The position numbers were made by a program, and so were the translations under genes. The notes under the pieces are model-generated. The model saw only the letters and a list, made by a program, of their open reading frames with translations, did no database searches and was not told the DNA's origin. A stretch of 64,000 bases of DNA from Escherichia phage vB_EcoM_ASO2A. The stretch lies in the sequence record MZ726793.1, one strand, 5' to 3'. Below are positions 1 through 64,000 of this stretch, piece after piece. The first letter of the stretch is position 1. Each line of letters opens with the position of its first letter.

Positions 1-169
1 CTCCTTACTATGCAACGAGTGGGGTTCGAAGGATCAAAAACATGATCGAAATCGACACACACAGGTAAGTTAACAACTTTAAACTTTTTGCTAAGAATGC
101 TTACTGCTGTAAAAATCAAACCAGCATTTATTTTGCCAGTGAAAGTTGAACGCATAACTACTCCTCGGA

Positions 170-364
170 TCATTCTACCAAAGAGAATTCCGCCTCTTCC
201 AGGTAGATTACAGACCTTGTTGCATGATATTTAACGCTCCAGAAATTACCTTCGCGCCGTAAAAGTATCTCATTCACATCAAGATTGCTTAGAAAAACCA
301 TATAACTTAAAGCTTGTTGACGCGTTGAGAATTGTTTCTCTAAAAGTTCTTCTCCGCTCTGCAT
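170..364 (-). CDS. hypothetical protein (64 aa)
   Basis: ORF in leftward early block; no recognisable motif. Confidence 0.3.
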   Translation of the reverse strand: MQSGEELLEKQFSTRQQALSYMVFLSNLDVNEILLRREGNFWSVKYHATRSVIYLEEAEFSLVE

Positions 365-409
365 AATCCCTCCTTAAAATACTCCCTCCGAAAAGGGAGT
401 ATAAGTATA

Positions 410-613
410 TCACGTAGTTGTTATGTTGTCTTCTTGGATTCTAGAATCCACTTCTGCAAACATATCTTCTGCACTGTAATTATTTCCAGTCCAGCGTGAT
501 AAAAGGATAGCACCAATCTCTTTTGCATGAGATTCGGACTCCGCATAAACGTTAGTCCCAGTGTCACCTTTTTTCTTTTCATGTGCATAAATGCAGTAAT
601 AATTGTAAGCCAT
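410..613 (-). CDS. hypothetical protein (67 aa)
   Basis: ORF in leftward block; no motif recognised. Confidence 0.3.
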   Translation of the reverse strand: MAYNYYCIYAHEKKKGDTGTNVYAESESHAKEIGAILLSRWTGNNYSAEDMFAEVDSRIQEDNITTT

Positions 614-849
614 TAGTCTTCCCAGTCATTGCCCTCGGTAGAGTGAACCAAAGCTCGCACGATACCGCCGTAATCTACTGCCTGATTTGCAGCATGTTCG
701 GCATAAACTTCAATGGCTTTTTTGAAGAAAAGAGCAGTAGCTGCTTCAATATTATCCATTTCGCCATCTACGTCAGTAGAAAGTGAAAGGTTGAGGCTTT
801 CATCTACTTCATCAAAATCAATAGCCACTGTCATAATTAGTTTACCCAT
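613..849 (-). CDS. hypothetical acidic protein (78 aa)
   Basis: ORF, abuts next gene; no motif recognised. Confidence 0.35.
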   Translation of the reverse strand: MGKLIMTVAIDFDEVDESLNLSLSTDVDGEMDNIEAATALFFKKAIEVYAEHAANQAVDYGGIVRALVHSTEGNDWED

Positions 850-861
850 AGTTCACACTCC

Positions 862-1371
862 TTAAACAAAATAAAATGGTTGAGAGAGGCCCAAACGATT
901 CTTTGGGTCGTATACATACCAAGCGTATGCTGTCTTATCTGTTCCACCTGCAACAAACGAAGGCCGTTCTGAAAGGACTATAAGGTTTGTTGGTGGATTC
1001 TTTTGATGGAACTCTCGTCGTTTCTTTGACTCCAAGAAGCCCAACCGAAGAAGATAAATACAAACATCCGCCTCTTTTAAGCTCTTTTCCAAGAACTCCA
1101 TTGCTAACTTAAATGGAGGATTTGTGATTATAATATCGGGACGATTTTCCCATTTATGACTAAAATAATCTTTACCTTCTTCAAGTTCGCAATATTCTGA
1201 ACCTTCAGGAAAATGGCGATAAATCGCTTCAGCTTCACCTCTACAAGGTTCTGCAAAAACCCAACCTTCTTCCTTTAGATTTTTGAAATCTATAACACTA
1301 AACAAACTATTGATTGCTTTTTGCGGTGTCGGATAATAATCGCTCGTTGGGCGATCATAATCTAATGCCAT
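862..1371 (-). CDS. N6-adenine DNA methyltransferase (orphan, no cognate nuclease seen)
   Basis: Catalytic motif IV IIITNPPF (N/D-PP-F/Y) in a 169-aa protein; fits phage Dam-like methyltransferases. Confidence 0.55.
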   Translation of the reverse strand: MALDYDRPTSDYYPTPQKAINSLFSVIDFKNLKEEGWVFAEPCRGEAEAIYRHFPEGSEYCELEEGKDYFSHKWENRPDIIITNPPFKLAMEFLEKSLKEADVCIYLLRLGFLESKKRREFHQKNPPTNLIVLSERPSFVAGGTDKTAYAWYVYDPKNRLGLSQPFYFV

Positions 1372-1789
1372 CTAAAATCTCCTCTTTTGTAATATTATCC
1401 AACTCTTTAAAGGATGAAATCTCGTTTAATAATCCTATTTGATCAGCCTCTAGAGGATAAGTGTTTTTATCTGTTTTTCTAGACAGAATATCTTCAACAA
1501 ACTTATCAATAGCCAAAGAAGAATCATAAAATTTTAAAAGTTGGTAATCCATAGGAGATATTTTGTCATCTCTTAGAAATATTTCTAACATGTTTTCAGT
1601 AGTATCGTGGTTTAGTGTATGTTCACCAAAAATATTAACTTCGTAAACATCTTTGCCAAACCAACGTTTCTTCTTTTCAACAGTATAGGTTTTTGCCACC
1701 AGACCATCTAAACAGTTTCTTGCCCTCTTACATGTTTGACGGTAAGAGTGGATAGCGCCTTCAACAAACTTAGCAGGAACTTGTAACAT
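1355..1789 (-). CDS. hypothetical protein (144 aa)
   Basis: ORF overlapping methyltransferase start by 17 nt; no motif. Confidence 0.4.
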   Translation of the reverse strand: MLQVPAKFVEGAIHSYRQTCKRARNCLDGLVAKTYTVEKKKRWFGKDVYEVNIFGEHTLNHDTTENMLEIFLRDDKISPMDYQLLKFYDSSLAIDKFVEDILSRKTDKNTYPLEADQIGLLNEISSFKELDNITKEEILDGIRL

Positions 1790-1804
1790 TATTAATCTCC
1801 TATG

Positions 1805-1830
1805 TTTAAGAAATGCCCCCGAAGGGGCAG
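1805..1830 (-). terminator. possible terminator hairpin (minus strand)
   Basis: GCCCC-TTCG-GGGGC hairpin followed by a U-rich stretch. Confidence 0.4.
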
Positions 1831-1834
1831 TTTG

Positions 1835-2527
1835 TTAAATAGCGGTTCCTTCGAAATCCGCCACATTTACGAGATTAATATTTTCAGATTTAGAAGTCAA
1901 GTTGTTTTCTGCAACAGATTTTTCTTCAGTATCCGCCTCGTTACCTGCCACGTTACGAGGTTCTTCTTCACCGTAGGGATTACCGAATTTCAAAAGATTG
2001 ATCAATTCTTCTTTGGAGAAGTTTTCTAAATCATCGTCTGTTAATTCAATAATCTCGTCTTGTTCTTCAATAAATGTTTCACCACCAGAAAAAGCATCTC
2101 GCTTTTTAGCTACTTCCATAGCTTGTTCTGGTGTTGCCCCTGCGTCAAGAGCAGCTAAAGCAAAGTCTGACCCACTTCCTACTGCATAATATTCTTCATC
2201 AATCGGATATGCACGTGTTGGGTTGTTACCTTCGTGCAAGAAAATACGTCCGTCTGGATGAACAACAAGTGCAATAAACTCTTCATCTTCTTTATCTGGA
2301 TCAGAGTGAATCATCAAACCAGGGACAGCATCACGTGCTGCTTCGCACTGTAGATTTTGTTCAAACCATTGAAAGAAAGAAAGCACGGAGGTCAGACGAC
2401 CAGCACCACCTACAAGGTAATCTCCAATTTTTCGGACCTTTTTGAAATTAATAGAATCTACACGTCCACCAAAAGTTACCTTACCGTCACTCAAAATCTT
2501 ATTTTTGGTTGCAATAATTGTCGTCAC
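1835..2527 (-). CDS. HslV/proteasome-beta-like Ntn-hydrolase peptidase
   Basis: N-terminus MTTIIATKN (Thr directly after Met, as in HslV TTIVSV); GSGSDFALAALDAG resembles HslV GSGGPYAQAAARA; acidic C-terminal tail. Confidence 0.55.
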   Translation of the reverse strand: MTTIIATKNKILSDGKVTFGGRVDSINFKKVRKIGDYLVGGAGRLTSVLSFFQWFEQNLQCEAARDAVPGLMIHSDPDKEDEEFIALVVHPDGRIFLHEGNNPTRAYPIDEEYYAVGSGSDFALAALDAGATPEQAMEVAKKRDAFSGGETFIEEQDEIIELTDDDLENFSKEELINLLKFGNPYGEEEPRNVAGNEADTEEKSVAENNLTSKSENINLVNVADFEGTAI

Positions 2528-3030
2528 TATTCTTCCTCCTCTGTTAATGTTTTAAGAACCGCTTTCCCGCCATTCACATATTTGCAGATGTATTCTATCG
2601 CACGTAGTGTCTCTTTGTCAACAAAAATTTGATCAGACGTTGCGAGCGGGTTATTAAGAAGATCACTGCAATCACGAACAAGCAGTGCTTTCTTATTAAA
2701 CAAATTACTTAAGAACAGTAACTTCGCCTCTTCTTCTGTTATGTGCAGAAGGCTAGGATCGGAGCCAGCTATTCCTATTATACAATCAAACAAGCTTTCT
2801 TTACTATCAGAAAGTTCTTGAAAATGGTTTAAAAGCCAATCTTCTCCTAGACACCAACATTTAAACATTTCCAGTTTATCTCGGAGGGTCATATTCTCTA
2901 AAGTAAGAGCAATCTCTTTTTCAATATGGTTTACACAAATTTGACGAAATTCGTTAGGTTTTACGAGTCCCGTTTGATAGCACTCATCTATACCGCTTCT
3001 TCCGATAGCTATTGTTGCTACACCCATCAA
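2527..3030 (-). CDS. hypothetical protein (167 aa), translationally coupled to HslV-like gene
   Basis: Stop overlaps downstream start (ATGA); no motif recognised. Confidence 0.4.
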   Translation of the reverse strand: MMGVATIAIGRSGIDECYQTGLVKPNEFRQICVNHIEKEIALTLENMTLRDKLEMFKCWCLGEDWLLNHFQELSDSKESLFDCIIGIAGSDPSLLHITEEEAKLLFLSNLFNKKALLVRDCSDLLNNPLATSDQIFVDKETLRAIEYICKYVNGGKAVLKTLTEEEE

Positions 3031-3062
3031 TCCTCCTTATAAATGGCTTCCCTGCCATGTCA

Positions 3063-3872
3063 TTAAATAAACACTTCAGTAATCAGTTTAGACAAACGTC
3101 CACGTTTATTATCGTCCGTTGTCAGTTCAACGTATCCAATAAAATCTACAATTGGCTCACGAACACCTTCTTCATTTTCTGGATATAAAAGTTCCAAAAT
3201 TTGATGCAGACCATTGCTACGTTTTTTAATTGCATATGTCTGGCGAACATCGCCTAATACAATAACATGCGTATTAATACCTGCACGTTCAATAAGAAGT
3301 TTAAGTGTTTCTGTTGACATAAGTTGTGCTTCGTCAATAATGACGATTGTATTATCCAGGGTGGCCCCCAACAAATAGTTAGGAATATTCAATTCGATCT
3401 TACCTGATCCAATATCGTTTTCCAATTTGTTGGCTGTCATGAATTGCTGGAAAATACGTTTTGTAGATTCATAGTGTGCTGCTAGTTTATCTGTTTTATC
3501 TCCAGACAAGAAACCAATCTGGTCATCTCCGACTTCAGTAGGGTTCTTGATAAAAAGTAGTTTACGGAAGTCTCCTGAACGAAGCATCTGCAAAGCTTTC
3601 CATAAAGCAACAGAGGTTTTACCAGTCCCTGCCGGAGCATTTACAACAGTCAGATCATTCCAAATCATGCTTTGAACAATCTTATTTTGGTCCCCTTCAG
3701 GCATAAATTCATCTAAACGGTAATCGTCATTACCTACCGCTTTTGCTGCATAACGGCTTTCAATCTTTGCTGAATTAGCCAGTTTCTGCCGTTGTGTTTT
3801 AGCTGCGGTTTTATTTCCCATAGTAGCACTCCTTTTAGAAGGGGCCGAAGCCCCTTTATTAGTTGTAAGCAT
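3063..3872 (-). CDS. phoH: PhoH-like ATPase
   Basis: Walker A VNAPAGTGKTSVAL and overall PhoH-like sequence (LENDIGSGKIELNIPNYLLGATLDNTIVIIDEAQ). Confidence 0.8.
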   Translation of the reverse strand: MLTTNKGASAPSKRSATMGNKTAAKTQRQKLANSAKIESRYAAKAVGNDDYRLDEFMPEGDQNKIVQSMIWNDLTVVNAPAGTGKTSVALWKALQMLRSGDFRKLLFIKNPTEVGDDQIGFLSGDKTDKLAAHYESTKRIFQQFMTANKLENDIGSGKIELNIPNYLLGATLDNTIVIIDEAQLMSTETLKLLIERAGINTHVIVLGDVRQTYAIKKRSNGLHQILELLYPENEEGVREPIVDFIGYVELTTDDNKRGRLSKLITEVFI

Positions 3873-4359
3873 CTAAAGTTCCAGAAGTCAGAACTTTAAT
3901 TACTCGTTCAGCACGGTTTGGCGTCTGGCTATACCATCGGCTTTTACGCATGTTTTTACCTGCTTGAGTATAATATGCATTGCTGATTAAAGTCAAGCTA
4001 TTTTGAAACCCTTCAGCACCTTTTAACCCCAACTGGAAAACCATGTTGATTATTCCCAATTTACGAGTATCACTAACCTTATCATAGATTGGTGATAAGA
4101 TAGCACTGTTTTTTATGTCTCTCTTCACTTTTGCAACATCGTCAGCAAAGATTTGACGGGCTTCTTTTTCTGTGATAACTCCATTAGTCTTACGACCAAG
4201 AAGATTATCTAAGATTTGAATAGCCTTTGCTTTATCTTTTATTTTAGTCAGAAGGTGTCCTATGCCGACTGTCCAATAACCAAGATGGTCTTGATAAACA
4301 GTAAGCTTCAGTCCTTCATCGACTCGTAGCATATCAAACTCATCTACTACTTTAGCCAT
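3859..4359 (-). CDS. T4-type lysozyme (endolysin)
   Basis: Aligns along its length to T4 lysozyme: MLRVDEGLKLTVYQDHLGYWTVGIGHLL, INMVFQLG, KSRWYSQTPNRAERVI. Confidence 0.85.
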   Translation of the reverse strand: MAKVVDEFDMLRVDEGLKLTVYQDHLGYWTVGIGHLLTKIKDKAKAIQILDNLLGRKTNGVITEKEARQIFADDVAKVKRDIKNSAILSPIYDKVSDTRKLGIINMVFQLGLKGAEGFQNSLTLISNAYYTQAGKNMRKSRWYSQTPNRAERVIKVLTSGTLDAYN

Positions 4360-4521
4360 TTACTTCCTATTCGTCGTCTCCTACTCCGTGATCCAACTCG
4401 TTAAACAACAGATGTTCTGGAGAAGTTTCACGTTTTGGTTTCGTTTTCTTTATGTTGGACTTCAGCTCATTTGCCAAAGCACGAGAAAAGATCTTACGTT
4501 TCTGTTTACTTTTCATAATTG

Positions 4522-4782
4522 TTACTCCGCAATTTGAGCCATGAGATCACGCAGTTCGGTAAAACCGCCTACGTATGTTACCTCCCCGTTCACTTCGGAC
4601 AGAATTTGTGGAAATGTGCGTGGAGGAACTCCGGTAAGATCAACAACTGTTTTAGTCATTGATTCTAAATCATAGTCTTGATCAAGACTTAAATATTCAA
4701 ACTGTTTATTGCGCATGGTTAATAGTTGTTTTGACATTTCACAAAATTGACAGTTAGGTTTACCAAAAATTACAAATTCCAT
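4522..4782 (-). CDS. glutaredoxin/NrdH-like thiol-disulfide oxidoreductase
   Basis: CQFC active-site motif near N-terminus of an 86-aa protein. Confidence 0.6.
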   Translation of the reverse strand: MEFVIFGKPNCQFCEMSKQLLTMRNKQFEYLSLDQDYDLESMTKTVVDLTGVPPRTFPQILSEVNGEVTYVGGFTELRDLMAQIAE

Positions 4783-5624
4783 TACCTCTCCTTATTAAGT
4801 AATACTGCTAAAGACTGTTCAATACCTTTATTTAAATCTGATTTTGTAAGATAGTGACTGGTTACTAGTTGTGACTTCACCGGACGTGCTGCTGGAGCAT
4901 TATAGGTTGAAGCTGATACCGCCGATATCTTAACAGGTTCTGGCATCTGTGTCAAGATCTTTTCCGCAAACTCCGCCCAAGAAATAAGATGGCTTCCTGC
5001 AAAATGGTAAGTCTTAACAGACCTTGACCAACCTGTTTTTAATACTTCAAAAATAGCTTCTGCTAAATCTGGAGCATATGTTGGACAAGAGAACTGATCA
5101 GCAACAATAATAAAATCACGTTGTCCATCATTATAGCGAGACAACATGGTTTTTAGAAAGTTATTTCCAAATTCGCTATATACCGAGGCTGTTCGAATAA
5201 TATATGCATTTGGGTTAACTCCTCGCACCATTTTTTCACCAAGTTCTTTCGTATACCCATAATTGTTTATTGGGTTAGGTGTAGTATCTTCAAAAATAGG
5301 ATGAGAATAATTAAAAATATAGTCTGTAGAAATATGCACAAAATCAATTTTAAGTTTGCTGCACACTGCCGCAATATTTGCAGGTCCATACGCATTAACA
5401 GCCAAAGCAGTAGCAAAATCATGTTCTGCTTTATCTACAGCCGTATAAGCGGCGCAATTAATAACACCATCTACATAATCTTCAATAATAGCGTTTCGCA
5501 CAGCTTCAAAATTTGTAATATCTACACGTTCTTTAGGATAAATTAAAGATACATTTGAAGGAGCCACTTTACGTAAAGCTTGTCCCAGTTGTCCATTACC
5601 GCCCAATACCAGATATGTTAGCAT
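4782..5624 (-). CDS. rmlD: dTDP-4-dehydrorhamnose reductase
   Basis: N-terminal Rossmann motif LVLGGNGQLGQAL, ~280 aa, last gene of rml operon. Confidence 0.8.
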   Translation of the reverse strand: MLTYLVLGGNGQLGQALRKVAPSNVSLIYPKERVDITNFEAVRNAIIEDYVDGVINCAAYTAVDKAEHDFATALAVNAYGPANIAAVCSKLKIDFVHISTDYIFNYSHPIFEDTTPNPINNYGYTKELGEKMVRGVNPNAYIIRTASVYSEFGNNFLKTMLSRYNDGQRDFIIVADQFSCPTYAPDLAEAIFEVLKTGWSRSVKTYHFAGSHLISWAEFAEKILTQMPEPVKISAVSASTYNAPAARPVKSQLVTSHYLTKSDLNKGIEQSLAVLLNKER

Positions 5625-6184
5625 ACACCCTCGCTACGTAACTGTTGAAAAGATTTAGCCATTGCATCTTTTGTTGATAGAATAGGTTTAAAACCTTCGT
5701 CAAAAATCATATCGAAGCCCCAATCGATCCCTATATCAGGATCATCCCAACGTAAACTTTGTTCACTAGAAGGGTCGTATGGAGTTGTGCATTTGTATTC
5801 AAAGATAGCATCCATACTCAAAACTATAAAACCATGAGCCAAACCAGGCGGAAGCCAAAACTGCGTATGGTGTCGTGCACGAAGAACAACACCGTCCCAA
5901 GCACCGTAAGTTGGACTATCTTTACGTAAATCTACAGCGAAATCCAATACTTCCCCACTTACACAACGAACTAGCTTACCTTGCGGGTTATTTGTTTGAA
6001 AGTGCATTCCTCGCAAAACACCGAAGTTTGATTTAGACATGTTATCTTGAACGAAAGTTTGTCTACCAATAATATCTTCGTATTTTTGTTCATTATATGT
6101 TTCTAGAAAGAAACCACGATCATCTTTATAAACGTCTGGTTTGATAATTACCGCACCTTCAATTTTTGTTTTTTCTACTTTCAT
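5618..6184 (-). CDS. rmlC: dTDP-4-dehydrorhamnose 3,5-epimerase
   Basis: Cupin-type RmlC sequence ([19 protein letters not shown]); start trimmed to Met41 of the listed ORF so that rmlA stop and rmlC start overlap as ATGA. Confidence 0.8.
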
Positions 6185-7059
6185 TTTCTCTCCGCTAATT
6201 TGAGTAGGTATTGCCCGTACTCTGTTTTCTTCAGTGAGTTTCCATGATACACCAAAGTCTCTAAAGAAATCCACCCTTTTTTGAAAGCAATTTCTTCCAG
6301 GCACGCAATCTTCAATCCTTGACAGTTCTCAATAGTCTGCACGAATTGACCAGCTTCCATCAGACTGGCGTGTGTTCCTGTGTCAAGCCAAGTAAATCCT
6401 CGTCCGAGAACTTCCACTTGTAACTTCCTGTCTTCTAGGTAGCTGCGATTGATATCAGTGATCTCCAGTTCTCCACGCGCGGAAGGGGTTACTTCTAATG
6501 CACGTTGAATAACAGAGTTATCATAGAAATACAAACCTGTGACAGCATAATCTGATTTAGGATTTTCAGGTTTCTCTTCAATAGAAATAGCTTGACGATT
6601 ACTCCCAAATTCAACCACACCGAATCGTTCAGGATCTTTCACCAAATACCCGAAAATACAAGCTCCGCCCCAAACATCTACCATCTCACTGGCGTTAATC
6701 AGTAGTTTACCAAAGCTTTGTCCGAAGAATAGGTTGTCACCTAAAATAAGAGCAACAGAGTCTTCTCCGATAAAATCTTTACCTATGATGAAAGCTTCCG
6801 CAAGACCTCGTGGCTCGGATTGGATTGCGTAAGTGAGTTTTATCCCAAACATAGACCCATCTCCGAGAAGATACTCAAAGTCTTCCTGATCACCTGGTGT
6901 GGTGATGATTAAAATATCCTTAATGTCAGCCAACATCAATACCGATAAAGGGTAGTAGATCATGGGTTTGTCATACACAGGGAGCAATTGCTTGCTCACA
7001 CTGCGTGTTACCGGATGAAGGCGGGTTCCGCTTCCTCCCGCCAAAATAATACCTTTCAT
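6181..7059 (-). CDS. rmlA: glucose-1-phosphate thymidylyltransferase
   Basis: [39 protein letters not shown] closely matches bacterial RmlA. Confidence 0.9.
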
Positions 7060-7067
7060 AACCCTCC

Positions 7068-8060
7068 TTAAATTTTCTCACTCCACCATTGAGGGTTGTT
7101 TAAGTACCATTCAATCGTTGAGTAGAGATCTTGTTCAAATGTAGAGTTTGCACTCCAGCCCAGTTCAGACTCTATCTTAGAAGGATTGATTTCATAACGC
7201 AAGTCATGTCCTTTACGATCTTCAACAAAAGTTATCAAGTTGGAAGAAGGGTAGGTTACTGCTTCTGGATGTACAGTATCCATATAGTCACAAACCATAT
7301 AGATGATCTCCATATTGGTTTTGGGATTACGTGTTCCAACATTATACGTTTGACCTGGTTCTCCACCTGTTGCCACTTGAAGAATAGCTCGCGCATGATC
7401 CTCAACAAAAAGCCAGTCTCGCACCTGGTCGCCTTTACCATACACCGGAATCTCTTTATTCGTCAAGATACTTGTGATGATTTTTGGGATCAGCTTTTCT
7501 GGATGTTGATAAGGCCCAAAGTTATTGGAGCAGTTGGTTATCACAACAGGCAAATCGTAGGTGCGGTGCCAAGCTTTCACAAGATGGTCAGATGCCGCCT
7601 TAGACGCACTGTATGGGCTTGAAGGGGCATAAGCTGTCTCTTCGGTAAAAGGAACGCCAGAGTCTGCCATATCGCCGTACACTTCGTCTGTGGAGACGTG
7701 TACGAACATCTTCAGTTTATTTTTTGGGAGGAGCCTTGCAGCTTCCAATAAATTGTATGTACCAATAATATTGGAGTCAATGAAAACTCGTGGATTCTTG
7801 ATAGAATTATCCACATGACTCTCTGCCGCTAAGTGAATGATGAAATCGGGATTGCACTCTACTACTAAACTTTTGACCTGGGTTTCGTTTGCCAAATCTG
7901 TCATGCTTAGTTTAATGTGAGTGATATCGCCTACATTCTCAATATCTGCTGCATAGCCCATCTTATCAACGACAAAAACTTCGTTATTAGGATCTTGACA
8001 AAGAGAGCGCACCACGGCACTCCCAATAAAACCAAGACCACCTGTTACCAGATAGCGCAT
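7068..8060 (-). CDS. rmlB: dTDP-glucose 4,6-dehydratase
   Basis: N-terminal Rossmann motif [13 protein letters not shown] and catalytic YSASK motif; 330 aa. Confidence 0.9.
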
Positions 8061-8069
8061 CAGTTCTCC

Positions 8070-8396
8070 TTACCAGACATGTTGAGAAATAATAGTTTCC
8101 GTTTTAATGTTATATTTTTCAAGTAGTTTTGCATAGGCTTCTTTTGCATTCTCATTCAATTGCTCAAGATCTACAGCTATGCTTCCCTCTCCGCCTTCTA
8201 AATCAAGGCCATATATGCAATAAGACTCATCCGCATCGTAGAAAGGAGAGATGCGGCTTAAGTCCAGACCTTCTTGTAAGAACCAGTTAAAATCTCCATC
8301 AAATTCTTCTTCAATTCTAGGATCTTCTCCTACAGCCTCTTCCCATTTATTAAAAGGTGCACCCTGTAACATACGCCATGCAATATCAACTCCCAC
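8070..8396 (-). CDS. hypothetical acidic protein (108 aa), GTG start
   Basis: ORF; start overlaps upstream small gene. Confidence 0.35.
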   Translation of the reverse strand: MGVDIAWRMLQGAPFNKWEEAVGEDPRIEEEFDGDFNWFLQEGLDLSRISPFYDADESYCIYGLDLEGGEGSIAVDLEQLNENAKEAYAKLLEKYNIKTETIISQHVW

Positions 8397-8532
8397 TATC
8401 TTCCTCCTCTTCTTTTTCTTCTGTATGAACGAAACCTAAGCCGTTACAATTCCAACAAGGAATAAATTGTTCCATACTAACAATAAAATTCCCAGTGCCG
8501 CCGCAGATAGGACAAATACTTACATCATCCAT
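8386..8532 (-). CDS. small Zn-ribbon protein (48 aa)
   Basis: Manual translation MDDVSICPICGGTGNFIVSMEQFIPCWNCNG with CPxC...CWNC; below the 60-aa cutoff of the ORF track. Confidence 0.3.
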   Translation of the reverse strand: MDDVSICPICGGTGNFIVSMEQFIPCWNCNGLGFVHTEEKEEEEDSGS

Positions 8533-8534
8533 TA

Positions 8535-8741
8535 TTAAAGCTCCTCAATCTTTTCTAACATCTGTTTTAACTCATTCTCTGTTAACAGAATTTCTGTGAT
8601 ACCATCATAAGTTTCTACCATCAGAGTAAAACATTTTTCCCCATCTGAACACACAAAAGCGCCACCTTCATCTTCTGTTAAGTCAGAATTAATATCTACA
8701 TCACCAAAATCAATCATCTTTTTCTCCTTTGATAATTTCAA
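8535..8741 (-). CDS. hypothetical protein (68 aa)
   Basis: ORF in operon context. Confidence 0.3.
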   Translation of the reverse strand: MKLSKEKKMIDFGDVDINSDLTEDEGGAFVCSDGEKCFTLMVETYDGITEILLTENELKQMLEKIEEL

Positions 8742-8928
8742 ACTTGGCTACACCATTAACTATAATGTGACCACAAGACATAACTCCTAGCCAAGGATCG
8801 CCGTTTTTCTTCAGGCGTTTACCGAATACATCACAAAAACCATTCTTCATTTCGGAGGCTTCATAAGAAGCCCCTTTATCAAAAACGTCTTTGAATGTGT
8901 CGATTATACCAACACATCTCAAAATCAT
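8710..8928 (-). CDS. hypothetical protein (72 aa)
   Basis: ORF abutting nrdB stop. Confidence 0.3.
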   Translation of the reverse strand: MILRCVGIIDTFKDVFDKGASYEASEMKNGFCDVFGKRLKKNGDPWLGVMSCGHIIVNGVAKFEIIKGEKDD

Positions 8929-10013
8929 TAGAAGTCAAGCTCCTCATCATCAGAGAGATCTTTGTTAGCTGAATTCAATTTGTAATTAGTTAACTGAATC
9001 TCTTGGGCTGCTGACTGAATCAAATCAGGATTCAACCATTTTTCCATCCAAGCTAAAGGACTATGTTTAGGTGCTTTAAACTTGGCTTTCATTTTCAATC
9101 GACGATAAATAGGAGCAGCATTGAAATAAACCCACTGTTTAGACAATTCGGCGTTAAGACCTACAATAAAACGACCTTCACTAAACAGGTAGTCACACCA
9201 CTGTTCCTCTTGTTCAACAACAGTGTCGAGGATCAAAGTCAACTCTTCAATATTGTCTTCGTAAATTTTACGCCAAATTGGGTCATGCATCAATGCATCA
9301 ATTACAGCATAATCCATCTTAACATGCAAGATTTCATCTAGCATAATTTTCTGGATCAGTTTACAAGCCCCAACAAACAGTTGTTGTTCTGCCATAGCAA
9401 AAGTAGCAGAGAAGGAAGATATAAACTGAATACCTTCTAATCCAATCAGGGCTACCATCCCTTTAAGAATCAGCAGTCGAAGTTCATCGTTAGCTTCAAT
9501 CAATCCTAGAGCATACTTATGACCAGCTTCTTCCAACTGACCCATGATATCAGCAATGATACCCATACGATTGAAAATTTTATCATTAATCATAATCTGA
9601 TTGATGACTTCAATTGGATCTGGAGTACATTGACGGATTATTTCAGAATACGTTAACGCATGGAGAACTTCCATTTCACTCTGCTTCATCATCATAGCAC
9701 AGGCTTCATTGTTACTCAAGAATGGAGAGAACAAAGTGATGATTGATTTTGCAAGAGAATCATTTTCCCATTGGAACGATAAGTTTTTAATCATAACATC
9801 ATAGTTGTTTTTAGAACAAGCTACGAAATCTTTACGTGTCTGATCCAGATTAACTTCGTTTTCATCCCAATCTTGTGCTTTTTGAAGTTTGTAGAGTTTG
9901 TGCATTTCAGGGTAAGTCACGTTGATAGAATCAAAAATCCCCAACTGTTCCCCCATGAAAACTGGATATTTACCTGTTTTGTAAGTCTCGTTATGTAAAT
10001 TAATTGCTGCCAT
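8928..10013 (-). CDS. nrdB: ribonucleotide reductase class Ia beta subunit
   Basis: 361-aa ferritin-like R2-type protein adjacent to nrdA. Confidence 0.85.
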   Translation of the reverse strand: MAAINLHNETYKTGKYPVFMGEQLGIFDSINVTYPEMHKLYKLQKAQDWDENEVNLDQTRKDFVACSKNNYDVMIKNLSFQWENDSLAKSIITLFSPFLSNNEACAMMMKQSEMEVLHALTYSEIIRQCTPDPIEVINQIMINDKIFNRMGIIADIMGQLEEAGHKYALGLIEANDELRLLILKGMVALIGLEGIQFISSFSATFAMAEQQLFVGACKLIQKIMLDEILHVKMDYAVIDALMHDPIWRKIYEDNIEELTLILDTVVEQEEQWCDYLFSEGRFIVGLNAELSKQWVYFNAAPIYRRLKMKAKFKAPKHSPLAWMEKWLNPDLIQSAAQEIQLTNYKLNSANKDLSDDEELDF

Positions 10014-10338
10014 TTAAATCCTCCACTATTTCACAAAAACCTCTTAAGCTTAAAATATCTTCTTCCTCAAAATCATTGCTCCGGTAGAAAGCTTCCAGTG
10101 CTTCCCATACGCTTCTACCAAGTATAACAGTCACTGTTTCTTCACTTCTTGCCCTTGTTATTGCGTAAGCCGTGGCTTCTGGATAAAAAGATTCCCAAAT
10201 CTGCATGTTAGCTATTTCAAGACCGCCAAGATAATGGTGACACCAAGTAGGGGTAAAATCTTCAGGGCGAATCAACAGAGGCTTAAACCCAGGTCGGTAG
10301 ATTGGGGTTACTCCAGGTAAAACTATAATTGTGCTCAT
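10000..10338 (-). CDS. hypothetical protein between nrdA and nrdB
   Basis: Start trimmed to the internal Met preceded by GAGGAGG; the upstream part of the listed ORF overlaps a terminator hairpin. Confidence 0.4.
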   Translation of the reverse strand: MSTIIVLPGVTPIYRPGFKPLLIRPEDFTPTWCHHYLGGLEIANMQIWESFYPEATAYAITRARSEETVTVILGRSVWEALEAFYRSNDFEEEDILSLRGFCEIVEDLNGSN

Positions 10339-10346
10339 AATCCTCC

Positions 10347-10371
10347 TCAATAAAAAGGGGCTGAAGCCCCT
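10347..10371 (-). terminator. intrinsic terminator (minus strand) after nrdA
   Basis: GGGGC-TGAA-GCCCC hairpin followed on the minus strand by TTTTTATT. Confidence 0.6.
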
Positions 10372-10378
10372 AGTTTCA

Positions 10379-12619
10379 TCACATTTTGCAAGCTTCACAA
10401 CCACCATCAGAATCTTCTTGTGCTAAAGAGTCTGCTGATTTTGTTCTACTGTTAAGGTAATACAATGACTTGCCACCCAGTCTAGCAAAATTCAGAATAA
10501 ACTGCATCTCAGCTTTCACTGATAAACGTCCACCTACCAATTTAGAATAATCTAGCCAAGAATCACAAGAAATTCCTTGGTCCGTAAACTTGGTAAAGAT
10601 ACCATACATTTCTGCAAGATCTTTAGCCGGAGTGTCCCAGGCAGACTGGTAGAACATTTTCAGTTTTTCATAGTCTGGAACAATAAATAATACACTACCT
10701 TTCTGACTTTGTTTATACATAATAGTATCACGAACAGGATACAGAGAGTTAGTAGTATTGCTTACCAAACTGCTGGACTCATTAGGTGCAATAGCAGCCA
10801 AGACACTGTTACGGATACCACCTTGTTCAATGATTTCAGCACGTAAGCCTTCCCAGTCCATTTTAAGATCAAAATTACCGATACTATCTACTGTTTTAGC
10901 ATAAGTGTCAATTGGTAGCCAACCTTGAGGCCATTTGGTCTTATCGATCCATTCTGCATTACCTTTTTCCTTAGCCAGACGCAGAGAGGCTTTTGCCAAC
11001 CAAAAGTAATGACGTTCTGCAAGTTCATGCATTAATTTTTTAGCATAAGCGTCTGAATAATTTACAAAATTACTTGCCAAATAATGCGCTAAGTTTGTAA
11101 TGCCTACACCAATAGATCTACGTGCTTTAGCAGTTATTTCGTTATGTTTAAATGGATAATCCATTGTTTCAATAACGTTGTCAATTGTCAATACAGTGTA
11201 GTATGCAACATCCTCATATTCTTCAGGTAAGACACGACCAGCAACAATAGAAGATAAGAAGCATAAAGCCAATTCTTGATTTTCTGTATTCTCACCAGTA
11301 AAGAGATCCGGCATACTGTGGAAAGCTTTAGTTGGTAAGAAGATCTCTTGACACAGGTTTGATTGATACACCGTATCCAGGAAAGGTGTATGGTTGTTAA
11401 CGTTGTCAGCAAAGAACATGTAAATACGTCCTGTTTCTGCACGTTGAACAATAATCTCTGTCAGAAGATCACGAGCCTTAACAAATTTTTTCTTAATGCG
11501 ACGACGGCTTACTTTGTCATAAACTGCATCAAACTCTTCTTCACTTTTATACAAAGCTTCATAAAGTTCAGGAGCATCATCACAACTAACTAACATCCAA
11601 TCTTCGTTTTTTGCTGCTCGACGCAAGAACGAACGGTTAACAACAATAGAATAATCCAGTTTGTCTACTCGTTTATCTATAGGTGTTGTTGGATTCTTCA
11701 GTCGAATCAGATCGTCGAAGTCTGGTTCAAGTATGGTAAAGGTAACTGTAGCACTACCTCCACGGCTTGCTTGCTTCGAAGCTCCAACACTATCTTCCAT
11801 CCATTTCAGATACGGAAGAAGACCACCATGAATAATACGATTATTCTTAACACCTTGACCTGTGGCACGAGTTTGAAGATTAACACCAATACCTGCGTTA
11901 TTCAACGTATACTCATGAGCTAAGTAATTAGCAATGGCTAAAGACTCTGCCGTATCGTCTGCACGGAACAAACAACAAGACGCACTTCCTTTGATTGGAG
12001 TTCGTAGAGTTGTCAGATACGGCGATGGCAGATTAATCTTAAGATCGCTAACATAAGTATAAAGTTTTTTAATATCTTCTATACGGCGTTCTTTTGGTTG
12101 GATCTCCATAACCTTCATTGCGATACCAATGAAAAGAAACTGTGGAGACTCATGCACCACATCGTTTACTGCATCTCGAATAAGATATTTATCTACCATC
12201 TGACGTAAAACAGAATAACCATAAGTTAGATTTTTATTATGCTTTACAATCTTACCGATTTCTTTGATCTCTTCATCAGTATAATCCATTTTAGCCCAAT
12301 GTCCACGTTCTACCATATCATGATAAAAGGTATTCAGTGAAGGGATACTGTGGTATCCCCCATGAGCCTGTTTGTAAATCATACCCAGAAGAAGTCTTCC
12401 TGCCATATCACTGTAAGCTTGTGTTTTCTTGTCAATACACGCTGCAATCATTGCTTTATGCAGATCACGTGTAGACACACCGTCATAACACCGCTTCACA
12501 GCTTCTAATTCAATTTCAGACCAGTTTAGTTTACCTGCTGCAAATTCAGACCACTTGCGAAGTTTTTCTGGATTAAACTCCTCTGTCTTACCGTTAGATT
12601 TAGTTACAAAACGAATCAA
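10379..12619 (-). CDS. nrdA: ribonucleotide reductase class Ia alpha subunit
   Basis: Active-site NLCQEIFLPT and C-terminal CEACKM redox tail as in class Ia NrdA; 746 aa, no insertion. Confidence 0.9.
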   Translation of the reverse strand: MIRFVTKSNGKTEEFNPEKLRKWSEFAAGKLNWSEIELEAVKRCYDGVSTRDLHKAMIAACIDKKTQAYSDMAGRLLLGMIYKQAHGGYHSIPSLNTFYHDMVERGHWAKMDYTDEEIKEIGKIVKHNKNLTYGYSVLRQMVDKYLIRDAVNDVVHESPQFLFIGIAMKVMEIQPKERRIEDIKKLYTYVSDLKINLPSPYLTTLRTPIKGSASCCLFRADDTAESLAIANYLAHEYTLNNAGIGVNLQTRATGQGVKNNRIIHGGLLPYLKWMEDSVGASKQASRGGSATVTFTILEPDFDDLIRLKNPTTPIDKRVDKLDYSIVVNRSFLRRAAKNEDWMLVSCDDAPELYEALYKSEEEFDAVYDKVSRRRIKKKFVKARDLLTEIIVQRAETGRIYMFFADNVNNHTPFLDTVYQSNLCQEIFLPTKAFHSMPDLFTGENTENQELALCFLSSIVAGRVLPEEYEDVAYYTVLTIDNVIETMDYPFKHNEITAKARRSIGVGITNLAHYLASNFVNYSDAYAKKLMHELAERHYFWLAKASLRLAKEKGNAEWIDKTKWPQGWLPIDTYAKTVDSIGNFDLKMDWEGLRAEIIEQGGIRNSVLAAIAPNESSSLVSNTTNSLYPVRDTIMYKQSQKGSVLFIVPDYEKLKMFYQSAWDTPAKDLAEMYGIFTKFTDQGISCDSWLDYSKLVGGRLSVKAEMQFILNFARLGGKSLYYLNSRTKSADSLAQEDSDGGCEACKM

Positions 12620-12635
12620 CTTCTCCTCCCTATTA

Positions 12636-12890
12636 TTAATGCATATTCAAAACATCTACATCATAACCGAACTTCATTTCATTAAAAAGTCCATTAGCAT
12701 ATAGAAAACCTTCAAAATGAGTTATGTCATCAAACCCTTTTGCTTTTGCTCGACGGTCTGCTTCTTGTCTTTTAGGAGATAAACGTTTTGAAGTGTCTAG
12801 AATTACAGTTACATTACAACCAACAGTTTCATCAAAATAGACTTCGATTTCACAGCCTTCATATTTATTATCAGTCATTGTCCCTCTCAT
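12636..12890 (-). CDS. hypothetical protein (84 aa)
   Basis: ORF with ATGA coupling to upstream gene. Confidence 0.35.
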   Translation of the reverse strand: MRGTMTDNKYEGCEIEVYFDETVGCNVTVILDTSKRLSPKRQEADRRAKAKGFDDITHFEGFLYANGLFNEMKFGYDVDVLNMH

Positions 12891-13330
12891 TGATTAGTAT
12901 CATCTGCTTTCGCAGGATCATAAGAGTTACCGAAATCATCCATCTTAATATGTGACGCACCCCAACCTGTAAATTCTTCATCACCAAAATGAAAAATATC
13001 ATTTTCTTGATAGATTCGTTTAAAACCACAATTAGGTGAAACAGGGAAAGTGAAAAGCGTTGTATTTGAAAACACTACTCGCTTATCGTTATTGCTTCGG
13101 ATATTCACATTACGCTCAACAGAATAGTGTGAATCTTCAGCCATACCCAGCATTACAAGCGACGCTCTAATAACAGCATTTTGTTTCTCGTGTGGGATAT
13201 TGCCATTGTGTTTATTTGATTCTAGTTTCCAGATAGGGGTAGACATTACAGTAGACATGCTTACGGTAGCCCAAGTTGTAGTATTTACTAATGACATATT
13301 TTCTCCTTCATTTTGAATGGGAGGACTCAC
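12887..13330 (-). CDS. hypothetical protein (147 aa), GTG start
   Basis: ORF downstream of a consensus promoter; start codon lies inside a hairpin. Confidence 0.45.
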   Translation of the reverse strand: MSPPIQNEGENMSLVNTTTWATVSMSTVMSTPIWKLESNKHNGNIPHEKQNAVIRASLVMLGMAEDSHYSVERNVNIRSNNDKRVVFSNTTLFTFPVSPNCGFKRIYQENDIFHFGDEEFTGWGASHIKMDDFGNSYDPAKADDTNQ

Positions 13331-13351
13331 CTCCTCCCAGTATTGTGCTAT

Positions 13352-13380
13352 ATTATACTAAAACTAATACTAAAGTCAAT
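13352..13380 (-). promoter_or_regulatory. consensus sigma70 promoter (minus strand)
   Basis: Minus strand reads TTGACT-N17-TATAAT upstream of the 12887..13330 gene. Confidence 0.6.
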
Positions 13381-13395
13381 AACTATTTAAACAGA

Positions 13396-14394
13396 TCACC
13401 ATTTAGTATGATTTGTTAAAAGTTGACGATGTTGAATCCAGCCTTTGAAATTGCCAGACCAAAACTTACCATTACGATCTACATGGGTAATACCTGGTTC
13501 CCAAGAGTTAAAATCCCAAGGAGCATTGATAAACAAATCTTCAAAACAGTTCTCTCCATATTGTTCGCATGTTTCTTGAATTGGAGTGGCTTGATGTTCA
13601 AACGGAGAAGCATGAACCTTGCGCCCAGTCAGCAAACGACCATAGATATCTAAAGCTTTATCTTTAGTTGCATTTAAACGACGATAGCTAACCTGTGCAC
13701 AACATGAAGCTGAAATAGCTTTGGCTTCTTCCAAGGTAAGCACAACAACTTCTCCAGATTCATCTTGAACGTAGTATCCACCAAAAACAAAATGATCGTC
13801 ACCTTCTGTGCCAATATTATCGTAGAAATGGTCTACATAAGGTGTGTGCCATTGCCCTGGTTTCAGCACTTCTGGTGTAGATCCTTCATACTCTTTGTGC
13901 ATCTCTTTAGCCAAAGCTTCGATAGTAGGATCGGCTTCTTTGTCATCACGTAGCCACCAGAAATTTTCATATTCTGTTGCTGTCAGAACTGTTTTAATTC
14001 GTTGGAAAGGTTCCAGAAGACGGTTTGCAACTTGTTTGTGGTACCCTGCCAAAGAGAATTCTTCTGCAAAACGTGCTGCACTAAGCGCGGCAAGATCCCA
14101 CCACTCTTGAGCAGTATAACCTGCATCAATAAGAGCGTCATGATCAACACCTTTATCCTGCATACCAGGTTGGTTAGCCCCAAAACGATAAGGACGAGCA
14201 GGTTGATTTCGCACCATTTCAATCAGTGTTTTAACAGGTATAGCACGGCTAGAAGCAGCATTACGACTGAACAGGCGGTGAGTCATCAATTCTGAATGAA
14301 TAATACGTGGATATTCTAGTTCAAAAGTTACAATCTCTTTTCCGTCTTCAGTGATGGAATGCGCAATAATACTAGCCGAAATCTGTTTTGTCAT
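13396..14394 (-). CDS. thyX: flavin-dependent thymidylate synthase ThyX-like
   Basis: ThyX signature region THRLFSRNAASSRAIP (RHR-x7-S pattern with Thr for first Arg); 332 aa, longer than typical. Confidence 0.7.
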   Translation of the reverse strand: MTKQISASIIAHSITEDGKEIVTFELEYPRIIHSELMTHRLFSRNAASSRAIPVKTLIEMVRNQPARPYRFGANQPGMQDKGVDHDALIDAGYTAQEWWDLAALSAARFAEEFSLAGYHKQVANRLLEPFQRIKTVLTATEYENFWWLRDDKEADPTIEALAKEMHKEYEGSTPEVLKPGQWHTPYVDHFYDNIGTEGDDHFVFGGYYVQDESGEVVVLTLEEAKAISASCCAQVSYRRLNATKDKALDIYGRLLTGRKVHASPFEHQATPIQETCEQYGENCFEDLFINAPWDFNSWEPGITHVDRNGKFWSGNFKGWIQHRQLLTNHTKW

Positions 14395-14403
14395 TTTTTC
14401 TCC

Positions 14404-15012
14404 TTAGTTTTTAAAATTGTTCAAAGTGTTAAAAACATCCAAACATGTTAGCCACTGATCTTCTAAACCTGTGATCACAACATTTGGTTTTTTCTTTAGT
14501 TCTTCTAGATGGTTATCTTTATAAGGCGTATTAAAATATATTTTAACCACTTCATCTGGAAAATATAGTAGGTTATCAGCCCTGTCATCTATTGCTATAT
14601 CACAAGGCAATAAGTATTTTTCTTTCGTAGCAAAAAAGCCGTTACCAGATCCTTTGCTAAAATCAATCGTATCTAACGTTCTTAAAACATGCTTATGTTT
14701 AGAACTTAAGTGACCACCTTTTGTCACACTTGCGATCAAAAGATTGCTACCTTTCCTTGAAACATACTTTAAGAAATCTGGCATACCTGGAACAAAACCC
14801 ATTGTATCATAGAGATGAGGATTATCCAGAAATCCGTAAGGATCTATATTGAACTCCTCCCTGAAACCAGGAAAGTAGTTGGTAAGATCATAGTCTGCAT
14901 TTTTTGTGAATGTGTCTATCTTAACACCAAGTCCACTAATCTTATTCAACCATTCTAACCAAGCAACATCTAATGGAGCCACAACTAAATCCCAATCACA
15001 TACTATCTGCAT
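14404..15012 (-). CDS. HAD-superfamily phosphatase, probable (deoxy)nucleotidase
   Basis: HAD motif I VCDWDLVV (DxDxV), SVT motif and IAIDDRADN motif. Confidence 0.5.
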   Translation of the reverse strand: MQIVCDWDLVVAPLDVAWLEWLNKISGLGVKIDTFTKNADYDLTNYFPGFREEFNIDPYGFLDNPHLYDTMGFVPGMPDFLKYVSRKGSNLLIASVTKGGHLSSKHKHVLRTLDTIDFSKGSGNGFFATKEKYLLPCDIAIDDRADNLLYFPDEVVKIYFNTPYKDNHLEELKKKPNVVITGLEDQWLTCLDVFNTLNNFKN

Positions 15013-15031
15013 AAAACCTCCTCTCTCTTTT

Positions 15032-15059
15032 AGTATAGTTATCTTATACTAACTTTCAA
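15032..15059 (-). promoter_or_regulatory. sigma70-like promoter (minus strand)
   Basis: Minus strand reads TTGAAA-N16-TATACT upstream of the HAD phosphatase gene. Confidence 0.45.
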
Positions 15060-15624
15060 TTTCCTGCAATAGGATTTTGACTATTTGTTTGCGGCGTTTC
15101 GCTACTGTGCTTTCAGGTTCTATTTTACGCTTCTTCAACCAAGCTTTATCTTTCTTAGCTCTACACAAAGCTATTGCTTCTTTTTCAGCTTTCGCTTCTT
15201 CAAAAGATATACCTTGTTTATCTGCATAAGCAAGAATAGAGTTGCACAATTTACAAACCATTCGCAAATCTTCTTCTTTCACATAGATCAAACGGAAAAC
15301 AAAAAGGGGAATATCCTCAAAACATTGAAGTTGTTTTGCTGCGTGAATATGATCCACTTGGAAGTCTTTCATTCCTCCTCTGTGTCCACATATTTCGCAC
15401 TCACAATTCCAAACTTGTTTTGGTTTTCCAGTTTTCTTGTCTATCATCACATTGCCGTCTTTATCTACACGATCAACTTTAAAACGCCTTGCATTGATAA
15501 CCTTAATTTTATTAGGGTGTCTCATCCATGCTTTTCTAAAACATCCCCTAAGATAAGTATAAAATTCAGCTTGTGTTTTCCAGGGTGTTCCTTCACCCCA
15601 CATTATTTTTGGTTCACCTGCCAA
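15049..15624 (-). CDS. HNH endonuclease (free-standing, homing-type)
   Basis: CECEICGH ... QVDHIHAA and C-terminal CKLC Zn-binding arrangement. Confidence 0.55.
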   Translation of the reverse strand: MAGEPKIMWGEGTPWKTQAEFYTYLRGCFRKAWMRHPNKIKVINARRFKVDRVDKDGNVMIDKKTGKPKQVWNCECEICGHRGGMKDFQVDHIHAAKQLQCFEDIPLFVFRLIYVKEEDLRMVCKLCNSILAYADKQGISFEEAKAEKEAIALCRAKKDKAWLKKRKIEPESTVAKRRKQIVKILLQEIES

Positions 15625-15847
15625 TATTGCTCACCTTTTTAGCTGTATATTCCCCTGGTGGGATATTGTGTTTAAAAAACAAAAGGCGGTCTAACCCCGC
15701 CTTGCACATTGTTTCTGGAATAGTCAAAGTTAGTAAAAGTTTATCACCTTTTCGGTTGAATATTTTATAAACTTCTCCTGCTCCATATTGTTTAGTATTG
15801 CTCGCCACTAATACGTTCCTTAAGTTGTTTAATAGCTTCGATTGCAT
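15614..15847 (-). CDS. hypothetical protein (77 aa)
   Basis: ORF only. Confidence 0.3.
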   Translation of the reverse strand: MQSKLLNNLRNVLVASNTKQYGAGEVYKIFNRKGDKLLLTLTIPETMCKAGLDRLLFFKHNIPPGEYTAKKVSNIGR

Positions 15848-16193
15848 CTAAATAAGAAGAGTTATACATGTGTTTCAGTGCTACTCGTACTAAAGGATCT
15901 TTTGTGAAGAAATCAATAAGAAGCATAGCTTGATCATGTTTAGCTGCATTTGTCATAGATGGATAATTTTCACGAACCATATACGTGCTATTTTGCATAA
16001 GGGTTCTTTCTAGTTCAATACAATGAATAGCTTTATCTAGGTTAATCTGACGTTCACCTTTAATACGTGTTGCGTATTTTGCCAATTTGCAAAAACAAGG
16101 TGTGCCACCAACCAAATAAGCTAGTTCAATAGGTTGCATTGCCATTTTTGTGTAGTGATCACCGTCAACCTGATTATCAAAAGCATTAGACAT
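15792..16193 (-). CDS. phage protein with DUF3310-like N-terminus
   Basis: NQVDGDHYTK motif common in a family of small phage proteins. Confidence 0.4.
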   Translation of the reverse strand: MSNAFDNQVDGDHYTKMAMQPIELAYLVGGTPCFCKLAKYATRIKGERQINLDKAIHCIELERTLMQNSTYMVRENYPSMTNAAKHDQAMLLIDFFTKDPLVRVALKHMYNSSYLDAIEAIKQLKERISGEQY

Positions 16194-16449
16194 AATTTTC
16201 CTCCTGAATTCCTACTGCACCTTCTTCTGGGTAGTCTGCATAATAAGCTACCCTACCTTGATAGATAACATCACCATCATTATTGTAGATTGCTGTATCT
16301 TCTTGAATTGTTATTTCAACATCAAGTAAATCTGGGTCTTTCTCGATGGTATAGTTCAAACCTAACATTTCAAACAGTTCGAAAATTTCGTTACCTGTTA
16401 ATGTAATGCTCATATTTCCTCCTTTTATTGTGGTTAGCAGAGTATACAC
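16186..16449 (-). CDS. hypothetical protein (87 aa)
   Basis: ORF directly downstream of a minus-strand promoter. Confidence 0.4.
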   Translation of the reverse strand: MYTLLTTIKGGNMSITLTGNEIFELFEMLGLNYTIEKDPDLLDVEITIQEDTAIYNNDGDVIYQGRVAYYADYPEEGAVGIQEENYV

Positions 16450-16469
16450 TAATATAAAATTTTTGTCAA
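16441..16469 (-). promoter_or_regulatory. sigma70-like promoter (minus strand)
   Basis: Minus strand reads TTGACA-N17-TATACT; sits immediately downstream of a terminator. Confidence 0.55.
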
Positions 16470-16499
16470 TAAAAAAGGGAGCAATAAGCTCCCTGATTA
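16470..16499 (-). terminator. intrinsic terminator (minus strand) after exonuclease gene
   Basis: GGGAGC-AATAA-GCTCCC hairpin followed on the minus strand by a T-run. Confidence 0.6.
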
Positions 16500-17459
16500 T
16501 TAGATTCCAATAATAGTTGCTGCTCGTTTATCCTTGGATCTGGTGTTTGCTCTACTACGTGACAAACCGCCGCAAGATTCACAACGAATGATATCGAAAG
16601 AACTTACCGCAGTGTGGTATTGTTTACCAGTAACAACGTGAACGTGATCACTGCCACAACGAGAACAACGGACCTTCTCATCTGGGTAATAAGCGGATAA
16701 GTTAGGATGCTGTGGAATCCACGGAAGGATTTTCATATACAAATCACGGAGTGAAACAACATCACCATCATTGTAAATCTGCATACGTTCAAAAGCATCA
16801 CGATCACCTTCACAACATGCTTTCCATAAAGGGAATCCCTCGTTATCCAGTTTTTCACTTTCTGTTTCGAAATATGCTCCCATTTCTTTAAGGGAGTTGG
16901 AAGGAAGTGCAAATTGTTTCTTAGCTGCCTTCAATGTATCAACAACTACATAATTAGAAGGAGGAGCCATATCGTGATATGCAAATCGTTGGTTAATGTA
17001 TGCACGGTCAAACTTATACCCGTTGTGTGCCACAACTACATCTGCCTCATTCAGAAGGTTCCAAAGATCTTGGCAAAGCTCCCAATCATCTGTATGATCA
17101 ATATCAAAAAGAGGATAAGAAGACAAGTTCTTACCTTCCACTTCACCAGTATACAGGTCAGCAGAAGAGTAAGATAACAAATAACCCCTACGAATTACTT
17201 GATCTGGAGAAATGAAGGCTTTGAATCGACGGAAAGTATATGCAATCTCTGGTGCAGTTTCAACATCAATAATTTTAATAACGGGTTGTTTCTTTTTAAC
17301 TGGCTCTTGTTTACTTGCTCCAAATCGTGCAAGGAAATCGTTCACTGTGCTTTTTCTTGTTGGACTACCTAAAACAATTGCTGCAATATTACGAGAAGAC
17401 ATACCCTCTGCACTCATACTAAGGATATCTGCTTTCTGCTCTTCTGTTAATCTGCTCAC
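16500..17459 (-). CDS. DEDD-type 3'-5' exonuclease with N-terminal HTH and C-terminal Zn ribbon
   Basis: Exo I IIDVETAP, Exo II VVAHNGYKFD, N-terminal HTH-like segment, C-terminal CSRCGS...CESCGG. Confidence 0.55.
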   Translation of the reverse strand: MSRLTEEQKADILSMSAEGMSSRNIAAIVLGSPTRKSTVNDFLARFGASKQEPVKKKQPVIKIIDVETAPEIAYTFRRFKAFISPDQVIRRGYLLSYSSADLYTGEVEGKNLSSYPLFDIDHTDDWELCQDLWNLLNEADVVVAHNGYKFDRAYINQRFAYHDMAPPSNYVVVDTLKAAKKQFALPSNSLKEMGAYFETESEKLDNEGFPLWKACCEGDRDAFERMQIYNDGDVVSLRDLYMKILPWIPQHPNLSAYYPDEKVRCSRCGSDHVHVVTGKQYHTAVSSFDIIRCESCGGLSRSRANTRSKDKRAATIIGI

Positions 17460-18145
17460 TCTGCCTCCTGTTGTGAGATGTATGACTGAAGCATACTCTC
17501 AAATGTTGTATCGTCATTATCCCAGCGTTTCATGTATACCAACTGGAAAATTGTTTCTATCCATTCATCTGTTGTCATATGGACTTCTTCTCCATCCCAA
17601 GAAGTAAAATTAACACCATCTGGGAACCATGAGTAGTAAGTATCTTTAACTGTTTGGAAAAGTTCTGCTTGAGTTTTACAAGCTGAAAGAAGATTAAAAC
17701 AAGTAATATCTCCGAACTTAATATCAAAATCTTGATAAGGTCGGATACTATCTGTTTTATCTCCCATTAGCATCTGATATGCTAACCAGTAACTGCCCCA
17801 ACCTTTAACTTCTTTCTTTTTACCTTTATCTACGATCCATATATCGCCAATAGACTCGTCAATAAGAATTATATCTGGATTTTTAAATACTCCATCCTCT
17901 TTGTAGAAATTAAAAAGGATACTAGGAGTATGTAAACTATCTTTATCTATAGATACTACGATATAAGAAAATTTACCCGTCCTTTTATAATCTTTATAAC
18001 CTTGGAAACCATACTTCTCTAACTCATCATCAGCTTCTATTACAGTAACAACATCACCATTGTGGAACTCCACAAGATAATCTTTGGTTTCTGAAAGCTG
18101 AAGTGGTTTGATATCTAATCGTTCAGATTTATATTCTACAGGCAT
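17456..18145 (-). CDS. hypothetical protein; reading frame stays open about 147 codons upstream of the ATG
   Basis: ORF from first ATG; upstream in-frame region has no stop and no ATG/GTG/TTG and looks protein-like (see findings). Confidence 0.5.
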   Translation of the reverse strand: MPVEYKSERLDIKPLQLSETKDYLVEFHNGDVVTVIEADDELEKYGFQGYKDYKRTGKFSYIVVSIDKDSLHTPSILFNFYKEDGVFKNPDIILIDESIGDIWIVDKGKKKEVKGWGSYWLAYQMLMGDKTDSIRPYQDFDIKFGDITCFNLLSACKTQAELFQTVKDTYYSWFPDGVNFTSWDGEEVHMTTDEWIETIFQLVYMKRWDNDDTTFESMLQSYISQQEAE

Positions 18146-18586
18146 TTTGAAGGCGTGTCTGAAAGTTTTTCCTACGCCAATAACTCCGCAATATTTTTCT
18201 AAACGTAGATGTTTTAGAATACCTAAGACTTTTGTTTTAGCTGCTTGGAAGGTGTGTCCGATATCTTCTGGCGGGTATTGCTTATCAATGATTTCGAACT
18301 CTTCCTTTGTGAAGGGACGTTTGTTTTTGGAGGATCTTTCTGCATTTGTATCTCCTAGCCAACCTCCAATTTTAGTCTTGCTTTTACCCCAAAACTCTGT
18401 CTTATTTTTAAATTCCTTTTGAGCACCTGAAGGGATGTGCTTCGCAATGATTGTTCTTTTCTCTAATGCAGACGCTGCTTGGAAAGCGATCTGATCATAA
18501 TCAATTGCAGCTATTGTTTCTTCATTGACATATAAATGAAGATCTTCAGGTTTAATTAAAATATAACCGCTAATATTTCCCCCTAG

Positions 18587-18796
18587 TTATTCATCGTCAT
18601 CCTCTGTTGAGAATGTTTTAGTATACGGACATTGACGACTTTTCGGGATTGCTATAACTTCATCTTGGTTAGCGTTAGAATAGTAGCAATATTTTGTATT
18701 GCCATTAACTTCAGAATCAGACAAGATTAAAGTAATTTGACCTGCTGCTACTGTGAAACTAAAAGCTAAAAGAACGACTGTCAGAATCTTTTTCAT
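18587..18796 (-). CDS. small secreted/signal-peptide protein (69 aa)
   Basis: N-terminal hydrophobic signal MKKILTVVLLAFSFTVAAG; same frame as downstream ORF. Confidence 0.4.
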   Translation of the reverse strand: MKKILTVVLLAFSFTVAAGQITLILSDSEVNGNTKYCYYSNANQDEVIAIPKSRQCPYTKTFSTEDDDE

Positions 18797-18868
18797 AACG
18801 CCTCCTAAAAAGCCTACCTCATTAAGTAGGTAGGCATAATATCATAACTAATCCCGCAAGTCAAGAAC

Positions 18869-19747
18869 TTATTTAAGGATTGTTGCTTTGGTTAAATCTT
18901 CCATCAGACCTCGAATCTCATTGAAGCACAGAAGGACTGAAGCTTCAATACTGCCTTCTTCGTCTGCAAAATATTTCGGAAAACGTAGTTTAGAAAGTTT
19001 AAACTCTTTATCCACTACGAAATCTACAACACCGTCATATTCAAGACCGATTGCAACAACATCTTTACCATCTTCTTTTAGTTCGACAGCTTTAGACTCG
19101 TATAGGGATTCTTTACTCCAAACAACAACGCCCTCGCTATCCTCCATTTTGATATAATTTCCGAGAGTAATACGATCTGCTTCGTGATTCTCCAGCAATT
19201 CACCAAAACCTTTTACAATAGCTTCTTCATGCACACTAAAACCTACCGAAGGGAAAGTCCCCAGAACGGAACGGAGGAAAGAAGTAATCTCTTCTGCAAC
19301 CTTTTTACTTCCATTAAGAACATAAAGAAGATTCGTAGTTTTATCCAAGACAACATAGTTAAAGAAATCTTCAGGTTCTGTTTCAGGCAATAGTGCAAAT
19401 TCAATATCTTCCTTCATTGCTTTTACTACTTCTTTATCGACATAAAACTCTTTACCTTCGCTCTCCATGTCCTGACGCATTTCTTCTAGACGTTCATTCA
19501 GAATACGTTTAACTTTCTTTTTATCTACCTTCTTCACAGATTGACCTACATTAAGCAGTTCAAGATCTGAAAACTCTTTTACAAATTTAGAGTCATCTTC
19601 GAAACGAACAAGACCGATAGTGTGTGACTGGGAGCCTTCTGCTGTTACAAATTCCAGAGGAATATCTGTAATGTTGTTAAGGGATGCTACAGAAGCATTG
19701 TCACCAACAACCATAGGCAGAGCGGATTTAAAAGATTTTACAAACAT
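18869..19747 (-). CDS. hypothetical protein (292 aa)
   Basis: ORF; no motif recognised. Confidence 0.45.
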   Translation of the reverse strand: MFVKSFKSALPMVVGDNASVASLNNITDIPLEFVTAEGSQSHTIGLVRFEDDSKFVKEFSDLELLNVGQSVKKVDKKKVKRILNERLEEMRQDMESEGKEFYVDKEVVKAMKEDIEFALLPETEPEDFFNYVVLDKTTNLLYVLNGSKKVAEEITSFLRSVLGTFPSVGFSVHEEAIVKGFGELLENHEADRITLGNYIKMEDSEGVVVWSKESLYESKAVELKEDGKDVVAIGLEYDGVVDFVVDKEFKLSKLRFPKYFADEEGSIEASVLLCFNEIRGLMEDLTKATILK

Positions 19748-19803
19748 GTTTCCTCCTATTTAATACATCTCACATTACCGCCCGTAAAGGGCGGCTTACA
19801 ACA

Positions 19804-20529
19804 TTACTTGTTAATAATACCTGCAATATTAGGTTTGACAAAGGTCGATGGTTTCATGATCTTACCTTTATCATCAAAGAACACATACACTTTCTGTTTT
19901 TCATTATAAACAGCATGAACACCAGTGTATGCCCCTTCTGGACGATTGGCATTTCGTTCTTCAATTGCAGCGCATTCTTGTGCAATGGCTGAATCGATAT
20001 CCGAAGTTTTCCAAGTTTTCAGCAACTGTTGTTTAGTTGGATACTTGGAATCATTACTTTTCAATACCTCTTTAATAACTTTCTTTTCTGGATATTTTGA
20101 ACGGATTAGAGTGTCACGAGACATACGCATAATACCAGCAGCCATTAGTGCCATTTGAACTGGCTCTGTAAATGTTTGTTCCAAAGCATCAAAATCAGTA
20201 TACACAGTTGGAGTAAAAACATCGCCTACAGCATAGTCCAAGAAATTCATCGTATGTTCTTCACCAAAGAACATGTAAGTCAGATAACTGGATACTACAA
20301 AAATATCCGCTGCTGCATCCAAGAGTTCTACATGATCGTTTACTTTCGCGGCTGTTTCATACTCTTTAAGCTCTTCACGAACGAACCCGATTTGGGACAT
20401 AAATAACTCTTGAGTGAATTCAGGTTGTTCACCACCTCGTGCTTTGGCATTCCAATCAATTACGTGCTTTGCTGCATTTTTGAAAAATTCAGTATCGAAT
20501 TTAATATCTTTAAAAAAATTCTCGATCAT
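19804..20529 (-). CDS. MazG-like nucleoside triphosphate pyrophosphohydrolase
   Basis: REELKEYETAAKVNDHVELLDAAADIFV (EExxE ... ExxD pattern). Confidence 0.5.
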   Translation of the reverse strand: MIENFFKDIKFDTEFFKNAAKHVIDWNAKARGGEQPEFTQELFMSQIGFVREELKEYETAAKVNDHVELLDAAADIFVVSSYLTYMFFGEEHTMNFLDYAVGDVFTPTVYTDFDALEQTFTEPVQMALMAAGIMRMSRDTLIRSKYPEKKVIKEVLKSNDSKYPTKQQLLKTWKTSDIDSAIAQECAAIEERNANRPEGAYTGVHAVYNEKQKVYVFFDDKGKIMKPSTFVKPNIAGIINK

Positions 20530-20538
20530 TATAACTCC

Positions 20539-20721
20539 TTATTTAAAATAGCTTTCTAGAAAGTTGCTAATATTTACTACAGACTCACCCATGTAAATCC
20601 CTGCGAAACCGAAAACAAGCATACGTGGAATATTGAAATACCATTTATCTGCCGGAAAAGATGCCAGAATTACAATAGCAATTGCTATCAACATCATAAG
20701 AATTGTTGCTAAAATTATCAT
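20539..20721 (-). CDS. small membrane protein (60 aa)
   Basis: Two hydrophobic segments. Confidence 0.3.
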   Translation of the reverse strand: MIILATILMMLIAIAIVILASFPADKWYFNIPRMLVFGFAGIYMGESVVNISNFLESYFK

Positions 20722-20774
20722 AAAAATGCCTCCAGGTATTTTTCACAATGATAAGCTAAGAACATTTTTCCTCC

Positions 20775-21902
20775 TTATTCTGCTGGTTCCCAAGTGCCTG
20801 GGATCATTTCTCGAATACGAACACCAACAGGTTTTGTTGGAATACCTTCATCTGAAAATTCTTCATACTCTATTTCAACGAACTGATTAATCAAGGTAGA
20901 AGCATTCTCTGCTTTACGATAATTGATAGTCTCATGAGCATCTTTACGCATTAAGAATTCGACTACTTTACCATTTTCCATCTCGCCTGTCAACACTCCA
21001 TCACCATTTTTATCACTTTTTGAATTTATTACTTTAACTTCAAGCGTATGACGAGGCTTACGTTTAATAACATCATAAGAACGTTTATCAAATTCGTAAA
21101 CTCCGTGAGCATTACGATATACTACACCTTCAGCTTTCTCAAGTAAAGCTTTTTCATAGAAAGCATCAAACTGTTCTTGGTTTTCAATATACTCTGTATG
21201 AACTACACAAATAAGCTCATCAAGACCATAATCCTCCACTACTGCCTTAAGAGCAGTAAGAACATCAACACGTTTTTCAAACGGTAGATCTGGAACTGGA
21301 ATATCGTATACGTAATAGTTCAGCAAAGGTGTATTTGCATTATGCTTCTTCCAGGCACTGTTAATTTGTTGTAGACTAAGGACACCTAACCCAGCAAACA
21401 CTTCACCATCAAGAGGATGACCAACAACTTCACTAATAAAGTTTGGAATACCTTTCCAATGAGGTGGCAGGTTATACACTTCCCCAGCTTTTGATAAACA
21501 CTCCCCTTTCATGTTAATCATAGAACGTAACCCGTTCAGTTTGTATTGTGCATAACCAGGGAACACAACCCTTTCAGGATAATCTTTATAATCCTGGCAT
21601 TTCATTGGTGTGGAAGGAACATGGTTTTCAGCTTCTTCTTTTGTTTTATAATAGCCATTCTTTAACTGTTTTGTCCATTTGGCAAAAGCTTCAAGTTCAG
21701 CTTGTTCTTCCGGTGTTGTTTCATTGGAACGACCAATGTTTTTTGCTTCTGCTGTATAAGATTTTTCTGTGATTTTTCCACCTACCCTTCCATGAGCTAC
21801 AGTAACAACTGCACCATCTGTATACACTGTCCACTGTTTAAGTTTTCCTTTTGAATCTTTACCATACAGCGTTTGATTTGTTTGTTGCATTAGTCCTCCC
21901 AT
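20775..21902 (-). CDS. ATP-dependent DNA ligase (T7-like)
   Basis: Motif I YKLNGLR (KxDGxR-like with Asn), motif V EGVVYRN...KRKP and C-terminal OB-like region; 375 aa. Confidence 0.65.
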   Translation of the reverse strand: MGGLMQQTNQTLYGKDSKGKLKQWTVYTDGAVVTVAHGRVGGKITEKSYTAEAKNIGRSNETTPEEQAELEAFAKWTKQLKNGYYKTKEEAENHVPSTPMKCQDYKDYPERVVFPGYAQYKLNGLRSMINMKGECLSKAGEVYNLPPHWKGIPNFISEVVGHPLDGEVFAGLGVLSLQQINSAWKKHNANTPLLNYYVYDIPVPDLPFEKRVDVLTALKAVVEDYGLDELICVVHTEYIENQEQFDAFYEKALLEKAEGVVYRNAHGVYEFDKRSYDVIKRKPRHTLEVKVINSKSDKNGDGVLTGEMENGKVVEFLMRKDAHETINYRKAENASTLINQFVEIEYEEFSDEGIPTKPVGVRIREMIPGTWEPAE

Positions 21903-22111
21903 TTAAAAACTGAAATTTTCAATCTGTTACACACTTCATCCAAATCTGCGTCGAGTAACGTTGTAGATGTTGCCAACATATAATCAATGCTTGTGAAACC
22001 TTGCCCTTTGGCATAGTCAAACATATCTTCATACATATCTTCAAGATCACCGTCATCAAAAGTAGCTAGAAAATCCTCGTCCCCACTACGAACATAAAAT
22101 GCAGTACTCAT
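21890..22111 (-). CDS. hypothetical acidic protein (73 aa)
   Basis: ORF only. Confidence 0.3.
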   Translation of the reverse strand: MSTAFYVRSGDEDFLATFDDGDLEDMYEDMFDYAKGQGFTSIDYMLATSTTLLDADLDEVCNRLKISVFKWED

Positions 22112-22296
22112 TCATCTTCATCCCAAGATTCAAAAACGCAGCAATCATCGGTTTCTATAATACCAACACGTCCGCAGGTATTGCAAGTGATTTTATCACC
22201 GTAGAATAAATAATTTTTATCACCCTCTGTGTTTACAGAGATTTCATGACTGCCACAAGGACAAGTCAGCCAATCAACAACGATATCTTTTTTCAT
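22108..22296 (-). CDS. Zn-ribbon protein (62 aa)
   Basis: CPCG ... CNTCGR. Confidence 0.35.
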   Translation of the reverse strand: MKKDIVVDWLTCPCGSHEISVNTEGDKNYLFYGDKITCNTCGRVGIIETDDCCVFESWDEDE

Positions 22297-22305
22297 AATC
22301 CCTCC

Positions 22306-22632
22306 TTAAGCGTTCAGTTCGTTGTTGAGTTCGTAAATCTCTTCTTGAAGAGCATCAATCTCTTCCTCCAAACGGGAGATCTCTTCTTTTAGATATACCA
22401 TTTCTGATTCTTTCTCTTCTAACTCATTTTCAAATTTTACTTTATTCGCCTCATTTTCATAATGGAGTTCAGCGTAATCATCGCGCATTTGTTCAATAAG
22501 ATGAATCAGAGACAAGATGTAATTATCTCCCGTTTCATCACGCCATTCTTCACCGTGGCGGAGAACGGTAATTCGTCCAGTATCTTCATCTAAAATTGTC
22601 TCATATTTACGATCATCTGTATAAATCTGCAT
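22306..22632 (-). CDS. coiled-coil protein (108 aa)
   Basis: Glu/Leu-rich heptad-like C-terminus. Confidence 0.35.
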   Translation of the reverse strand: MQIYTDDRKYETILDEDTGRITVLRHGEEWRDETGDNYILSLIHLIEQMRDDYAELHYENEANKVKFENELEEKESEMVYLKEEISRLEEEIDALQEEIYELNNELNA

Positions 22633-22641
22633 TATTACTCC

Positions 22642-23046
22642 TTATTGAAGTTTAAGTGAACCACGAAGACGTTTCTCTTGCTGATCACGAATATATTGTG
22701 GAACCTCGTGAATTGAATCATTACCGTGCCTATTTTCAACAACTAAAGAGATAACTTGATAACCAAACTCTTCAGCAAGAGTTAGATAAGGTTTAAGTTC
22801 TTTCTCTGTGGTTGAAGTGTTAGAAACAATAATCTTGTTAAGATTAGATGCCATAGCATCACGAACAATACTCTGACACCATGCGTGTGCTTTACCTACG
22901 TTTTCTGGCTTCCAATCGTAAACACCACTTTCTGTGTAATGATATTGATCTGCCTCACAGATAGGCCAATAACCTTCAGAAATAATTTCTGCTACTGTAG
23001 ATTTACCAGCACCTGAAACGCCACGTAAAATGATAAGTTGTTTCAT
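22642..23046 (-). CDS. P-loop kinase, polynucleotide-kinase-like
   Basis: Walker A ILRGVSGAGKST in a 134-aa protein; last gene of a three-gene set. Confidence 0.5.
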   Translation of the reverse strand: MKQLIILRGVSGAGKSTVAEIISEGYWPICEADQYHYTESGVYDWKPENVGKAHAWCQSIVRDAMASNLNKIIVSNTSTTEKELKPYLTLAEEFGYQVISLVVENRHGNDSIHEVPQYIRDQQEKRLRGSLKLQ

Positions 23047-23979
23047 TTATCCTCCAAAGAAGTTTTCGATTTTTTCACGTCGCTCCTGCTGATTTAAAGC
23101 AGCCCATTGAGTCTTCGTAAAATTATTTCGAATCCATTCTAACAAAGCGTAATATTCTTCGTCAACAATTTGTTTGGCATTTTTTGGATTATCCCAAATC
23201 AGATCCCACTTTTTATCTCCACCACGCATAAGAAACTTCTTAGTAAGATAGTGTGGTGATTTAATTTTTAAAAGTAAGTTGAACGGATAGTTTGTTTCAC
23301 GAACTACAAATCCTTCGTGTTTACAATGTTTAGACATTTCAACAACATCTGAAAACTTAACCATTGGATGAACTTCAGGACGCTTAAATTTGGTGACAGA
23401 AGCAATTCCATCAAGAGCACCTTCAGGTAACATAAAACTTGTCCCATCAGGATTTTGAATTCTGGCACCAATTAAGTATGCACCTGGTTCTTCTTCGACA
23501 ATATGCGGATCAGAAGGATCACAGATTTCAAAAAGGAAAGTTGCTTTTGCACTCTCTATCCATTTGATGAAATGTTCTATGTCATCACACTCTGAAATAA
23601 TATGATTCTTTGCAATACTTGCAAAATCTGATTCAAGGCTTCCTGTTGTCGATACAATAAGTTGACCTTTATATACACCTACAGAGGCCATAAAACCATT
23701 TACTTTACGAACCACATCTACAAATTCATCCGCTGGTAGATCTGTGCCATTCTCAAAACGATTAAAAATCTTAGTGAAAGGCCAAATAACAACATTGTCA
23801 TCATCGTCAACAACGATTCCGCGACATTCTAGAAGACGAGAATCAATGTTCCACAGGTTATCCCAGAAAACTTTGTTCTTATACTTAAGAACAGATAGAC
23901 CAGAATACTCTCCTTCTTTATATGTTTTCTTATGAACTAAACCTTTTTCAACCAAATCGTCGCAATTAAATTTAGCCAC
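23047..23979 (-). CDS. RNA ligase-like nucleotidyltransferase
   Basis: Motif I RKVNGF (KxNG), EGFVVRE and LLKIK motifs; flanked by phosphoesterase and kinase genes. Confidence 0.5.
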   Translation of the reverse strand: MAKFNCDDLVEKGLVHKKTYKEGEYSGLSVLKYKNKVFWDNLWNIDSRLLECRGIVVDDDDNVVIWPFTKIFNRFENGTDLPADEFVDVVRKVNGFMASVGVYKGQLIVSTTGSLESDFASIAKNHIISECDDIEHFIKWIESAKATFLFEICDPSDPHIVEEEPGAYLIGARIQNPDGTSFMLPEGALDGIASVTKFKRPEVHPMVKFSDVVEMSKHCKHEGFVVRETNYPFNLLLKIKSPHYLTKKFLMRGGDKKWDLIWDNPKNAKQIVDEEYYALLEWIRNNFTKTQWAALNQQERREKIENFFGG

Positions 23980-23980
23980 A

Positions 23981-24532
23981 TTACTCTCCTTTGATTATTT
24001 TGTGATGGTCTACAGTTACGATATCTCGTTTACTCATCATAGAAATTATCTCATCAAAATGTAAGATTTTTCCGTGTGCATCCCAACCCACATCTAACAT
24101 TTTACCATAAGCTTCATCAGGGAAAGATCCGTGGGAATGCCCGTGTAGCATGATTGATCCACGACCTTGCTTATTCCAGGAGGCCATAGGGTAATGGCTT
24201 AAGACGAAGAACAGCTTCTGATATTTCACTTCGTCATAATACACCACTTCTCCATACTCTGCAAGCACTTCTCGGTGTTTGCTGTAATCATGGTTCCCAA
24301 CACAATAAGTGATATCCCCTTGGAGGCGGGAAGCAATCTTACGGGTATCTTCTTCAGTCCCGAAACAGAAGTCACCCAAATGCCACATCTTGACACCTGG
24401 ACTCGTAGCGCATTTATTCCATGCTTCGATCAGTGCTTCTGTCATGTGGTCCATATCTTCCCACGGTCGATATTCAGGAGCAAACTCTCGTATACGTTTG
24501 TGCATAAAATGCAAATCACTTGTAATAAACAT
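23981..24532 (-). CDS. calcineurin-like metallophosphoesterase
   Basis: Signature DLHFMH ... GDFCFG ... GNHD ... GHSH. Confidence 0.7.
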   Translation of the reverse strand: MFITSDLHFMHKRIREFAPEYRPWEDMDHMTEALIEAWNKCATSPGVKMWHLGDFCFGTEEDTRKIASRLQGDITYCVGNHDYSKHREVLAEYGEVVYYDEVKYQKLFFVLSHYPMASWNKQGRGSIMLHGHSHGSFPDEAYGKMLDVGWDAHGKILHFDEIISMMSKRDIVTVDHHKIIKGE

Positions 24533-24888
24533 TAGTATAATCCCTCGCTAAATAGGTCACGATCATGACCATTACGTTCGTAGTCAATCTGGTCTGCGTG
24601 TTTTGCAATAATGTATGCATCTTCACGACTCCACCAATTGTAGTATTGATCAATAAAACCTTGATTGTTTGGAAGACAATGCACTTTATCAAGCACACCT
24701 GCTTCTTTCAATACATTCAATTGTGCTGATAATATAGGATTTGCATGTCGAACACAAGGAATAATTAACTCTTCACCATTTTTCAGAATATATTTATTCG
24801 CAGCACAGACGATAACACGTTGCGCATAATGACCCTCACCAATCCAGGTAAGAGGTTGGTAACAAATATTGTTTTCAATACCACTCAT
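24532..24888 (-). CDS. hypothetical protein (118 aa)
   Basis: ORF, ATGA coupling. Confidence 0.4.
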   Translation of the reverse strand: MSGIENNICYQPLTWIGEGHYAQRVIVCAANKYILKNGEELIIPCVRHANPILSAQLNVLKEAGVLDKVHCLPNNQGFIDQYYNWWSREDAYIIAKHADQIDYERNGHDRDLFSEGLY

Positions 24889-25047
24889 TGTTTCCTAATC
24901 CTCCTCTCTTAAGTTATCCTCGATAAAACTAGTATCTGGAAGTAAAAGATCATTACTTGTGTCGGGCCAATCCTCTTCTTCTCGGTAGATAAAATAACCT
25001 TCGTCCTCTTCTTGTTCCGACCAAACCGAATGATGCATGTTCTCTCC

Positions 25048-25404
25048 TTAATAGTGCACACGAATCATTTTAATACCATAACGCAGCATGGATTCTTTTG
25101 CAAGCATGAATTTATCCCCAGCGGCTGGATTAGAAGTATGCACGAAAATGGTAGGTGAACCAAAGCAAGGTTTACCAAACGCCAGAAGTTCTTCCAGGCA
25201 CAGGAAAACATCATACCCATCTTGGTCAGAATCTTCACCCAAATCGTTGTCAAAATGCCACTCGTCTACAAAACGATAACCCTTCTGCACCTCATTCATG
25301 TAGCGAGAGGCAAGAAGTTCCTGTGATGTTTTAAACCAGATTGCATCTGGACAACCATAATCTTTTGGATCACGTAAATCATCAAGCCAAATAATAGTAC
25401 CCAT
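25048..25404 (-). CDS. hypothetical protein (118 aa)
   Basis: ORF; no confident motif. Confidence 0.4.
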   Translation of the reverse strand: MGTIIWLDDLRDPKDYGCPDAIWFKTSQELLASRYMNEVQKGYRFVDEWHFDNDLGEDSDQDGYDVFLCLEELLAFGKPCFGSPTIFVHTSNPAAGDKFMLAKESMLRYGIKMIRVHY

Positions 25405-25414
25405 ATAACCTCCT

Positions 25415-25885
25415 CTAAGCTGGCATGATTAAAAAAGAACTCTCCACTTCAAAATGCCAATCATCTACAAGCCCTGATTCCCAATCCTTCTCTTCATGGA
25501 AAGAGCAAATCCAACGGTACATACCTGGCGGTGTATTCTCAACATCTTCTGGCAACCCGTAATCCAAAGCTGTCAAACCGTTCTCTGTAAAACTAGAATG
25601 GAGATTAGGAGCTTTCAATACAGAAACCCTGCCTCCAACATCTACAGCCACAATCCACTCTGTCATGTATGGGCTGTCATATTGAGGCTCATCAGAACCT
25701 ACCTCAACAGCCTCTGTGCGTAAGATGATAAGAGGCTGCTCTGTGATTGGGGCTTTGACAATATACCCGTGATCCTCAAAAAGATCGATAACCTCGAACT
25801 CATCGCCGTTTTCGACACCATAACTCTTATTCAAAGAGATAAACTTCGGGTTATCATCGTAAGCTTTAGTTACTTTAATTCTCAT
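25415..25885 (-). CDS. hypothetical protein (156 aa)
   Basis: ORF. Confidence 0.4.
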   Translation of the reverse strand: MRIKVTKAYDDNPKFISLNKSYGVENGDEFEVIDLFEDHGYIVKAPITEQPLIILRTEAVEVGSDEPQYDSPYMTEWIVAVDVGGRVSVLKAPNLHSSFTENGLTALDYGLPEDVENTPPGMYRWICSFHEEKDWESGLVDDWHFEVESSFLIMPA

Positions 25886-26106
25886 TTTTCCTCCTTCACT
25901 TTAACCTCAAATTCTACAGGCTTACCCTCAATGTAAAAACACTGATACTCTGCCTTATCATCCTCATCACGAGGCCAAGTTACCAAGGAGTTATAGCAAT
26001 CTTCTGGTGTTTTGAAGATGTTTTTAGTCTCCACAGTAACATTCCCATTAAGTGTTGCCAATACCACCCACCCAGCTACAGGGATCATAGTGCCTCCACT
26101 TTCCAC
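25882..26106 (-). CDS. hypothetical protein (74 aa)
   Basis: ORF, 4-nt overlap coupling. Confidence 0.3.
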   Translation of the reverse strand: MESGGTMIPVAGWVVLATLNGNVTVETKNIFKTPEDCYNSLVTWPRDEDDKAEYQCFYIEGKPVEFEVKVKEEK

Positions 26107-26267
26107 GTTTTACCCTTATCAACCAAGGTCTTTGCTACAGCATACTCCTTCCCATTAACAAGGAAATAATAAACGATAAAAGATTTCCCGATTGTTACTG
26201 TCTTAGTAACCTCTACACGTTTAACACCTTGCATGTATTTTGCCTTACCGGAATAGAGTAAAATCAT
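26085..26267 (-). CDS. hypothetical protein (60 aa)
   Basis: ORF. Confidence 0.3.
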   Translation of the reverse strand: MILLYSGKAKYMQGVKRVEVTKTVTIGKSFIVYYFLVNGKEYAVAKTLVDKGKTWKVEAL

Positions 26268-26545
26268 TTTGCATTCCTCTTGTTGTTGATAACATCCATA
26301 GCAGTATATGGTTTATTAGTGCCATGATACTCCAGAATCATTGGAGAGCCTTCTTGCACTACTTCAAAGATACCATAAACAGAACTTTCAGCAAATACCA
26401 TTTGCTTCGTGCCTTCATCGTTTACAACGAGAGAAAACTTCTTGCCTGTCCCGTTGAGGATCTCGTATTTCTTGCCAGCAGTGAATAATCCAGAGTACCA
26501 CTCATTATCTGTTGCTTTTACACACTTCAGGAAAGTCTTGATCAT
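26264..26545 (-). CDS. hypothetical protein (93 aa)
   Basis: ORF, coupled. Confidence 0.35.
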   Translation of the reverse strand: MIKTFLKCVKATDNEWYSGLFTAGKKYEILNGTGKKFSLVVNDEGTKQMVFAESSVYGIFEVVQEGSPMILEYHGTNKPYTAMDVINNKRNAK

Positions 26546-26895
26546 TTCTTTTTGCTCCTCTTTTTAGATTTCTCATACAAACCTAACACAGCCGCTTCTT
26601 TTGCACAAGTAGGAACTGAAGTCATCCCTCTTCTTTTTGCTTCTGGTAGTTGCAAAGTCCATATTCCCCACCAATAAATTTGGTCTGCCGTGAGTGGTTC
26701 AGCCATTGGATCTGCCTCCTGCTCCTCAAGACGTTGCAACGCTTCTTCAATCTTCTCGATTGGTGTGTCAAAGACGAATGCCTCCGTATCAAATTTATCT
26801 TTCTTAGGAACTGATTTGGCTACTTTGAGAACCTCGTTTTTCGGTTTCTTAGTAACGTTCTTTGGCTTTGATAACTTCTTCGGTGTTTTCGCCAC
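26542..26895 (-). CDS. lysine-rich protein, possible DNA-binding
   Basis: N-terminal MAKTPKKLSKPKNVTKKPK and C-terminal KKRSKKK. Confidence 0.35.
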   Translation of the reverse strand: MAKTPKKLSKPKNVTKKPKNEVLKVAKSVPKKDKFDTEAFVFDTPIEKIEEALQRLEEQEADPMAEPLTADQIYWWGIWTLQLPEAKRRGMTSVPTCAKEAAVLGLYEKSKKRSKKK

Positions 26896-27088
26896 TTACT
26901 ACCTCCATACGATCTAAAAAGTCATTCACAAATCTCCAGTAACGTTGACCTGTTCTAAGATCTTCATAGATAACCACAGGATCAAACACTTTAGATATTC
27001 CGGCAGGTTTTGGAAATTCCACTACTGTATATAAACCACCTTTTGCTACACAAGAATAGGTTACGCCTGTAATTGGATAGTTGCTCAT
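26849..27088 (-). CDS. hypothetical protein (79 aa)
   Basis: ORF. Confidence 0.3.
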   Translation of the reverse strand: MSNYPITGVTYSCVAKGGLYTVVEFPKPAGISKVFDPVVIYEDLRTGQRYWRFVNDFLDRMEVVSGENTEEVIKAKERY

Positions 27089-27279
27089 TTCTTTACGTAC
27101 TCCATGATTGGGGTATGGTCGCCAGTAAGCGTAACACGGCTGTAGGACACATCTTGTGTCTTCAACGTATCAATCCACTCTAAGAAGTGTTCTTTAGCTT
27201 CTGTGTAGTTCTGTGTGCCTTTAACAACGTGTATACCATCTAGCGTTACACGGAATACCATTTGAATAACGTCTTTCAT
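27085..27279 (-). CDS. hypothetical protein (64 aa)
   Basis: ORF. Confidence 0.3.
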   Translation of the reverse strand: MKDVIQMVFRVTLDGIHVVKGTQNYTEAKEHFLEWIDTLKTQDVSYSRVTLTGDHTPIMEYVKK

Positions 27280-27392
27280 TTCTTACCTCCTTTGTTGTCA
27301 AAGTAGCTTACCAGAACATCGTGAACCACACACATGGCAAAAATCAGAACAATTGTTGCCAGGATTGGGTTCTCACTAATTAGTGCTATCAT
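27276..27392 (-). CDS. small hydrophobic peptide (38 aa)
   Basis: Manual translation MIALISENPILATIVLIFAMCVVHDVLVSYFDNKGGKK; stop overlaps next start. Confidence 0.25.
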   Translation of the reverse strand: MIALISENPILATIVLIFAMCVVHDVLVSYFDNKGGKK

Positions 27393-27699
27393 CTTTAACC
27401 ACCTCCAATTGCCTTTCTAGTTTGACTCTGTTTGAGAACTGATAATGACACAACTTACATTGCATGTCAACAATCTGATCGTGATTTAACCCTACAATTT
27501 TAACTTCCTTTGCACCATCCCACTCCAAATACTCAAAGCCATCCAAATGATTACTCTTGTACAACAGGAATGCTATCTGCTTCCATTCAATCTGAATATC
27601 ATTTAAATGATATGCTGCACAGAAGATATCCTCATAGTAAAAGACGATCATTGTCATTGCTTCGTCAAGTACAACTACCTCTTGTCTTGTAAATCTCAT
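27376..27699 (-). CDS. hypothetical protein (107 aa), first gene of leftward block
   Basis: ORF adjacent to divergent intergenic region. Confidence 0.4.
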   Translation of the reverse strand: MRFTRQEVVVLDEAMTMIVFYYEDIFCAAYHLNDIQIEWKQIAFLLYKSNHLDGFEYLEWDGAKEVKIVGLNHDQIVDMQCKLCHYQFSNRVKLERQLEVVKDDSTN

Positions 27700-27940
27700 T
27701 CTAGCCTCCTAAACGCGTCTCTGACGCACTTTTATATATAAGATGATAAATCACCTTACCTAGTAAGTAAACTTGCTCTACAGCCTCTTATGAAGCTTAT
27801 GTTATAGGCTATACTATTGCTACCTGTTTAAGCAAGGTTTTTGCACACAGAAAATAATTTTTAATAAAACTCTTGACTTTTGTGTTCGAAGTATGCTACC
27901 CTAGAAATCTATTAACGAGCGCAGCGAGTTAAGGTTTTAG

Positions 27941-28160
27941 GTTGGTGATGTAGTACTCTGTACTCAAGTACTGTACTCCGTACTAGATTAATAATTATTA
28001 AATATTAATAATAAATAATTATTAGATCTAACAAACAGGTACAGTGTATCAGAACTGGTACGTACAGATCAACTTCTATCAATTAAAAATAAAATAATAA
28101 ATTATTATAAATAATACTTGATCTATAGATTAGTATGAAGTACAGTACGAAACATCTTAA
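27941..28160. repeat. AT-rich region with clustered GTAC(T) repeats and AT palindromes
   Basis: GTACT five times in 27951-27985, further GTAC copies around 28040-28150, palindromic AT-only core about 27988-28030. Confidence 0.6.
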
Positions 28161-28178
28161 CAAGAATGGAGGTGTGCA

Positions 28179-28364
28179 ATGATTAGTGAGAATCCGTGCA
28201 AATGGCATCATGTGCCTATTAAAGATTGTATGTCTTGTAATCCACGTTCTATTTATAACATTGCATCTTATGATGATGACAATGTGTTAGACGATGATGA
28301 AGGCTGGGAGGATTTAGATTGGACTGGTTATGAAACCAAAAAGGATAAAATTATTCCTAGTTGA
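28179..28364 (+). CDS. small Cys-rich protein (61 aa)
   Basis: CKWHH ... CMSC; RBS GGAGG upstream. Confidence 0.35.
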   Translation: MISENPCKWHHVPIKDCMSCNPRSIYNIASYDDDNVLDDDEGWEDLDWTGYETKKDKIIPS

Positions 28365-28401
28365 CTTAAGATATCCTTCGTGCTAAACTAGAAGTGAGGA
28401 G

Positions 28402-28653
28402 ATGCCGATCACTCCCCATTTGGGGTTCGAAGGATATATGCAAAATAGCTTTTATTTTAGGTGCCGTGCTTGTAATAGGCATTTGACAAACCACTCCAGA
28501 CGTGATAAAAATGGAGTCATCAAGGAATCAGACCTCTGTTCTATTTGCACAGGTTTGGCTTTTGATGATAGTCCCGAAAGGGTTTATCAGCATCAATGTA
28601 TAACAGACGTTCTCGTGTCAAACTTGGTAGAGGACGAACAACTAACAGATTAG
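28402..28653 (+). CDS. Zn-ribbon protein (83 aa)
   Basis: CRAC ... CSIC. Confidence 0.4.
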   Translation: MPITPHLGFEGYMQNSFYFRCRACNRHLTNHSRRDKNGVIKESDLCSICTGLAFDDSPERVYQHQCITDVLVSNLVEDEQLTD

Positions 28654-28661
28654 GAGGAACA

Positions 28662-28910
28662 ATGTCTCTATTAGAAAAACACGTGTTTGAAGATGGTAAC
28701 GGCAATGCAGTTTTTCTTTTCCATCCAGAAAAATACACATCTGAAAACAATGGTACAACTTCTATTGTAATCACTAAAGATGTTAAAGTTATTGATTTCT
28801 TGGCTCTGATGCGAGAGATGGATCTTGAAATTAATACTTTTAACGCAGAAGCTTTGGTTGTTGCTCTTCTGGAAAAGAAAGATAGTGAAGAAGTAGCAGA
28901 ATATGCTTAA
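28662..28910 (+). CDS. hypothetical protein (start at MSLLEK)
   Basis: AGGAGG RBS precedes this internal ATG of the listed ORF. Confidence 0.35.
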   Translation: MSLLEKHVFEDGNGNAVFLFHPEKYTSENNGTTSIVITKDVKVIDFLALMREMDLEINTFNAEALVVALLEKKDSEEVAEYA

Positions 28911-28912
28911 AT

Positions 28913-28950
28913 AACTATTGACAAACGTATCCTTCATATGTTAGGATACG
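28913..28950 (+). promoter_or_regulatory. sigma70-like promoter, conserved AACTATTGACAA element (copy 1)
   Basis: AACTATTGACAA then about 17 nt then TGTTAGGAT; upstream of tRNA cluster. Confidence 0.5.
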
Positions 28951-29156
28951 TTCATCAAGTGTGGTAACAGGGTCGTTGACTTTTGTTAAGAGGGGCTTGC
29001 ACTGCGGTAGTGTTAGAGACTACTTCTTCAGAGGTTAGCTACCAAAGAGGAAAAGGAATAGTCTCGGCTCAAGAACTTTTACGCTGAAAGTTGGGCTTGG
29101 TCTTAGAGAATGTAGCGGTTCTCTACAATCGTCAGCGTCTCTGTTACCACATTTAT

Positions 29157-29231
29157 GGCCCTGTAGCTCAATGGGAGAGCTGTCGGCTCATAACCGATAG
29201 GTAGCTGGATCGAAACCAGCCAGGGCCACCA
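29157..29231 (+). tRNA. tRNA anticodon CAU (Met or Ile2 if lysidine-modified)
   Basis: Manual cloverleaf: acceptor GGCCCTG/CAGGGCC, anticodon loop CTCATAA, T-arm GCTGG-ATCGAAA-CCAGC, encoded CCA. Confidence 0.8.
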
Positions 29232-29233
29232 AC

Positions 29234-29308
29234 GTCTTTATGGTGTAATGGATAGCACAGGAGTCTTCTAAACTCTTAGTCAAGGTTCGATTCCTTGTAA
29301 AGACACCA
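29234..29308 (+). tRNA. tRNA-Arg (UCU)
   Basis: Acceptor GTCTTTA/TAAAGAC, anticodon loop CTTCTAA, T-arm CAAGG-TTCGATT-CCTTG, CCA. Confidence 0.8.
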
Positions 29309-29501
29309 GAACATTTTAACATGAATTAGCTCAAGTGATTTGAACCCACTACTGATCATGGTGGCAGAGAATGAGGCAAGTATGTCAGACATTATAAACA
29401 AAGGCCACGGTTATATTAGAAGACATAAATGCTCGAAGAGCACCGTTCGTGGAGAACGGGGTTGGTGGAGTCACCATTCATGGTAAAATGTTTTAAAAAA
29501 C

Positions 29502-29541
29502 TATTGACAACTAACATTATTTTATGTTAGATTATAAGTAT
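29502..29541 (+). promoter_or_regulatory. sigma70-like promoter, conserved AACTATTGACAA element (copy 2)
   Basis: AACTATTGACAA-N17-TAGATT immediately before tRNA-Ser. Confidence 0.5.
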
Positions 29542-29632
29542 GGAAGGGCAAATCGACGTGGCGACGAAAACGGTCTTGAAAACCGCCGAGCTTGAAAGAG
29601 CCTTGGGAGTTCGACTCTCCCTCCTTCCGCCA
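29542..29632 (+). tRNA. tRNA-Ser (UGA), class II
   Basis: Acceptor GGAAGGG/TCCTTCC, anticodon arm CGGT-CTTGAAA-ACCG, long variable arm, T-arm GGGAG-TTCGACT-CTCCC, G73, CCA. Confidence 0.75.
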
Positions 29633-29637
29633 GATTA

Positions 29638-29723
29638 GGTAGATTGGTGAAATGGTAGCCACGACAGTTTGCTAAACTGTAGTCGGAAACGGCGTGTAGG
29701 TTCGAGTCCTACATCTACCGCCA
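29638..29723 (+). tRNA. tRNA-Ser (GCU), class II
   Basis: Acceptor GGTAGAT/ATCTACC, anticodon arm ACAGT-TTGCTAA-ACTGT, long variable arm, G73, CCA. Confidence 0.8.
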
Positions 29724-29853
29724 AGTTCTTTTTAATATAGCTTACTTTAGCAGAGTAAATCTTCGGCAAGTGGCGGTAACCACTTTACCGATAACTCATA
29801 GTTAGTGGTGTGAACACTGGCTATTTTAAAAAGAATTTAAATATTAGTATTTA

Positions 29854-29941
29854 GGTGAGTTAATTCCGTAGGGGTAGCGGGGCAGACTGTAAATCTGTTA
29901 TCATTGCGATTCGGGTGGTTCGACTCCATCACTCACCACCA
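29854..29941 (+). tRNA. tRNA-Tyr (GUA), class II
   Basis: Acceptor GGTGAGT/ACTCACC, anticodon arm CAGACTGTAAATCTG as in bacterial tRNA-Tyr, long variable arm, A73, CCA. Confidence 0.8.
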
Positions 29942-29946
29942 AATTA

Positions 29947-30032
29947 AGATGAGTTGGCTGAATGGTTTAAGCGGCGGACTGTTAATCCGTGTTCGAAAGA
30001 ACGATATAGGTTCAAATCCTATACTCATCGCC
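29947..30032 (+). tRNA. tRNA-Asn (GUU), atypical with long variable arm
   Basis: Acceptor GATGAGT/ACTCATC, anticodon arm GCGGA-CTGTTAA-TCCGT, extra hairpin GTTC-GAAA-GAAC in variable region, G73, CCA. Confidence 0.6.
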
Positions 30033-30039
30033 AGAATTA

Positions 30040-30116
30040 TGGACTTGTAGAGTTAAGGTAAACCCCCAGTCGCCAAGAGGCTTCTGGAATTGCAGGTATC
30101 GAATCCTGCCGAGTCC
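30040..30116 (+). ncRNA. tRNA-like element without canonical anticodon arm
   Basis: Acceptor GGACTTG/CGAGTCC and T-arm GCAGG-TATCGAAT-CCTGC (8-nt loop); central region folds as a CCAG...CTGG hairpin. Confidence 0.35.
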
Positions 30117-30123
30117 CAGCTTT

Positions 30124-30198
30124 GCTCCTATAGTATAATGGCTATTACAACGGTTTTGTAATCCGTGGATCTCTGTTCGATTCAGAGTGGGAGCACCA
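30124..30198 (+). tRNA. tRNA-Thr (UGU)
   Basis: Acceptor GCTCCTA/TGGGAGC, anticodon loop TTTGTAA, T-arm CTCTG-TTCGATT-CAGAG, CCA. Confidence 0.7.
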
Positions 30199-30471
30199 AC
30201 ACAACATTAAGGGCACTGTGATTGATCGTCGTATCCTGTGCACAAGGTCTGTTCGAAAGACAGTGTTCTTAGTATTGTGTTGATCACACAAAAAGAGTTA
30301 CCTGAAACTTGACCGGAGTAGGGTTGGATGGGGCAAAAGAAGAAGCGGCTCTCCCATCGACAGCAACGAAGAATAATATTTGACTTTGGTTTTGTATTAT
30401 TTTAAGTTAGCTTACCGAACGTAGGGCTAGTCACCCAACGGGATACTCGTCACTGTCCCACTCAATAAAAC

Positions 30472-30512
30472 TATTGACAACCAATAGTAAAATGTAGTAT
30501 AGTAAAGATGTA
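30472..30512 (+). promoter_or_regulatory. sigma70-like promoter, conserved AACTATTGACAA element (copy 3)
   Basis: AACTATTGACAA-N15-17-TAGTAT/TATAGT immediately before tRNA-Gly. Confidence 0.5.
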
Positions 30513-30514
30513 GG

Positions 30515-30588
30515 GCGTTCTTGGTGTAGCGGTAGCATTCCGTCCTTCCAAGTCGGCGGCACGAGTTCGATCCTCGTAGAACGCTCCA
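30515..30588 (+). tRNA. tRNA-Gly (UCC)
   Basis: Acceptor GCGTTCT/AGAACGC, anticodon loop CTTCCAA, T-arm ACGAG-TTCGATC-CTCGT, CCA. Confidence 0.75.
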
Positions 30589-30686
30589 AATTATTTAATA
30601 AAGGGTTGCCAGAAAACTTTCTCTTTTACTCATGGTTTTCTCCTTCTCTCACACCTCTTCTGGTTGCCCTTCATTAAATGATTTAT

Positions 30687-30762
30687 TGGTTTGTAGTGTA
30701 GTCCGGTAGCACACGACACTTTGACTGTCGTAGGTTTGGTTCAAATCCAGACAGACCAGCCA
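30687..30762 (+). tRNA. tRNA-Gln (UUG)
   Basis: Acceptor TGGTTTG/CAGACCA, anticodon arm CGACA-CTTTGAC-TGTCG, T-arm TTTGG-TTCAAAT-CCAGA, CCA. Confidence 0.75.
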
Positions 30763-30855
30763 TATAACAAAGGTGAGTCACTACCTCAAGTGTGAAGTTA
30801 AAAACGAGGAGCCGCCGAACACTTTCTTTTGCGGTGTACCTTTAGAATGTTATGA

Positions 30856-30932
30856 CGGAATTTAGCTCAGTTTGGTAGAGTGTACGCTTTGGGAGCGTAT
30901 TGTCGCAGGTTCGAATCCTGCAATTCCGACCA
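30856..30932 (+). tRNA. tRNA-Pro (UGG)
   Basis: Acceptor CGGAATT/AATTCCG (C1-G72), anticodon arm TACGC-TTTGGGA-GCGTA, T-arm GCAGG-TTCGAAT-CCTGC, CCA. Confidence 0.85.
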
Positions 30933-30938
30933 ATTAAA

Positions 30939-31012
30939 TGTTTCGTAGTTCAATGGTAGAACCCACGACTGATAATCGTGAGATACAAGTTCGATTCTTG
31001 TCGAAACAACCA
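30939..31012 (+). tRNA. tRNA-Ile (GAU)
   Basis: Acceptor TGTTTCG/CGAAACA, anticodon arm CACGA-CTGATAA-TCGTG, T-arm ACAAG-TTCGATT-CTTGT, CCA. Confidence 0.8.
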
Positions 31013-31014
31013 GT

Positions 31015-31084
31015 TTCCCGTTAGACTTACAGGATAAGAGTTCCACAATTTATTGTGACGCTGGTTCGAATCCAGCACGGGATA
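31015..31084 (+). ncRNA. atypical tRNA-like element with shortened anticodon arm
   Basis: Acceptor TTCCCGT/ACGGGAT (1:72 mismatch), D-arm, T-arm GCTGG-TTCGAAT-CCAGC; anticodon region CACAA-TTTA-TTGTG has a 4-6 nt loop; no encoded CCA. Confidence 0.35.
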
Positions 31085-31090
31085 CATAAT

Positions 31091-31169
31091 AGCGGGATAG
31101 AGGAGTCTGGTCGTCCTCGCCAGTTTCATATGCTGGAGATCATTGGTTCAAATCCAATTCCCGCCTCCA
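31091..31169 (+). tRNA. tRNA anticodon CAU (Met), 1:72 unpaired
   Basis: Acceptor AGCGGGA/TCCCGCC with A1xC72 mismatch, D-stem GAGG/CCTC, anticodon loop TTCATAT, T-arm ATTGG-TTCAAAT-CCAAT, CCA. Confidence 0.7.
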
Positions 31170-31284
31170 AATATCGCTTGCCAGCGGTATCTTTGAAGAC
31201 CTTGCCTGGTTCCTTCTAAGATGGAGGGGTGCGACTCCTTAACGCACAATTATAATAAAGCATTTCAAATTAACAGTATTTATT

Positions 31285-31309
31285 AGCCTCCTTATTGGAG
31301 GCTTTTTGC
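31285..31309 (+). terminator. intrinsic terminator after tRNA cluster
   Basis: Hairpin AGCCTCC-TTATT-GGAGGCT followed by TTTTTG. Confidence 0.6.
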
Positions 31310-31318
31310 TATCTATTG

Positions 31319-31355
31319 AATAAAACTTGACTTATTATTTTTTATATGTTAAGAT
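31319..31355 (+). promoter_or_regulatory. sigma70-like promoter
   Basis: CTTGACT then 16-17 nt then ATGTTAAGAT, upstream of the 31377 gene. Confidence 0.4.
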
Positions 31356-31376
31356 AAAGTTTAGGAGGATTTTATT

Positions 31377-31673
31377 ATGCCTAAACTAAAACGTGGTCGT
31401 GGAAGACCAACAGCCGAAATGCAACAGATTTACGCAATGGATGCGGCGCAAGCAAGTGTAAAAGAATTATTTGCAGAGCATTATTTAGAAGCTATGCGGT
31501 ATATTGTTGAACTTGTTAATGATAAGGATGCAGCAAAACCTCTCCGCTTCCAAGCAGCTAAAGCTATTAAAGAGCAAGTAGAAGAATGGTTAGAAGAACA
31601 TTATGAAGCTATGGAAGAAGAAACCCCTGCCGTGCAGAATACAGATGACGTTCCTAAAAAGATCGTAATCTAA
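31377..31673 (+). CDS. AT-hook DNA-binding protein (98 aa), possible small terminase-like
   Basis: N-terminal KRGRGRP AT-hook; positioned upstream of packaging genes. Confidence 0.35.
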   Translation: MPKLKRGRGRPTAEMQQIYAMDAAQASVKELFAEHYLEAMRYIVELVNDKDAAKPLRFQAAKAIKEQVEEWLEEHYEAMEEETPAVQNTDDVPKKIVI

Positions 31674-31722
31674 TCCCTCTCCTCTCTTGGGGCTTTGCCC
31701 CTCCTCCTTGTTATTTTTAACA

Positions 31723-31757
31723 CCCCTCTCCGAAAGGTTAGGGGCTTTTTTATTTTT
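31723..31757 (+). terminator. intrinsic terminator
   Basis: CCCCT...AGGGG stem followed by CTTTTTTATTTTT; a second GGGGC-TTT-GCCCC hairpin lies about 30 nt upstream. Confidence 0.55.
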
Positions 31758-31812
31758 AATGCTTGCAATTATATATCATTTTGTGATAAGATCAGATATG
31801 AGGAGGATAAAA

Positions 31813-31983
31813 TATGCGCAATTTTGTAGTTAAAAATGATTTTAACCGTTCTTCTTATCATAAAGATAAAAAGAATGATTACACACGGGCTTGGAACTTG
31901 GAGGAAGAACTTTATGATGACAGAGAAGACTTGGGAAGAGATCCTAGCGGAGGCTCAACCAATGGAAGTGAAGAAGATAGTTA
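31813..31983 (+). CDS. small ORF with strong RBS (56 aa)
   Basis: GAGGAGGA 7 nt upstream of ATG; manual translation MRNFVVKNDFNRSS...; competes with the overlapping listed ORF 31836..32051. Confidence 0.3.
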
Positions 31984-32034
31984 ACAACGCCCCTTCTCTT
32001 CCTAAAATAAAATTTTATGAGGAAGTAGAAGATA

Positions 32035-32427
32035 ATGAATCTAAAGACTAAAACTGTATTAAGTTTTGTTTTAATTGTTGTTCTTATTCTTGCCGGAATG
32101 TTTGCTTATAACAAGATACGTGAGTCTGGCTACAAAGATGGTGTTGCCTATCAAACGCAAGTATATCAAGCAGCCCAAGCAAAAGCAAAACAAGATTTTG
32201 ATGTTCTTCAAAAAAGAGCAGATGAAGAAAGAGCATTATTAAATACTCAAATAAACAACTTGTCTAAAAACAATGCACAATTAAAAGCAGATTTAGAGAA
32301 GAAGAAACAAACGATCAATGAGGATACAACGAATTATGCAAAAACTAATTCTGGCAGTATGTCTTGCTTTGCCCCTAATGATGACGGGTTGTTCATCATC
32401 AACAAAAGTTTCCCCAGTTCTTATTGA
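32035..32427 (+). CDS. i-spanin (Rz-like)
   Basis: N-terminal transmembrane helix TVLSFVLIVVLILAGMFAY followed by coiled-coil; the next gene is embedded in its 3' end. Confidence 0.5.
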   Translation: MNLKTKTVLSFVLIVVLILAGMFAYNKIRESGYKDGVAYQTQVYQAAQAKAKQDFDVLQKRADEERALLNTQINNLSKNNAQLKADLEKKKQTINEDTTNYAKTNSGSMSCFAPNDDGLFIINKSFPSSY

Positions 32428-32662
32428 TGAGTGTAAGGCTGTAGCCATAGAAAAGGTTAAAGGTCCAGATTCGGACTTGATGGATAAAGTATCGACACCT
32501 GTGCCATACACTAAAAATCAAATTGCAAAAGGGGTTAGTAGATCTGAAGTTGTTAACAACCAAACTCAAAACAATGCTCTTTGGGAGCAAGATAGACGAA
32601 AGGTTCTAGGTTTACAAACATATATTAAAACACTGCAAGAAAAAGGTATTATTGCTGAATAA
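32336..32662 (+). CDS. o-spanin lipoprotein (Rz1-like), overlapping i-spanin in another frame
   Basis: Signal with lipobox-like LMMTGC; start trimmed to the second Met of the listed ORF. Confidence 0.45.
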   Translation: MQKLILAVCLALPLMMTGCSSSTKVSPVLIDECKAVAIEKVKGPDSDLMDKVSTPVPYTKNQIAKGVSRSEVVNNQTQNNALWEQDRRKVLGLQTYIKTLQEKGIIAE

Positions 32663-32671
32663 GGAGGGAAT

Positions 32672-34747
32672 GTGGCAAAGAAAAAGGCAGCAGGTAGTTT
32701 AGCTGGAGTAGATATTGAAGTAAAGGCTCAACCAGGTAAACAGACTCTTGCAATGGATTTAATGCCAGAAGTTATGATTTATGGTGGTGCCGCTGGATGT
32801 GTTTCTGCTGAAACGGAATATCTTACAAAAGATGGTTGGAGGCAGATTAGTGAATATTCGGGAGAGGATATTTACCAATACAATCCTAAGAATAAGCGTT
32901 TAGAATTGGTAACACCTTATTTTGTAGAATATGATTTAAATGGAGATAACCTATACAGAATAACAAATGGTGTAGGATTGTTCCAAGAACTTAGTATGGA
33001 ACACCGTTTTGTATTCTATAAGAAAAAGAAATCAAAGAAACATTTCGAGATTCTTGTAGGAGATCTTATTGCATTACAGCAAATAGGAAAACCCCTGCAA
33101 GGTTATGTAGAAAATCCATTCGGTAAACGTGTTCCTTTTAACATACCTGGTAAAAAGAGCACTTACTTAAAAATACACGAGGTTATTTCAACAGATGATA
33201 AGAAATATTGTTTTGAGACTCCAAGCAGCTATATTGTCTTTAGACGTGGCGATCACTGCTTCGTTACTGGGAATAGCGGCAAGTCTCGTCTGCTATTGCT
33301 GAAAGCTTTAAAATACGCCTACAAAGACCCTTTGTTTGGTGGAATACTTTTCCGTAAGAACACCACTGCTCACCGTAAACCAGGTGGTCTGTTTACAGAA
33401 GCAAAACGTTTGTATCTTCCTTTACAACCGCACGTAAAAGAAAGTACAATGGATATCATTTTTGAAGCCACTGGTGGTGGAACCCTCAAATTTGACCATT
33501 TGGAAAATGATAACGTAACCGCAGAAACAAACCATCAGGGTACACAGTATTCAATGGTAGGTTTTGACGAGTTAACCCACTTCACACAATATGAAATGCT
33601 CTATCTTCTGGGACGTATGCGTTCAGAGTCAGAAACAAGTTTCATGTTGTGCACATGTAACCCTGACGCAGATAGTTGGGTTTTGAATTGGGTGTTACCT
33701 TATCTTGATGAGGGTGGTTATCCTAGAGAAGATATGTGTGGTAAACAAAAATATTTCATCATTGTTAACGATGAACCTGTTTTTGCTGACACACCTGAAG
33801 AACTGAAAGAAAAATATCCAGAAAACTGTTTCATGGAAAACCCTAATACAGGGGAGACAGTTGTTATTGAACCACAAACTTTCGTATTTATTGGTGGGAC
33901 AATATTTGATAACCCAGAACTCATTAGGCTTAACCCTAATTACTTAGCACAGCTTAAATCACAAACAGCGATCAAAAGAGCACAGCTTCTGGACGGTTGT
34001 TGGTTTGCACGTATCCAGAAAGAATCTTTCTTTCAACGTGAATGGTTACATAAAATATCTTATAAAGATGTTCCTAACAATCTTAAACTAATGCGAGCAT
34101 GGGATAAAGCTGTTTCAGTTCCTACAGAAACTTACCGTTATCCAGACTATACAACATCTGTCAAAATGGGTAAAGACCAAGATGGTAATATCTACATCTT
34201 TGGCGACTATGATTATGATGCTGTGGATGAGAAAAGTAAAATTTTCGGAAGGTTTCGAAGACTACCTGGGGAAAGGGATAACCTGATTCTAAATCAATGT
34301 AAGATTGATGGACCAGAAGTTACAGTAGTGCTTCCTAAAGACCCATCTGGTGCTGGGACAATAGAATACACAGAGTCTGCAAAGAAACTTATTCTAGAGG
34401 GTTTTGTTGTTAAACCAGATGCTATGCCAGGTAACAAGAAAAAGCTTCAGCGTTTTATGCCTTTTAGTAGTGCGTGTCAAAACGGCTTTGTTTATATTGT
34501 TGAAGATTCTTTCCCTAATGTTGAAACTTTAACCCACTTTTATAAAGAATTGGAATCTTTCAATGGTGAAAGATCTACAGCCACTATTAAAGATGACATT
34601 CCCGATGCTGCTGCCTCTTGTTTTAATACTCTGTCAAAAGAGAATACTTTCAAAGCAGTAGCTATCCCTACAACAACAAATGCTCCTACAGGATACAGTA
34701 GAATGAACAGCGGATTTCACCAACCGTATAGTGTCCGTAAAAGATAA
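32672..34747 (+). CDS. terminase large subunit with intein insertion (GTG start)
   Basis: Walker A split as GGAAG / SGKS, Walker B MVGFDELTHF, C-terminal nuclease region; 691 aa including a 159-aa insert. Confidence 0.85.
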   Translation: MAKKKAAGSLAGVDIEVKAQPGKQTLAMDLMPEVMIYGGAAGCVSAETEYLTKDGWRQISEYSGEDIYQYNPKNKRLELVTPYFVEYDLNGDNLYRITNGVGLFQELSMEHRFVFYKKKKSKKHFEILVGDLIALQQIGKPLQGYVENPFGKRVPFNIPGKKSTYLKIHEVISTDDKKYCFETPSSYIVFRRGDHCFVTGNSGKSRLLLLKALKYAYKDPLFGGILFRKNTTAHRKPGGLFTEAKRLYLPLQPHVKESTMDIIFEATGGGTLKFDHLENDNVTAETNHQGTQYSMVGFDELTHFTQYEMLYLLGRMRSESETSFMLCTCNPDADSWVLNWVLPYLDEGGYPREDMCGKQKYFIIVNDEPVFADTPEELKEKYPENCFMENPNTGETVVIEPQTFVFIGGTIFDNPELIRLNPNYLAQLKSQTAIKRAQLLDGCWFARIQKESFFQREWLHKISYKDVPNNLKLMRAWDKAVSVPTETYRYPDYTTSVKMGKDQDGNIYIFGDYDYDAVDEKSKIFGRFRRLPGERDNLILNQCKIDGPEVTVVLPKDPSGAGTIEYTESAKKLILEGFVVKPDAMPGNKKKLQRFMPFSSACQNGFVYIVEDSFPNVETLTHFYKELESFNGERSTATIKDDIPDAAASCFNTLSKENTFKAVAIPTTTNAPTGYSRMNSGFHQPYSVRKR
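32798..33274 (+). other. mini-intein in the terminase P-loop
   Basis: Begins CVSAETEYLTKDGW (Cys1), contains SMEH (TxxH-like), ends FVTGN followed by Ser+1; excision would give GGAAGSGKS. Confidence 0.65.
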
Positions 34748-34750
34748 TTG

Positions 34751-34779
34751 TTGACAAAAGTCACTTTAAAGTGTATTAT
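34751..34779 (+). promoter_or_regulatory. sigma70-like promoter upstream of portal gene
   Basis: TTGACA-N17-TATTAT. Confidence 0.5.
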
Positions 34780-34848
34780 AACTAGATAGGTGAGGTTGTA
34801 TATAATACAGCCTTGCCTTAACGATTTTATACCTGACTGGAGGAACAA

Positions 34849-36414
34849 GTGTCAACAGGAAAAAGAACGTACACTAAAAAGTCAGAATACTGGGACAAAG
34901 GTGCTGCAAATAAAGCTGCTCTCTCTCCAACAAAAGAGGCAGAGAAAGAGAAAACGTTACTCCTGTCACCTGAAATAGGAACGATCGGATTAAACTCAAT
35001 CAAAGCATTTACGAATTTCATGCAACCTTATGAGACTCGTTTCCCAGAATGTATTCGCACTTTTAAAGAGATGGGTGAAGACCCTGATGTAGCTACTGCT
35101 CTTGACGCTACATATATCTTTGTAGATAGAGCATTCTTTGATTTCAAGATAAAATACAATGTAAACTCGGCAAAGTCAAGAAAAGCTGCTAAGTTTATTG
35201 ATTACATGTTACGCAATATGCAAGCCCCTCTACGTCAATATGTTAGATCACTTTTGACATATAAGCAATATGGTTTTGCATTTGCAGAGAAAGTTTATGA
35301 GTTGGATGAAGATCCTAAAAGTCCTTACTTTGGGTATTGGCGATTAACCAAACTGGCTTTTAGACCACAAGACACTCTTCACATGGCTCAACCTTTTACA
35401 TATTCGGCAGACGGACGTTCTATTCTATCTGTTAACCAGAATATCACCAATACGATGTTAGCTCCAGGCAATACAACTTTAGAAACTGGTATTAAAGAAA
35501 TTCCTTTCAGTAAAGTTTTATTTGTTGGTAGCAACATTACAGAGAATAACCCACTAGGAGTTAGTCCGCTTTTAGCTGTATATCGTAGCTGGCGTGAAAA
35601 ATCTCTTATTCAGGAATTTGAGGTTATTGGGGTATCTAAAGATTTAGGTGGTATGCCAGTTCTTAAGGTTCCAAGTGACATTCTAAACAGGGCATCTTTA
35701 GATCCTGCTGGGGATGAAGCACAATCTCTTCGAGTTCTCCAAGCCAACATCGCTAACCTGCACTCTGGTGAGCAAGCCTACATGGTATTGCCTTCAGACG
35801 TTTATGAAGGCACAGTGATGCGTCAATACGATCTTGTATTCCAAGGTGTTGATGGCACGGGTAAACAGTTTGACACTCAAGCACTAATCAAACAACGCAA
35901 GCTAGATATTTATAACCGCTTTGGTGCGGGTGTGTTGATTATGGGTGATGGTGATGCAGGAAGTTTTGCGCTTTCTGACAACAAACAAACACTATTGTCT
36001 CATTTTATTGAGCGAGATGTAGATATTGTTGTAGAAGCTATAAACTCTCAACTGATCCCTCAAACACTACGACTAAACAATATCTTCCTTTCTGATGAAG
36101 ATATGCCTAAGTTTGTCAGTGGTGAAATGGGTGATCCTGATATTGAAGTAAATGCTAAAGCTATTCAGCAGTTGGTAGCCTCTGGTGCAATACCTTTAAC
36201 CCCAGAAGTTATTAACGAGTTCCTTGAAAAAATTGGTTTTGAATATCGCATCCCTGACGATATTGTTGCCAATAAAGAGAAATTCTTTGAATTCATGGAT
36301 AACTATATGCCTGACAAAACTTCACGATCAGGAGATGGTTTAGCTACAGCGGGAACTGGAACATCTGATACTGTTTCTGCTTTAGATCCTTCAGCACAAA
36401 ACCTGTCGAATTAA
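34849..36414 (+). CDS. portal protein (GTG start)
   Basis: 521-aa protein immediately after the terminase gene; GGAGG RBS; assignment by position and size. Confidence 0.6.
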   Translation: MSTGKRTYTKKSEYWDKGAANKAALSPTKEAEKEKTLLLSPEIGTIGLNSIKAFTNFMQPYETRFPECIRTFKEMGEDPDVATALDATYIFVDRAFFDFKIKYNVNSAKSRKAAKFIDYMLRNMQAPLRQYVRSLLTYKQYGFAFAEKVYELDEDPKSPYFGYWRLTKLAFRPQDTLHMAQPFTYSADGRSILSVNQNITNTMLAPGNTTLETGIKEIPFSKVLFVGSNITENNPLGVSPLLAVYRSWREKSLIQEFEVIGVSKDLGGMPVLKVPSDILNRASLDPAGDEAQSLRVLQANIANLHSGEQAYMVLPSDVYEGTVMRQYDLVFQGVDGTGKQFDTQALIKQRKLDIYNRFGAGVLIMGDGDAGSFALSDNKQTLLSHFIERDVDIVVEAINSQLIPQTLRLNNIFLSDEDMPKFVSGEMGDPDIEVNAKAIQQLVASGAIPLTPEVINEFLEKIGFEYRIPDDIVANKEKFFEFMDNYMPDKTSRSGDGLATAGTGTSDTVSALDPSAQNLSN

Positions 36415-36442
36415 AAATATTTAATATTTTTTAATTTTTCTA

Positions 36443-36471
36443 TTGACAAAACAACAAATATCCTGTAGACT
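36443..36471 (+). promoter_or_regulatory. sigma70-like promoter
   Basis: CTATTGACAA-N17-TAGACT. Confidence 0.4.
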
Positions 36472-36507
36472 AAGATTTATGGGATATCTGTTTTTAAGAG
36501 GTTTCAA

Positions 36508-36987
36508 ATGGAACTCAATAAAGATACACTGTGGGAACTCTTCAAAACCTTCGCTGGTTTTAAAGAGAATTCTGAATCCCAACAAGATTCTATACCATCT
36601 CAAAAACCTGAAACTCTAGTCAAACAAAATAAATTTGATGAAGAAAAGATGCAGGTTATTGAGGTCTTGTATTGTCCACCTGAAGAAGACGATCTCCACG
36701 GAGAGCGCATGTCTGATTTGGAAATCAGGAAGATGGTTGACAACTTCAATGAGAATATTACCAACATTAGTGGTAATCTTGGTCACATGAAGAACACCGA
36801 TAAGTTTTCTCCAATTAAAGCTTGGGTAAATGAAGTCGATTGTTACATTGGTGACGAACTCGTTGTGGAAGGAACTCCCCTCGTTAAAATCCAATTCAAC
36901 GACCCTGAATTATATCAAGCTCGTAAAGACGGCGTTCTTAAAGGTTTGAGTATAGGCGCAATGGGCGTTAAAGTCAAGAAGGACTAA
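36508..36987 (+). CDS. head morphogenesis protein (possible prohead protease or core protein)
   Basis: Position between portal and scaffold genes; no catalytic motif confirmed. Confidence 0.35.
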   Translation: MELNKDTLWELFKTFAGFKENSESQQDSIPSQKPETLVKQNKFDEEKMQVIEVLYCPPEEDDLHGERMSDLEIRKMVDNFNENITNISGNLGHMKNTDKFSPIKAWVNEVDCYIGDELVVEGTPLVKIQFNDPELYQARKDGVLKGLSIGAMGVKVKKD

Positions 36988-36989
36988 TC

Positions 36990-38105
36990 GTGGCAAATAC
37001 ATATTTAACTAACGTAGACTTTTCTGGAAAAGCTACGGAAGAGTCACTAGGTGCTCATATTGCTTACACTTTTGATTTTCAAGGTGGAGCGGCATCTGGT
37101 TACAATACCCCCCTTTTATTTAAGTCAGACGGATCTCCAGACATAACTTTTGAAAAGTTAGAAGCTCTCACTAAAATGGGAGAAGATGTTACAGAGTTAC
37201 GTAAAAGCTATATTCAACAAGTGATGGATCGCATTTCTGAAAAAGTGCGTGAAAAATTTGAAGCTGGTTGGGATTGGGTTTACGTTATTGATGCTGACTT
37301 CGATGCGAACGTTGCAATTTTCTGTTCAGATAACGGTATGTTCTCTGTTGGCTTTAAAGTTGACGGACTGAATGTTGAAGTTGAAGAGGTTGCTAAACCT
37401 GTTGTTCGTGTTACTGATTATCAAGTTGTTGATGGTGATGTAATGATCTCCATTGATTTCTTTGAGGACGTTTTAGACGATGCTTTGAGTAATCTCGTTA
37501 AGAGTTCCTTGAAACAAAGTCAAGTTAAAGATTATTTAGTGAAAGCTCACGCTAAAGCTAATACAAACTCTGTGGATGCAGAGGCTAACCCCGCAGGTGA
37601 TAAATCTGCAAACACAACTGGAATCAATAAAGGAGAAACCCCTTTGGAAAATATCAACAAAGAAGAATTCCTGAAATCTGCTGAATTCCAAGAACTGATG
37701 AAAGCACAGATCGCTGAAGCTGTAGAAAAAGCAGCCGCAGATGCACGTGCAGCCGCAGAACTTGAAGCACAGGAAAAAATCGCTAAGGCAGAACAGGAAG
37801 CAGAAGAACTTCGTAAAGCTGAACAAGCTCGTATCGAAGAAGAATATACAACTGTTGTTAAATCCTATTCTTTCGTAGAAGAAGACAAAGTTGAAGCTCT
37901 CGTTAAATATCTGGTAGACAATAAAGATATCGCTGAAACTATCGTCAAAGCATTCGAAAAAGCACGTGCAGAAGTGGACGCAGTTAAGAAAGAATTTGGA
38001 ACAGAACGTGGTGTTGACGTGATCAATACTCAACCTGTAGCTAAATCTTCTTCTGAACTGATTAGTCAGAAAGCTGCTGAACTTAAAAAAGCCCAGAAAC
38101 AATAA
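36990..38105 (+). CDS. scaffolding-like protein
   Basis: C-terminal Ala/Glu/Lys-rich coiled coil (AELEAQEKIAKAEQEAEELRKAEQARIEEE); position before capsid gene. Confidence 0.45.
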   Translation: MANTYLTNVDFSGKATEESLGAHIAYTFDFQGGAASGYNTPLLFKSDGSPDITFEKLEALTKMGEDVTELRKSYIQQVMDRISEKVREKFEAGWDWVYVIDADFDANVAIFCSDNGMFSVGFKVDGLNVEVEEVAKPVVRVTDYQVVDGDVMISIDFFEDVLDDALSNLVKSSLKQSQVKDYLVKAHAKANTNSVDAEANPAGDKSANTTGINKGETPLENINKEEFLKSAEFQELMKAQIAEAVEKAAADARAAAELEAQEKIAKAEQEAEELRKAEQARIEEEYTTVVKSYSFVEEDKVEALVKYLVDNKDIAETIVKAFEKARAEVDAVKKEFGTERGVDVINTQPVAKSSSELISQKAAELKKAQKQ

Positions 38106-38124
38106 TCTTAGGAGATTAAATTAA

Positions 38125-38523
38125 ATGGCTAAAGGAATTACTTTATCTAACTCTCGCCAGGAATTCGGACACCTGGTTCTGGGTGGAGTGTTTAGCTCTG
38201 ACCTTGGACACTGTGTACGTGAAGTTAACCTGGTTAAAACAGCAACCATGAAAATTGGTTCTATCCTGAAAGCTGACAACACTGAAGCTGCTAAAGCTGA
38301 AGCTGCCGATGCTGCTAAAGTTCTGCTTTGGACTGATGCTCTGTTCGGTATTGACGATGTAGCAGTAGGTGACACTTTCACCGCAGTTGTTGGCGTACGT
38401 GATCTTACTCTGAACCGCTTTGCAGTATACTACAAAGATGGCTCCCTGGTAGATGACGCTGGCGTAGCAGCACTGGAAACACATGATCTGAAACTGACCG
38501 AAAAAGTCGTTTTCACTTCTTAA
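38125..38523 (+). CDS. head decoration-like protein
   Basis: 132 aa immediately upstream of capsid gene; host-like codon usage (CTG, CGT, GGT). Confidence 0.4.
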   Translation: MAKGITLSNSRQEFGHLVLGGVFSSDLGHCVREVNLVKTATMKIGSILKADNTEAAKAEAADAAKVLLWTDALFGIDDVAVGDTFTAVVGVRDLTLNRFAVYYKDGSLVDDAGVAALETHDLKLTEKVVFTS

Positions 38524-38544
38524 TTTTAATAGGAGATTAATATA

Positions 38545-39546
38545 ATGCCAGCAGTAATTTTAGATCAGGTTGTAGATTTCAGCCCTATGATCGAACTTCA
38601 GGATTCCCCTGATACACTGATTGCCAGCCTGAATCTGTTCAGTGTTGACTATCATTCAACTACCGCTATTGAAATCGGTAAAGAAAAAGCTGAAGATGCT
38701 CTGATCTCCGCTCGTGAGCGTGGTGGTGAGCGTAACTTCCTGACCATGAAAAATCCAGAACTGAAAGCGTTCCGCATTCCGTTCTTCCCTCTGGATAAAA
38801 ACATCAAAGCTCAAGATATTCAATCTTTCCGTAGCTTTGCAATGGCAGGAATCAATGACTCTCTGCGCACAGACGCTGAAGTTGTTAACCGCTATATGTC
38901 CCAGATTCTGCGTGACGTAGCAAAAACCAAAGAGAAAATCTTTGCAGAAGCAGTTATGGGTCGTGCCTATAACGGTGTAGGCGGTGCAGCTAACTCTGCA
39001 TACAACTGGTATACCGAATGGGGTGCTACCCAGAAATCTGTTGCTGTAGACTTTGCTTCTACCACTGTTTCTCCAGCAGCCACTATCGAACAAGAAGCTC
39101 GTGCTTACATCATCGATACTAAACAAGATGGCTCTACCGCTACCCGTATCGTAGCTCTGTGTTCTCGTGAGTTTTTCGCATCTCTGGTTAACTCTCCATT
39201 TGTTCGCCAGGCATATCAGTATTTCCAGGGAACTCCTAACCTTCTGCGTGACCGCCTTAGCGGTAACATGGATGTTCAGGTGTTCGAATGGAACGGTGTA
39301 ACTTACATTGAAGATATCCACGGTAACATCCCTGCTGGTGAAGCATATGTTCTGCCTATGGGTATCGAAGGTATGTTCCAGGCGCACTACGCTCCTGCGG
39401 ATACCCCAGAACTGGCTAACACCCAGGCTCGTGAACTGTATACCTTCATGATCAGCCAGCACCGCACTATTCAGCTTCAGTCTGAATTCTCGCTGCTCGC
39501 AGTTAACACCCGTCCAGAACTGGTAGTTAAACTGACTACGGCTTAA
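38545..39546 (+). CDS. major capsid protein
   Basis: 333 aa, strongly host-adapted codon usage, terminator directly downstream; assignment by position. Confidence 0.65.
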   Translation: MPAVILDQVVDFSPMIELQDSPDTLIASLNLFSVDYHSTTAIEIGKEKAEDALISARERGGERNFLTMKNPELKAFRIPFFPLDKNIKAQDIQSFRSFAMAGINDSLRTDAEVVNRYMSQILRDVAKTKEKIFAEAVMGRAYNGVGGAANSAYNWYTEWGATQKSVAVDFASTTVSPAATIEQEARAYIIDTKQDGSTATRIVALCSREFFASLVNSPFVRQAYQYFQGTPNLLRDRLSGNMDVQVFEWNGVTYIEDIHGNIPAGEAYVLPMGIEGMFQAHYAPADTPELANTQARELYTFMISQHRTIQLQSEFSLLAVNTRPELVVKLTTA

Positions 39547-39566
39547 TAGAACTCTGTTAAGATTAG

Positions 39567-39598
39567 AGGCTCGTCCGTGATGGGCGAGCCTTTTCTGT
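39567..39598 (+). terminator. intrinsic terminator after capsid gene
   Basis: GGCTCGTCC-GTGAT-GGGCGAGCC stem followed by TTTTCTGTTT. Confidence 0.65.
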
Positions 39599-39630
39599 TT
39601 ACAATAAGAGTTTACAACGAGGAGATTGAT

Positions 39631-39975
39631 ATGTCAAACCCAGAATTGAAACGTTACTTTAGTTATCACGAAATGATTCGTGATTTCGAATCGCTTTCAC
39701 CACTGATCGATGCTGATAAAACATTAGTATCTGCGCCACCAATGTCTTTCTATCTGAAAGATGGTCGTATTGCATTAGGTGGAAACTTCATTCACTTCCT
39801 CACGCGTTTGAGAGAAGAAACAGGTATTCTTGTGCATCCTTTTGCAAGTGAAGAACATATGGGTTACTATCTTGTAAGTTACGAAGACTATGCACCTGTA
39901 AAAATCAAAGAAGAAGTTTTAAAAGTAGAAGCGGTAGACACTCCAGCTAAAAAACGTTCCCTTCGTAAAAAATAA
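39631..39975 (+). CDS. hypothetical head/neck protein
   Basis: Start trimmed to Met19 of the listed ORF, preceded by GAGGAG; upstream part overlaps the terminator. Confidence 0.4.
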   Translation: MSNPELKRYFSYHEMIRDFESLSPLIDADKTLVSAPPMSFYLKDGRIALGGNFIHFLTRLREETGILVHPFASEEHMGYYLVSYEDYAPVKIKEEVLKVEAVDTPAKKRSLRKK

Positions 39976-39984
39976 GGTGGGCTT

Positions 39985-40533
39985 ATGCTGAATGCGGTAG
40001 AGTTGGCACCACTGATCCGAATTCTTGTTTATAACCCTTCTCAAGAAGTATTGCCAGATGCAATGCTGATTCAGATCATCCAAACTTGGATTGATATTAT
40101 AGGGGATGAAGATAAGGATAAGTGTGCAGTATTGTGGAACAGCTTGATTTCTGTTTTAGAGTATCTATGGAACAACGATGTTCTTAACAACAGTACTCAA
40201 ACAGGAGGAGCTATGTCCCGCAGAGAAAAGATGGGTGAAGTCGAAGTTGAAGTTAAATTTAACAACGGTCAAGTAACTTATAAGTCTCCGTGGGAAGATA
40301 TCTATCATAACTATTTAAATGGTCTTATGGTGATCCCTGGGTGCACGGCAGGACGAGGAGCAACCAGTAAAGTTCTTATTGGCGGTGTGGATGCTCGTGA
40401 GATTGATCGAGTAAACAGTGATCCTAACTCTGTGAATGGTCTTGGTAATGTTGCAAGTGTTGATCGTAATACACGCAACGTTAACTATTTGCGAAATTAC
40501 GGACCTGTTTCTTTTTATCGTAGGGACAAATAA
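39985..40533 (+). CDS. head-tail connector region protein (182 aa)
   Basis: Position in late module. Confidence 0.35.
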   Translation: MLNAVELAPLIRILVYNPSQEVLPDAMLIQIIQTWIDIIGDEDKDKCAVLWNSLISVLEYLWNNDVLNNSTQTGGAMSRREKMGEVEVEVKFNNGQVTYKSPWEDIYHNYLNGLMVIPGCTAGRGATSKVLIGGVDAREIDRVNSDPNSVNGLGNVASVDRNTRNVNYLRNYGPVSFYRRDK

Positions 40534-41021
40534 TGGAAAGTGAGATCTTACCAGGTGACGATACAGATTGGGAAACCATTATCAAAAAGATGATGGACCT
40601 TGAACAAGTTCAAATCGAAGCTGGTTTTTTAACAAACAAAAGGCATCCTGAATCAGATCTCACTATTCCTGCAATAGCAGCTATTCAACAATATGGTAAT
40701 GAAACAAATAACATACCTGCTCGCCCTTTTATAACAGATGGTGCTGTTATCTCACAGAACAATATTGCTAAAAAGATGAAGCAGGTGTTTGCAAATTACT
40801 TAATGAATAATGTCGGGTTAGCTGTTTTTGAGCCTATAGCGAGAGCCTCTAGAGAAGGAATAGCTCAAGCGATTGCAATGCAACGTTATCGTCCTTTATC
40901 TCCTGTGACAATTAAGATACGACAAGATAAAGGCAACTATTCTAATCATATCTTAATAGATACGGCACACATGATAAATGCAATCGAAACAAAAATCACA
41001 AAAAGCAAGTCTAAAAAATAA
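40533..41021 (+). CDS. head-tail connector region protein (162 aa)
   Basis: Position; ATGA coupling. Confidence 0.35.
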   Translation: MESEILPGDDTDWETIIKKMMDLEQVQIEAGFLTNKRHPESDLTIPAIAAIQQYGNETNNIPARPFITDGAVISQNNIAKKMKQVFANYLMNNVGLAVFEPIARASREGIAQAIAMQRYRPLSPVTIKIRQDKGNYSNHILIDTAHMINAIETKITKSKSKK

Positions 41022-41066
41022 CTTGCATAAACTTTGTTTTTGATGTATACTAAAAAGGAGATACAA

Positions 41067-41483
41067 GTGTTACTAGATCAATTTACTCTCCTTGATCTAA
41101 CTGAATACCAAGGTCGTAGACGAGTCTACAAAGAGGCTGTTGGTTCAGTTATTGCTAACTTAGAAAGTAGTGTAGAATATGAACCATTTACTATTGAAGC
41201 TGCAAGCTTACAACCGATATCTGGTAAAACACTGAATGCACTACCTGAAGGTTACAGATCTAAGGCTCAATATAGTTTCTGGACTAAAACAGAAATGAAG
41301 GGGTTACAACAAGGAACAGAACAGTTATCAGATCAGATATTGATAGATGGTAAATGGTATTCTGTTTATTCCCTTAAAGATTGGACCAGAACATCTTTCT
41401 TAGTCCATCATCACTGTGTTGCAATATTAGACGATCAAAACAACTCCTGGTCTTATGGAACAGAAGGAGGAAATTTTGGCTAA
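41067..41483 (+). CDS. neck/tail completion protein (GTG start)
   Basis: AAAGGAG RBS before GTG; start trimmed relative to listed ORF. Confidence 0.35.
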   Translation: MLLDQFTLLDLTEYQGRRRVYKEAVGSVIANLESSVEYEPFTIEAASLQPISGKTLNALPEGYRSKAQYSFWTKTEMKGLQQGTEQLSDQILIDGKWYSVYSLKDWTRTSFLVHHHCVAILDDQNNSWSYGTEGGNFG

Positions 41484-42114
41484 TATTTACCAACAAATAG
41501 AAGCATACGAAAATGCCATCTACTTAAATATAGGTGGCTTCCTTCAAGAATTAGTGGGGTTGCCAGTCTATGTTATGGATAAGCCATTCATTAAACCGGA
41601 TACTCCTTACCTAGCACTACGTATTATCACTTCCAGCGATTCTGGAGGTTGGTCTTACCGAAGCTCTATTCAAAATGATATGTATTCCTACGAGATGGAT
41701 AATACCTACGAGATTGAACTTGTAGCCTATCGTGGAAGACCTACCACTTTGATGAGCTATGTTCTGGCTGCTCTCCGTGGTGCAGAGGAATTAAAATACA
41801 AACATCTCTATTCTAAAGGTCTTGGTTTTTTAGGAGCCTCCAATATAGCTCAAGCCAATACAATTGTAGACGGAGATAAGACTGAATTAAGAGCGCGTAT
41901 GGTTATGACGTTCAACACTCGTATGAGTATTGAAGATATTGCTACTACACCAATAGAAGCAATCAACATGCACATCCGTTCATTCAGAGATAGTTACAAT
42001 GATCCTATCCCTTTAGATTTAATTCTAAACAGGGTTTATGCAATTACTTTGGTTCCAGGCGAATACTCGTCAGTCAATCAAAATGGATCATTATTTAACA
42101 ACCCTACCGAATAA
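41455..42114 (+). CDS. neck/tail completion protein (219 aa)
   Basis: Position upstream of sheath gene. Confidence 0.35.
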   Translation: MEQKEEILANIYQQIEAYENAIYLNIGGFLQELVGLPVYVMDKPFIKPDTPYLALRIITSSDSGGWSYRSSIQNDMYSYEMDNTYEIELVAYRGRPTTLMSYVLAALRGAEELKYKHLYSKGLGFLGASNIAQANTIVDGDKTELRARMVMTFNTRMSIEDIATTPIEAINMHIRSFRDSYNDPIPLDLILNRVYAITLVPGEYSSVNQNGSLFNNPTE

Positions 42115-42148
42115 ACTCATTGGAATTAAGTTTCTAACAGGAGCATAA

Positions 42149-43522
42149 ATGGCAACTTTTCGTGAAAAGGTAGCAACCGTAACTTTACTGTATGGTGCTA
42201 CATCAATTCGTGAAACCCAGTTCGATATTCCCCTGATCCTTACAGGTCAGAACGTAACTGGCGAAGCGATTCAATACTACTCTTCTTCCGATGCACTTTT
42301 GGAAGCAGGTTATGGATTAAATGATCCAGCGTATATTATGGCAGTCAAACTGTTTAACGGTTTGTTCCCACCAGATCAAGTTATGGTTGGTAAGCGTGAA
42401 GTTACAAACTTTACTCTAACTCCAATCGTAGAAGATAGTGCAACTTACACAATTACCATCAAAAATGGTACCAAGAAAAAAGAATTTAAATTCATTGCTG
42501 ATGATACTGCAACTGCACAAGAGATTGTAGTTGGTCTGACTGAAATGATCAATGCAGATCTTGTTTATGGCCCACTGTTTACAGTAGCTAACAACGGCGC
42601 TGCAATGACTTTCACTCCAGTAGAAGGTAAGTTTGGTTCTATTGACAGCACAGGTTTCACTCAAGAAACTGTCTATGCTAATGCTATTACGGAAGATATT
42701 GCTGCTCTGCATGATATTGATAGTAGCTGGTTCTGGACCCTTTCAGATTCCCATGAAACAGAAGATGTTCTAGCTTTGGCTGCATGGGTAGAAGAGAATG
42801 ATAAAGTTTACTTCTTCTCTAGTTCTGAACCTGGAATTAAAACGAAAGCAGAAGATAACGTTCTGGAACGACTGAATGACCTCGGTTATAATAACACTTG
42901 CTTTGCTTTGTGGATGACCGATGCAGATTCTGTATTCCCAGAAGCAGCAGTTGTTGGTGCAATCTGTTCTCGTCAACCTGGTTTAACTACTCTTCACGGT
43001 AAAACACTGGTAGGTGTAGAGATCGAGAAACTGGATCAGACTTCGGAAAACAATATTGTTCAACAGAACGGTAACATCTATCGTAAAGAGCATGGAACTC
43101 TGTTCTATCGTGACGGATTGATGGTTAGCGGTTTCTTTGTTGACTATGTTGTTCATGCTTTGTGGTTTAAAGCTCGCACAGAAGAATCACTGTTTACACT
43201 GTTTAAACAACAGTCTATGCTGGGTGGTGGTGTTCGTGCTACTTCAAACGGTCTGGCTTTGATTCGACAAGCTGTTCTGGCTAACCCGATCCAAGTAGGT
43301 ATCCTCAACGGTTCCATCGCTAATGAAGTTGTTACTTCTGAAGAGACTGGTTTGCGTGTCGATCTGAAACCTATTGTTTATATTCCTTCTCGTGCCGATA
43401 TGACTGATGCGCAAATCAATGCTCGTCTGGTTGATGGGATGAAGATTGAATATGTTTACGCTGGCTTCTTCCATTACGTTAAAGTTCAGGTCAACGTCCT
43501 GACTAACCGTACTGCAAACTAA
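42149..43522 (+). CDS. tail sheath protein
   Basis: 457 aa directly followed by a 159-aa tube-size protein, chaperone pair and tape measure (contractile-tail gene order). Confidence 0.6.
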   Translation: MATFREKVATVTLLYGATSIRETQFDIPLILTGQNVTGEAIQYYSSSDALLEAGYGLNDPAYIMAVKLFNGLFPPDQVMVGKREVTNFTLTPIVEDSATYTITIKNGTKKKEFKFIADDTATAQEIVVGLTEMINADLVYGPLFTVANNGAAMTFTPVEGKFGSIDSTGFTQETVYANAITEDIAALHDIDSSWFWTLSDSHETEDVLALAAWVEENDKVYFFSSSEPGIKTKAEDNVLERLNDLGYNNTCFALWMTDADSVFPEAAVVGAICSRQPGLTTLHGKTLVGVEIEKLDQTSENNIVQQNGNIYRKEHGTLFYRDGLMVSGFFVDYVVHALWFKARTEESLFTLFKQQSMLGGGVRATSNGLALIRQAVLANPIQVGILNGSIANEVVTSEETGLRVDLKPIVYIPSRADMTDAQINARLVDGMKIEYVYAGFFHYVKVQVNVLTNRTAN

Positions 43523-43568
43523 TACGGCGGGGGTTAAGCCCCCGTTATCAAAATAAAGAGGATCTATA

Positions 43569-44048
43569 ATGGATAAAATGCTTACTGGCGTAATGGCCTA
43601 CGACCCATCTCAAGTTATCCTTTCATTAGGTGGTTGGGAACCGTGGGGTTTTGCGGCTGATACTAAAATCGTTATTGCTAAATCTAACGATATTATCAAC
43701 CCTTATTCAGGGACTGATGGCGACGTTTCACTAGCTTTGAGTCGTAACCGTTTGGGAACACTCACAATGTCTTTGCAACGCACATCTCCAGCTAACGAAG
43801 TACTTGCAACATATGCACAAACAATGTATTCTACTCGTCAAGTAGCATTCAGTGTTTACTTGGAAGACCCACGTGGCTATTACATTAGCACGATTGGATG
43901 GATTCAAAGTCAGCCTGAAGATACTATTGGCGAAATGATTACAGAGAACCAATGGGTTATTGGTCTTAAAGATGCAAGCCTTCTGCGTAATGAAGTTGGT
44001 GTAGGTTTGAGCACCCTTAACTCAATCTCTGCTCTGACAATTCAATAA
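43569..44048 (+). CDS. tail tube protein
   Basis: 159 aa between sheath and chaperone genes. Confidence 0.55.
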   Translation: MDKMLTGVMAYDPSQVILSLGGWEPWGFAADTKIVIAKSNDIINPYSGTDGDVSLALSRNRLGTLTMSLQRTSPANEVLATYAQTMYSTRQVAFSVYLEDPRGYYISTIGWIQSQPEDTIGEMITENQWVIGLKDASLLRNEVGVGLSTLNSISALTIQ

Positions 44049-44054
44049 TAAATA

Positions 44055-44076
44055 AAGGGCAGAAATGCCCTTTTTA
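44055..44076 (+). terminator. intrinsic terminator after tube gene
   Basis: GGGCA-GAAA-TGCCC followed by TTTTT. Confidence 0.6.
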
Positions 44077-44093
44077 TCATTAGAGAGGAAAAT

Positions 44094-44576
44094 ATGTCAC
44101 AAGAACAAGATAACACAATTCAAAAATATGCTCGACCAGAAGAAGTAGTTGAGATTCCGTTAGATGGAAACAGATCTGTTACTTTCCGTATTATGAAGTG
44201 GAGTCCATCTAAAGTGTTTGACAGGATTCCAGAATTGGGTAGTGTTCTGGTTGTTCCTATGACTATGTATAGCACAGCAACAATGTCCGCAGACGAAGAC
44301 CTTGAGTCACGTATTGCTATGGCACTGATCCAACTTTTTGCAGGTTTGGAAGAAAAGAATTTAACTGTCTTTTTGCGTAAAATTTTAGATGAGGTTTATA
44401 CTCAAGACGGTTATAACGTTGCAGAAAATTTTGATGAATTATTTATGGCTCACCCAGAACTAGTGTTAGATCTTACGGCTAAAGTTCTGGAGGTAAACTA
44501 CGGCCCTTTTTTCAAACGAGGTTTCGGAAAACTGTTCACACAGCTTCAGGCGATGACGAGTTTAGCAGCAAATTAA
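44094..44576 (+). CDS. tail assembly chaperone, short (G-like) form
   Basis: Position between tube and tape measure genes; contains slippery site near its 3' end. Confidence 0.55.
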   Translation: MSQEQDNTIQKYARPEEVVEIPLDGNRSVTFRIMKWSPSKVFDRIPELGSVLVVPMTMYSTATMSADEDLESRIAMALIQLFAGLEEKNLTVFLRKILDEVYTQDGYNVAENFDELFMAHPELVLDLTAKVLEVNYGPFFKRGFGKLFTQLQAMTSLAAN

Positions 44577-44842
44577 CACCTGCGATTGAACATGCTATCG
44601 ACACAGCAACGAAAACCCTTACTTTGAAGTGGTATGAGGTTATTCTTTGCAAAGTCGTTAAAGATACCTCGGAAACACTGAAAACATTGGATAACTACGG
44701 TGTAGATTATCTTTTAAAACTATATGAGTATTTAACATACGAAGAGTATGTTGAAGCCATGTATGTTAAAGACACTTCAATAAAGAGAAAACATCAAAAC
44801 CAGACAAATAAAATGTCAGATTTGTTTAAGAAACTTGTTTAA
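44094..44842 (+). CDS. tail assembly chaperone, long (GT-like) form via programmed -1 frameshift at 44504-44513
   Basis: Slippery CCCTTTTTTC; the -1 frame is open from 44483 to 44842 and has only a TTG start at 44624. Confidence 0.5.
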
Positions 44843-44862
44843 TCCAACACGAGGAACATACT

Positions 44863-46851
44863 TTGTTAGAAATTAACGCCTCCAAAATTAGTAACGTGGT
44901 TACGTTTAAGGTGGACAAGAACAGTCTCAAGGAAGCAAAAGATGCCGTGTTGAGTGTTCAGAAGTTTGCAAATAAAATGCAACCCACTATGAACATGACC
45001 AAGTTTAGACAACAAATGAAAGAGATTGAGCGTGAACTTAAGAAAGCTCAAACTCAAAGTCAAAAACCTATGCGAGCACCTACTCCCGCTGGAGCGGGTG
45101 CTCCTGTAGGCGGATCTGGTAGACCTAGAACTCCTAAAACCCCGCAAGGAAGAGAAGAAGAAAAAGCTCGTAAAGCTGCTGAACGCGAAGCTAAAGCAGC
45201 AGCACGTAGGGAAGATTTAGGTAATCTTCGTTTGCAGAACTTTAACTACAGAGCAAGAGCATTTAGTAAAGCCAGTCCTGGCGCTATGCAAGAAGCTAGA
45301 GACGTTATGGGTAAAGCTGTAGAGCAATACAAAAAGGGTGAAATAACTCTTCAACGTATGAACCAAGCTCTTGCTCACCAGTTAGATGCCTTACGCAGAT
45401 CTCATCGTGAAAAGAATGCTGAAATAGAAGACGAGGTTCGCGGTCGTCGCCGTATTCGTAGAGAGCTAGAAGCAGAAGCTAAAATGCGTATACGTATGCG
45501 AAATCGTGAACTTAGAGATATAGAACGCAACCGTAAGCGTGAATTAGCTCAACAAAAACGTGATCGTGATCGTCGATATGGACAATTAAAAGAAGGTGCA
45601 GCAGGTCTTAATCCACGCATGATTGCATCCTCTTTAATAGGTGCTGGGCTGTTTGCAGGTGGTTCTGTAGTTGGTAACACGTTGATGAATACTAACGAAA
45701 GAATTAAACTTGTAAGTCGTGGTGCTGAAAACGTTCAGACAAACGCCAACGCTATTTTGGCAATGACAGCTTGGGGTGAACAGAACGGTGTAGACTCTGC
45801 AAATATTATTAAGTCAATAGATAATATTAAAGACGTTCGTGAACGTCTTGGTAATACAGTTTTAGCCTCAAAATGGAATGAGAAAGAAGGGAAGTGGAAA
45901 GGCGGTGATAATGGCATAAATGACATTATGAACTTGTTTGGATGGAATCCAGAACAGCTTAAACCTTTACAGAACGATCCTTTAGCTTTTATTCAGGCTA
46001 CTGTTAATGAAGGTGAGCGTCGAGGTATGAACTCTGCTCAAATCGGGCGACTTCTTGAAAACCTTGGTGATGACCTTATGCACTACCAACGTATGTTTAG
46101 TAAAAACGGCGAAGGGTATAATGAAGTATTGAAAATGCTTCAAAGAACAGGTGCAACATTAACTCAAGAACAAATAGATGCTTCTAAAGAGTTTACTCGT
46201 TTTGCTGCAACAGTTCAGCTTGTAGGTCAAGGTATGCAGAACCACTTCTTAGAGGGTTTTGTGAAAGCCTTACCTAAAGATGATTCTTGGTTGGATAATG
46301 TTAAAGTGCTAGATCAGTTTGCCAAAGATTTAGGTGAAGAACTCGGTAAGACAACAGTTCAATTAGGAGGTTTTGCTAAAGAATTGGGAGATGGTTTCGG
46401 ATCTTTTACCAATTGGCTTAAAGAAACATTCCCAGATACATTCGGAGATAACACAGATCCTAATAAATCTATGGCACAAAAAGCATACGAGGCAACGCAA
46501 AGTGGAGATAGCAATCCTGTAGCAGATTGGTTGTACAATTTAACAGGTATTGATACACAAGATATTGGTCGTATGTGGAGAGGAGAACAAACAAGGACAC
46601 GTGCTTTTGGATTTGGTAATCCTCTTGAAGATTTACGTGAATCAGCCTATACACCTAACGTAAGTTTGGCTCGTAATCAACCTGTTGTTGAGAATACGGT
46701 AGCAATACCAAGTGATCTTATCAAAGTTACGATCAGCCCTTCTTCAGAGTTTGGAAATATTCTTGATGCAAGAATTCAAAATAGCGGAAATAGCATTTTC
46801 CAACGTTTGTCTCTTTCAACTCTAAGTGGACAATCTAACACTGGTGGTTAA
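44863..46851 (+). CDS. tail tape measure protein (TTG start)
   Basis: 662 aa, Arg/Lys/Glu-rich coiled-coil N-terminal third, follows chaperone genes. Confidence 0.65.
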   Translation: MLEINASKISNVVTFKVDKNSLKEAKDAVLSVQKFANKMQPTMNMTKFRQQMKEIERELKKAQTQSQKPMRAPTPAGAGAPVGGSGRPRTPKTPQGREEEKARKAAEREAKAAARREDLGNLRLQNFNYRARAFSKASPGAMQEARDVMGKAVEQYKKGEITLQRMNQALAHQLDALRRSHREKNAEIEDEVRGRRRIRRELEAEAKMRIRMRNRELRDIERNRKRELAQQKRDRDRRYGQLKEGAAGLNPRMIASSLIGAGLFAGGSVVGNTLMNTNERIKLVSRGAENVQTNANAILAMTAWGEQNGVDSANIIKSIDNIKDVRERLGNTVLASKWNEKEGKWKGGDNGINDIMNLFGWNPEQLKPLQNDPLAFIQATVNEGERRGMNSAQIGRLLENLGDDLMHYQRMFSKNGEGYNEVLKMLQRTGATLTQEQIDASKEFTRFAATVQLVGQGMQNHFLEGFVKALPKDDSWLDNVKVLDQFAKDLGEELGKTTVQLGGFAKELGDGFGSFTNWLKETFPDTFGDNTDPNKSMAQKAYEATQSGDSNPVADWLYNLTGIDTQDIGRMWRGEQTRTRAFGFGNPLEDLRESAYTPNVSLARNQPVVENTVAIPSDLIKVTISPSSEFGNILDARIQNSGNSIFQRLSLSTLSGQSNTGG

Positions 46852-46858
46852 TAAAATA

Positions 46859-46882
46859 CCTCGCTTCGGCGGGGTTTTTTCG
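46859..46882 (+). terminator. intrinsic terminator after tape measure gene
   Basis: CCTCGC-TTCG-GCGGGG followed by TTTTTT. Confidence 0.65.
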
Positions 46883-46888
46883 TTTCCC

Positions 46889-46918
46889 TTGACACGAAGT
46901 TTCTATATGTGTTACAAT
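46889..46918 (+). promoter_or_regulatory. sigma70-like promoter for baseplate operon
   Basis: TTGACA-N17/18-TACAAT. Confidence 0.5.
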
Positions 46919-46977
46919 AATCAATATGGGAAGATCTTGCATCTTCCTTTTGGCATTATCATTACTACGAGGTTATC

Positions 46978-47679
46978 ATGGCAGCAATGACTCCACAACA
47001 GTCGGTGAGAGCCGTCTATAAGGCAGAACAGGAAATCAACTCTACCGAGAATAAAAATACCTCGGCATCTACTGTAAAGGGTGATAATGGTTTCTGCATT
47101 TTAGCAAGTGTTTATAATAGTTCAAGTGATCAATACATTCAAAACTTTAAAGCAATTACTTTCGATTCGGTCCCTGAAGTAGGTGTAACTCGTGAGGCAG
47201 ATGTTACAAGTTTTCCAGTAGAATCAGGATCGGATGTAAGTGACCACGTTCAAATAAAAAACAACAGATTTAAACTTTCAGGTATAATTACCGAAACACC
47301 AATTCGGCTTATGCGAGATCAATTATACAGTGCAGGTGTAAATGGGGCAAGGATTTCTCAAGCAATAGAATATCTAGATCAAATATTTGAGTCAAGACAA
47401 CCAATAGTTCTTTTGACAGAACACAGGACTTTTGAAAATGTTATTCTCAAAGGCTACTCTTATGATTATAAATCTGAATTTGCTATGCAATTTGATTTAG
47501 AGTTTGAACAAATCCGTCTCGTTTCTAAGGCCACTACTAATGCTATTGCTGTAAAAACAGCACCAAATAAATCGACTGGTGGTGATGTGAAAGGTCAAGT
47601 TGCTTCGAATGGTCCTAAGTCAGATATTACAGTAAGAACTGCTGAAGCTACTAATACCCCAACAAACAACGGAGGTTAA
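46978..47679 (+). CDS. tail/baseplate protein (233 aa)
   Basis: Position. Confidence 0.35.
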   Translation: MAAMTPQQSVRAVYKAEQEINSTENKNTSASTVKGDNGFCILASVYNSSSDQYIQNFKAITFDSVPEVGVTREADVTSFPVESGSDVSDHVQIKNNRFKLSGIITETPIRLMRDQLYSAGVNGARISQAIEYLDQIFESRQPIVLLTEHRTFENVILKGYSYDYKSEFAMQFDLEFEQIRLVSKATTNAIAVKTAPNKSTGGDVKGQVASNGPKSDITVRTAEATNTPTNNGG

Positions 47680-47681
47680 TA

Positions 47682-48095
47682 GTGACAACTTATTCTAAAA
47701 CAACAAGGTCTACAAGTAATACAGGCTACAGTGCAGTTTATCTAGAGGACCATTCTACTTATTTTGCATGGTATCTGAAAACTGAAGAGTATCCTGATCA
47801 AACATATACAGTTACATTGGATGGAGTTGATTATGACATTCGTTTAAGGTGGAACACTAGGGACGAGTCTTGGCAATGTCAGATTGGATTATCTGGAGAT
47901 GATCCAAGTATAAGTTTCAAAGTTACAAATGGTTTAGATCTTCTTAAACCTTATAAATATCTTGAAAGTGTGCCAGATGGTCAATTGTATATAGTAGATA
48001 CAGTTAAGATTAATGGTCGTCCTGGGTATACAACTACAGGTCGAGATAAACGTTTTGTATTGGTTTATATTGATAACAAACCTAATCAGGCGTAA
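47682..48095 (+). CDS. tail/baseplate protein (137 aa)
   Basis: Position. Confidence 0.35.
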   Translation: MTTYSKTTRSTSNTGYSAVYLEDHSTYFAWYLKTEEYPDQTYTVTLDGVDYDIRLRWNTRDESWQCQIGLSGDDPSISFKVTNGLDLLKPYKYLESVPDGQLYIVDTVKINGRPGYTTTGRDKRFVLVYIDNKPNQA

Positions 48096-48104
48096 GGAGA
48101 TAAT

Positions 48105-49115
48105 ATGGCAGAAAGAGAGTATACAAAAGCTCCTGCCCCTAATTTAAACAGGGCATACAAATTATTAATTGGTTCTGCCACAAACACAATACAGAAGAGA
48201 ACTAAGAACTCGGCATTTAAATCTACAGTAGATTTGGATACCAAGTTAGGAACAACAGAAAAATCCTCTTCTAATTTGTATTTGTTGCAAGACCATCAAA
48301 TAACCTTCAGTATTAAGAAAGATAATAACAAAGATCCTAACCAAGCAGAGATTGTAGTTTATAACCTTTCGGATGATACTGTTAACTATATAAACCGTGG
48401 TATCCGAAATAACTTGGCTGTTGCTTTAGCGGTAGGATACGAAGGTGAAGAGTTGGTTATGGTCTTCAAAGGAACTATCCAGTGGGTTAGTGATACTTTT
48501 GACTCGGTAGACAGGAAAACCACTTTACACTGTTTAGATGGCGGTATTAACATTGCAGAAGCAAGAACAAGCCGCAGTTATCCAAAAGGAACTAAAATCA
48601 AACGTGTTGTGACAGATTTGGTAAAGGATTTAGGAACTACAGAAGGTAATATACACGTAGATAATGATCAAACCTTATCCTCAGCAACAGCTATGTGTGG
48701 AAACACTTCACATTACCTAGAACATATTTGTAAAAGTATTGATCACAATGTGTCAATACAAGATGGATCTGTTTATGTCACTCCTCGTTCACAAATGTCT
48801 AGTGCACGTAGCGCCTACATTAGCCCTGAAACTGGTCTGATAGGAAGTCCAGAACCATTCCACAACGATATAAAACCTACTAAAAAAGTTACCAAGTCAT
48901 CTAAGAAGGCAAAGAAACCTACAGATGGTGTTAAATTCAAATGCCAAATGAATGGTGCAATATTACCAGAAAAAACAATCTGGTTAAAAAGCCGAGATTA
49001 TGATGGTCCATTTAAAGTTGTTTCTGTTTCTCACAATGGTGATAAAGAGGGTAAAGAGTGGGTTACTGAAGTGGAGTGTGTATCCGTGTCTGAAATAATG
49101 ACTAAGGAGAAATAA
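48105..49115 (+). CDS. baseplate hub-like protein (336 aa)
   Basis: Position upstream of spike gene. Confidence 0.35.
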   Translation: MAEREYTKAPAPNLNRAYKLLIGSATNTIQKRTKNSAFKSTVDLDTKLGTTEKSSSNLYLLQDHQITFSIKKDNNKDPNQAEIVVYNLSDDTVNYINRGIRNNLAVALAVGYEGEELVMVFKGTIQWVSDTFDSVDRKTTLHCLDGGINIAEARTSRSYPKGTKIKRVVTDLVKDLGTTEGNIHVDNDQTLSSATAMCGNTSHYLEHICKSIDHNVSIQDGSVYVTPRSQMSSARSAYISPETGLIGSPEPFHNDIKPTKKVTKSSKKAKKPTDGVKFKCQMNGAILPEKTIWLKSRDYDGPFKVVSVSHNGDKEGKEWVTEVECVSVSEIMTKEK

Positions 49116-49849
49116 TGGATGCATTAAATTTTGTCACAGCAATGCGTGGCTTAATGACAGAACAATTAGCAGAAGTCCATACAGCCCTGCCAGTCCGTGT
49201 GACTGGCGTTAATTATGGTGCTAAAACTGTCACTTTAGAATCTATTGTTAAAAACACACGATCTAGTGAAGATGAAATAGATTACCCTACTTTTGAAGAT
49301 GTTCCTTTTATGGTTAATGGGGGTGGGACAGGAAGAATCTCATTCCCTATTAAAGCTGGCGATTTAGGAACTGTTATATTTTCTGAAAGAGATCCTTCTA
49401 ATGCACTGCAAACTAGTGGAGAAACCTCTTCATCATCCACTTTTATGCAGCCTTGTGGATTATACCCTATTTGTTTTATTCCCAAAATAGCTACAGGAAC
49501 AGATTCAACAGAAGCTGTAGATTCTGAAAAGGTAGTTATTTCTAATAACAAAAACACGTACGCTTCTTTCGACCCTACAGGTAATATTTCAATATGGAAT
49601 AGTCAAGGGATGAAAATAGATATTACTACCTCCGGTATTACTATTACAGATGGCACAGGGACTTTGGATCTAAAAGGTGGTAATTTAACTTTCAAAGGCG
49701 GCGTGGCAGATATCAATGGTCTTAAAATAGATCAGAACGGTTTGATGACAGATGGTAATGGCATCGGATTCCATACTCACACGCACACGGTTCGTAACAT
49801 TCAGAGCGGTAGCTCAAGTGCCGAGTCCTTAAAACCAACAGGAGCCTAA
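49115..49849 (+). CDS. baseplate central spike protein
   Basis: C-terminal Gly/Thr-rich repeat region ending in GIGFHTHTHTV, an HxH-type motif of the kind reported at spike tips. Confidence 0.5.
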   Translation: MDALNFVTAMRGLMTEQLAEVHTALPVRVTGVNYGAKTVTLESIVKNTRSSEDEIDYPTFEDVPFMVNGGGTGRISFPIKAGDLGTVIFSERDPSNALQTSGETSSSSTFMQPCGLYPICFIPKIATGTDSTEAVDSEKVVISNNKNTYASFDPTGNISIWNSQGMKIDITTSGITITDGTGTLDLKGGNLTFKGGVADINGLKIDQNGLMTDGNGIGFHTHTHTVRNIQSGSSSAESLKPTGA

Positions 49850-49850
49850 C

Positions 49851-50477
49851 ATGGGAATCCCTTTTGACTTAAAGCTTGGACCAAACAACGACCTCATCAT
49901 GGATGATGGGGATTTGGTCCTCACTACAACCAGAACAGAAATTGCAGCACAAACTCTTGGGATAACTCTGAACACGTATCGTGGGGAGTGGTTTTTAAAT
50001 ACTAACTTCGGTGTTCCTTACTTACAAGAGATTATTGGTGTTGCCAGAAAGAAAGATATTGTAGACAGAATATTTTTAGCAGAGATTGCCAAAAACGTTT
50101 ACATAGATACAATAAACAGTTATAAATCTGCTTATGATATGGATCAACGTTATTACTCAATGACAGTTATGGTCACAGTTGGAGCAGATACAGTAACATC
50201 TATATTCAATACTCAACCTTCTGAAGAGTTTATTTACCCTGAAGCTGGTGAAGACAATGCAGCGATCATTTGTGAAGCTTACAGTATTGTTGAGAATTCG
50301 AATAGACTTTATCGCTTTATCAACTTTGTTGGTTTGCCACGTGATACCTACTCTACTTGGTGGAATGAATGGTCTACAGAGTCAGCAGTGGAAAGAATCA
50401 TGGTTAACGAAAAAGGTGATGCATTAACTACAAACAATAATTTCGGTATAACAGCTATGACAGGAGTAGAAGAGTAA
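49851..50477 (+). CDS. baseplate protein (208 aa)
   Basis: Position. Confidence 0.35.
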   Translation: MGIPFDLKLGPNNDLIMDDGDLVLTTTRTEIAAQTLGITLNTYRGEWFLNTNFGVPYLQEIIGVARKKDIVDRIFLAEIAKNVYIDTINSYKSAYDMDQRYYSMTVMVTVGADTVTSIFNTQPSEEFIYPEAGEDNAAIICEAYSIVENSNRLYRFINFVGLPRDTYSTWWNEWSTESAVERIMVNEKGDALTTNNNFGITAMTGVEE

Positions 50478-50950
50478 TGGCAGATTTAACTACGATCAAA
50501 ATTTCTGATCTTACACAAACAACCTCTGTGTCTGATACAGATTTCTTTGTAACAGATCAGGCTGGAATAACAAAGAAAACTTCTTTGAAAGTGTTGTTGA
50601 GTGGTGCAGGGGTAACTAGAAACCGTCTGAATGCACGGGGAACAGTAACTAGCACCCTGGCATTAGATATTAGTTCGGCAGAATATTTTTCAGCAACTTT
50701 ATCTTCTGCAACGTGCACAATTAGTTTTACTAATATTCCAGTAGCAACAAATGCAGTTTTAAACTTTACTTTAGCTTTGCGTCAAGGAAGTGGTGCAAAT
50801 AAAGTCGTATGGCCTTCTTCTGTAAAATGGAGTTTTGGTCGTTCCCCAGTTTTGAGTTATCGTCAAGGTGCAACAGACACTTTTGAGTTTATCAGTTATG
50901 ATAATGGAGCAACTTGGACAGGTAGCTTAGTTTTAGCAGGAGTTATTTAA
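50477..50950 (+). CDS. baseplate/tail protein (157 aa)
   Basis: Position. Confidence 0.35.
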   Translation: MADLTTIKISDLTQTTSVSDTDFFVTDQAGITKKTSLKVLLSGAGVTRNRLNARGTVTSTLALDISSAEYFSATLSSATCTISFTNIPVATNAVLNFTLALRQGSGANKVVWPSSVKWSFGRSPVLSYRQGATDTFEFISYDNGATWTGSLVLAGVI

Positions 50951-53826
50951 TGTCAAGAGTTAAGCACAATATTGACAACACGTTTCAGTTGATTGAAGGG
51001 TTGGTTCAGTTTTTGGAAAGAAATACTGGGCTTACCATAGATCCTACGGTTCAGCATTACATTATCAACCCACAAAACGTATTGGCGAACAACAGACACT
51101 TTATTAACTGGACAGCGCAGGAAGGGCAACCAAACGGTGACGCTACTACCGAAGGTCAATCTGTGCTTATCACTGGTTTTGCTTATGCATATTTGGCTAC
51201 AGGGGATAAAAAATATCTTGAATCTGCCGAGAAGTATTGGCAAGCCTATATAGATCACTTCTTCGGGGGCCAACCTATTCCTGATCCTCCGGCTAAATAT
51301 CGTCCCAACTGGATCATCAATGGTAAAGAACCACGTTTAGCACATTACCCTCTCACAGATGATGGGTATCCTACGCACGGTGGGTTCAAAGGTAGCATGA
51401 TGACTTGGATTAACGGAAGGACTGTTATTCCTAAAGGTGCGCCACACTGGGGAGAATACTTAGATAAAGCTTGGTTTGCTTTCAATGGTAATCTTGGTTG
51501 GAACTCTGTTAACGCAACAGTGTATGCAACTAACCCAGATGGTTCAACCAACTGGAAAGAATATGGAGATCAGTGGGACGTTGAATGGATTATAGACCGT
51601 CTAGGACGTAAAGTTGATTGGGATGGTAACATTTTATCTACTGGTCATAGCTTTGCAGAATATGGAACAGTGCAACTTAAAAATGCTTCTGTGAACGGGG
51701 ACTATAAATTCAACTACGCTACATGCAATCCTGTAGAACACGGTGGATATCTGCTTAAGCGTAATGAGATGTGGCATAACCGTCCTGTAAACGTTCCGGT
51801 AGAGTTAGGCTATCAAGATAATGCTTCCGATGCTGAAACGTGGTGGTGTGATGCAAACTACTTGATGTATCAGATCACAGGAGAGAGAAAATACTGGCTT
51901 TGCTGGCAATCTTCTTTATTGTTGTGTCAAGACTACTCAAACATCGATATGTTTGATAAATTCTTCCGTAGATCTACGACAGCAATAATTCCTTTTACAG
52001 ATGGTATCTCGTATGATTACTCATACCCATCTACAGCAATACCTAAATATTCTCGTGACGAATTAGGATACACAGTAATTCGCCAAGATGTTTCAGCACA
52101 AACAACTCTAGAACAACAGGCAGTTTGGTTCAGAGTGGATCAGAATTCAAAACTTCGTATTGAGTTTCAAGGTGTAGATGATGCAGGGGAAGGTGTTCTT
52201 TTCCGTCCAGAGTTAGAATTAAGCAAAACTAAGAGTGAAACAGATACAGTTACATATCGTTGTGGCTTACCTCTTGGTGCAGCTAATATGACTAAGATGG
52301 ATATACCTTTATCCAGTTTTATGCGCACTGAACCTCCTGGAGGCGGTGTATATATTATTGCTGAACCTAGAATCATTGTTGACTGGGGAAGCAATACTGT
52401 GATACAATATAAATATGCAACTGGTATTGCTGGGACAAATAGTGATCAGATAGTTTCTGCTAATATGGATTCAGATGGTGGTTTTACTGTTGGGTTTTGG
52501 TTAACACCAACTAAAACAGCCAATTTAAAATCTATTACATATCGTTCATACGCAGATGATTTTAACATCACTATTACGGATTCCGCAGGTTGGAGATGGT
52601 GGGCCATGTTAGAAAAAACAAATTCTACATGGGTTACTAAAGCTTTAAGTCCTGCTGATTTCAAATTAAGCACTTGGCAACCCAATCATAACGACACAGA
52701 GACAAAACCTTCGTCAATAAACCTGACTGCTGTTGATCAGATCAACATTGCATTGGATTCTGAACCTGCAAATGGCTTGACAGGGGCAATCGATTTTTAT
52801 TGTGTTAACGATATCCCATCTTTGTATTCTTCAGCCGCTGGTGATGATTACACAATGTATTTCAGGGTTACAGTTTCATCTGAAAATCCTTATACAGCAA
52901 AACTTGGAGATTGTACAATACTGGACTACAAACTTGACAGTTTGAATTATACTCCAGGAATCATTCCATTTTCCAATATTAGTGATCCTAACACAGCATT
53001 ATATGACGGTTGGCGTGGTATTCCTTACCCAGGTTATCAATACCCATCCTTATATTGTTTTAAAGGGAGAGATATTGACTGGGTTCGTATGAACAACAGT
53101 ATAGACTTTTTATATGATTCACAAATGTGGTTTTATAATAAGTTTGCCCCTGTAATGCCTGGGCCAATGGCACAAGCTTATGTTTGGGATCGTTGGGATG
53201 CTCATAAATATGGAAACAAAAATGAGTTCACAATGTATCATTGGAACGATAAAGCTTGGGATGGTTATGAAGCACGAGCATTCTTCTGTGCGTGTCATAC
53301 GGTATACGAACTAAAGCGACAAGGAGCCGAAGTTCCTGAAAAACTTTTAACAGTTTGTAAAAACTGGATCAACTACCTGAAGTGGTTCCAAGATAACAAC
53401 GAAGGAAGAACACCAACAATATTTTATCCCAACGGAGAAGTGGCTGCGCCTGTAGATGACTTTACAAGTCACATGTCTGCGCTCTTTATGGCGGGATGTG
53501 CTATAATGGGGATGGCTGGATATGATTCAGAAATCCCTAACATTAAAATAGTAGCAGACCGCTGTTTTGAACTTATTCAGGAAAACTATATTGTTCTTGG
53601 TCCTAATCACGTTATGAATGGTTGTTGGAGTGCTGCTCCTAGACCAGACAGTGATAACGGAGTCTTCTTTGGCTTCCACGCTGGAGAGTTGTTACGTGGT
53701 TTTGGGTTGTATGCTTTATACAAAAAACTTAGTCCCCAAAATGCATTACCTGTTTTGGATTCGAGCAATATTCCTGCACTTACTGTTTTGACAATGGCAA
53801 ACATTAGTGTGGACGTTACCGAGTAA
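50950..53826 (+). CDS. large tail-associated protein (958 aa), possible polysaccharide-degrading tailspike
   Basis: Size, Trp/Tyr-rich, first of three consecutive large genes in the tail module. Confidence 0.4.
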   Translation: MSRVKHNIDNTFQLIEGLVQFLERNTGLTIDPTVQHYIINPQNVLANNRHFINWTAQEGQPNGDATTEGQSVLITGFAYAYLATGDKKYLESAEKYWQAYIDHFFGGQPIPDPPAKYRPNWIINGKEPRLAHYPLTDDGYPTHGGFKGSMMTWINGRTVIPKGAPHWGEYLDKAWFAFNGNLGWNSVNATVYATNPDGSTNWKEYGDQWDVEWIIDRLGRKVDWDGNILSTGHSFAEYGTVQLKNASVNGDYKFNYATCNPVEHGGYLLKRNEMWHNRPVNVPVELGYQDNASDAETWWCDANYLMYQITGERKYWLCWQSSLLLCQDYSNIDMFDKFFRRSTTAIIPFTDGISYDYSYPSTAIPKYSRDELGYTVIRQDVSAQTTLEQQAVWFRVDQNSKLRIEFQGVDDAGEGVLFRPELELSKTKSETDTVTYRCGLPLGAANMTKMDIPLSSFMRTEPPGGGVYIIAEPRIIVDWGSNTVIQYKYATGIAGTNSDQIVSANMDSDGGFTVGFWLTPTKTANLKSITYRSYADDFNITITDSAGWRWWAMLEKTNSTWVTKALSPADFKLSTWQPNHNDTETKPSSINLTAVDQINIALDSEPANGLTGAIDFYCVNDIPSLYSSAAGDDYTMYFRVTVSSENPYTAKLGDCTILDYKLDSLNYTPGIIPFSNISDPNTALYDGWRGIPYPGYQYPSLYCFKGRDIDWVRMNNSIDFLYDSQMWFYNKFAPVMPGPMAQAYVWDRWDAHKYGNKNEFTMYHWNDKAWDGYEARAFFCACHTVYELKRQGAEVPEKLLTVCKNWINYLKWFQDNNEGRTPTIFYPNGEVAAPVDDFTSHMSALFMAGCAIMGMAGYDSEIPNIKIVADRCFELIQENYIVLGPNHVMNGCWSAAPRPDSDNGVFFGFHAGELLRGFGLYALYKKLSPQNALPVLDSSNIPALTVLTMANISVDVTE

Positions 53827-53834
53827 GGGGTAAA

Positions 53835-55988
53835 ATGAAACAAGCTATATTTACTGTCACGCGAGACAAGAGAGTAAATGCGAGTTCATTTAACTACACG
53901 ACTGTTGACGGAACAGCAGTCGCTGGTAGAGATTATATTGCAAAATCGGGAACACTTGTGTTCCCTGATGATGCTGATTCTGCTACTATTGTGGTTGAAG
54001 TATTTGAACGACCAAAGAACTCAATAGATCTTAACTTCTCCCTCCAAGTTTCAGGGATTAGTCAAAATAACATGATGGTTGAAACAACCATCAATTGTAT
54101 TATAACTACTATCCAAGAAAATACTACTCCAATAACTTGGACTACAAAAGACGTTAAAATGTTCTCTCCTATGTATTGGACAATAGATTCTCAAGCAACG
54201 GAAAGTTGTTCTATTGTATCTCATGGAGACTCTTTTACTGCAAGATTTGTAAACAGAACAACAGCAGGTTTGGCAGGGGTTATCTGGAGTACAGTTGACA
54301 AATATGACCATAAAGGTGTTGGGTATTTGCCTCACACAGATTTAAGTTCAGAGAAACTTTGGTTTAAAATGGAAATTAGTCAAAACATGCCAGGTTTTAA
54401 AGAAGAACCTTTGGTGCCGACTTTGACTGTAACTCTCCTGGATAAAAGTGTTCATTATGTCAGTTTAGGATTCTACGCTTCAGATATTTCAGAAGATGGT
54501 AAAACAGCAACAATAAAGTTAGATTTTGGTAATATCTTTTCTGGCCCTAATAATGATATTCCTTTGGATATGAGTGCTGTAGATAATATTTTCTTCTCTT
54601 TGATTACAGCAAGGTATGAAGAAATAGAAGAGGTTGTACCTATTGGCAGTCAAGAGGCTTGGTTTACTTTCACTCTTCTTGAACCTACCTCTGGTTATAG
54701 TATGATGAAAGTCAGCAACCTTGTCCAGCCTGAACATGATATTCGCATGTGCACATCTTATGATGATATGTATAACCTGACTCCAGAGAGAGTTATTTAT
54801 AATACATATGCACTAGGTTATCGTGGAATGATTAACCATTACAACGGAATGTCTCACTATTATGAGTTCTCATGGAACGGAACATCTTGGGCTTTAAATA
54901 GATCTGTCTTCCTGAATCCAGCTACAGAAGCTTGGCTAAATAGTTTCCATTCTATAGCGAACGAGAAGGGTTACACAATAATGAACTCTTTAAGTTTTGA
55001 GTTGATGAGCACAGTTTGTCCTGTTGAATGGGTCCAGCATGATTGGAACGATGCTCTTGCAGCAACAGGGTATAAGCCTCCTAGTTACGTGTTGTCTCCA
55101 ACTATTGACGAAGGCATGGAATATTTGCAAAATGTTATTAACAAAATAGCATCTATTTCTCAAGCTAACAATATTCCAGTCGTCATTCAAATTGGTGAAC
55201 CTTGGTGGTGGTATAATACAGCAAGTAAAATGCCTTGCATATACGATTACACTACCAAACTGGCATTCAACACAGAAACTGGCTTATTTGCACAAGATGC
55301 AGGAACAATAGATAATTATAAAACAGGAACGCCGTTTGACGAATATTATGCGTTTTTGTCTCGTAAACTAGGATTAAGAGTTACAAAGTTTGCAACAGAT
55401 ACTAGAGCATCTTACCCAGGAGCTAAAGTAACATTGCTTCCGTTCTTACCATCGATTATCGGCAACGGTTTGATGGAGAAAGTTAACTTTCCGTCTGATT
55501 ACTACATTCCTGAAGCTTTTGATTTTTACTGTTCAGAGTGTTACGACTGGCTTCTGGAAGGTAAGATGATGAAAGCATTTGATGCAATTACCATACCACA
55601 TGAAAAATTAGGTTTTGAATATTCTGATATTCACTATCTTTCAGGTTTTGTTCCAGATGCTACTCTTGCGCCTTTGTATGGCTTCGATCCTGAATCAAAC
55701 TACCGCACGTATCTTTGGAAAATGATTATAGGTAATATAGTGTTGAACGCCAACAAGTTTAACGGACTTACACAATATATATGGGCCTATCCTCAAATAA
55801 TGCACGATTCCATTACGGTAGTTAACTCTCAATCCCAAGTTTTCTATATGGGTAATGTGCCTTTGAATTGTTATTTGCAAGATATCAATCTTAAACAAGC
55901 AAATGTTGAGATTGCTACCATAAGTGGAATTACATTAGCTACTAAATCTGGAGAAGATTTAGTAACAACACAAAAATTTTATATATAG
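53835..55988 (+). CDS. tail protein with N-terminal Calx-beta-like domain (717 aa)
   Basis: NYTTVDGTAVAGRDYIAKSGTLVFPDDADSATIVVEV resembles a Calx-beta motif. Confidence 0.4.
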   Translation: MKQAIFTVTRDKRVNASSFNYTTVDGTAVAGRDYIAKSGTLVFPDDADSATIVVEVFERPKNSIDLNFSLQVSGISQNNMMVETTINCIITTIQENTTPITWTTKDVKMFSPMYWTIDSQATESCSIVSHGDSFTARFVNRTTAGLAGVIWSTVDKYDHKGVGYLPHTDLSSEKLWFKMEISQNMPGFKEEPLVPTLTVTLLDKSVHYVSLGFYASDISEDGKTATIKLDFGNIFSGPNNDIPLDMSAVDNIFFSLITARYEEIEEVVPIGSQEAWFTFTLLEPTSGYSMMKVSNLVQPEHDIRMCTSYDDMYNLTPERVIYNTYALGYRGMINHYNGMSHYYEFSWNGTSWALNRSVFLNPATEAWLNSFHSIANEKGYTIMNSLSFELMSTVCPVEWVQHDWNDALAATGYKPPSYVLSPTIDEGMEYLQNVINKIASISQANNIPVVIQIGEPWWWYNTASKMPCIYDYTTKLAFNTETGLFAQDAGTIDNYKTGTPFDEYYAFLSRKLGLRVTKFATDTRASYPGAKVTLLPFLPSIIGNGLMEKVNFPSDYYIPEAFDFYCSECYDWLLEGKMMKAFDAITIPHEKLGFEYSDIHYLSGFVPDATLAPLYGFDPESNYRTYLWKMIIGNIVLNANKFNGLTQYIWAYPQIMHDSITVVNSQSQVFYMGNVPLNCYLQDINLKQANVEIATISGITLATKSGEDLVTTQKFYI

Positions 55989-55996
55989 GAGTAAAA

Positions 55997-58762
55997 ATGT
56001 CAACTACAATTACTAATTTACCCGAAACATCAAAAGTTAATGATTCTGATTACCTGGTTTTAGACCAACCTGATAAGACTGTTAAAAGCACAGTTTCCAA
56101 CTTTCTTACTGACACTGGGGTGGTTTTAGCCACCCAGTTGAAAGATACAGATGGTGCTACCAAGTATCCAGAACTTCAAATGTCACGTTGGAGAGATGAA
56201 GGTGATCCTAGAGGATGGGGAGCAGTAGGTGACGGAGCAACAGACGATACTAATGCCATAACACAGCTTCTTGCTGCTATGCCTGATGGATGGATTGTTG
56301 ATGGGCGTAATCTCACTTTCAAGGTTACAACACTACCAGATATAAGCAAGTTTAAAAACGCCGCTTTTGTTTACGAGCGTATTGTTGGACAACCCCTTAC
56401 TTACGTATCTGCGGGTTTCTTCGATGGAAATCTGACAAAAATTACGGATACACCATTTTACAATGCTTGGACGCAAGATAAGACGTTTGTTTATGACAAT
56501 GTTATATATGCACCATTTATGGCTGGCGAACGTCATGGTGTACAAAACCTCCATGTAGCGTGGGTTAAATCAGGAGATGATGGACAAACTTGGTCTATGC
56601 CAGAATGGTTAACTCCAATTCATCCTGGTTATAATGCCTCTTCAGCAAACAAAGTTAACTATCATTGTATGAGTATGGGTGTATGTGGTAATCGCTTATA
56701 TGCAGTGATCGAAACCCGTTACTTATCTAACATGCGATTGAAGAAAGCAGAACTTTGGTCACGTCCAATGCCTTATTATAGAAGGCCAACTGGAGGCATA
56801 ACAATTAGTTCTGGGTCTACTACAGCGACAATTGTTTTAGAAAAGCATGGTCTTAAAGTTGGAGATGCTGTTAACTTTTCCAATTCAGGTGCAACTGGCG
56901 TATCTGGAAATATGACTGTTGCATCTGTAATTAACAAGGATACATTTACTGTTACATTAGCGAGTGCTGCCACATCTAATATAGATAATACAGGAACTAC
57001 TTGGCATTTTGGAACACGTTTCTGGGATAGCCCTTGGGAAATTACAGAATTACCAGATGTTGCCTATTCTACTAATGCAGATTTATGTGTTACAGAAACC
57101 CATAGTTTTACAGTTATAGATGATGATAATTACACTTTTGCTGTTGGTTATCACAATGGTGATGTTTCCCCAAGAAGATTAGGTATTTTGTATTTCAATA
57201 ATGCTTACTCTGACCCAAGTTCTTTTACTCGTAGAACAATTAGTCAAGAATATGCTGACAATGCAGCAGAACCCTGCATTAAATATTATGATGGAATTTT
57301 ATATTTAACTACTAGGGGTACTTCAACTTCTGCTGCTGGTTCTACATTAGCAATGAGTACCGACCTTGGAGAAAACTGGAATTACTTAAGATTCCCTAAC
57401 AACGTTCATCATACAAACTTACCATTTGCAAAAGTTGGTAACTACCTTTATATCTTTGGTACAGAACGTTCATTCGGAGAATGGGAAGGAGAAGAACTAG
57501 ATAATAGATATAAAGGCACGTATCCTCGAACGTTTATGTGCAAGATTAATGTATCTTCATGGCCTACATCTTTATCCGATGTTCAATGGTTTAATATCAC
57601 TGATCAGATGTATCAAGGGCATATTGTTAATTCTGCATGTGGTGTTGGTTCGGTATGTGTTAAAGATGGTTGGTTATATTATATCTTTGGAGGCGAAGAT
57701 TTCTTATCTCCTTGGTCTATTGGAGATAATAGTAAAAAATTATGGTACAAGCATGATGGTCATCCAGCCGATTTATATAGTTATAGACTAAAGATTACCG
57801 AACATGATTTTGTATCACGTGATTTCAAATATGGAGCTACGCCAAACCGTACGTTGCCTGTATCTATGGGTACAGATGGGGTAAGGCATGTCTCAGCCCC
57901 TGTAACTTTTGATAATGATGTACAAGTATACTCTTTAACAGTTACTGGCCTTGAGCATGATGGGACGCAACAATCTGCCGTTAGAATAAAATTAGACGGT
58001 GATTATGGGGTTGTTGCAAAAAATGTCCCAATAAAAAATCCTTCTGAACAGCGACTAATCCTATGCGGAGGAGAAACTCCTTACGTTACGGATGGATCGC
58101 TATTACAACTATATGGTTCAAACCATACGTATCCAAACAGAGCAGTTTTATATGCCCCAGGAGGAGCATATACCCAAAATAATTTCATGCCGTATTTAGA
58201 TGGACAAGTTGCATTAGGCGGTGCGTCTAACAGATGGTCAGAAGTGTACGCATCTACAGGAACCATTAATACTTCGGATGGAACATTAAAAACTAAACCT
58301 ACAGAGATTGAAGATATTTTACTGAAAGCATGGGAAGATATTCATGTAATCTCTTACCAATGGCTTAGTGCTGTCGCGGAGAAAGGAGATTCTGCGCGTA
58401 TTCATTTTGGTGTTATAGCTCAAGATGTAAGAGATATTCTGATTAATTATGGTTTAATGGATGAAAATAGCACTGATTGTAAGTATGCTTTTCTGTGTTA
58501 TGATGAATACCCTGCTATGTACGATAGTGTTGTTACGGGACAAAAAGAAATCCCTTTATTTGATGATGAAGGGAATGTTGTAATTGATGAAGAAGGTAAT
58601 CCAGTAACAATCGTAGAAGATGTTGTAGAAACTATCGAAATAATTCCAGCAGGATCGCGATGGGGTATCCGCGCTGACCAAATGTTTTTTATTGAGATGG
58701 CTTATCAACGTAAAAAGTTAAAAGCTCTTGAAGAAAGACTTGCAACCCTGGAAAGTAAATAA
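55997..58762 (+). CDS. tailspike with sialidase-like beta-propeller and C-terminal self-cleaving chaperone domain
   Basis: Tail-fibre-like N-terminus, two Asp-boxes (SGDDGQTWS, STDLGENWN), C-terminal domain with NTSDGTLKTK ... HFGVIAQDV resembling S74-type intramolecular chaperones. Confidence 0.65.
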   Translation: MSTTITNLPETSKVNDSDYLVLDQPDKTVKSTVSNFLTDTGVVLATQLKDTDGATKYPELQMSRWRDEGDPRGWGAVGDGATDDTNAITQLLAAMPDGWIVDGRNLTFKVTTLPDISKFKNAAFVYERIVGQPLTYVSAGFFDGNLTKITDTPFYNAWTQDKTFVYDNVIYAPFMAGERHGVQNLHVAWVKSGDDGQTWSMPEWLTPIHPGYNASSANKVNYHCMSMGVCGNRLYAVIETRYLSNMRLKKAELWSRPMPYYRRPTGGITISSGSTTATIVLEKHGLKVGDAVNFSNSGATGVSGNMTVASVINKDTFTVTLASAATSNIDNTGTTWHFGTRFWDSPWEITELPDVAYSTNADLCVTETHSFTVIDDDNYTFAVGYHNGDVSPRRLGILYFNNAYSDPSSFTRRTISQEYADNAAEPCIKYYDGILYLTTRGTSTSAAGSTLAMSTDLGENWNYLRFPNNVHHTNLPFAKVGNYLYIFGTERSFGEWEGEELDNRYKGTYPRTFMCKINVSSWPTSLSDVQWFNITDQMYQGHIVNSACGVGSVCVKDGWLYYIFGGEDFLSPWSIGDNSKKLWYKHDGHPADLYSYRLKITEHDFVSRDFKYGATPNRTLPVSMGTDGVRHVSAPVTFDNDVQVYSLTVTGLEHDGTQQSAVRIKLDGDYGVVAKNVPIKNPSEQRLILCGGETPYVTDGSLLQLYGSNHTYPNRAVLYAPGGAYTQNNFMPYLDGQVALGGASNRWSEVYASTGTINTSDGTLKTKPTEIEDILLKAWEDIHVISYQWLSAVAEKGDSARIHFGVIAQDVRDILINYGLMDENSTDCKYAFLCYDEYPAMYDSVVTGQKEIPLFDDEGNVVIDEEGNPVTIVEDVVETIEIIPAGSRWGIRADQMFFIEMAYQRKKLKALEERLATLESK

Positions 58763-58810
58763 TACAGCTTAGGTGGTATTTCAATCTTTATATCTCACTT
58801 AGAGGTACTC

Positions 58811-59074
58811 ATGGCTAAAGAGAAAAACGGTTTTAAAAAATTTATTCGCGGAATGTTCTGCACTTACCCCGGCAACGGGGTAAGCTCTACGAAAGTCTGG
58901 AACGCTGTAGGCATGTCTGTTATGACAGGCATGTTTATCTTTTTAGGAATAGAAAAAGAAATTCCTGAATGGATGGGTTGGGCTTTTGTTTTCATGATAA
59001 CCCCTTCTCGCCTCATGAAAAATCTTATTGATTTACGTTGGGGCAGATCACAATCTACTAAAGAGGATGACTAA
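58811..59074 (+). CDS. small membrane protein (87 aa)
   Basis: Two hydrophobic segments. Confidence 0.3.
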   Translation: MAKEKNGFKKFIRGMFCTYPGNGVSSTKVWNAVGMSVMTGMFIFLGIEKEIPEWMGWAFVFMITPSRLMKNLIDLRWGRSQSTKEDD

Positions 59075-60561
59075 TGGACGAATATGGTTTGACAGATGCG
59101 GGATTTGTAATCCCGACTTTTGACGATGTTTTAAACAACTACATGACAGCAGTAAAAAACACATTTGGTGCAGATGCAGCCACTTCGGAAGATACTGTGA
59201 TCGGGCAACTGTTTAGAATAATTGCATACACAGATTACACATTGTGGGAAGGTATGCAAGGTGTTTATAATACTCAAACACTGGATGGTGCAGAAGGTAT
59301 TTATCTTGACGAAATCTTTTCTAAACGCGGTTTCTATCGAGCAGGGGCAGCAGCAAGTACAGGTTATGCATATGTTAAGAGCAATAACAAAGCAGCTTGG
59401 ACTTATGAGCTAGGCACGGATATTTACTTCAACTCTGATAGTGATATGAACTACTATGTTAGCACACCAACTATGTTGAATGCTAAGATTGCAGCTTATC
59501 AAATCTCTCGTGCTAATGCAACTGCTACAGGTGTTCCAAATATTACTTTTTATGCACAAAGTGCGGTAGATGGAGGACTAAACAGTAAAACACTTGCACC
59601 TGGTTCTTCTACATTTATAACCGATCTTGAAACTTTTATCAAGGCAAATTTAACAGAAGCTGATCGTAGTCTTGTATTTTCTGATTCAGGTAACTTATCA
59701 ATTGGTTTTACTTCTTTAACTAGTGATACTCCAGTGGGACTGGTAACTCCTATTAAATTTTATGCTAGTGTTCCGGTTGGAACCAAGTGGAGTGAGATTC
59801 CGGTAGTTGCAGCAGAGAAAGGATACAACCCTGTTGGCGTGGAGTCTATTACAGGGATATCTTCTACCTTTACAGGTTATCTTGACAGTGGTAACTTTTA
59901 TTCATTTTCTCCTGGTCGGGATGTTGAGACAGACGCAGAATTCCGCTCTCGTTTCAATGACAACGTTGATGAAGCTAACGCAGGGACACGAGCAGCTATT
60001 GTGAAAGCTCTGCTACTTACAGATGGTGTTACTAAGGTGAAGATTTATGATAACCCCACATTACATGATCAAGAACATGCTCCGGCTATGACTTTCCAGA
60101 CTATAGTTTATGGAGGAAGTGCTGAAGAAGTTGCTGAAGTTATTTACAAAACTAAACCAATCAACAGTTTGACACATGGAACAACCAACATAACTGTTAC
60201 AACGGAAGACGGAGGACAAGAAATTATTCGTTTTTCTCCTGGTGCTTCTGCTACGTATTCCGTAAAACTTGTTTATCAAACTGTCAACGGAACAACTTTA
60301 AGTGGAACAGAAAAACAAAACATTGTAGAAGCTTTACAAAACCTGCAAGCTTACTTTGAATTAGGTTCTTCAGTAACGAACGATCAAATCAAAGGTGTTA
60401 TTTATGCAGCACTTGCTTTTGGACGCTTGACTTCTCTTCGTGTTTATGTTAAACTTAATACTGAGGATGACAGTAAATATACAGAGAATAATATAGTTCC
60501 TGCTTATAATGTTGTCCCTTCTTTTGACCTTGATAACATTTCTTACGAGTATGGAGTGTAA
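59074..60561 (+). CDS. baseplate wedge (J-like) or tail fibre-associated protein (495 aa)
   Basis: Position and size. Confidence 0.35.
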   Translation: MDEYGLTDAGFVIPTFDDVLNNYMTAVKNTFGADAATSEDTVIGQLFRIIAYTDYTLWEGMQGVYNTQTLDGAEGIYLDEIFSKRGFYRAGAAASTGYAYVKSNNKAAWTYELGTDIYFNSDSDMNYYVSTPTMLNAKIAAYQISRANATATGVPNITFYAQSAVDGGLNSKTLAPGSSTFITDLETFIKANLTEADRSLVFSDSGNLSIGFTSLTSDTPVGLVTPIKFYASVPVGTKWSEIPVVAAEKGYNPVGVESITGISSTFTGYLDSGNFYSFSPGRDVETDAEFRSRFNDNVDEANAGTRAAIVKALLLTDGVTKVKIYDNPTLHDQEHAPAMTFQTIVYGGSAEEVAEVIYKTKPINSLTHGTTNITVTTEDGGQEIIRFSPGASATYSVKLVYQTVNGTTLSGTEKQNIVEALQNLQAYFELGSSVTNDQIKGVIYAALAFGRLTSLRVYVKLNTEDDSKYTENNIVPAYNVVPSFDLDNISYEYGV

Positions 60562-60563
60562 AA

Positions 60564-61193
60564 ATGGCAGTGAGTGTTGACCATGTAACAACTTGGGCCA
60601 GTATCAATGAAGACGTTAAAAACCTTCTGATTGAAGATTTTAAATCTTCTCCTAACATTGTCAAGCTCCTCTACATCGTATCCAGTGAAAAGCAAAAGAT
60701 AGATCAGGCAATGATCTATCTTGCTAAACACCGCTTGATCTCCACAGCCACAGGCAAATACCTAGATATCTTAGGAGAAGAAATGGGGATCGAACGTAAT
60801 GGCTCTGATGATGAAGAGTATAGAACAATATTAAAAATCAGGGCTTACCGCGTAGCCTCATCGGGGACTCGTGGTGACATAATTGATATCTTCGCCCGTT
60901 TCACAGGAACAGAGCGTGAAACGCTTAATACTTACGTAGGTTTGAATAAAACCTTTGATGTGTTTTTCTACAACCTGTGTCTTCAATCTGATCAAGCTTT
61001 AGAGCAGTTGCTAAGTGTTTTCCCTATTATTAGTAGCTACCGTCTTGGAGCAAAAGCAGGATCAGCTTTTGGTTTTAGTTCTTATTATGCTACCAAACCG
61101 CCTCATGGTATTGGTGGTTTAGGTTCCCTGTACATGGAATCTACTGGGGATGAAACAGGACGCATGTGTACGCTTCTCAAGCAAATAGATTAA
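60564..61193 (+). CDS. baseplate/tail protein (209 aa)
   Basis: Position. Confidence 0.35.
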   Translation: MAVSVDHVTTWASINEDVKNLLIEDFKSSPNIVKLLYIVSSEKQKIDQAMIYLAKHRLISTATGKYLDILGEEMGIERNGSDDEEYRTILKIRAYRVASSGTRGDIIDIFARFTGTERETLNTYVGLNKTFDVFFYNLCLQSDQALEQLLSVFPIISSYRLGAKAGSAFGFSSYYATKPPHGIGGLGSLYMESTGDETGRMCTLLKQID

Positions 61194-61202
61194 GGAGTTT
61201 AA

Positions 61203-62264
61203 ATGGCGAAGCCAATATATTATCCTGACTGGGCTACACAAACTGTAACGCTCCCAGGAACTTTAAACACAAACAAAATTAGACCTAAAGAAACCATCCG
61301 CACAGTTGGTATGGATTATGGTCAAATCATGACTTGCGAAGAAATGAACTGGATTCTTAATAATATCGGTTTATGGATTCGCTATTTGGTGGATGACTTT
61401 CTTCCAACTTTACCTGATACTTACTTGCCTTTAGTTGGAACTAAGATTACAATGGCAGGTGATGCTACTGGTGAGGCTACTTGGAATGGTAATAAAGAAG
61501 TTACTTTATCTATCCAAGTTCAAGATAACAGTCATAATCACTTGTCGGCAAACATTACAGATGCTACTAGTTCAACAGTAACACCAAACGTGTTGGTAAA
61601 ACGTGATGCGGGTGGTGCTATTTATGGTGGTGATGTTTATGTTAACGGTACTTCCACAACAGATCCTGCGACACTGTTTTTCAAAAACTTTGCAGGACAA
61701 ACTAATGGTGAGATTTCTGCCGAATACCAAAGTGGAGGTCAGCTTTATATTTATCGTAGAAATCCTAGCACAGGTAGTGTATCAGCAGGTGTTCGTTTAT
61801 ATGATGCAGGTTATGTTCTAATAGACAGTCCAAGATCAAACAGTGGACAAGATACTTCTAACGGAAATGCTTTAGTTCGCTTAGATTATCTGAATTCTCG
61901 TTTGACTTCTCTTCAGAACACATTGCAGACGAATATTAACACTGTTCAAAACAACCTGAATAGTGTTAACAGCAACCTCTCTTCCCGTATAAACAATGTA
62001 GAAAGTAATCATCAAAGTCAGATTACAAACAACTACAACTATGCTAACGGAACCTTTGTAAGAGATATTCGTTACACTAGCCAAGGCGTGTATTATCCAC
62101 CAGGGAACGAAGTTTCTTGGACTTATATCTGTTCTTCTGGTTATGTTCTTTCTGGTATTATTGTCCAGGAAACAGGACGTAGTTCTGCGGATAACATCGG
62201 TGGGGTTTATTTCAAACGCCTCCAGCGCAACGTTAACGGAAACTGGTACGATATCGGAGGCTAA
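61203..62264 (+). CDS. tail fibre protein (353 aa)
   Basis: Asn/Ser/Thr/Gly-rich repetitive central region. Confidence 0.4.
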   Translation: MAKPIYYPDWATQTVTLPGTLNTNKIRPKETIRTVGMDYGQIMTCEEMNWILNNIGLWIRYLVDDFLPTLPDTYLPLVGTKITMAGDATGEATWNGNKEVTLSIQVQDNSHNHLSANITDATSSTVTPNVLVKRDAGGAIYGGDVYVNGTSTTDPATLFFKNFAGQTNGEISAEYQSGGQLYIYRRNPSTGSVSAGVRLYDAGYVLIDSPRSNSGQDTSNGNALVRLDYLNSRLTSLQNTLQTNINTVQNNLNSVNSNLSSRINNVESNHQSQITNNYNYANGTFVRDIRYTSQGVYYPPGNEVSWTYICSSGYVLSGIIVQETGRSSADNIGGVYFKRLQRNVNGNWYDIGG

Positions 62265-62810
62265 ATGATATTTACAAATTTTAAAAGATATATTCCCGAA
62301 GATCCCGAACTAAAAGAATTGGTAGAAGTAGAGAACATTCTTTTTCTTCGTTGCGATCAAGGTTACGATTGGTATGATTTACGTAGCACAGAATTCAATA
62401 ACGATAAAATGAAAGTCGTTTTTGACGATCAAAATCGTATTGTGTTTTGGAACACTGATCCTACATTACTTTGCCCTGAAGATCTTTCTATAGCACAAGT
62501 GGACTTTAATATAGACACTTTTGAGGATATTAGAAACAAGGTTCTGGATTTAGAAACTTTGACTCTTAAGGATAAAGAGTATTCCCGTGAAGAGTTGATG
62601 ACACAAGCTAGTGCAAAAATTCGCTCTTTACAAGAAACAGCGGTAGCACTTATAACACCTTTACAGTATGCTAAAGATTTAGAAATGGCTACTGAAGATG
62701 AATTAGCTTATCTTAAAAATCTTCAAGTTTATGTGGTTAAACTAAACCGTGTTCCGCTTCAAAAAGACTATCCTTACACTATAGATTGGCCTACATTACC
62801 AACGGAATAA
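62265..62810 (+). CDS. possible tail fibre assembly protein (181 aa)
   Basis: Directly follows the fibre gene with 1-nt spacing. Confidence 0.3.
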   Translation: MIFTNFKRYIPEDPELKELVEVENILFLRCDQGYDWYDLRSTEFNNDKMKVVFDDQNRIVFWNTDPTLLCPEDLSIAQVDFNIDTFEDIRNKVLDLETLTLKDKEYSREELMTQASAKIRSLQETAVALITPLQYAKDLEMATEDELAYLKNLQVYVVKLNRVPLQKDYPYTIDWPTLPTE

Positions 62811-62819
62811 GGGATCATT

Positions 62820-63155
62820 ATGGAATTTCAAGAAGCATGGGGACTTGCAAAGGATGCAATAATCCCTTTAATCGGAGTCATCTGGTTCTTTTTCAAACAA
62901 AAAATGGATAAATTCGGCTCTGATCTTGAGGAAATGGAGGAGAAAAGTCGAGAGCTAGAGAAGAAGTTGGTCTTTGTTGAATCAACTTATGCAACTAAAG
63001 CCGAACTTACCCAGATGCTAAATCAAATTAACTCTACATTAATGGCAAATAATAACACTCTTGAGCAAAAAATTGAAAAGATTATGGACCTCAAGAATGC
63101 GACTATCCAAATGATGCTAGATGACATAGTTAAACGTACACAGAATAAGGGGTAA
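62820..63155 (+). CDS. membrane-anchored coiled-coil protein (111 aa)
   Basis: N-terminal hydrophobic segment then coiled coil. Confidence 0.3.
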   Translation: MEFQEAWGLAKDAIIPLIGVIWFFFKQKMDKFGSDLEEMEEKSRELEKKLVFVESTYATKAELTQMLNQINSTLMANNNTLEQKIEKIMDLKNATIQMMLDDIVKRTQNKG

Positions 63156-63158
63156 TTA

Positions 63159-64000
63159 ATGGCAACATTCCCAACGTATCCAGCAACGTCTCTTGAACAG
63201 GGCGTAGATCTGGTTATTTTCTCGTCCAATCAACTTCATGATGTTATTAATGGAAGTGCGACAGAAAGTATTGAGACAGAATCAGGATTGATACCAACCC
63301 TGAGAAAAGCCCTTGTTGATAACTTTTTCTTTAAAAGCCCATTGGATTGGGCGCAAGGCACAAATGAAACGGTTTTTAACCAACTTCGTTATTTCCAGAA
63401 TGGAGTATTGAGCGGTTATTACTATGCTCCTAACGCTACATTGGTTAACCCTATCCCTATGCAAGGGACTCCAGTAGGAGATAACAACTGGGTATTGTGG
63501 GGACTGAAGACAGAACAATTGGCAACAGAAGTCACCCCTTGGGTATATTCTGGTGCAACTGGTTATGAAACAGTAATTAGTCCTCCTTACATCTTTGATA
63601 GTGCTATTGTTACGATCAATGGTGTTATTCAGGTTCTGGGGGAAGCTTTCCGTATAGAAGATAGTAAGATCATCTTATCTGAACCTTTGGGACACGATCC
63701 TGCAACAGGACTGCCAAACAAGCTTTTTGCTTATATTGGTAAAATCGTAGCTTCAGCAGATACAGATCCTAATCTAGAGAACCGTCTTGTTAGTTTAGAA
63801 ACAAAAACGGAAGAACTAACAGAAAGCATGGATAAAGTCCCTCTGCAAACTATTGCTCGTAAATATGGTTTGTTAGATGATGAGGTGGCTTACGCAACAG
63901 CAGGTCAATCGTTAACAGGGATTAAAGCTGTGTATGATCCAGTAGCACAGTCTTCCTACACATTACCTCCTAACATCACAGGAACTTTAACATCCTTGTC
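63159..64000 (+). CDS. tail fibre-like protein, partial (runs off window end)
   Basis: Manual translation from ATG 63159 (MATFPTYPATSLEQGVDL...) is open to position 64000; not in the ORF track. Confidence 0.45.
   Translation, partial: MATFPTYPATSLEQGVDLVIFSSNQLHDVINGSATESIETESGLIPTLRKALVDNFFFKSPLDWAQGTNETVFNQLRYFQNGVLSGYYYAPNATLVNPIPMQGTPVGDNNWVLWGLKTEQLATEVTPWVYSGATGYETVISPPYIFDSAIVTINGVIQVLGEAFRIEDSKIILSEPLGHDPATGLPNKLFAYIGKIVASADTDPNLENRLVSLETKTEELTESMDKVPLQTIARKYGLLDDEVAYATAGQSLTGIKAVYDPVAQSSYTLPPNITGTLTSL

What the first reader, a model, noticed from the sequence alone, without database searches (positions are those of the whole stretch)
50950..58762. Run of three large tail-spike-like genes, one sialidase-like with a self-cleaving chaperone domain
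Consecutive genes of 958, 717 and 921 aa follow the baseplate genes, with more fibre genes after them. The 921-aa protein has two Asp-boxes (SGDDGQTWS, STDLGENWN), typical of sialidase beta-propellers, and a C-terminal domain resembling the intramolecular chaperone that is cleaved off after trimer folding (NTS/DGTLKTK). The 717-aa protein opens with a Calx-beta-like motif. Several distinct spikes suggest a multivalent adsorption apparatus aimed at capsules such as polysialic acid.
Basis: partly seen in the sequence, partly recalled or inferred. Interest (0 to 1): 0.5.

Follow-up and report, generated by a model that had tools for sequence, protein, structure and literature searches.

The report
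Known phage endosialidase tailspike locus

Summary
The three ORFs (958, 717 and 921 aa) and every quoted motif are present. The window is a Phapecoctavirus (phAPEC8-like myophage). This region is 99.9% identical to phages PNJ1809-36 and MirsaeidiM_Esher1 and syntenic with phi92 gp141-gp142-gp143.

The 921-aa protein is an EndoN92-type endosialidase. It is 96.6% identical to phi92 gp143 (PDB 4HIZ) and hits all five endosialidase/S74 Pfam domains. The catalytic Glu/Arg/Arg and the Ser-Lys self-cleavage dyad are conserved. It sits in an exchangeable spike slot: a conserved 54-aa N-terminal anchor carries other enzyme bodies in sister phages. The cassette is 93-97% identical to phi92 DNA, against about 75% in the flanks.

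The other two proteins are not tail spikes in the classical sense. The 958-aa protein is predicted to form an (alpha/alpha)6 barrel like GH8/GH76/GH105 enzymes. The 717-aa protein is Calx-beta plus a TIM barrel homologous to coliphage N4 sheath proteins gp64/gp65. That homology is already published as the shared module of phages that depend on the N4 glycan receptor (NGR).

Nothing here is new, and interest is low.

The parts
50477..50950 (+). 157-aa phi92 gp140 homologue; small tail protein always paired with the 958-aa family
   Evidence: 83% aa identity to phi92 gp140. phrog_9017 'tail fiber protein', E 2.7e-68. A 173-aa homologue (32% id, E 7e-21) directly precedes the 943-aa homologue in a Pseudomonas P2/HP1-like prophage. 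Its stop codon overlaps the next start codon (TAATG).
50950..53826 (+). 958-aa conserved tail protein (phi92 gp141 homologue), predicted (alpha/alpha)6-barrel glycoside-hydrolase-like fold with two inserted beta domains
53835..55988 (+). 717-aa protein (phi92 gp142 homologue): Calx-beta + NCTSP_N beta domain + NCTSP TIM barrel; relative of coliphage N4 sheath proteins gp64/gp65
53844..54080 (+). Calx-beta domain (aa 4-82 of the 717-aa protein)
   Evidence: PF03160, 42.2 bits, cut-off 27. Absent from the Acinetobacter and fusion homologues.
54729..55808 (+). TIM barrel (aa 299-658) carrying family-invariant D310 D311, E389, QIGEPWWW (452-459) and E568
   Evidence: Pfam match covers 1-346 of 348 model positions. 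Invariant columns in the 30-sequence alignment A4. The same motifs are kept in N4 gp64 (FQIGEPWWW, IEDYDW) and gp65 (GFDDGYNLTPER).
55997..58762 (+). 921-aa endosialidase tail spike precursor (EndoN92 type)
   Evidence: Five Pfam domains. 96.6% aa identity to phi92 gp143. PDB 4hiz E=0, endoNF 3gvl/1v0e E about 1e-235, endoNF C-terminal chaperone domain 3gw6 E 1.7e-70.
55997..56158 (+). N-terminal particle anchor (aa 1-54), conserved while the spike body is swapped
   Evidence: Nearly identical in the non-sialidase spikes of Ro121c4YLVW and SF1-1 and in phi92. Most Phapecoctavirus genomes stop matching the query at positions 5195-5286, i.e. aa about 50-80. Anchor-only ORF relics exist in relatives.
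56423..57796 (+). six-bladed beta-propeller catalytic domain (aa 143-600) with the inserted beta-barrel (aa 259-341, nt 56771-57019); two Asp-boxes at nt 56570-56593 and 57356-57379
   Evidence: PF12217 and PF12195. E425, R440, R491 and H180 align with endoNF E581, R596, R647 and H350. Asp-box positions.
57803..58273 (+). stalk (tail-spike) domain, aa 603-759
   Evidence: PF12219, E 6.4e-63. Aligned to 4hiz through its last residue, T759.
58274..58759 (+). C-terminal intramolecular chaperone domain (aa 760-921), predicted to be released by cleavage before S760
   Evidence: PF13884 at aa 760-819. S760 and K765 align with endoNF S911 and K916. The phi92 record annotates the mature chain as ending at the equivalent Thr and the CTD as starting at the equivalent Ser.
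55840..58860 (+). segment of 93-97% nucleotide identity to phi92, set in flanks of about 75%: a laterally exchanged endosialidase cassette
   Evidence: 300-nt and 40-nt identity profiles.

Best explanation
The region is the central part of the host-adsorption gene block of a phAPEC8-like myophage (genus Phapecoctavirus) and is orthologous to phi92 gp141-gp142-gp143. It has a constant part and a variable part. The constant part is two glycoside-hydrolase-fold tail proteins: the 958-aa (alpha/alpha)6-barrel protein and the 717-aa Calx-beta/TIM-barrel protein related to N4 gp64/gp65. They are conserved across the subfamily and act together; in another phage they are fused into one chain. I infer that they bind or process a conserved enterobacterial surface glycan, most likely the N4 glycan receptor (NGR). 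The variable part is a spike slot. A 54-residue N-terminal anchor fixes an exchangeable enzyme body to the baseplate. Here that body is an EndoN92-type endosialidase. It should fold as a trimer with help from its C-terminal chaperone domain, which then cuts itself off before Ser760 using a Ser760/Lys765 dyad. The mature spike depolymerises alpha-2,8 polysialic acid (the K1 capsule, and possibly K92), which lets the phage reach its secondary receptor in the LPS. Shown here: homology, domain anatomy, conserved catalytic and cleavage residues, slot swapping and the recombination footprint. Inferred: enzymatic activity of all three proteins, the NGR target, and the physical arrangement on the baseplate.
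For: Locus identity: 99.9% to PNJ1809-36 and MirsaeidiM_Esher1, and collinear with phi92 gp139-gp149. Endosialidase: Pfam domains; PDB 4hiz, 3gvl and 3gw6; catalytic E425/R440/R491 and cleavage S760/K765 conserved. Phi92 gp143 is annotated, and described in a 2026 paper, as a biochemically confirmed endosialidase that acts on alpha-2,8 and alpha-2,8/2,9 polysialic acid (PMC13450770). PNJ1809-36 uses the K1 capsule and then LPS (PMC12488582 and PMC11641727). Slot: shared anchor with different spike bodies; only 9 distinct phages carry this enzyme body; identity to phi92 steps from about 75% to 93-97%. 958/717 pair: predicted folds; natural fusion P0103 in an SU10-like podophage; invariant acidic residues shared with N4 gp64/gp65. 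N4 gp64 has homologues in Phapecoctavirus, Justusliebigvirus and rV5-like phages, whereas no homologue of the N4 gp66 appendage was seen among those myophage genera. NGR dependence of N4, Vequintavirinae and phi92-like phages, and the N4 Gp64 homology, are published (PMC8594841, PMC8669472, PMC11990801).
Against: No activity was measured here for any of the three proteins. NGR dependence has been shown for phi92-like and rV5-like phages but not, in the papers I could read, for a Phapecoctavirus. The 2026 cryo-EM study of phi92 did not place gp141 or gp142 in the baseplate density, so their position, and even their stoichiometric presence in the virion, rests on older work I could not read (Schwarzer 2012). 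The window's enzyme differs from EndoN92 at 31 positions, including a 3-residue insertion in a propeller loop, so K92 activity cannot be assumed.
Confidence: 0.85

Rival explanations
1. One reading: three independent tail spikes, each a depolymerase for a different capsule or O-antigen, give the phage three extra host specificities.
For: A review that cites Schwarzer 2012 lists phi92 Gp141 and Gp142 as 'glycosidase' receptor-binding proteins alongside Gp143 (PMC5380687). Both have glycoside-hydrolase folds.
Against: The 958- and 717-aa proteins are 97-99% conserved in Phapecoctavirus genomes that differ in the spike slot. They keep 43-55% and 34-38% identity in phages and prophages of Pseudomonas, Enterobacter, Acinetobacter and marine bacteria. 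They have no beta-helix, no trimeric stalk, no chaperone domain and no shared N-terminal anchor. Strain-specific depolymerases normally vary between close relatives.
Confidence: 0.07
2. The 958- and 717-aa proteins are purely architectural baseplate or arm components. Their glycosidase-like folds are catalytically dead scaffolds, much as N4 gp64/gp65 build a structural sheath.
For: N4 gp64-gp65 form a structural, non-contractile sheath (PMC13434306). The 958-aa family sits between the wedge genes and the fibre genes in a P2/HP1-like prophage. No sequence-level membership of any CAZy-type family was found.
Against: Acidic and aromatic residues typical of sugar sites are invariant: D310/D311, E389, QIGEPWWW and E568 in the 717-aa family, and NASDAE 291-296, D64 and E913 in the 958-aa family. 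In the 717-aa family they are conserved all the way to N4. A scaffold alone would not need them. The two readings are not exclusive.
Confidence: 0.3
3. The endosialidase gene is a decaying or re-targeted copy that no longer acts on polysialic acid.
For: 31 substitutions relative to EndoN92, including a 3-aa insertion at 213-215 and a change in the second Asp-box (T455 against Ala). Relics of this gene exist in relatives (ECO340P1 keeps only the last ~290 nt; anchor-only ORFs).
Against: The reading frame is intact and all catalytic and cleavage residues are conserved. A 99.9%-identical gene is present in PNJ1809-36, a K1-capsule-dependent phage.
Confidence: 0.04

Closest known systems
Phage phi92 gp143 (EndoN92), PDB 4HIZ
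   Same: 96.6% aa identity, same length class, and the same domain order: anchor, N-terminal extension, propeller with inserted barrel, stalk, chaperone. Same genomic position after the gp142 homologue. Same cleavage site.
   Different: 31 differences, including an N-A-S insertion at 213-215. The host genome is a different genus (Phapecoctavirus, not Justusliebigvirus), with about 75% DNA identity in the flanks.
Phage K1F endosialidase endoNF (PDB 1V0E/3GVL; chaperone domain 3GW6)
   Same: 53% identity from aa ~55 onward. Catalytic E/R/R, two Asp-boxes, Ser-Lys cleavage dyad and C-terminal chaperone are all conserved.
   Different: K1F carries a ~245-aa T7 gp17-like N-terminal adaptor for a podovirus tail. 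Here a 54-aa anchor for a myovirus baseplate takes its place. Two of three tested stalk positions that I recalled as endoNF sialic-acid contacts (S848, Q853) are not conserved (V697, L702).
Phages PNJ1809-36, phAPEC8, ESCO5 and REC (Phapecoctavirus with endoN)
   Same: 98-99.9% DNA identity across the whole region. ESCO5 and REC are already reported to carry a depolymerase 96% identical to phi92 endoN (PMC10269720). PNJ1809-36 is reported to use the K1 capsule plus LPS.
   Different: The window is not identical to any deposited genome (best 99.7% over 25 kb).
Coliphage N4 non-contractile sheath proteins gp64/gp65 (PDB 9LC0, 9YF4)
   Same: The 717-aa protein shares the NCTSP_N and TIM-barrel domains and the QIGEPWWW, DD and E motifs. 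N4 and phi92-like phages both depend on the NGR glycan.
   Different: N4 uses a heterodimer of two paralogous chains on a podovirus tail, and gp65 has seven or more further domains. Here a single chain carries an added Calx-beta domain, in a myovirus baseplate operon.
Phi92 gp141 / PVP-SE1 gp050 family (phrog_2871)
   Same: 82.8% identity to gp141 and the same gene position.
   Different: None of note. Its function is unknown in every member.

Membership tests
Bacteriophage endosialidase (GH58) tail spike | Six-bladed beta-propeller catalytic domain of the endosialidase type | tested here: met
   PF12217 E 2.2e-212, model positions 1-366 of 367. 4hiz aligned over aa 75-759.
Bacteriophage endosialidase (GH58) tail spike | Catalytic residues equivalent to endoNF Glu581, Arg596 and Arg647 (residue numbers recalled from Stummeyer et al. 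2005, not re-read) | tested here: met
   E425, R440 and R491 align with them; H180 aligns with H350.
Bacteriophage endosialidase (GH58) tail spike | Two Asp-box motifs, S-x-D-x-G-x-x-W | tested here: met
   aa 192-199 and 454-461.
Bacteriophage endosialidase (GH58) tail spike | Beta-barrel insertion and trimeric stalk domain | tested here: met
   PF12195 E 4.1e-38 and PF12219 E 6.4e-63.
Bacteriophage endosialidase (GH58) tail spike | Endo-cleavage of alpha-2,8-linked polysialic acid | not testable with these tools
   Reported as biochemically confirmed for the 96.6%-identical phi92 enzyme (record annotation; PMC13450770). K1 dependence is reported for PNJ1809-36.
Peptidase S74 / C-terminal intramolecular chaperone domain | S74 domain at the C-terminus, directly after a triple-beta-helix/stalk | tested here: met
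   PF13884 at aa 760-819, 48 bits against a cut-off of 22. 3gw6 E 1.7e-70 over aa 663-921.
Peptidase S74 / C-terminal intramolecular chaperone domain | Ser-Lys dyad at the cleavage site (endoNF Ser911/Lys916; residue numbers recalled from Schulz et al. 2010) | tested here: met
   S760 and K765 align with them. The phi92 record places the mature end at the equivalent site.
Peptidase S74 / C-terminal intramolecular chaperone domain | Autoproteolytic release after trimer folding | not testable with these tools
   Would need expression and SDS-PAGE or mass spectrometry, with an S760A control.
Calx-beta domain | Profile match above the curated threshold | tested here: met
   PF03160, 42.2 bits against 27, aa 4-82 of the 717-aa protein. 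PDB Na/Ca-exchanger CBD hits at E about 1e-4.
N4-type non-contractile tail sheath protein module (NCTSP_N + TIM barrel) | Both Pfam domains in order, with structural similarity to N4 gp64/gp65 | tested here: met
N4-type non-contractile tail sheath protein module (NCTSP_N + TIM barrel) | Forms a sheath around a non-contractile tail tube | tested here: not met
   The host is a contractile-tailed myophage whose own sheath gene is elsewhere (one search lists 'tail sheath'; baseplate context). The database name 'non-contractile tail sheath' is therefore misleading for this protein: the domain is shared, not the role.
Classical trimeric beta-helix tail spike (for the 958- and 717-aa proteins) | Right-handed parallel beta-helix or trimeric fibre body with an N-terminal particle anchor | tested here: not met
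   The AF2 models are an (alpha/alpha)6 barrel plus beta domains, and Calx-beta plus beta-sandwich plus TIM barrel. No Beta_helix or Tail_spike_N Pfam hit.
(alpha/alpha)6-barrel glycoside hydrolases (GH8, GH76, GH88/105) for the 958-aa protein | Fold | tested here: met
(alpha/alpha)6-barrel glycoside hydrolases (GH8, GH76, GH88/105) for the 958-aa protein | Sequence-family membership and identifiable catalytic acid/base | tested here: inconclusive

The most novel reading that the evidence does not exclude
The 958-aa (alpha/alpha)6 protein and the 717-aa TIM-barrel protein form one complex; they are fused in an SU10-like podophage. This complex may be the still-unassigned density of phi92-type baseplates, either the proximal arm of L-shaped 'fibre I' that carries the endosialidase through its 54-aa anchor, or 'fibre II'. 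It may also be an active glycosidase pair working on the conserved NGR glycan. In that case the published 'glycan deacetylase' label for the N4 Gp64-like module would be a misnomer, because the predicted fold matches the glycoside-hydrolase (GH153-type) domain of PgaB/BpsB and other (beta/alpha)8 glycosidases rather than a CE4 deacetylase.
Probability: 0.25. Interest if true: 0.45.

Novelty: already known. Interest (0 to 1): 0.15.

Why it matters
As it stands, this finding re-identifies a textbook case of a multivalent phage adsorption apparatus. It is useful for annotation: several deposited relatives call these genes 'tail fiber', 'capsid protein' or 'non-contractile tail sheath'. It also helps predict that the phage needs a K1-type polysialic-acid capsule. 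Two unsolved pieces remain. The first is the function of the two conserved glycosidase-fold proteins. Resolving it would explain how phi92/rV5/phAPEC8-type phages bypass O-antigen through the NGR glycan. The second is their position on the virion, which would fill the unassigned fibre density in the 2026 phi92 structure.

Tried and rejected
- **Promoter and terminator scan of 50000-59500:** counts were no higher than in shuffled sequence, so no cassette-bounding signals were found.
- **Sequence searches with the 958-aa protein:** nothing in Pfam, NCBIfam or PDB. Only structure prediction gave a fold.
- **Protein-database search with the 54-aa anchor, to catalogue alternative spike bodies:** it returned only 46-82-aa fragments. 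The slot argument therefore rests on three fetched examples and on the megablast break-points.
- **Schwarzer et al. 2012, the primary phi92 paper, is not in the held library**. What it says about gp141/gp142 is known to me only through a review table.
- **The N4 gp66 appendage as the shared NGR-binding module:** rejected for these myophages, because tblastn showed no gp66 homologue among them.
Full report
**Observation.** They are packed tightly. The first start codon overlaps the previous stop codon, and 8-nt gaps containing ribosome-binding sites separate the other genes. Both Asp-boxes (aa 192-199 and 454-461) and the string NTSDGTLKTK (aa 758-767) are present in the 921-aa protein.

**What genome this is.** The region is 99.9% identical to Escherichia phages MirsaeidiM_Esher1 and PNJ1809-36, 98.4% to phAPEC8, and 83% to phi92 across gp141-gp143. 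The last 25 kb of the window is 99.7% identical to PNJ1809-36. The window is therefore a phAPEC8-species Phapecoctavirus (subfamily Stephanstirmvirinae) and is not identical to any deposited record. Gene by gene, it is collinear with phi92 gp139 to gp149, with 73-87% amino-acid identity for most gene pairs. There are two exceptions: the third gene of the finding is 96.6% identical to gp143, and the fibre chaperone has diverged.

**The 921-aa protein.**
- It hits all four endosialidase Pfam domains and Peptidase_S74 at very strong E-values.
- It matches the crystal structures of phi92 EndoN92 (4hiz), K1F endoNF (3gvl, 1v0e) and the endoNF C-terminal chaperone domain (3gw6).
- An alignment with phi92 gp143 and K1F gp17 shows that E425, R440 and R491 correspond to endoNF Glu581, Arg596 and Arg647. 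S760 and K765 correspond to the endoNF cleavage dyad Ser911/Lys916. The endoNF residue numbers come from my memory of the primary papers, so they are a lead; the alignment itself is the test.
- The phi92 record annotates the mature enzyme as ending at the equivalent Thr and the released chaperone domain as starting at the equivalent Ser.
- The domain map is: anchor 1-54, N-terminal extension 76-142, propeller 143-600 with the barrel inserted at 259-341, stalk 603-759, cleavage before S760, chaperone 760-921.

**An exchangeable slot.**
- Of 129 phage records matching the region, only 13 (9 distinct phages) cover it fully. Most Phapecoctavirus genomes match at 97-99% up to query position 5195-5286 and then stop. 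That break-point falls at residue ~50-80 of the spike.
- In Ro121c4YLVW the same first 54 residues are followed by a 762-aa spike with a Tail_spike_N domain.
- In SF1-1 they are followed by a 625-aa pectate-lyase-like spike.
- Relatives that lost the spike body keep anchor-only ORFs, and ECO340P1 keeps only the last ~290 nt of the gene.
- Against phi92, nucleotide identity is about 62-82% on both sides but 93-97% from about 55,840 to 58,860. This is the footprint of recent lateral exchange of the cassette between two genera.
- The presence of a phi92-like endoN in Phapecoctavirus ESCO5 and REC is already published (PMC10269720).

**The 717-aa protein.**
- The NCTSP domains are named after coliphage N4 gp65. 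The protein matches N4 gp64 (E 2.9e-30) and gp65 in PDB 9lc0.
- D310/D311, E389, QIGEPWWW (452-459) and E568 are invariant in a 30-member alignment that reaches down to 27% identity. They are also kept in N4.
- In N4, gp64-gp65 form the non-contractile sheath, and gp65 is the receptor-binding protein (PMC13434306).
- The homology between N4 Gp64 and a conserved 'lateral tail fibre' of Vequintavirinae and relatives is published, there labelled a poly-GlcNAc deacetylase domain (PMC8594841).
- N4, Vequintavirinae and phi92-like phages all depend on the NGR glycan (PMC8669472; PMC11990801).
- I checked which N4 tail protein is actually shared. N4 gp64 has tblastn matches in 325 phage records, including Phapecoctavirus, Justusliebigvirus and rV5-like phages. 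For the gp66 appendage, 122 records matched, and neither the listed sample nor the tally by first word of the organism name showed any such myophage.
- This fits the idea that the gp64-like TIM barrel is the common NGR-directed module. It remains an inference, because no Phapecoctavirus was tested in the papers I read.

**The 958-aa protein.**
- It has no Pfam, NCBIfam or PDB sequence match; PHROGs calls it only 'tail protein'.
- Its family is large and unusually conserved. Identity over the full length is 43-55% in phages and prophages of Enterobacter, Pseudomonas and Stenotrophomonas, and in marine and metagenome-derived sequences.
- It is therefore not a beta-helix spike.

**Genomic context of the 958-aa family.**
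- A 1557-aa protein in an SU10-like podophage contig is a head-to-tail fusion of a 958-like part (44% identity) and a 717-like part lacking Calx-beta (51% identity).
- In a Pseudomonas P2/HP1-like prophage, a 943-aa homologue and a homologue of the upstream 157-aa protein sit between the wedge genes and the tail fibre.
- These contexts point to a conserved baseplate-periphery module that works with the 717-aa protein.

**Mechanism.**
- Shown: the anatomy and the homologies above.
- Established for close relatives: EndoN92 cleaves polysialic acid, and PNJ1809-36 needs the K1 capsule first and LPS second.
- Inferred: the spike trimerises with help from its C-terminal domain, cuts that domain off before S760, and digests the capsule. 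The constant 958/717 pair handles a conserved glycan, probably NGR. The downstream short fibre (353 aa, the phi92 gp147 homologue, 'fibre III' in PMC13450770) then makes the irreversible contact.
- The 2026 phi92 cryo-EM paper did not place gp141 or gp142 and left 'fibre II' and the arm of 'fibre I' unassigned. Its search for candidates considered only fibre-shaped predictions.

**Comparison and novelty.**
- The two upstream proteins have glycosidase folds and are not spikes.
- The recombination boundaries of the endosialidase cassette can be placed at about 55,840 and 58,860.
- The module shared with N4 resembles a glycoside-hydrolase TIM barrel rather than a deacetylase.

None of these changes the classification: already known, low interest.

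**In passing.**
- The window carries a cluster of 11 tRNA genes at 29157-31169.
- One of them, annotated tRNA-Asn(GTT) in relatives, has the long variable arm and long D-loop of class II tRNAs. It is 100% conserved in many Phapecoctavirus genomes.

Noticed in passing
window 29948-30033 (+): An 86-nt tRNA with anticodon GTT (Asn) has a class II shape: a 4-bp variable-arm stem with a GAAA loop, a long D-loop, discriminator G and an encoded CCA. It resembles the neighbouring tRNA-Ser(GCT). It is 100% conserved in dozens of Phapecoctavirus genomes, where it is annotated tRNA-Asn, and it matches Serratia, Erwinia and Proteus phages at 80-90%. Whether it is charged with Asn or with Ser (SerRS reads the long arm; textbook knowledge) is open.
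   Followed up: partly
window 29854-29938 (+): Rfam finds an eleventh tRNA (39 bits) that ARAGORN missed. It has anticodon GTA and a long variable arm, i.e. tRNA-Tyr. It is annotated tRNA-Tyr in PNJ1809-36 but 'tRNA-Pseudo-GTA' in Mt1B1_P17.
   Followed up: partly
window ~28000: GC skew changes sign here. Genes run on the - strand before ~28 kb and on the + strand after it, with the tRNA cluster (29157-31169) at the start of the rightward structural-gene block.
   Followed up: no
L007 6691-11364 (Logan SRR10874396 contig): An SU10-like podophage encodes a 1557-aa natural fusion of the 958-aa and 717-aa protein families directly after its adaptor gene. These modules therefore move between myovirus baseplates and podovirus tails.
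   Followed up: partly
window 55840-55988 and 58763-58860: The segment of high identity to phi92 starts about 150 nt before the end of the 717-aa gene and ends about 50 nt into the 87-aa gene (58811-59074). The start lies in or just upstream of the low-confidence C-terminal tail of the 717-aa protein (aa 694-717 have pLDDT below 50). This may be only a recombination break-point, or the tail and the spike anchor may travel together.
   Followed up: no
window 58811-59074 and 62820-63155: Two small genes sit inside the tail block. The 87-aa product matches a PHROG 'membrane protein' family and the 111-aa product a PHROG 'lipoprotein' family. Both are conserved in phi92 (gp144, gp149). Their role in a baseplate operon is unexplained.
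   Followed up: no
window 63159-64000: The window ends inside the homologue of the phi92 gp150 colanidase tail spike. In PNJ1809-36 this protein is 1017 aa, carries a Tail_spike_N domain and matches PDB 6e0v at E 3.9e-80. It is a further true spike of the same apparatus.
   Followed up: partly
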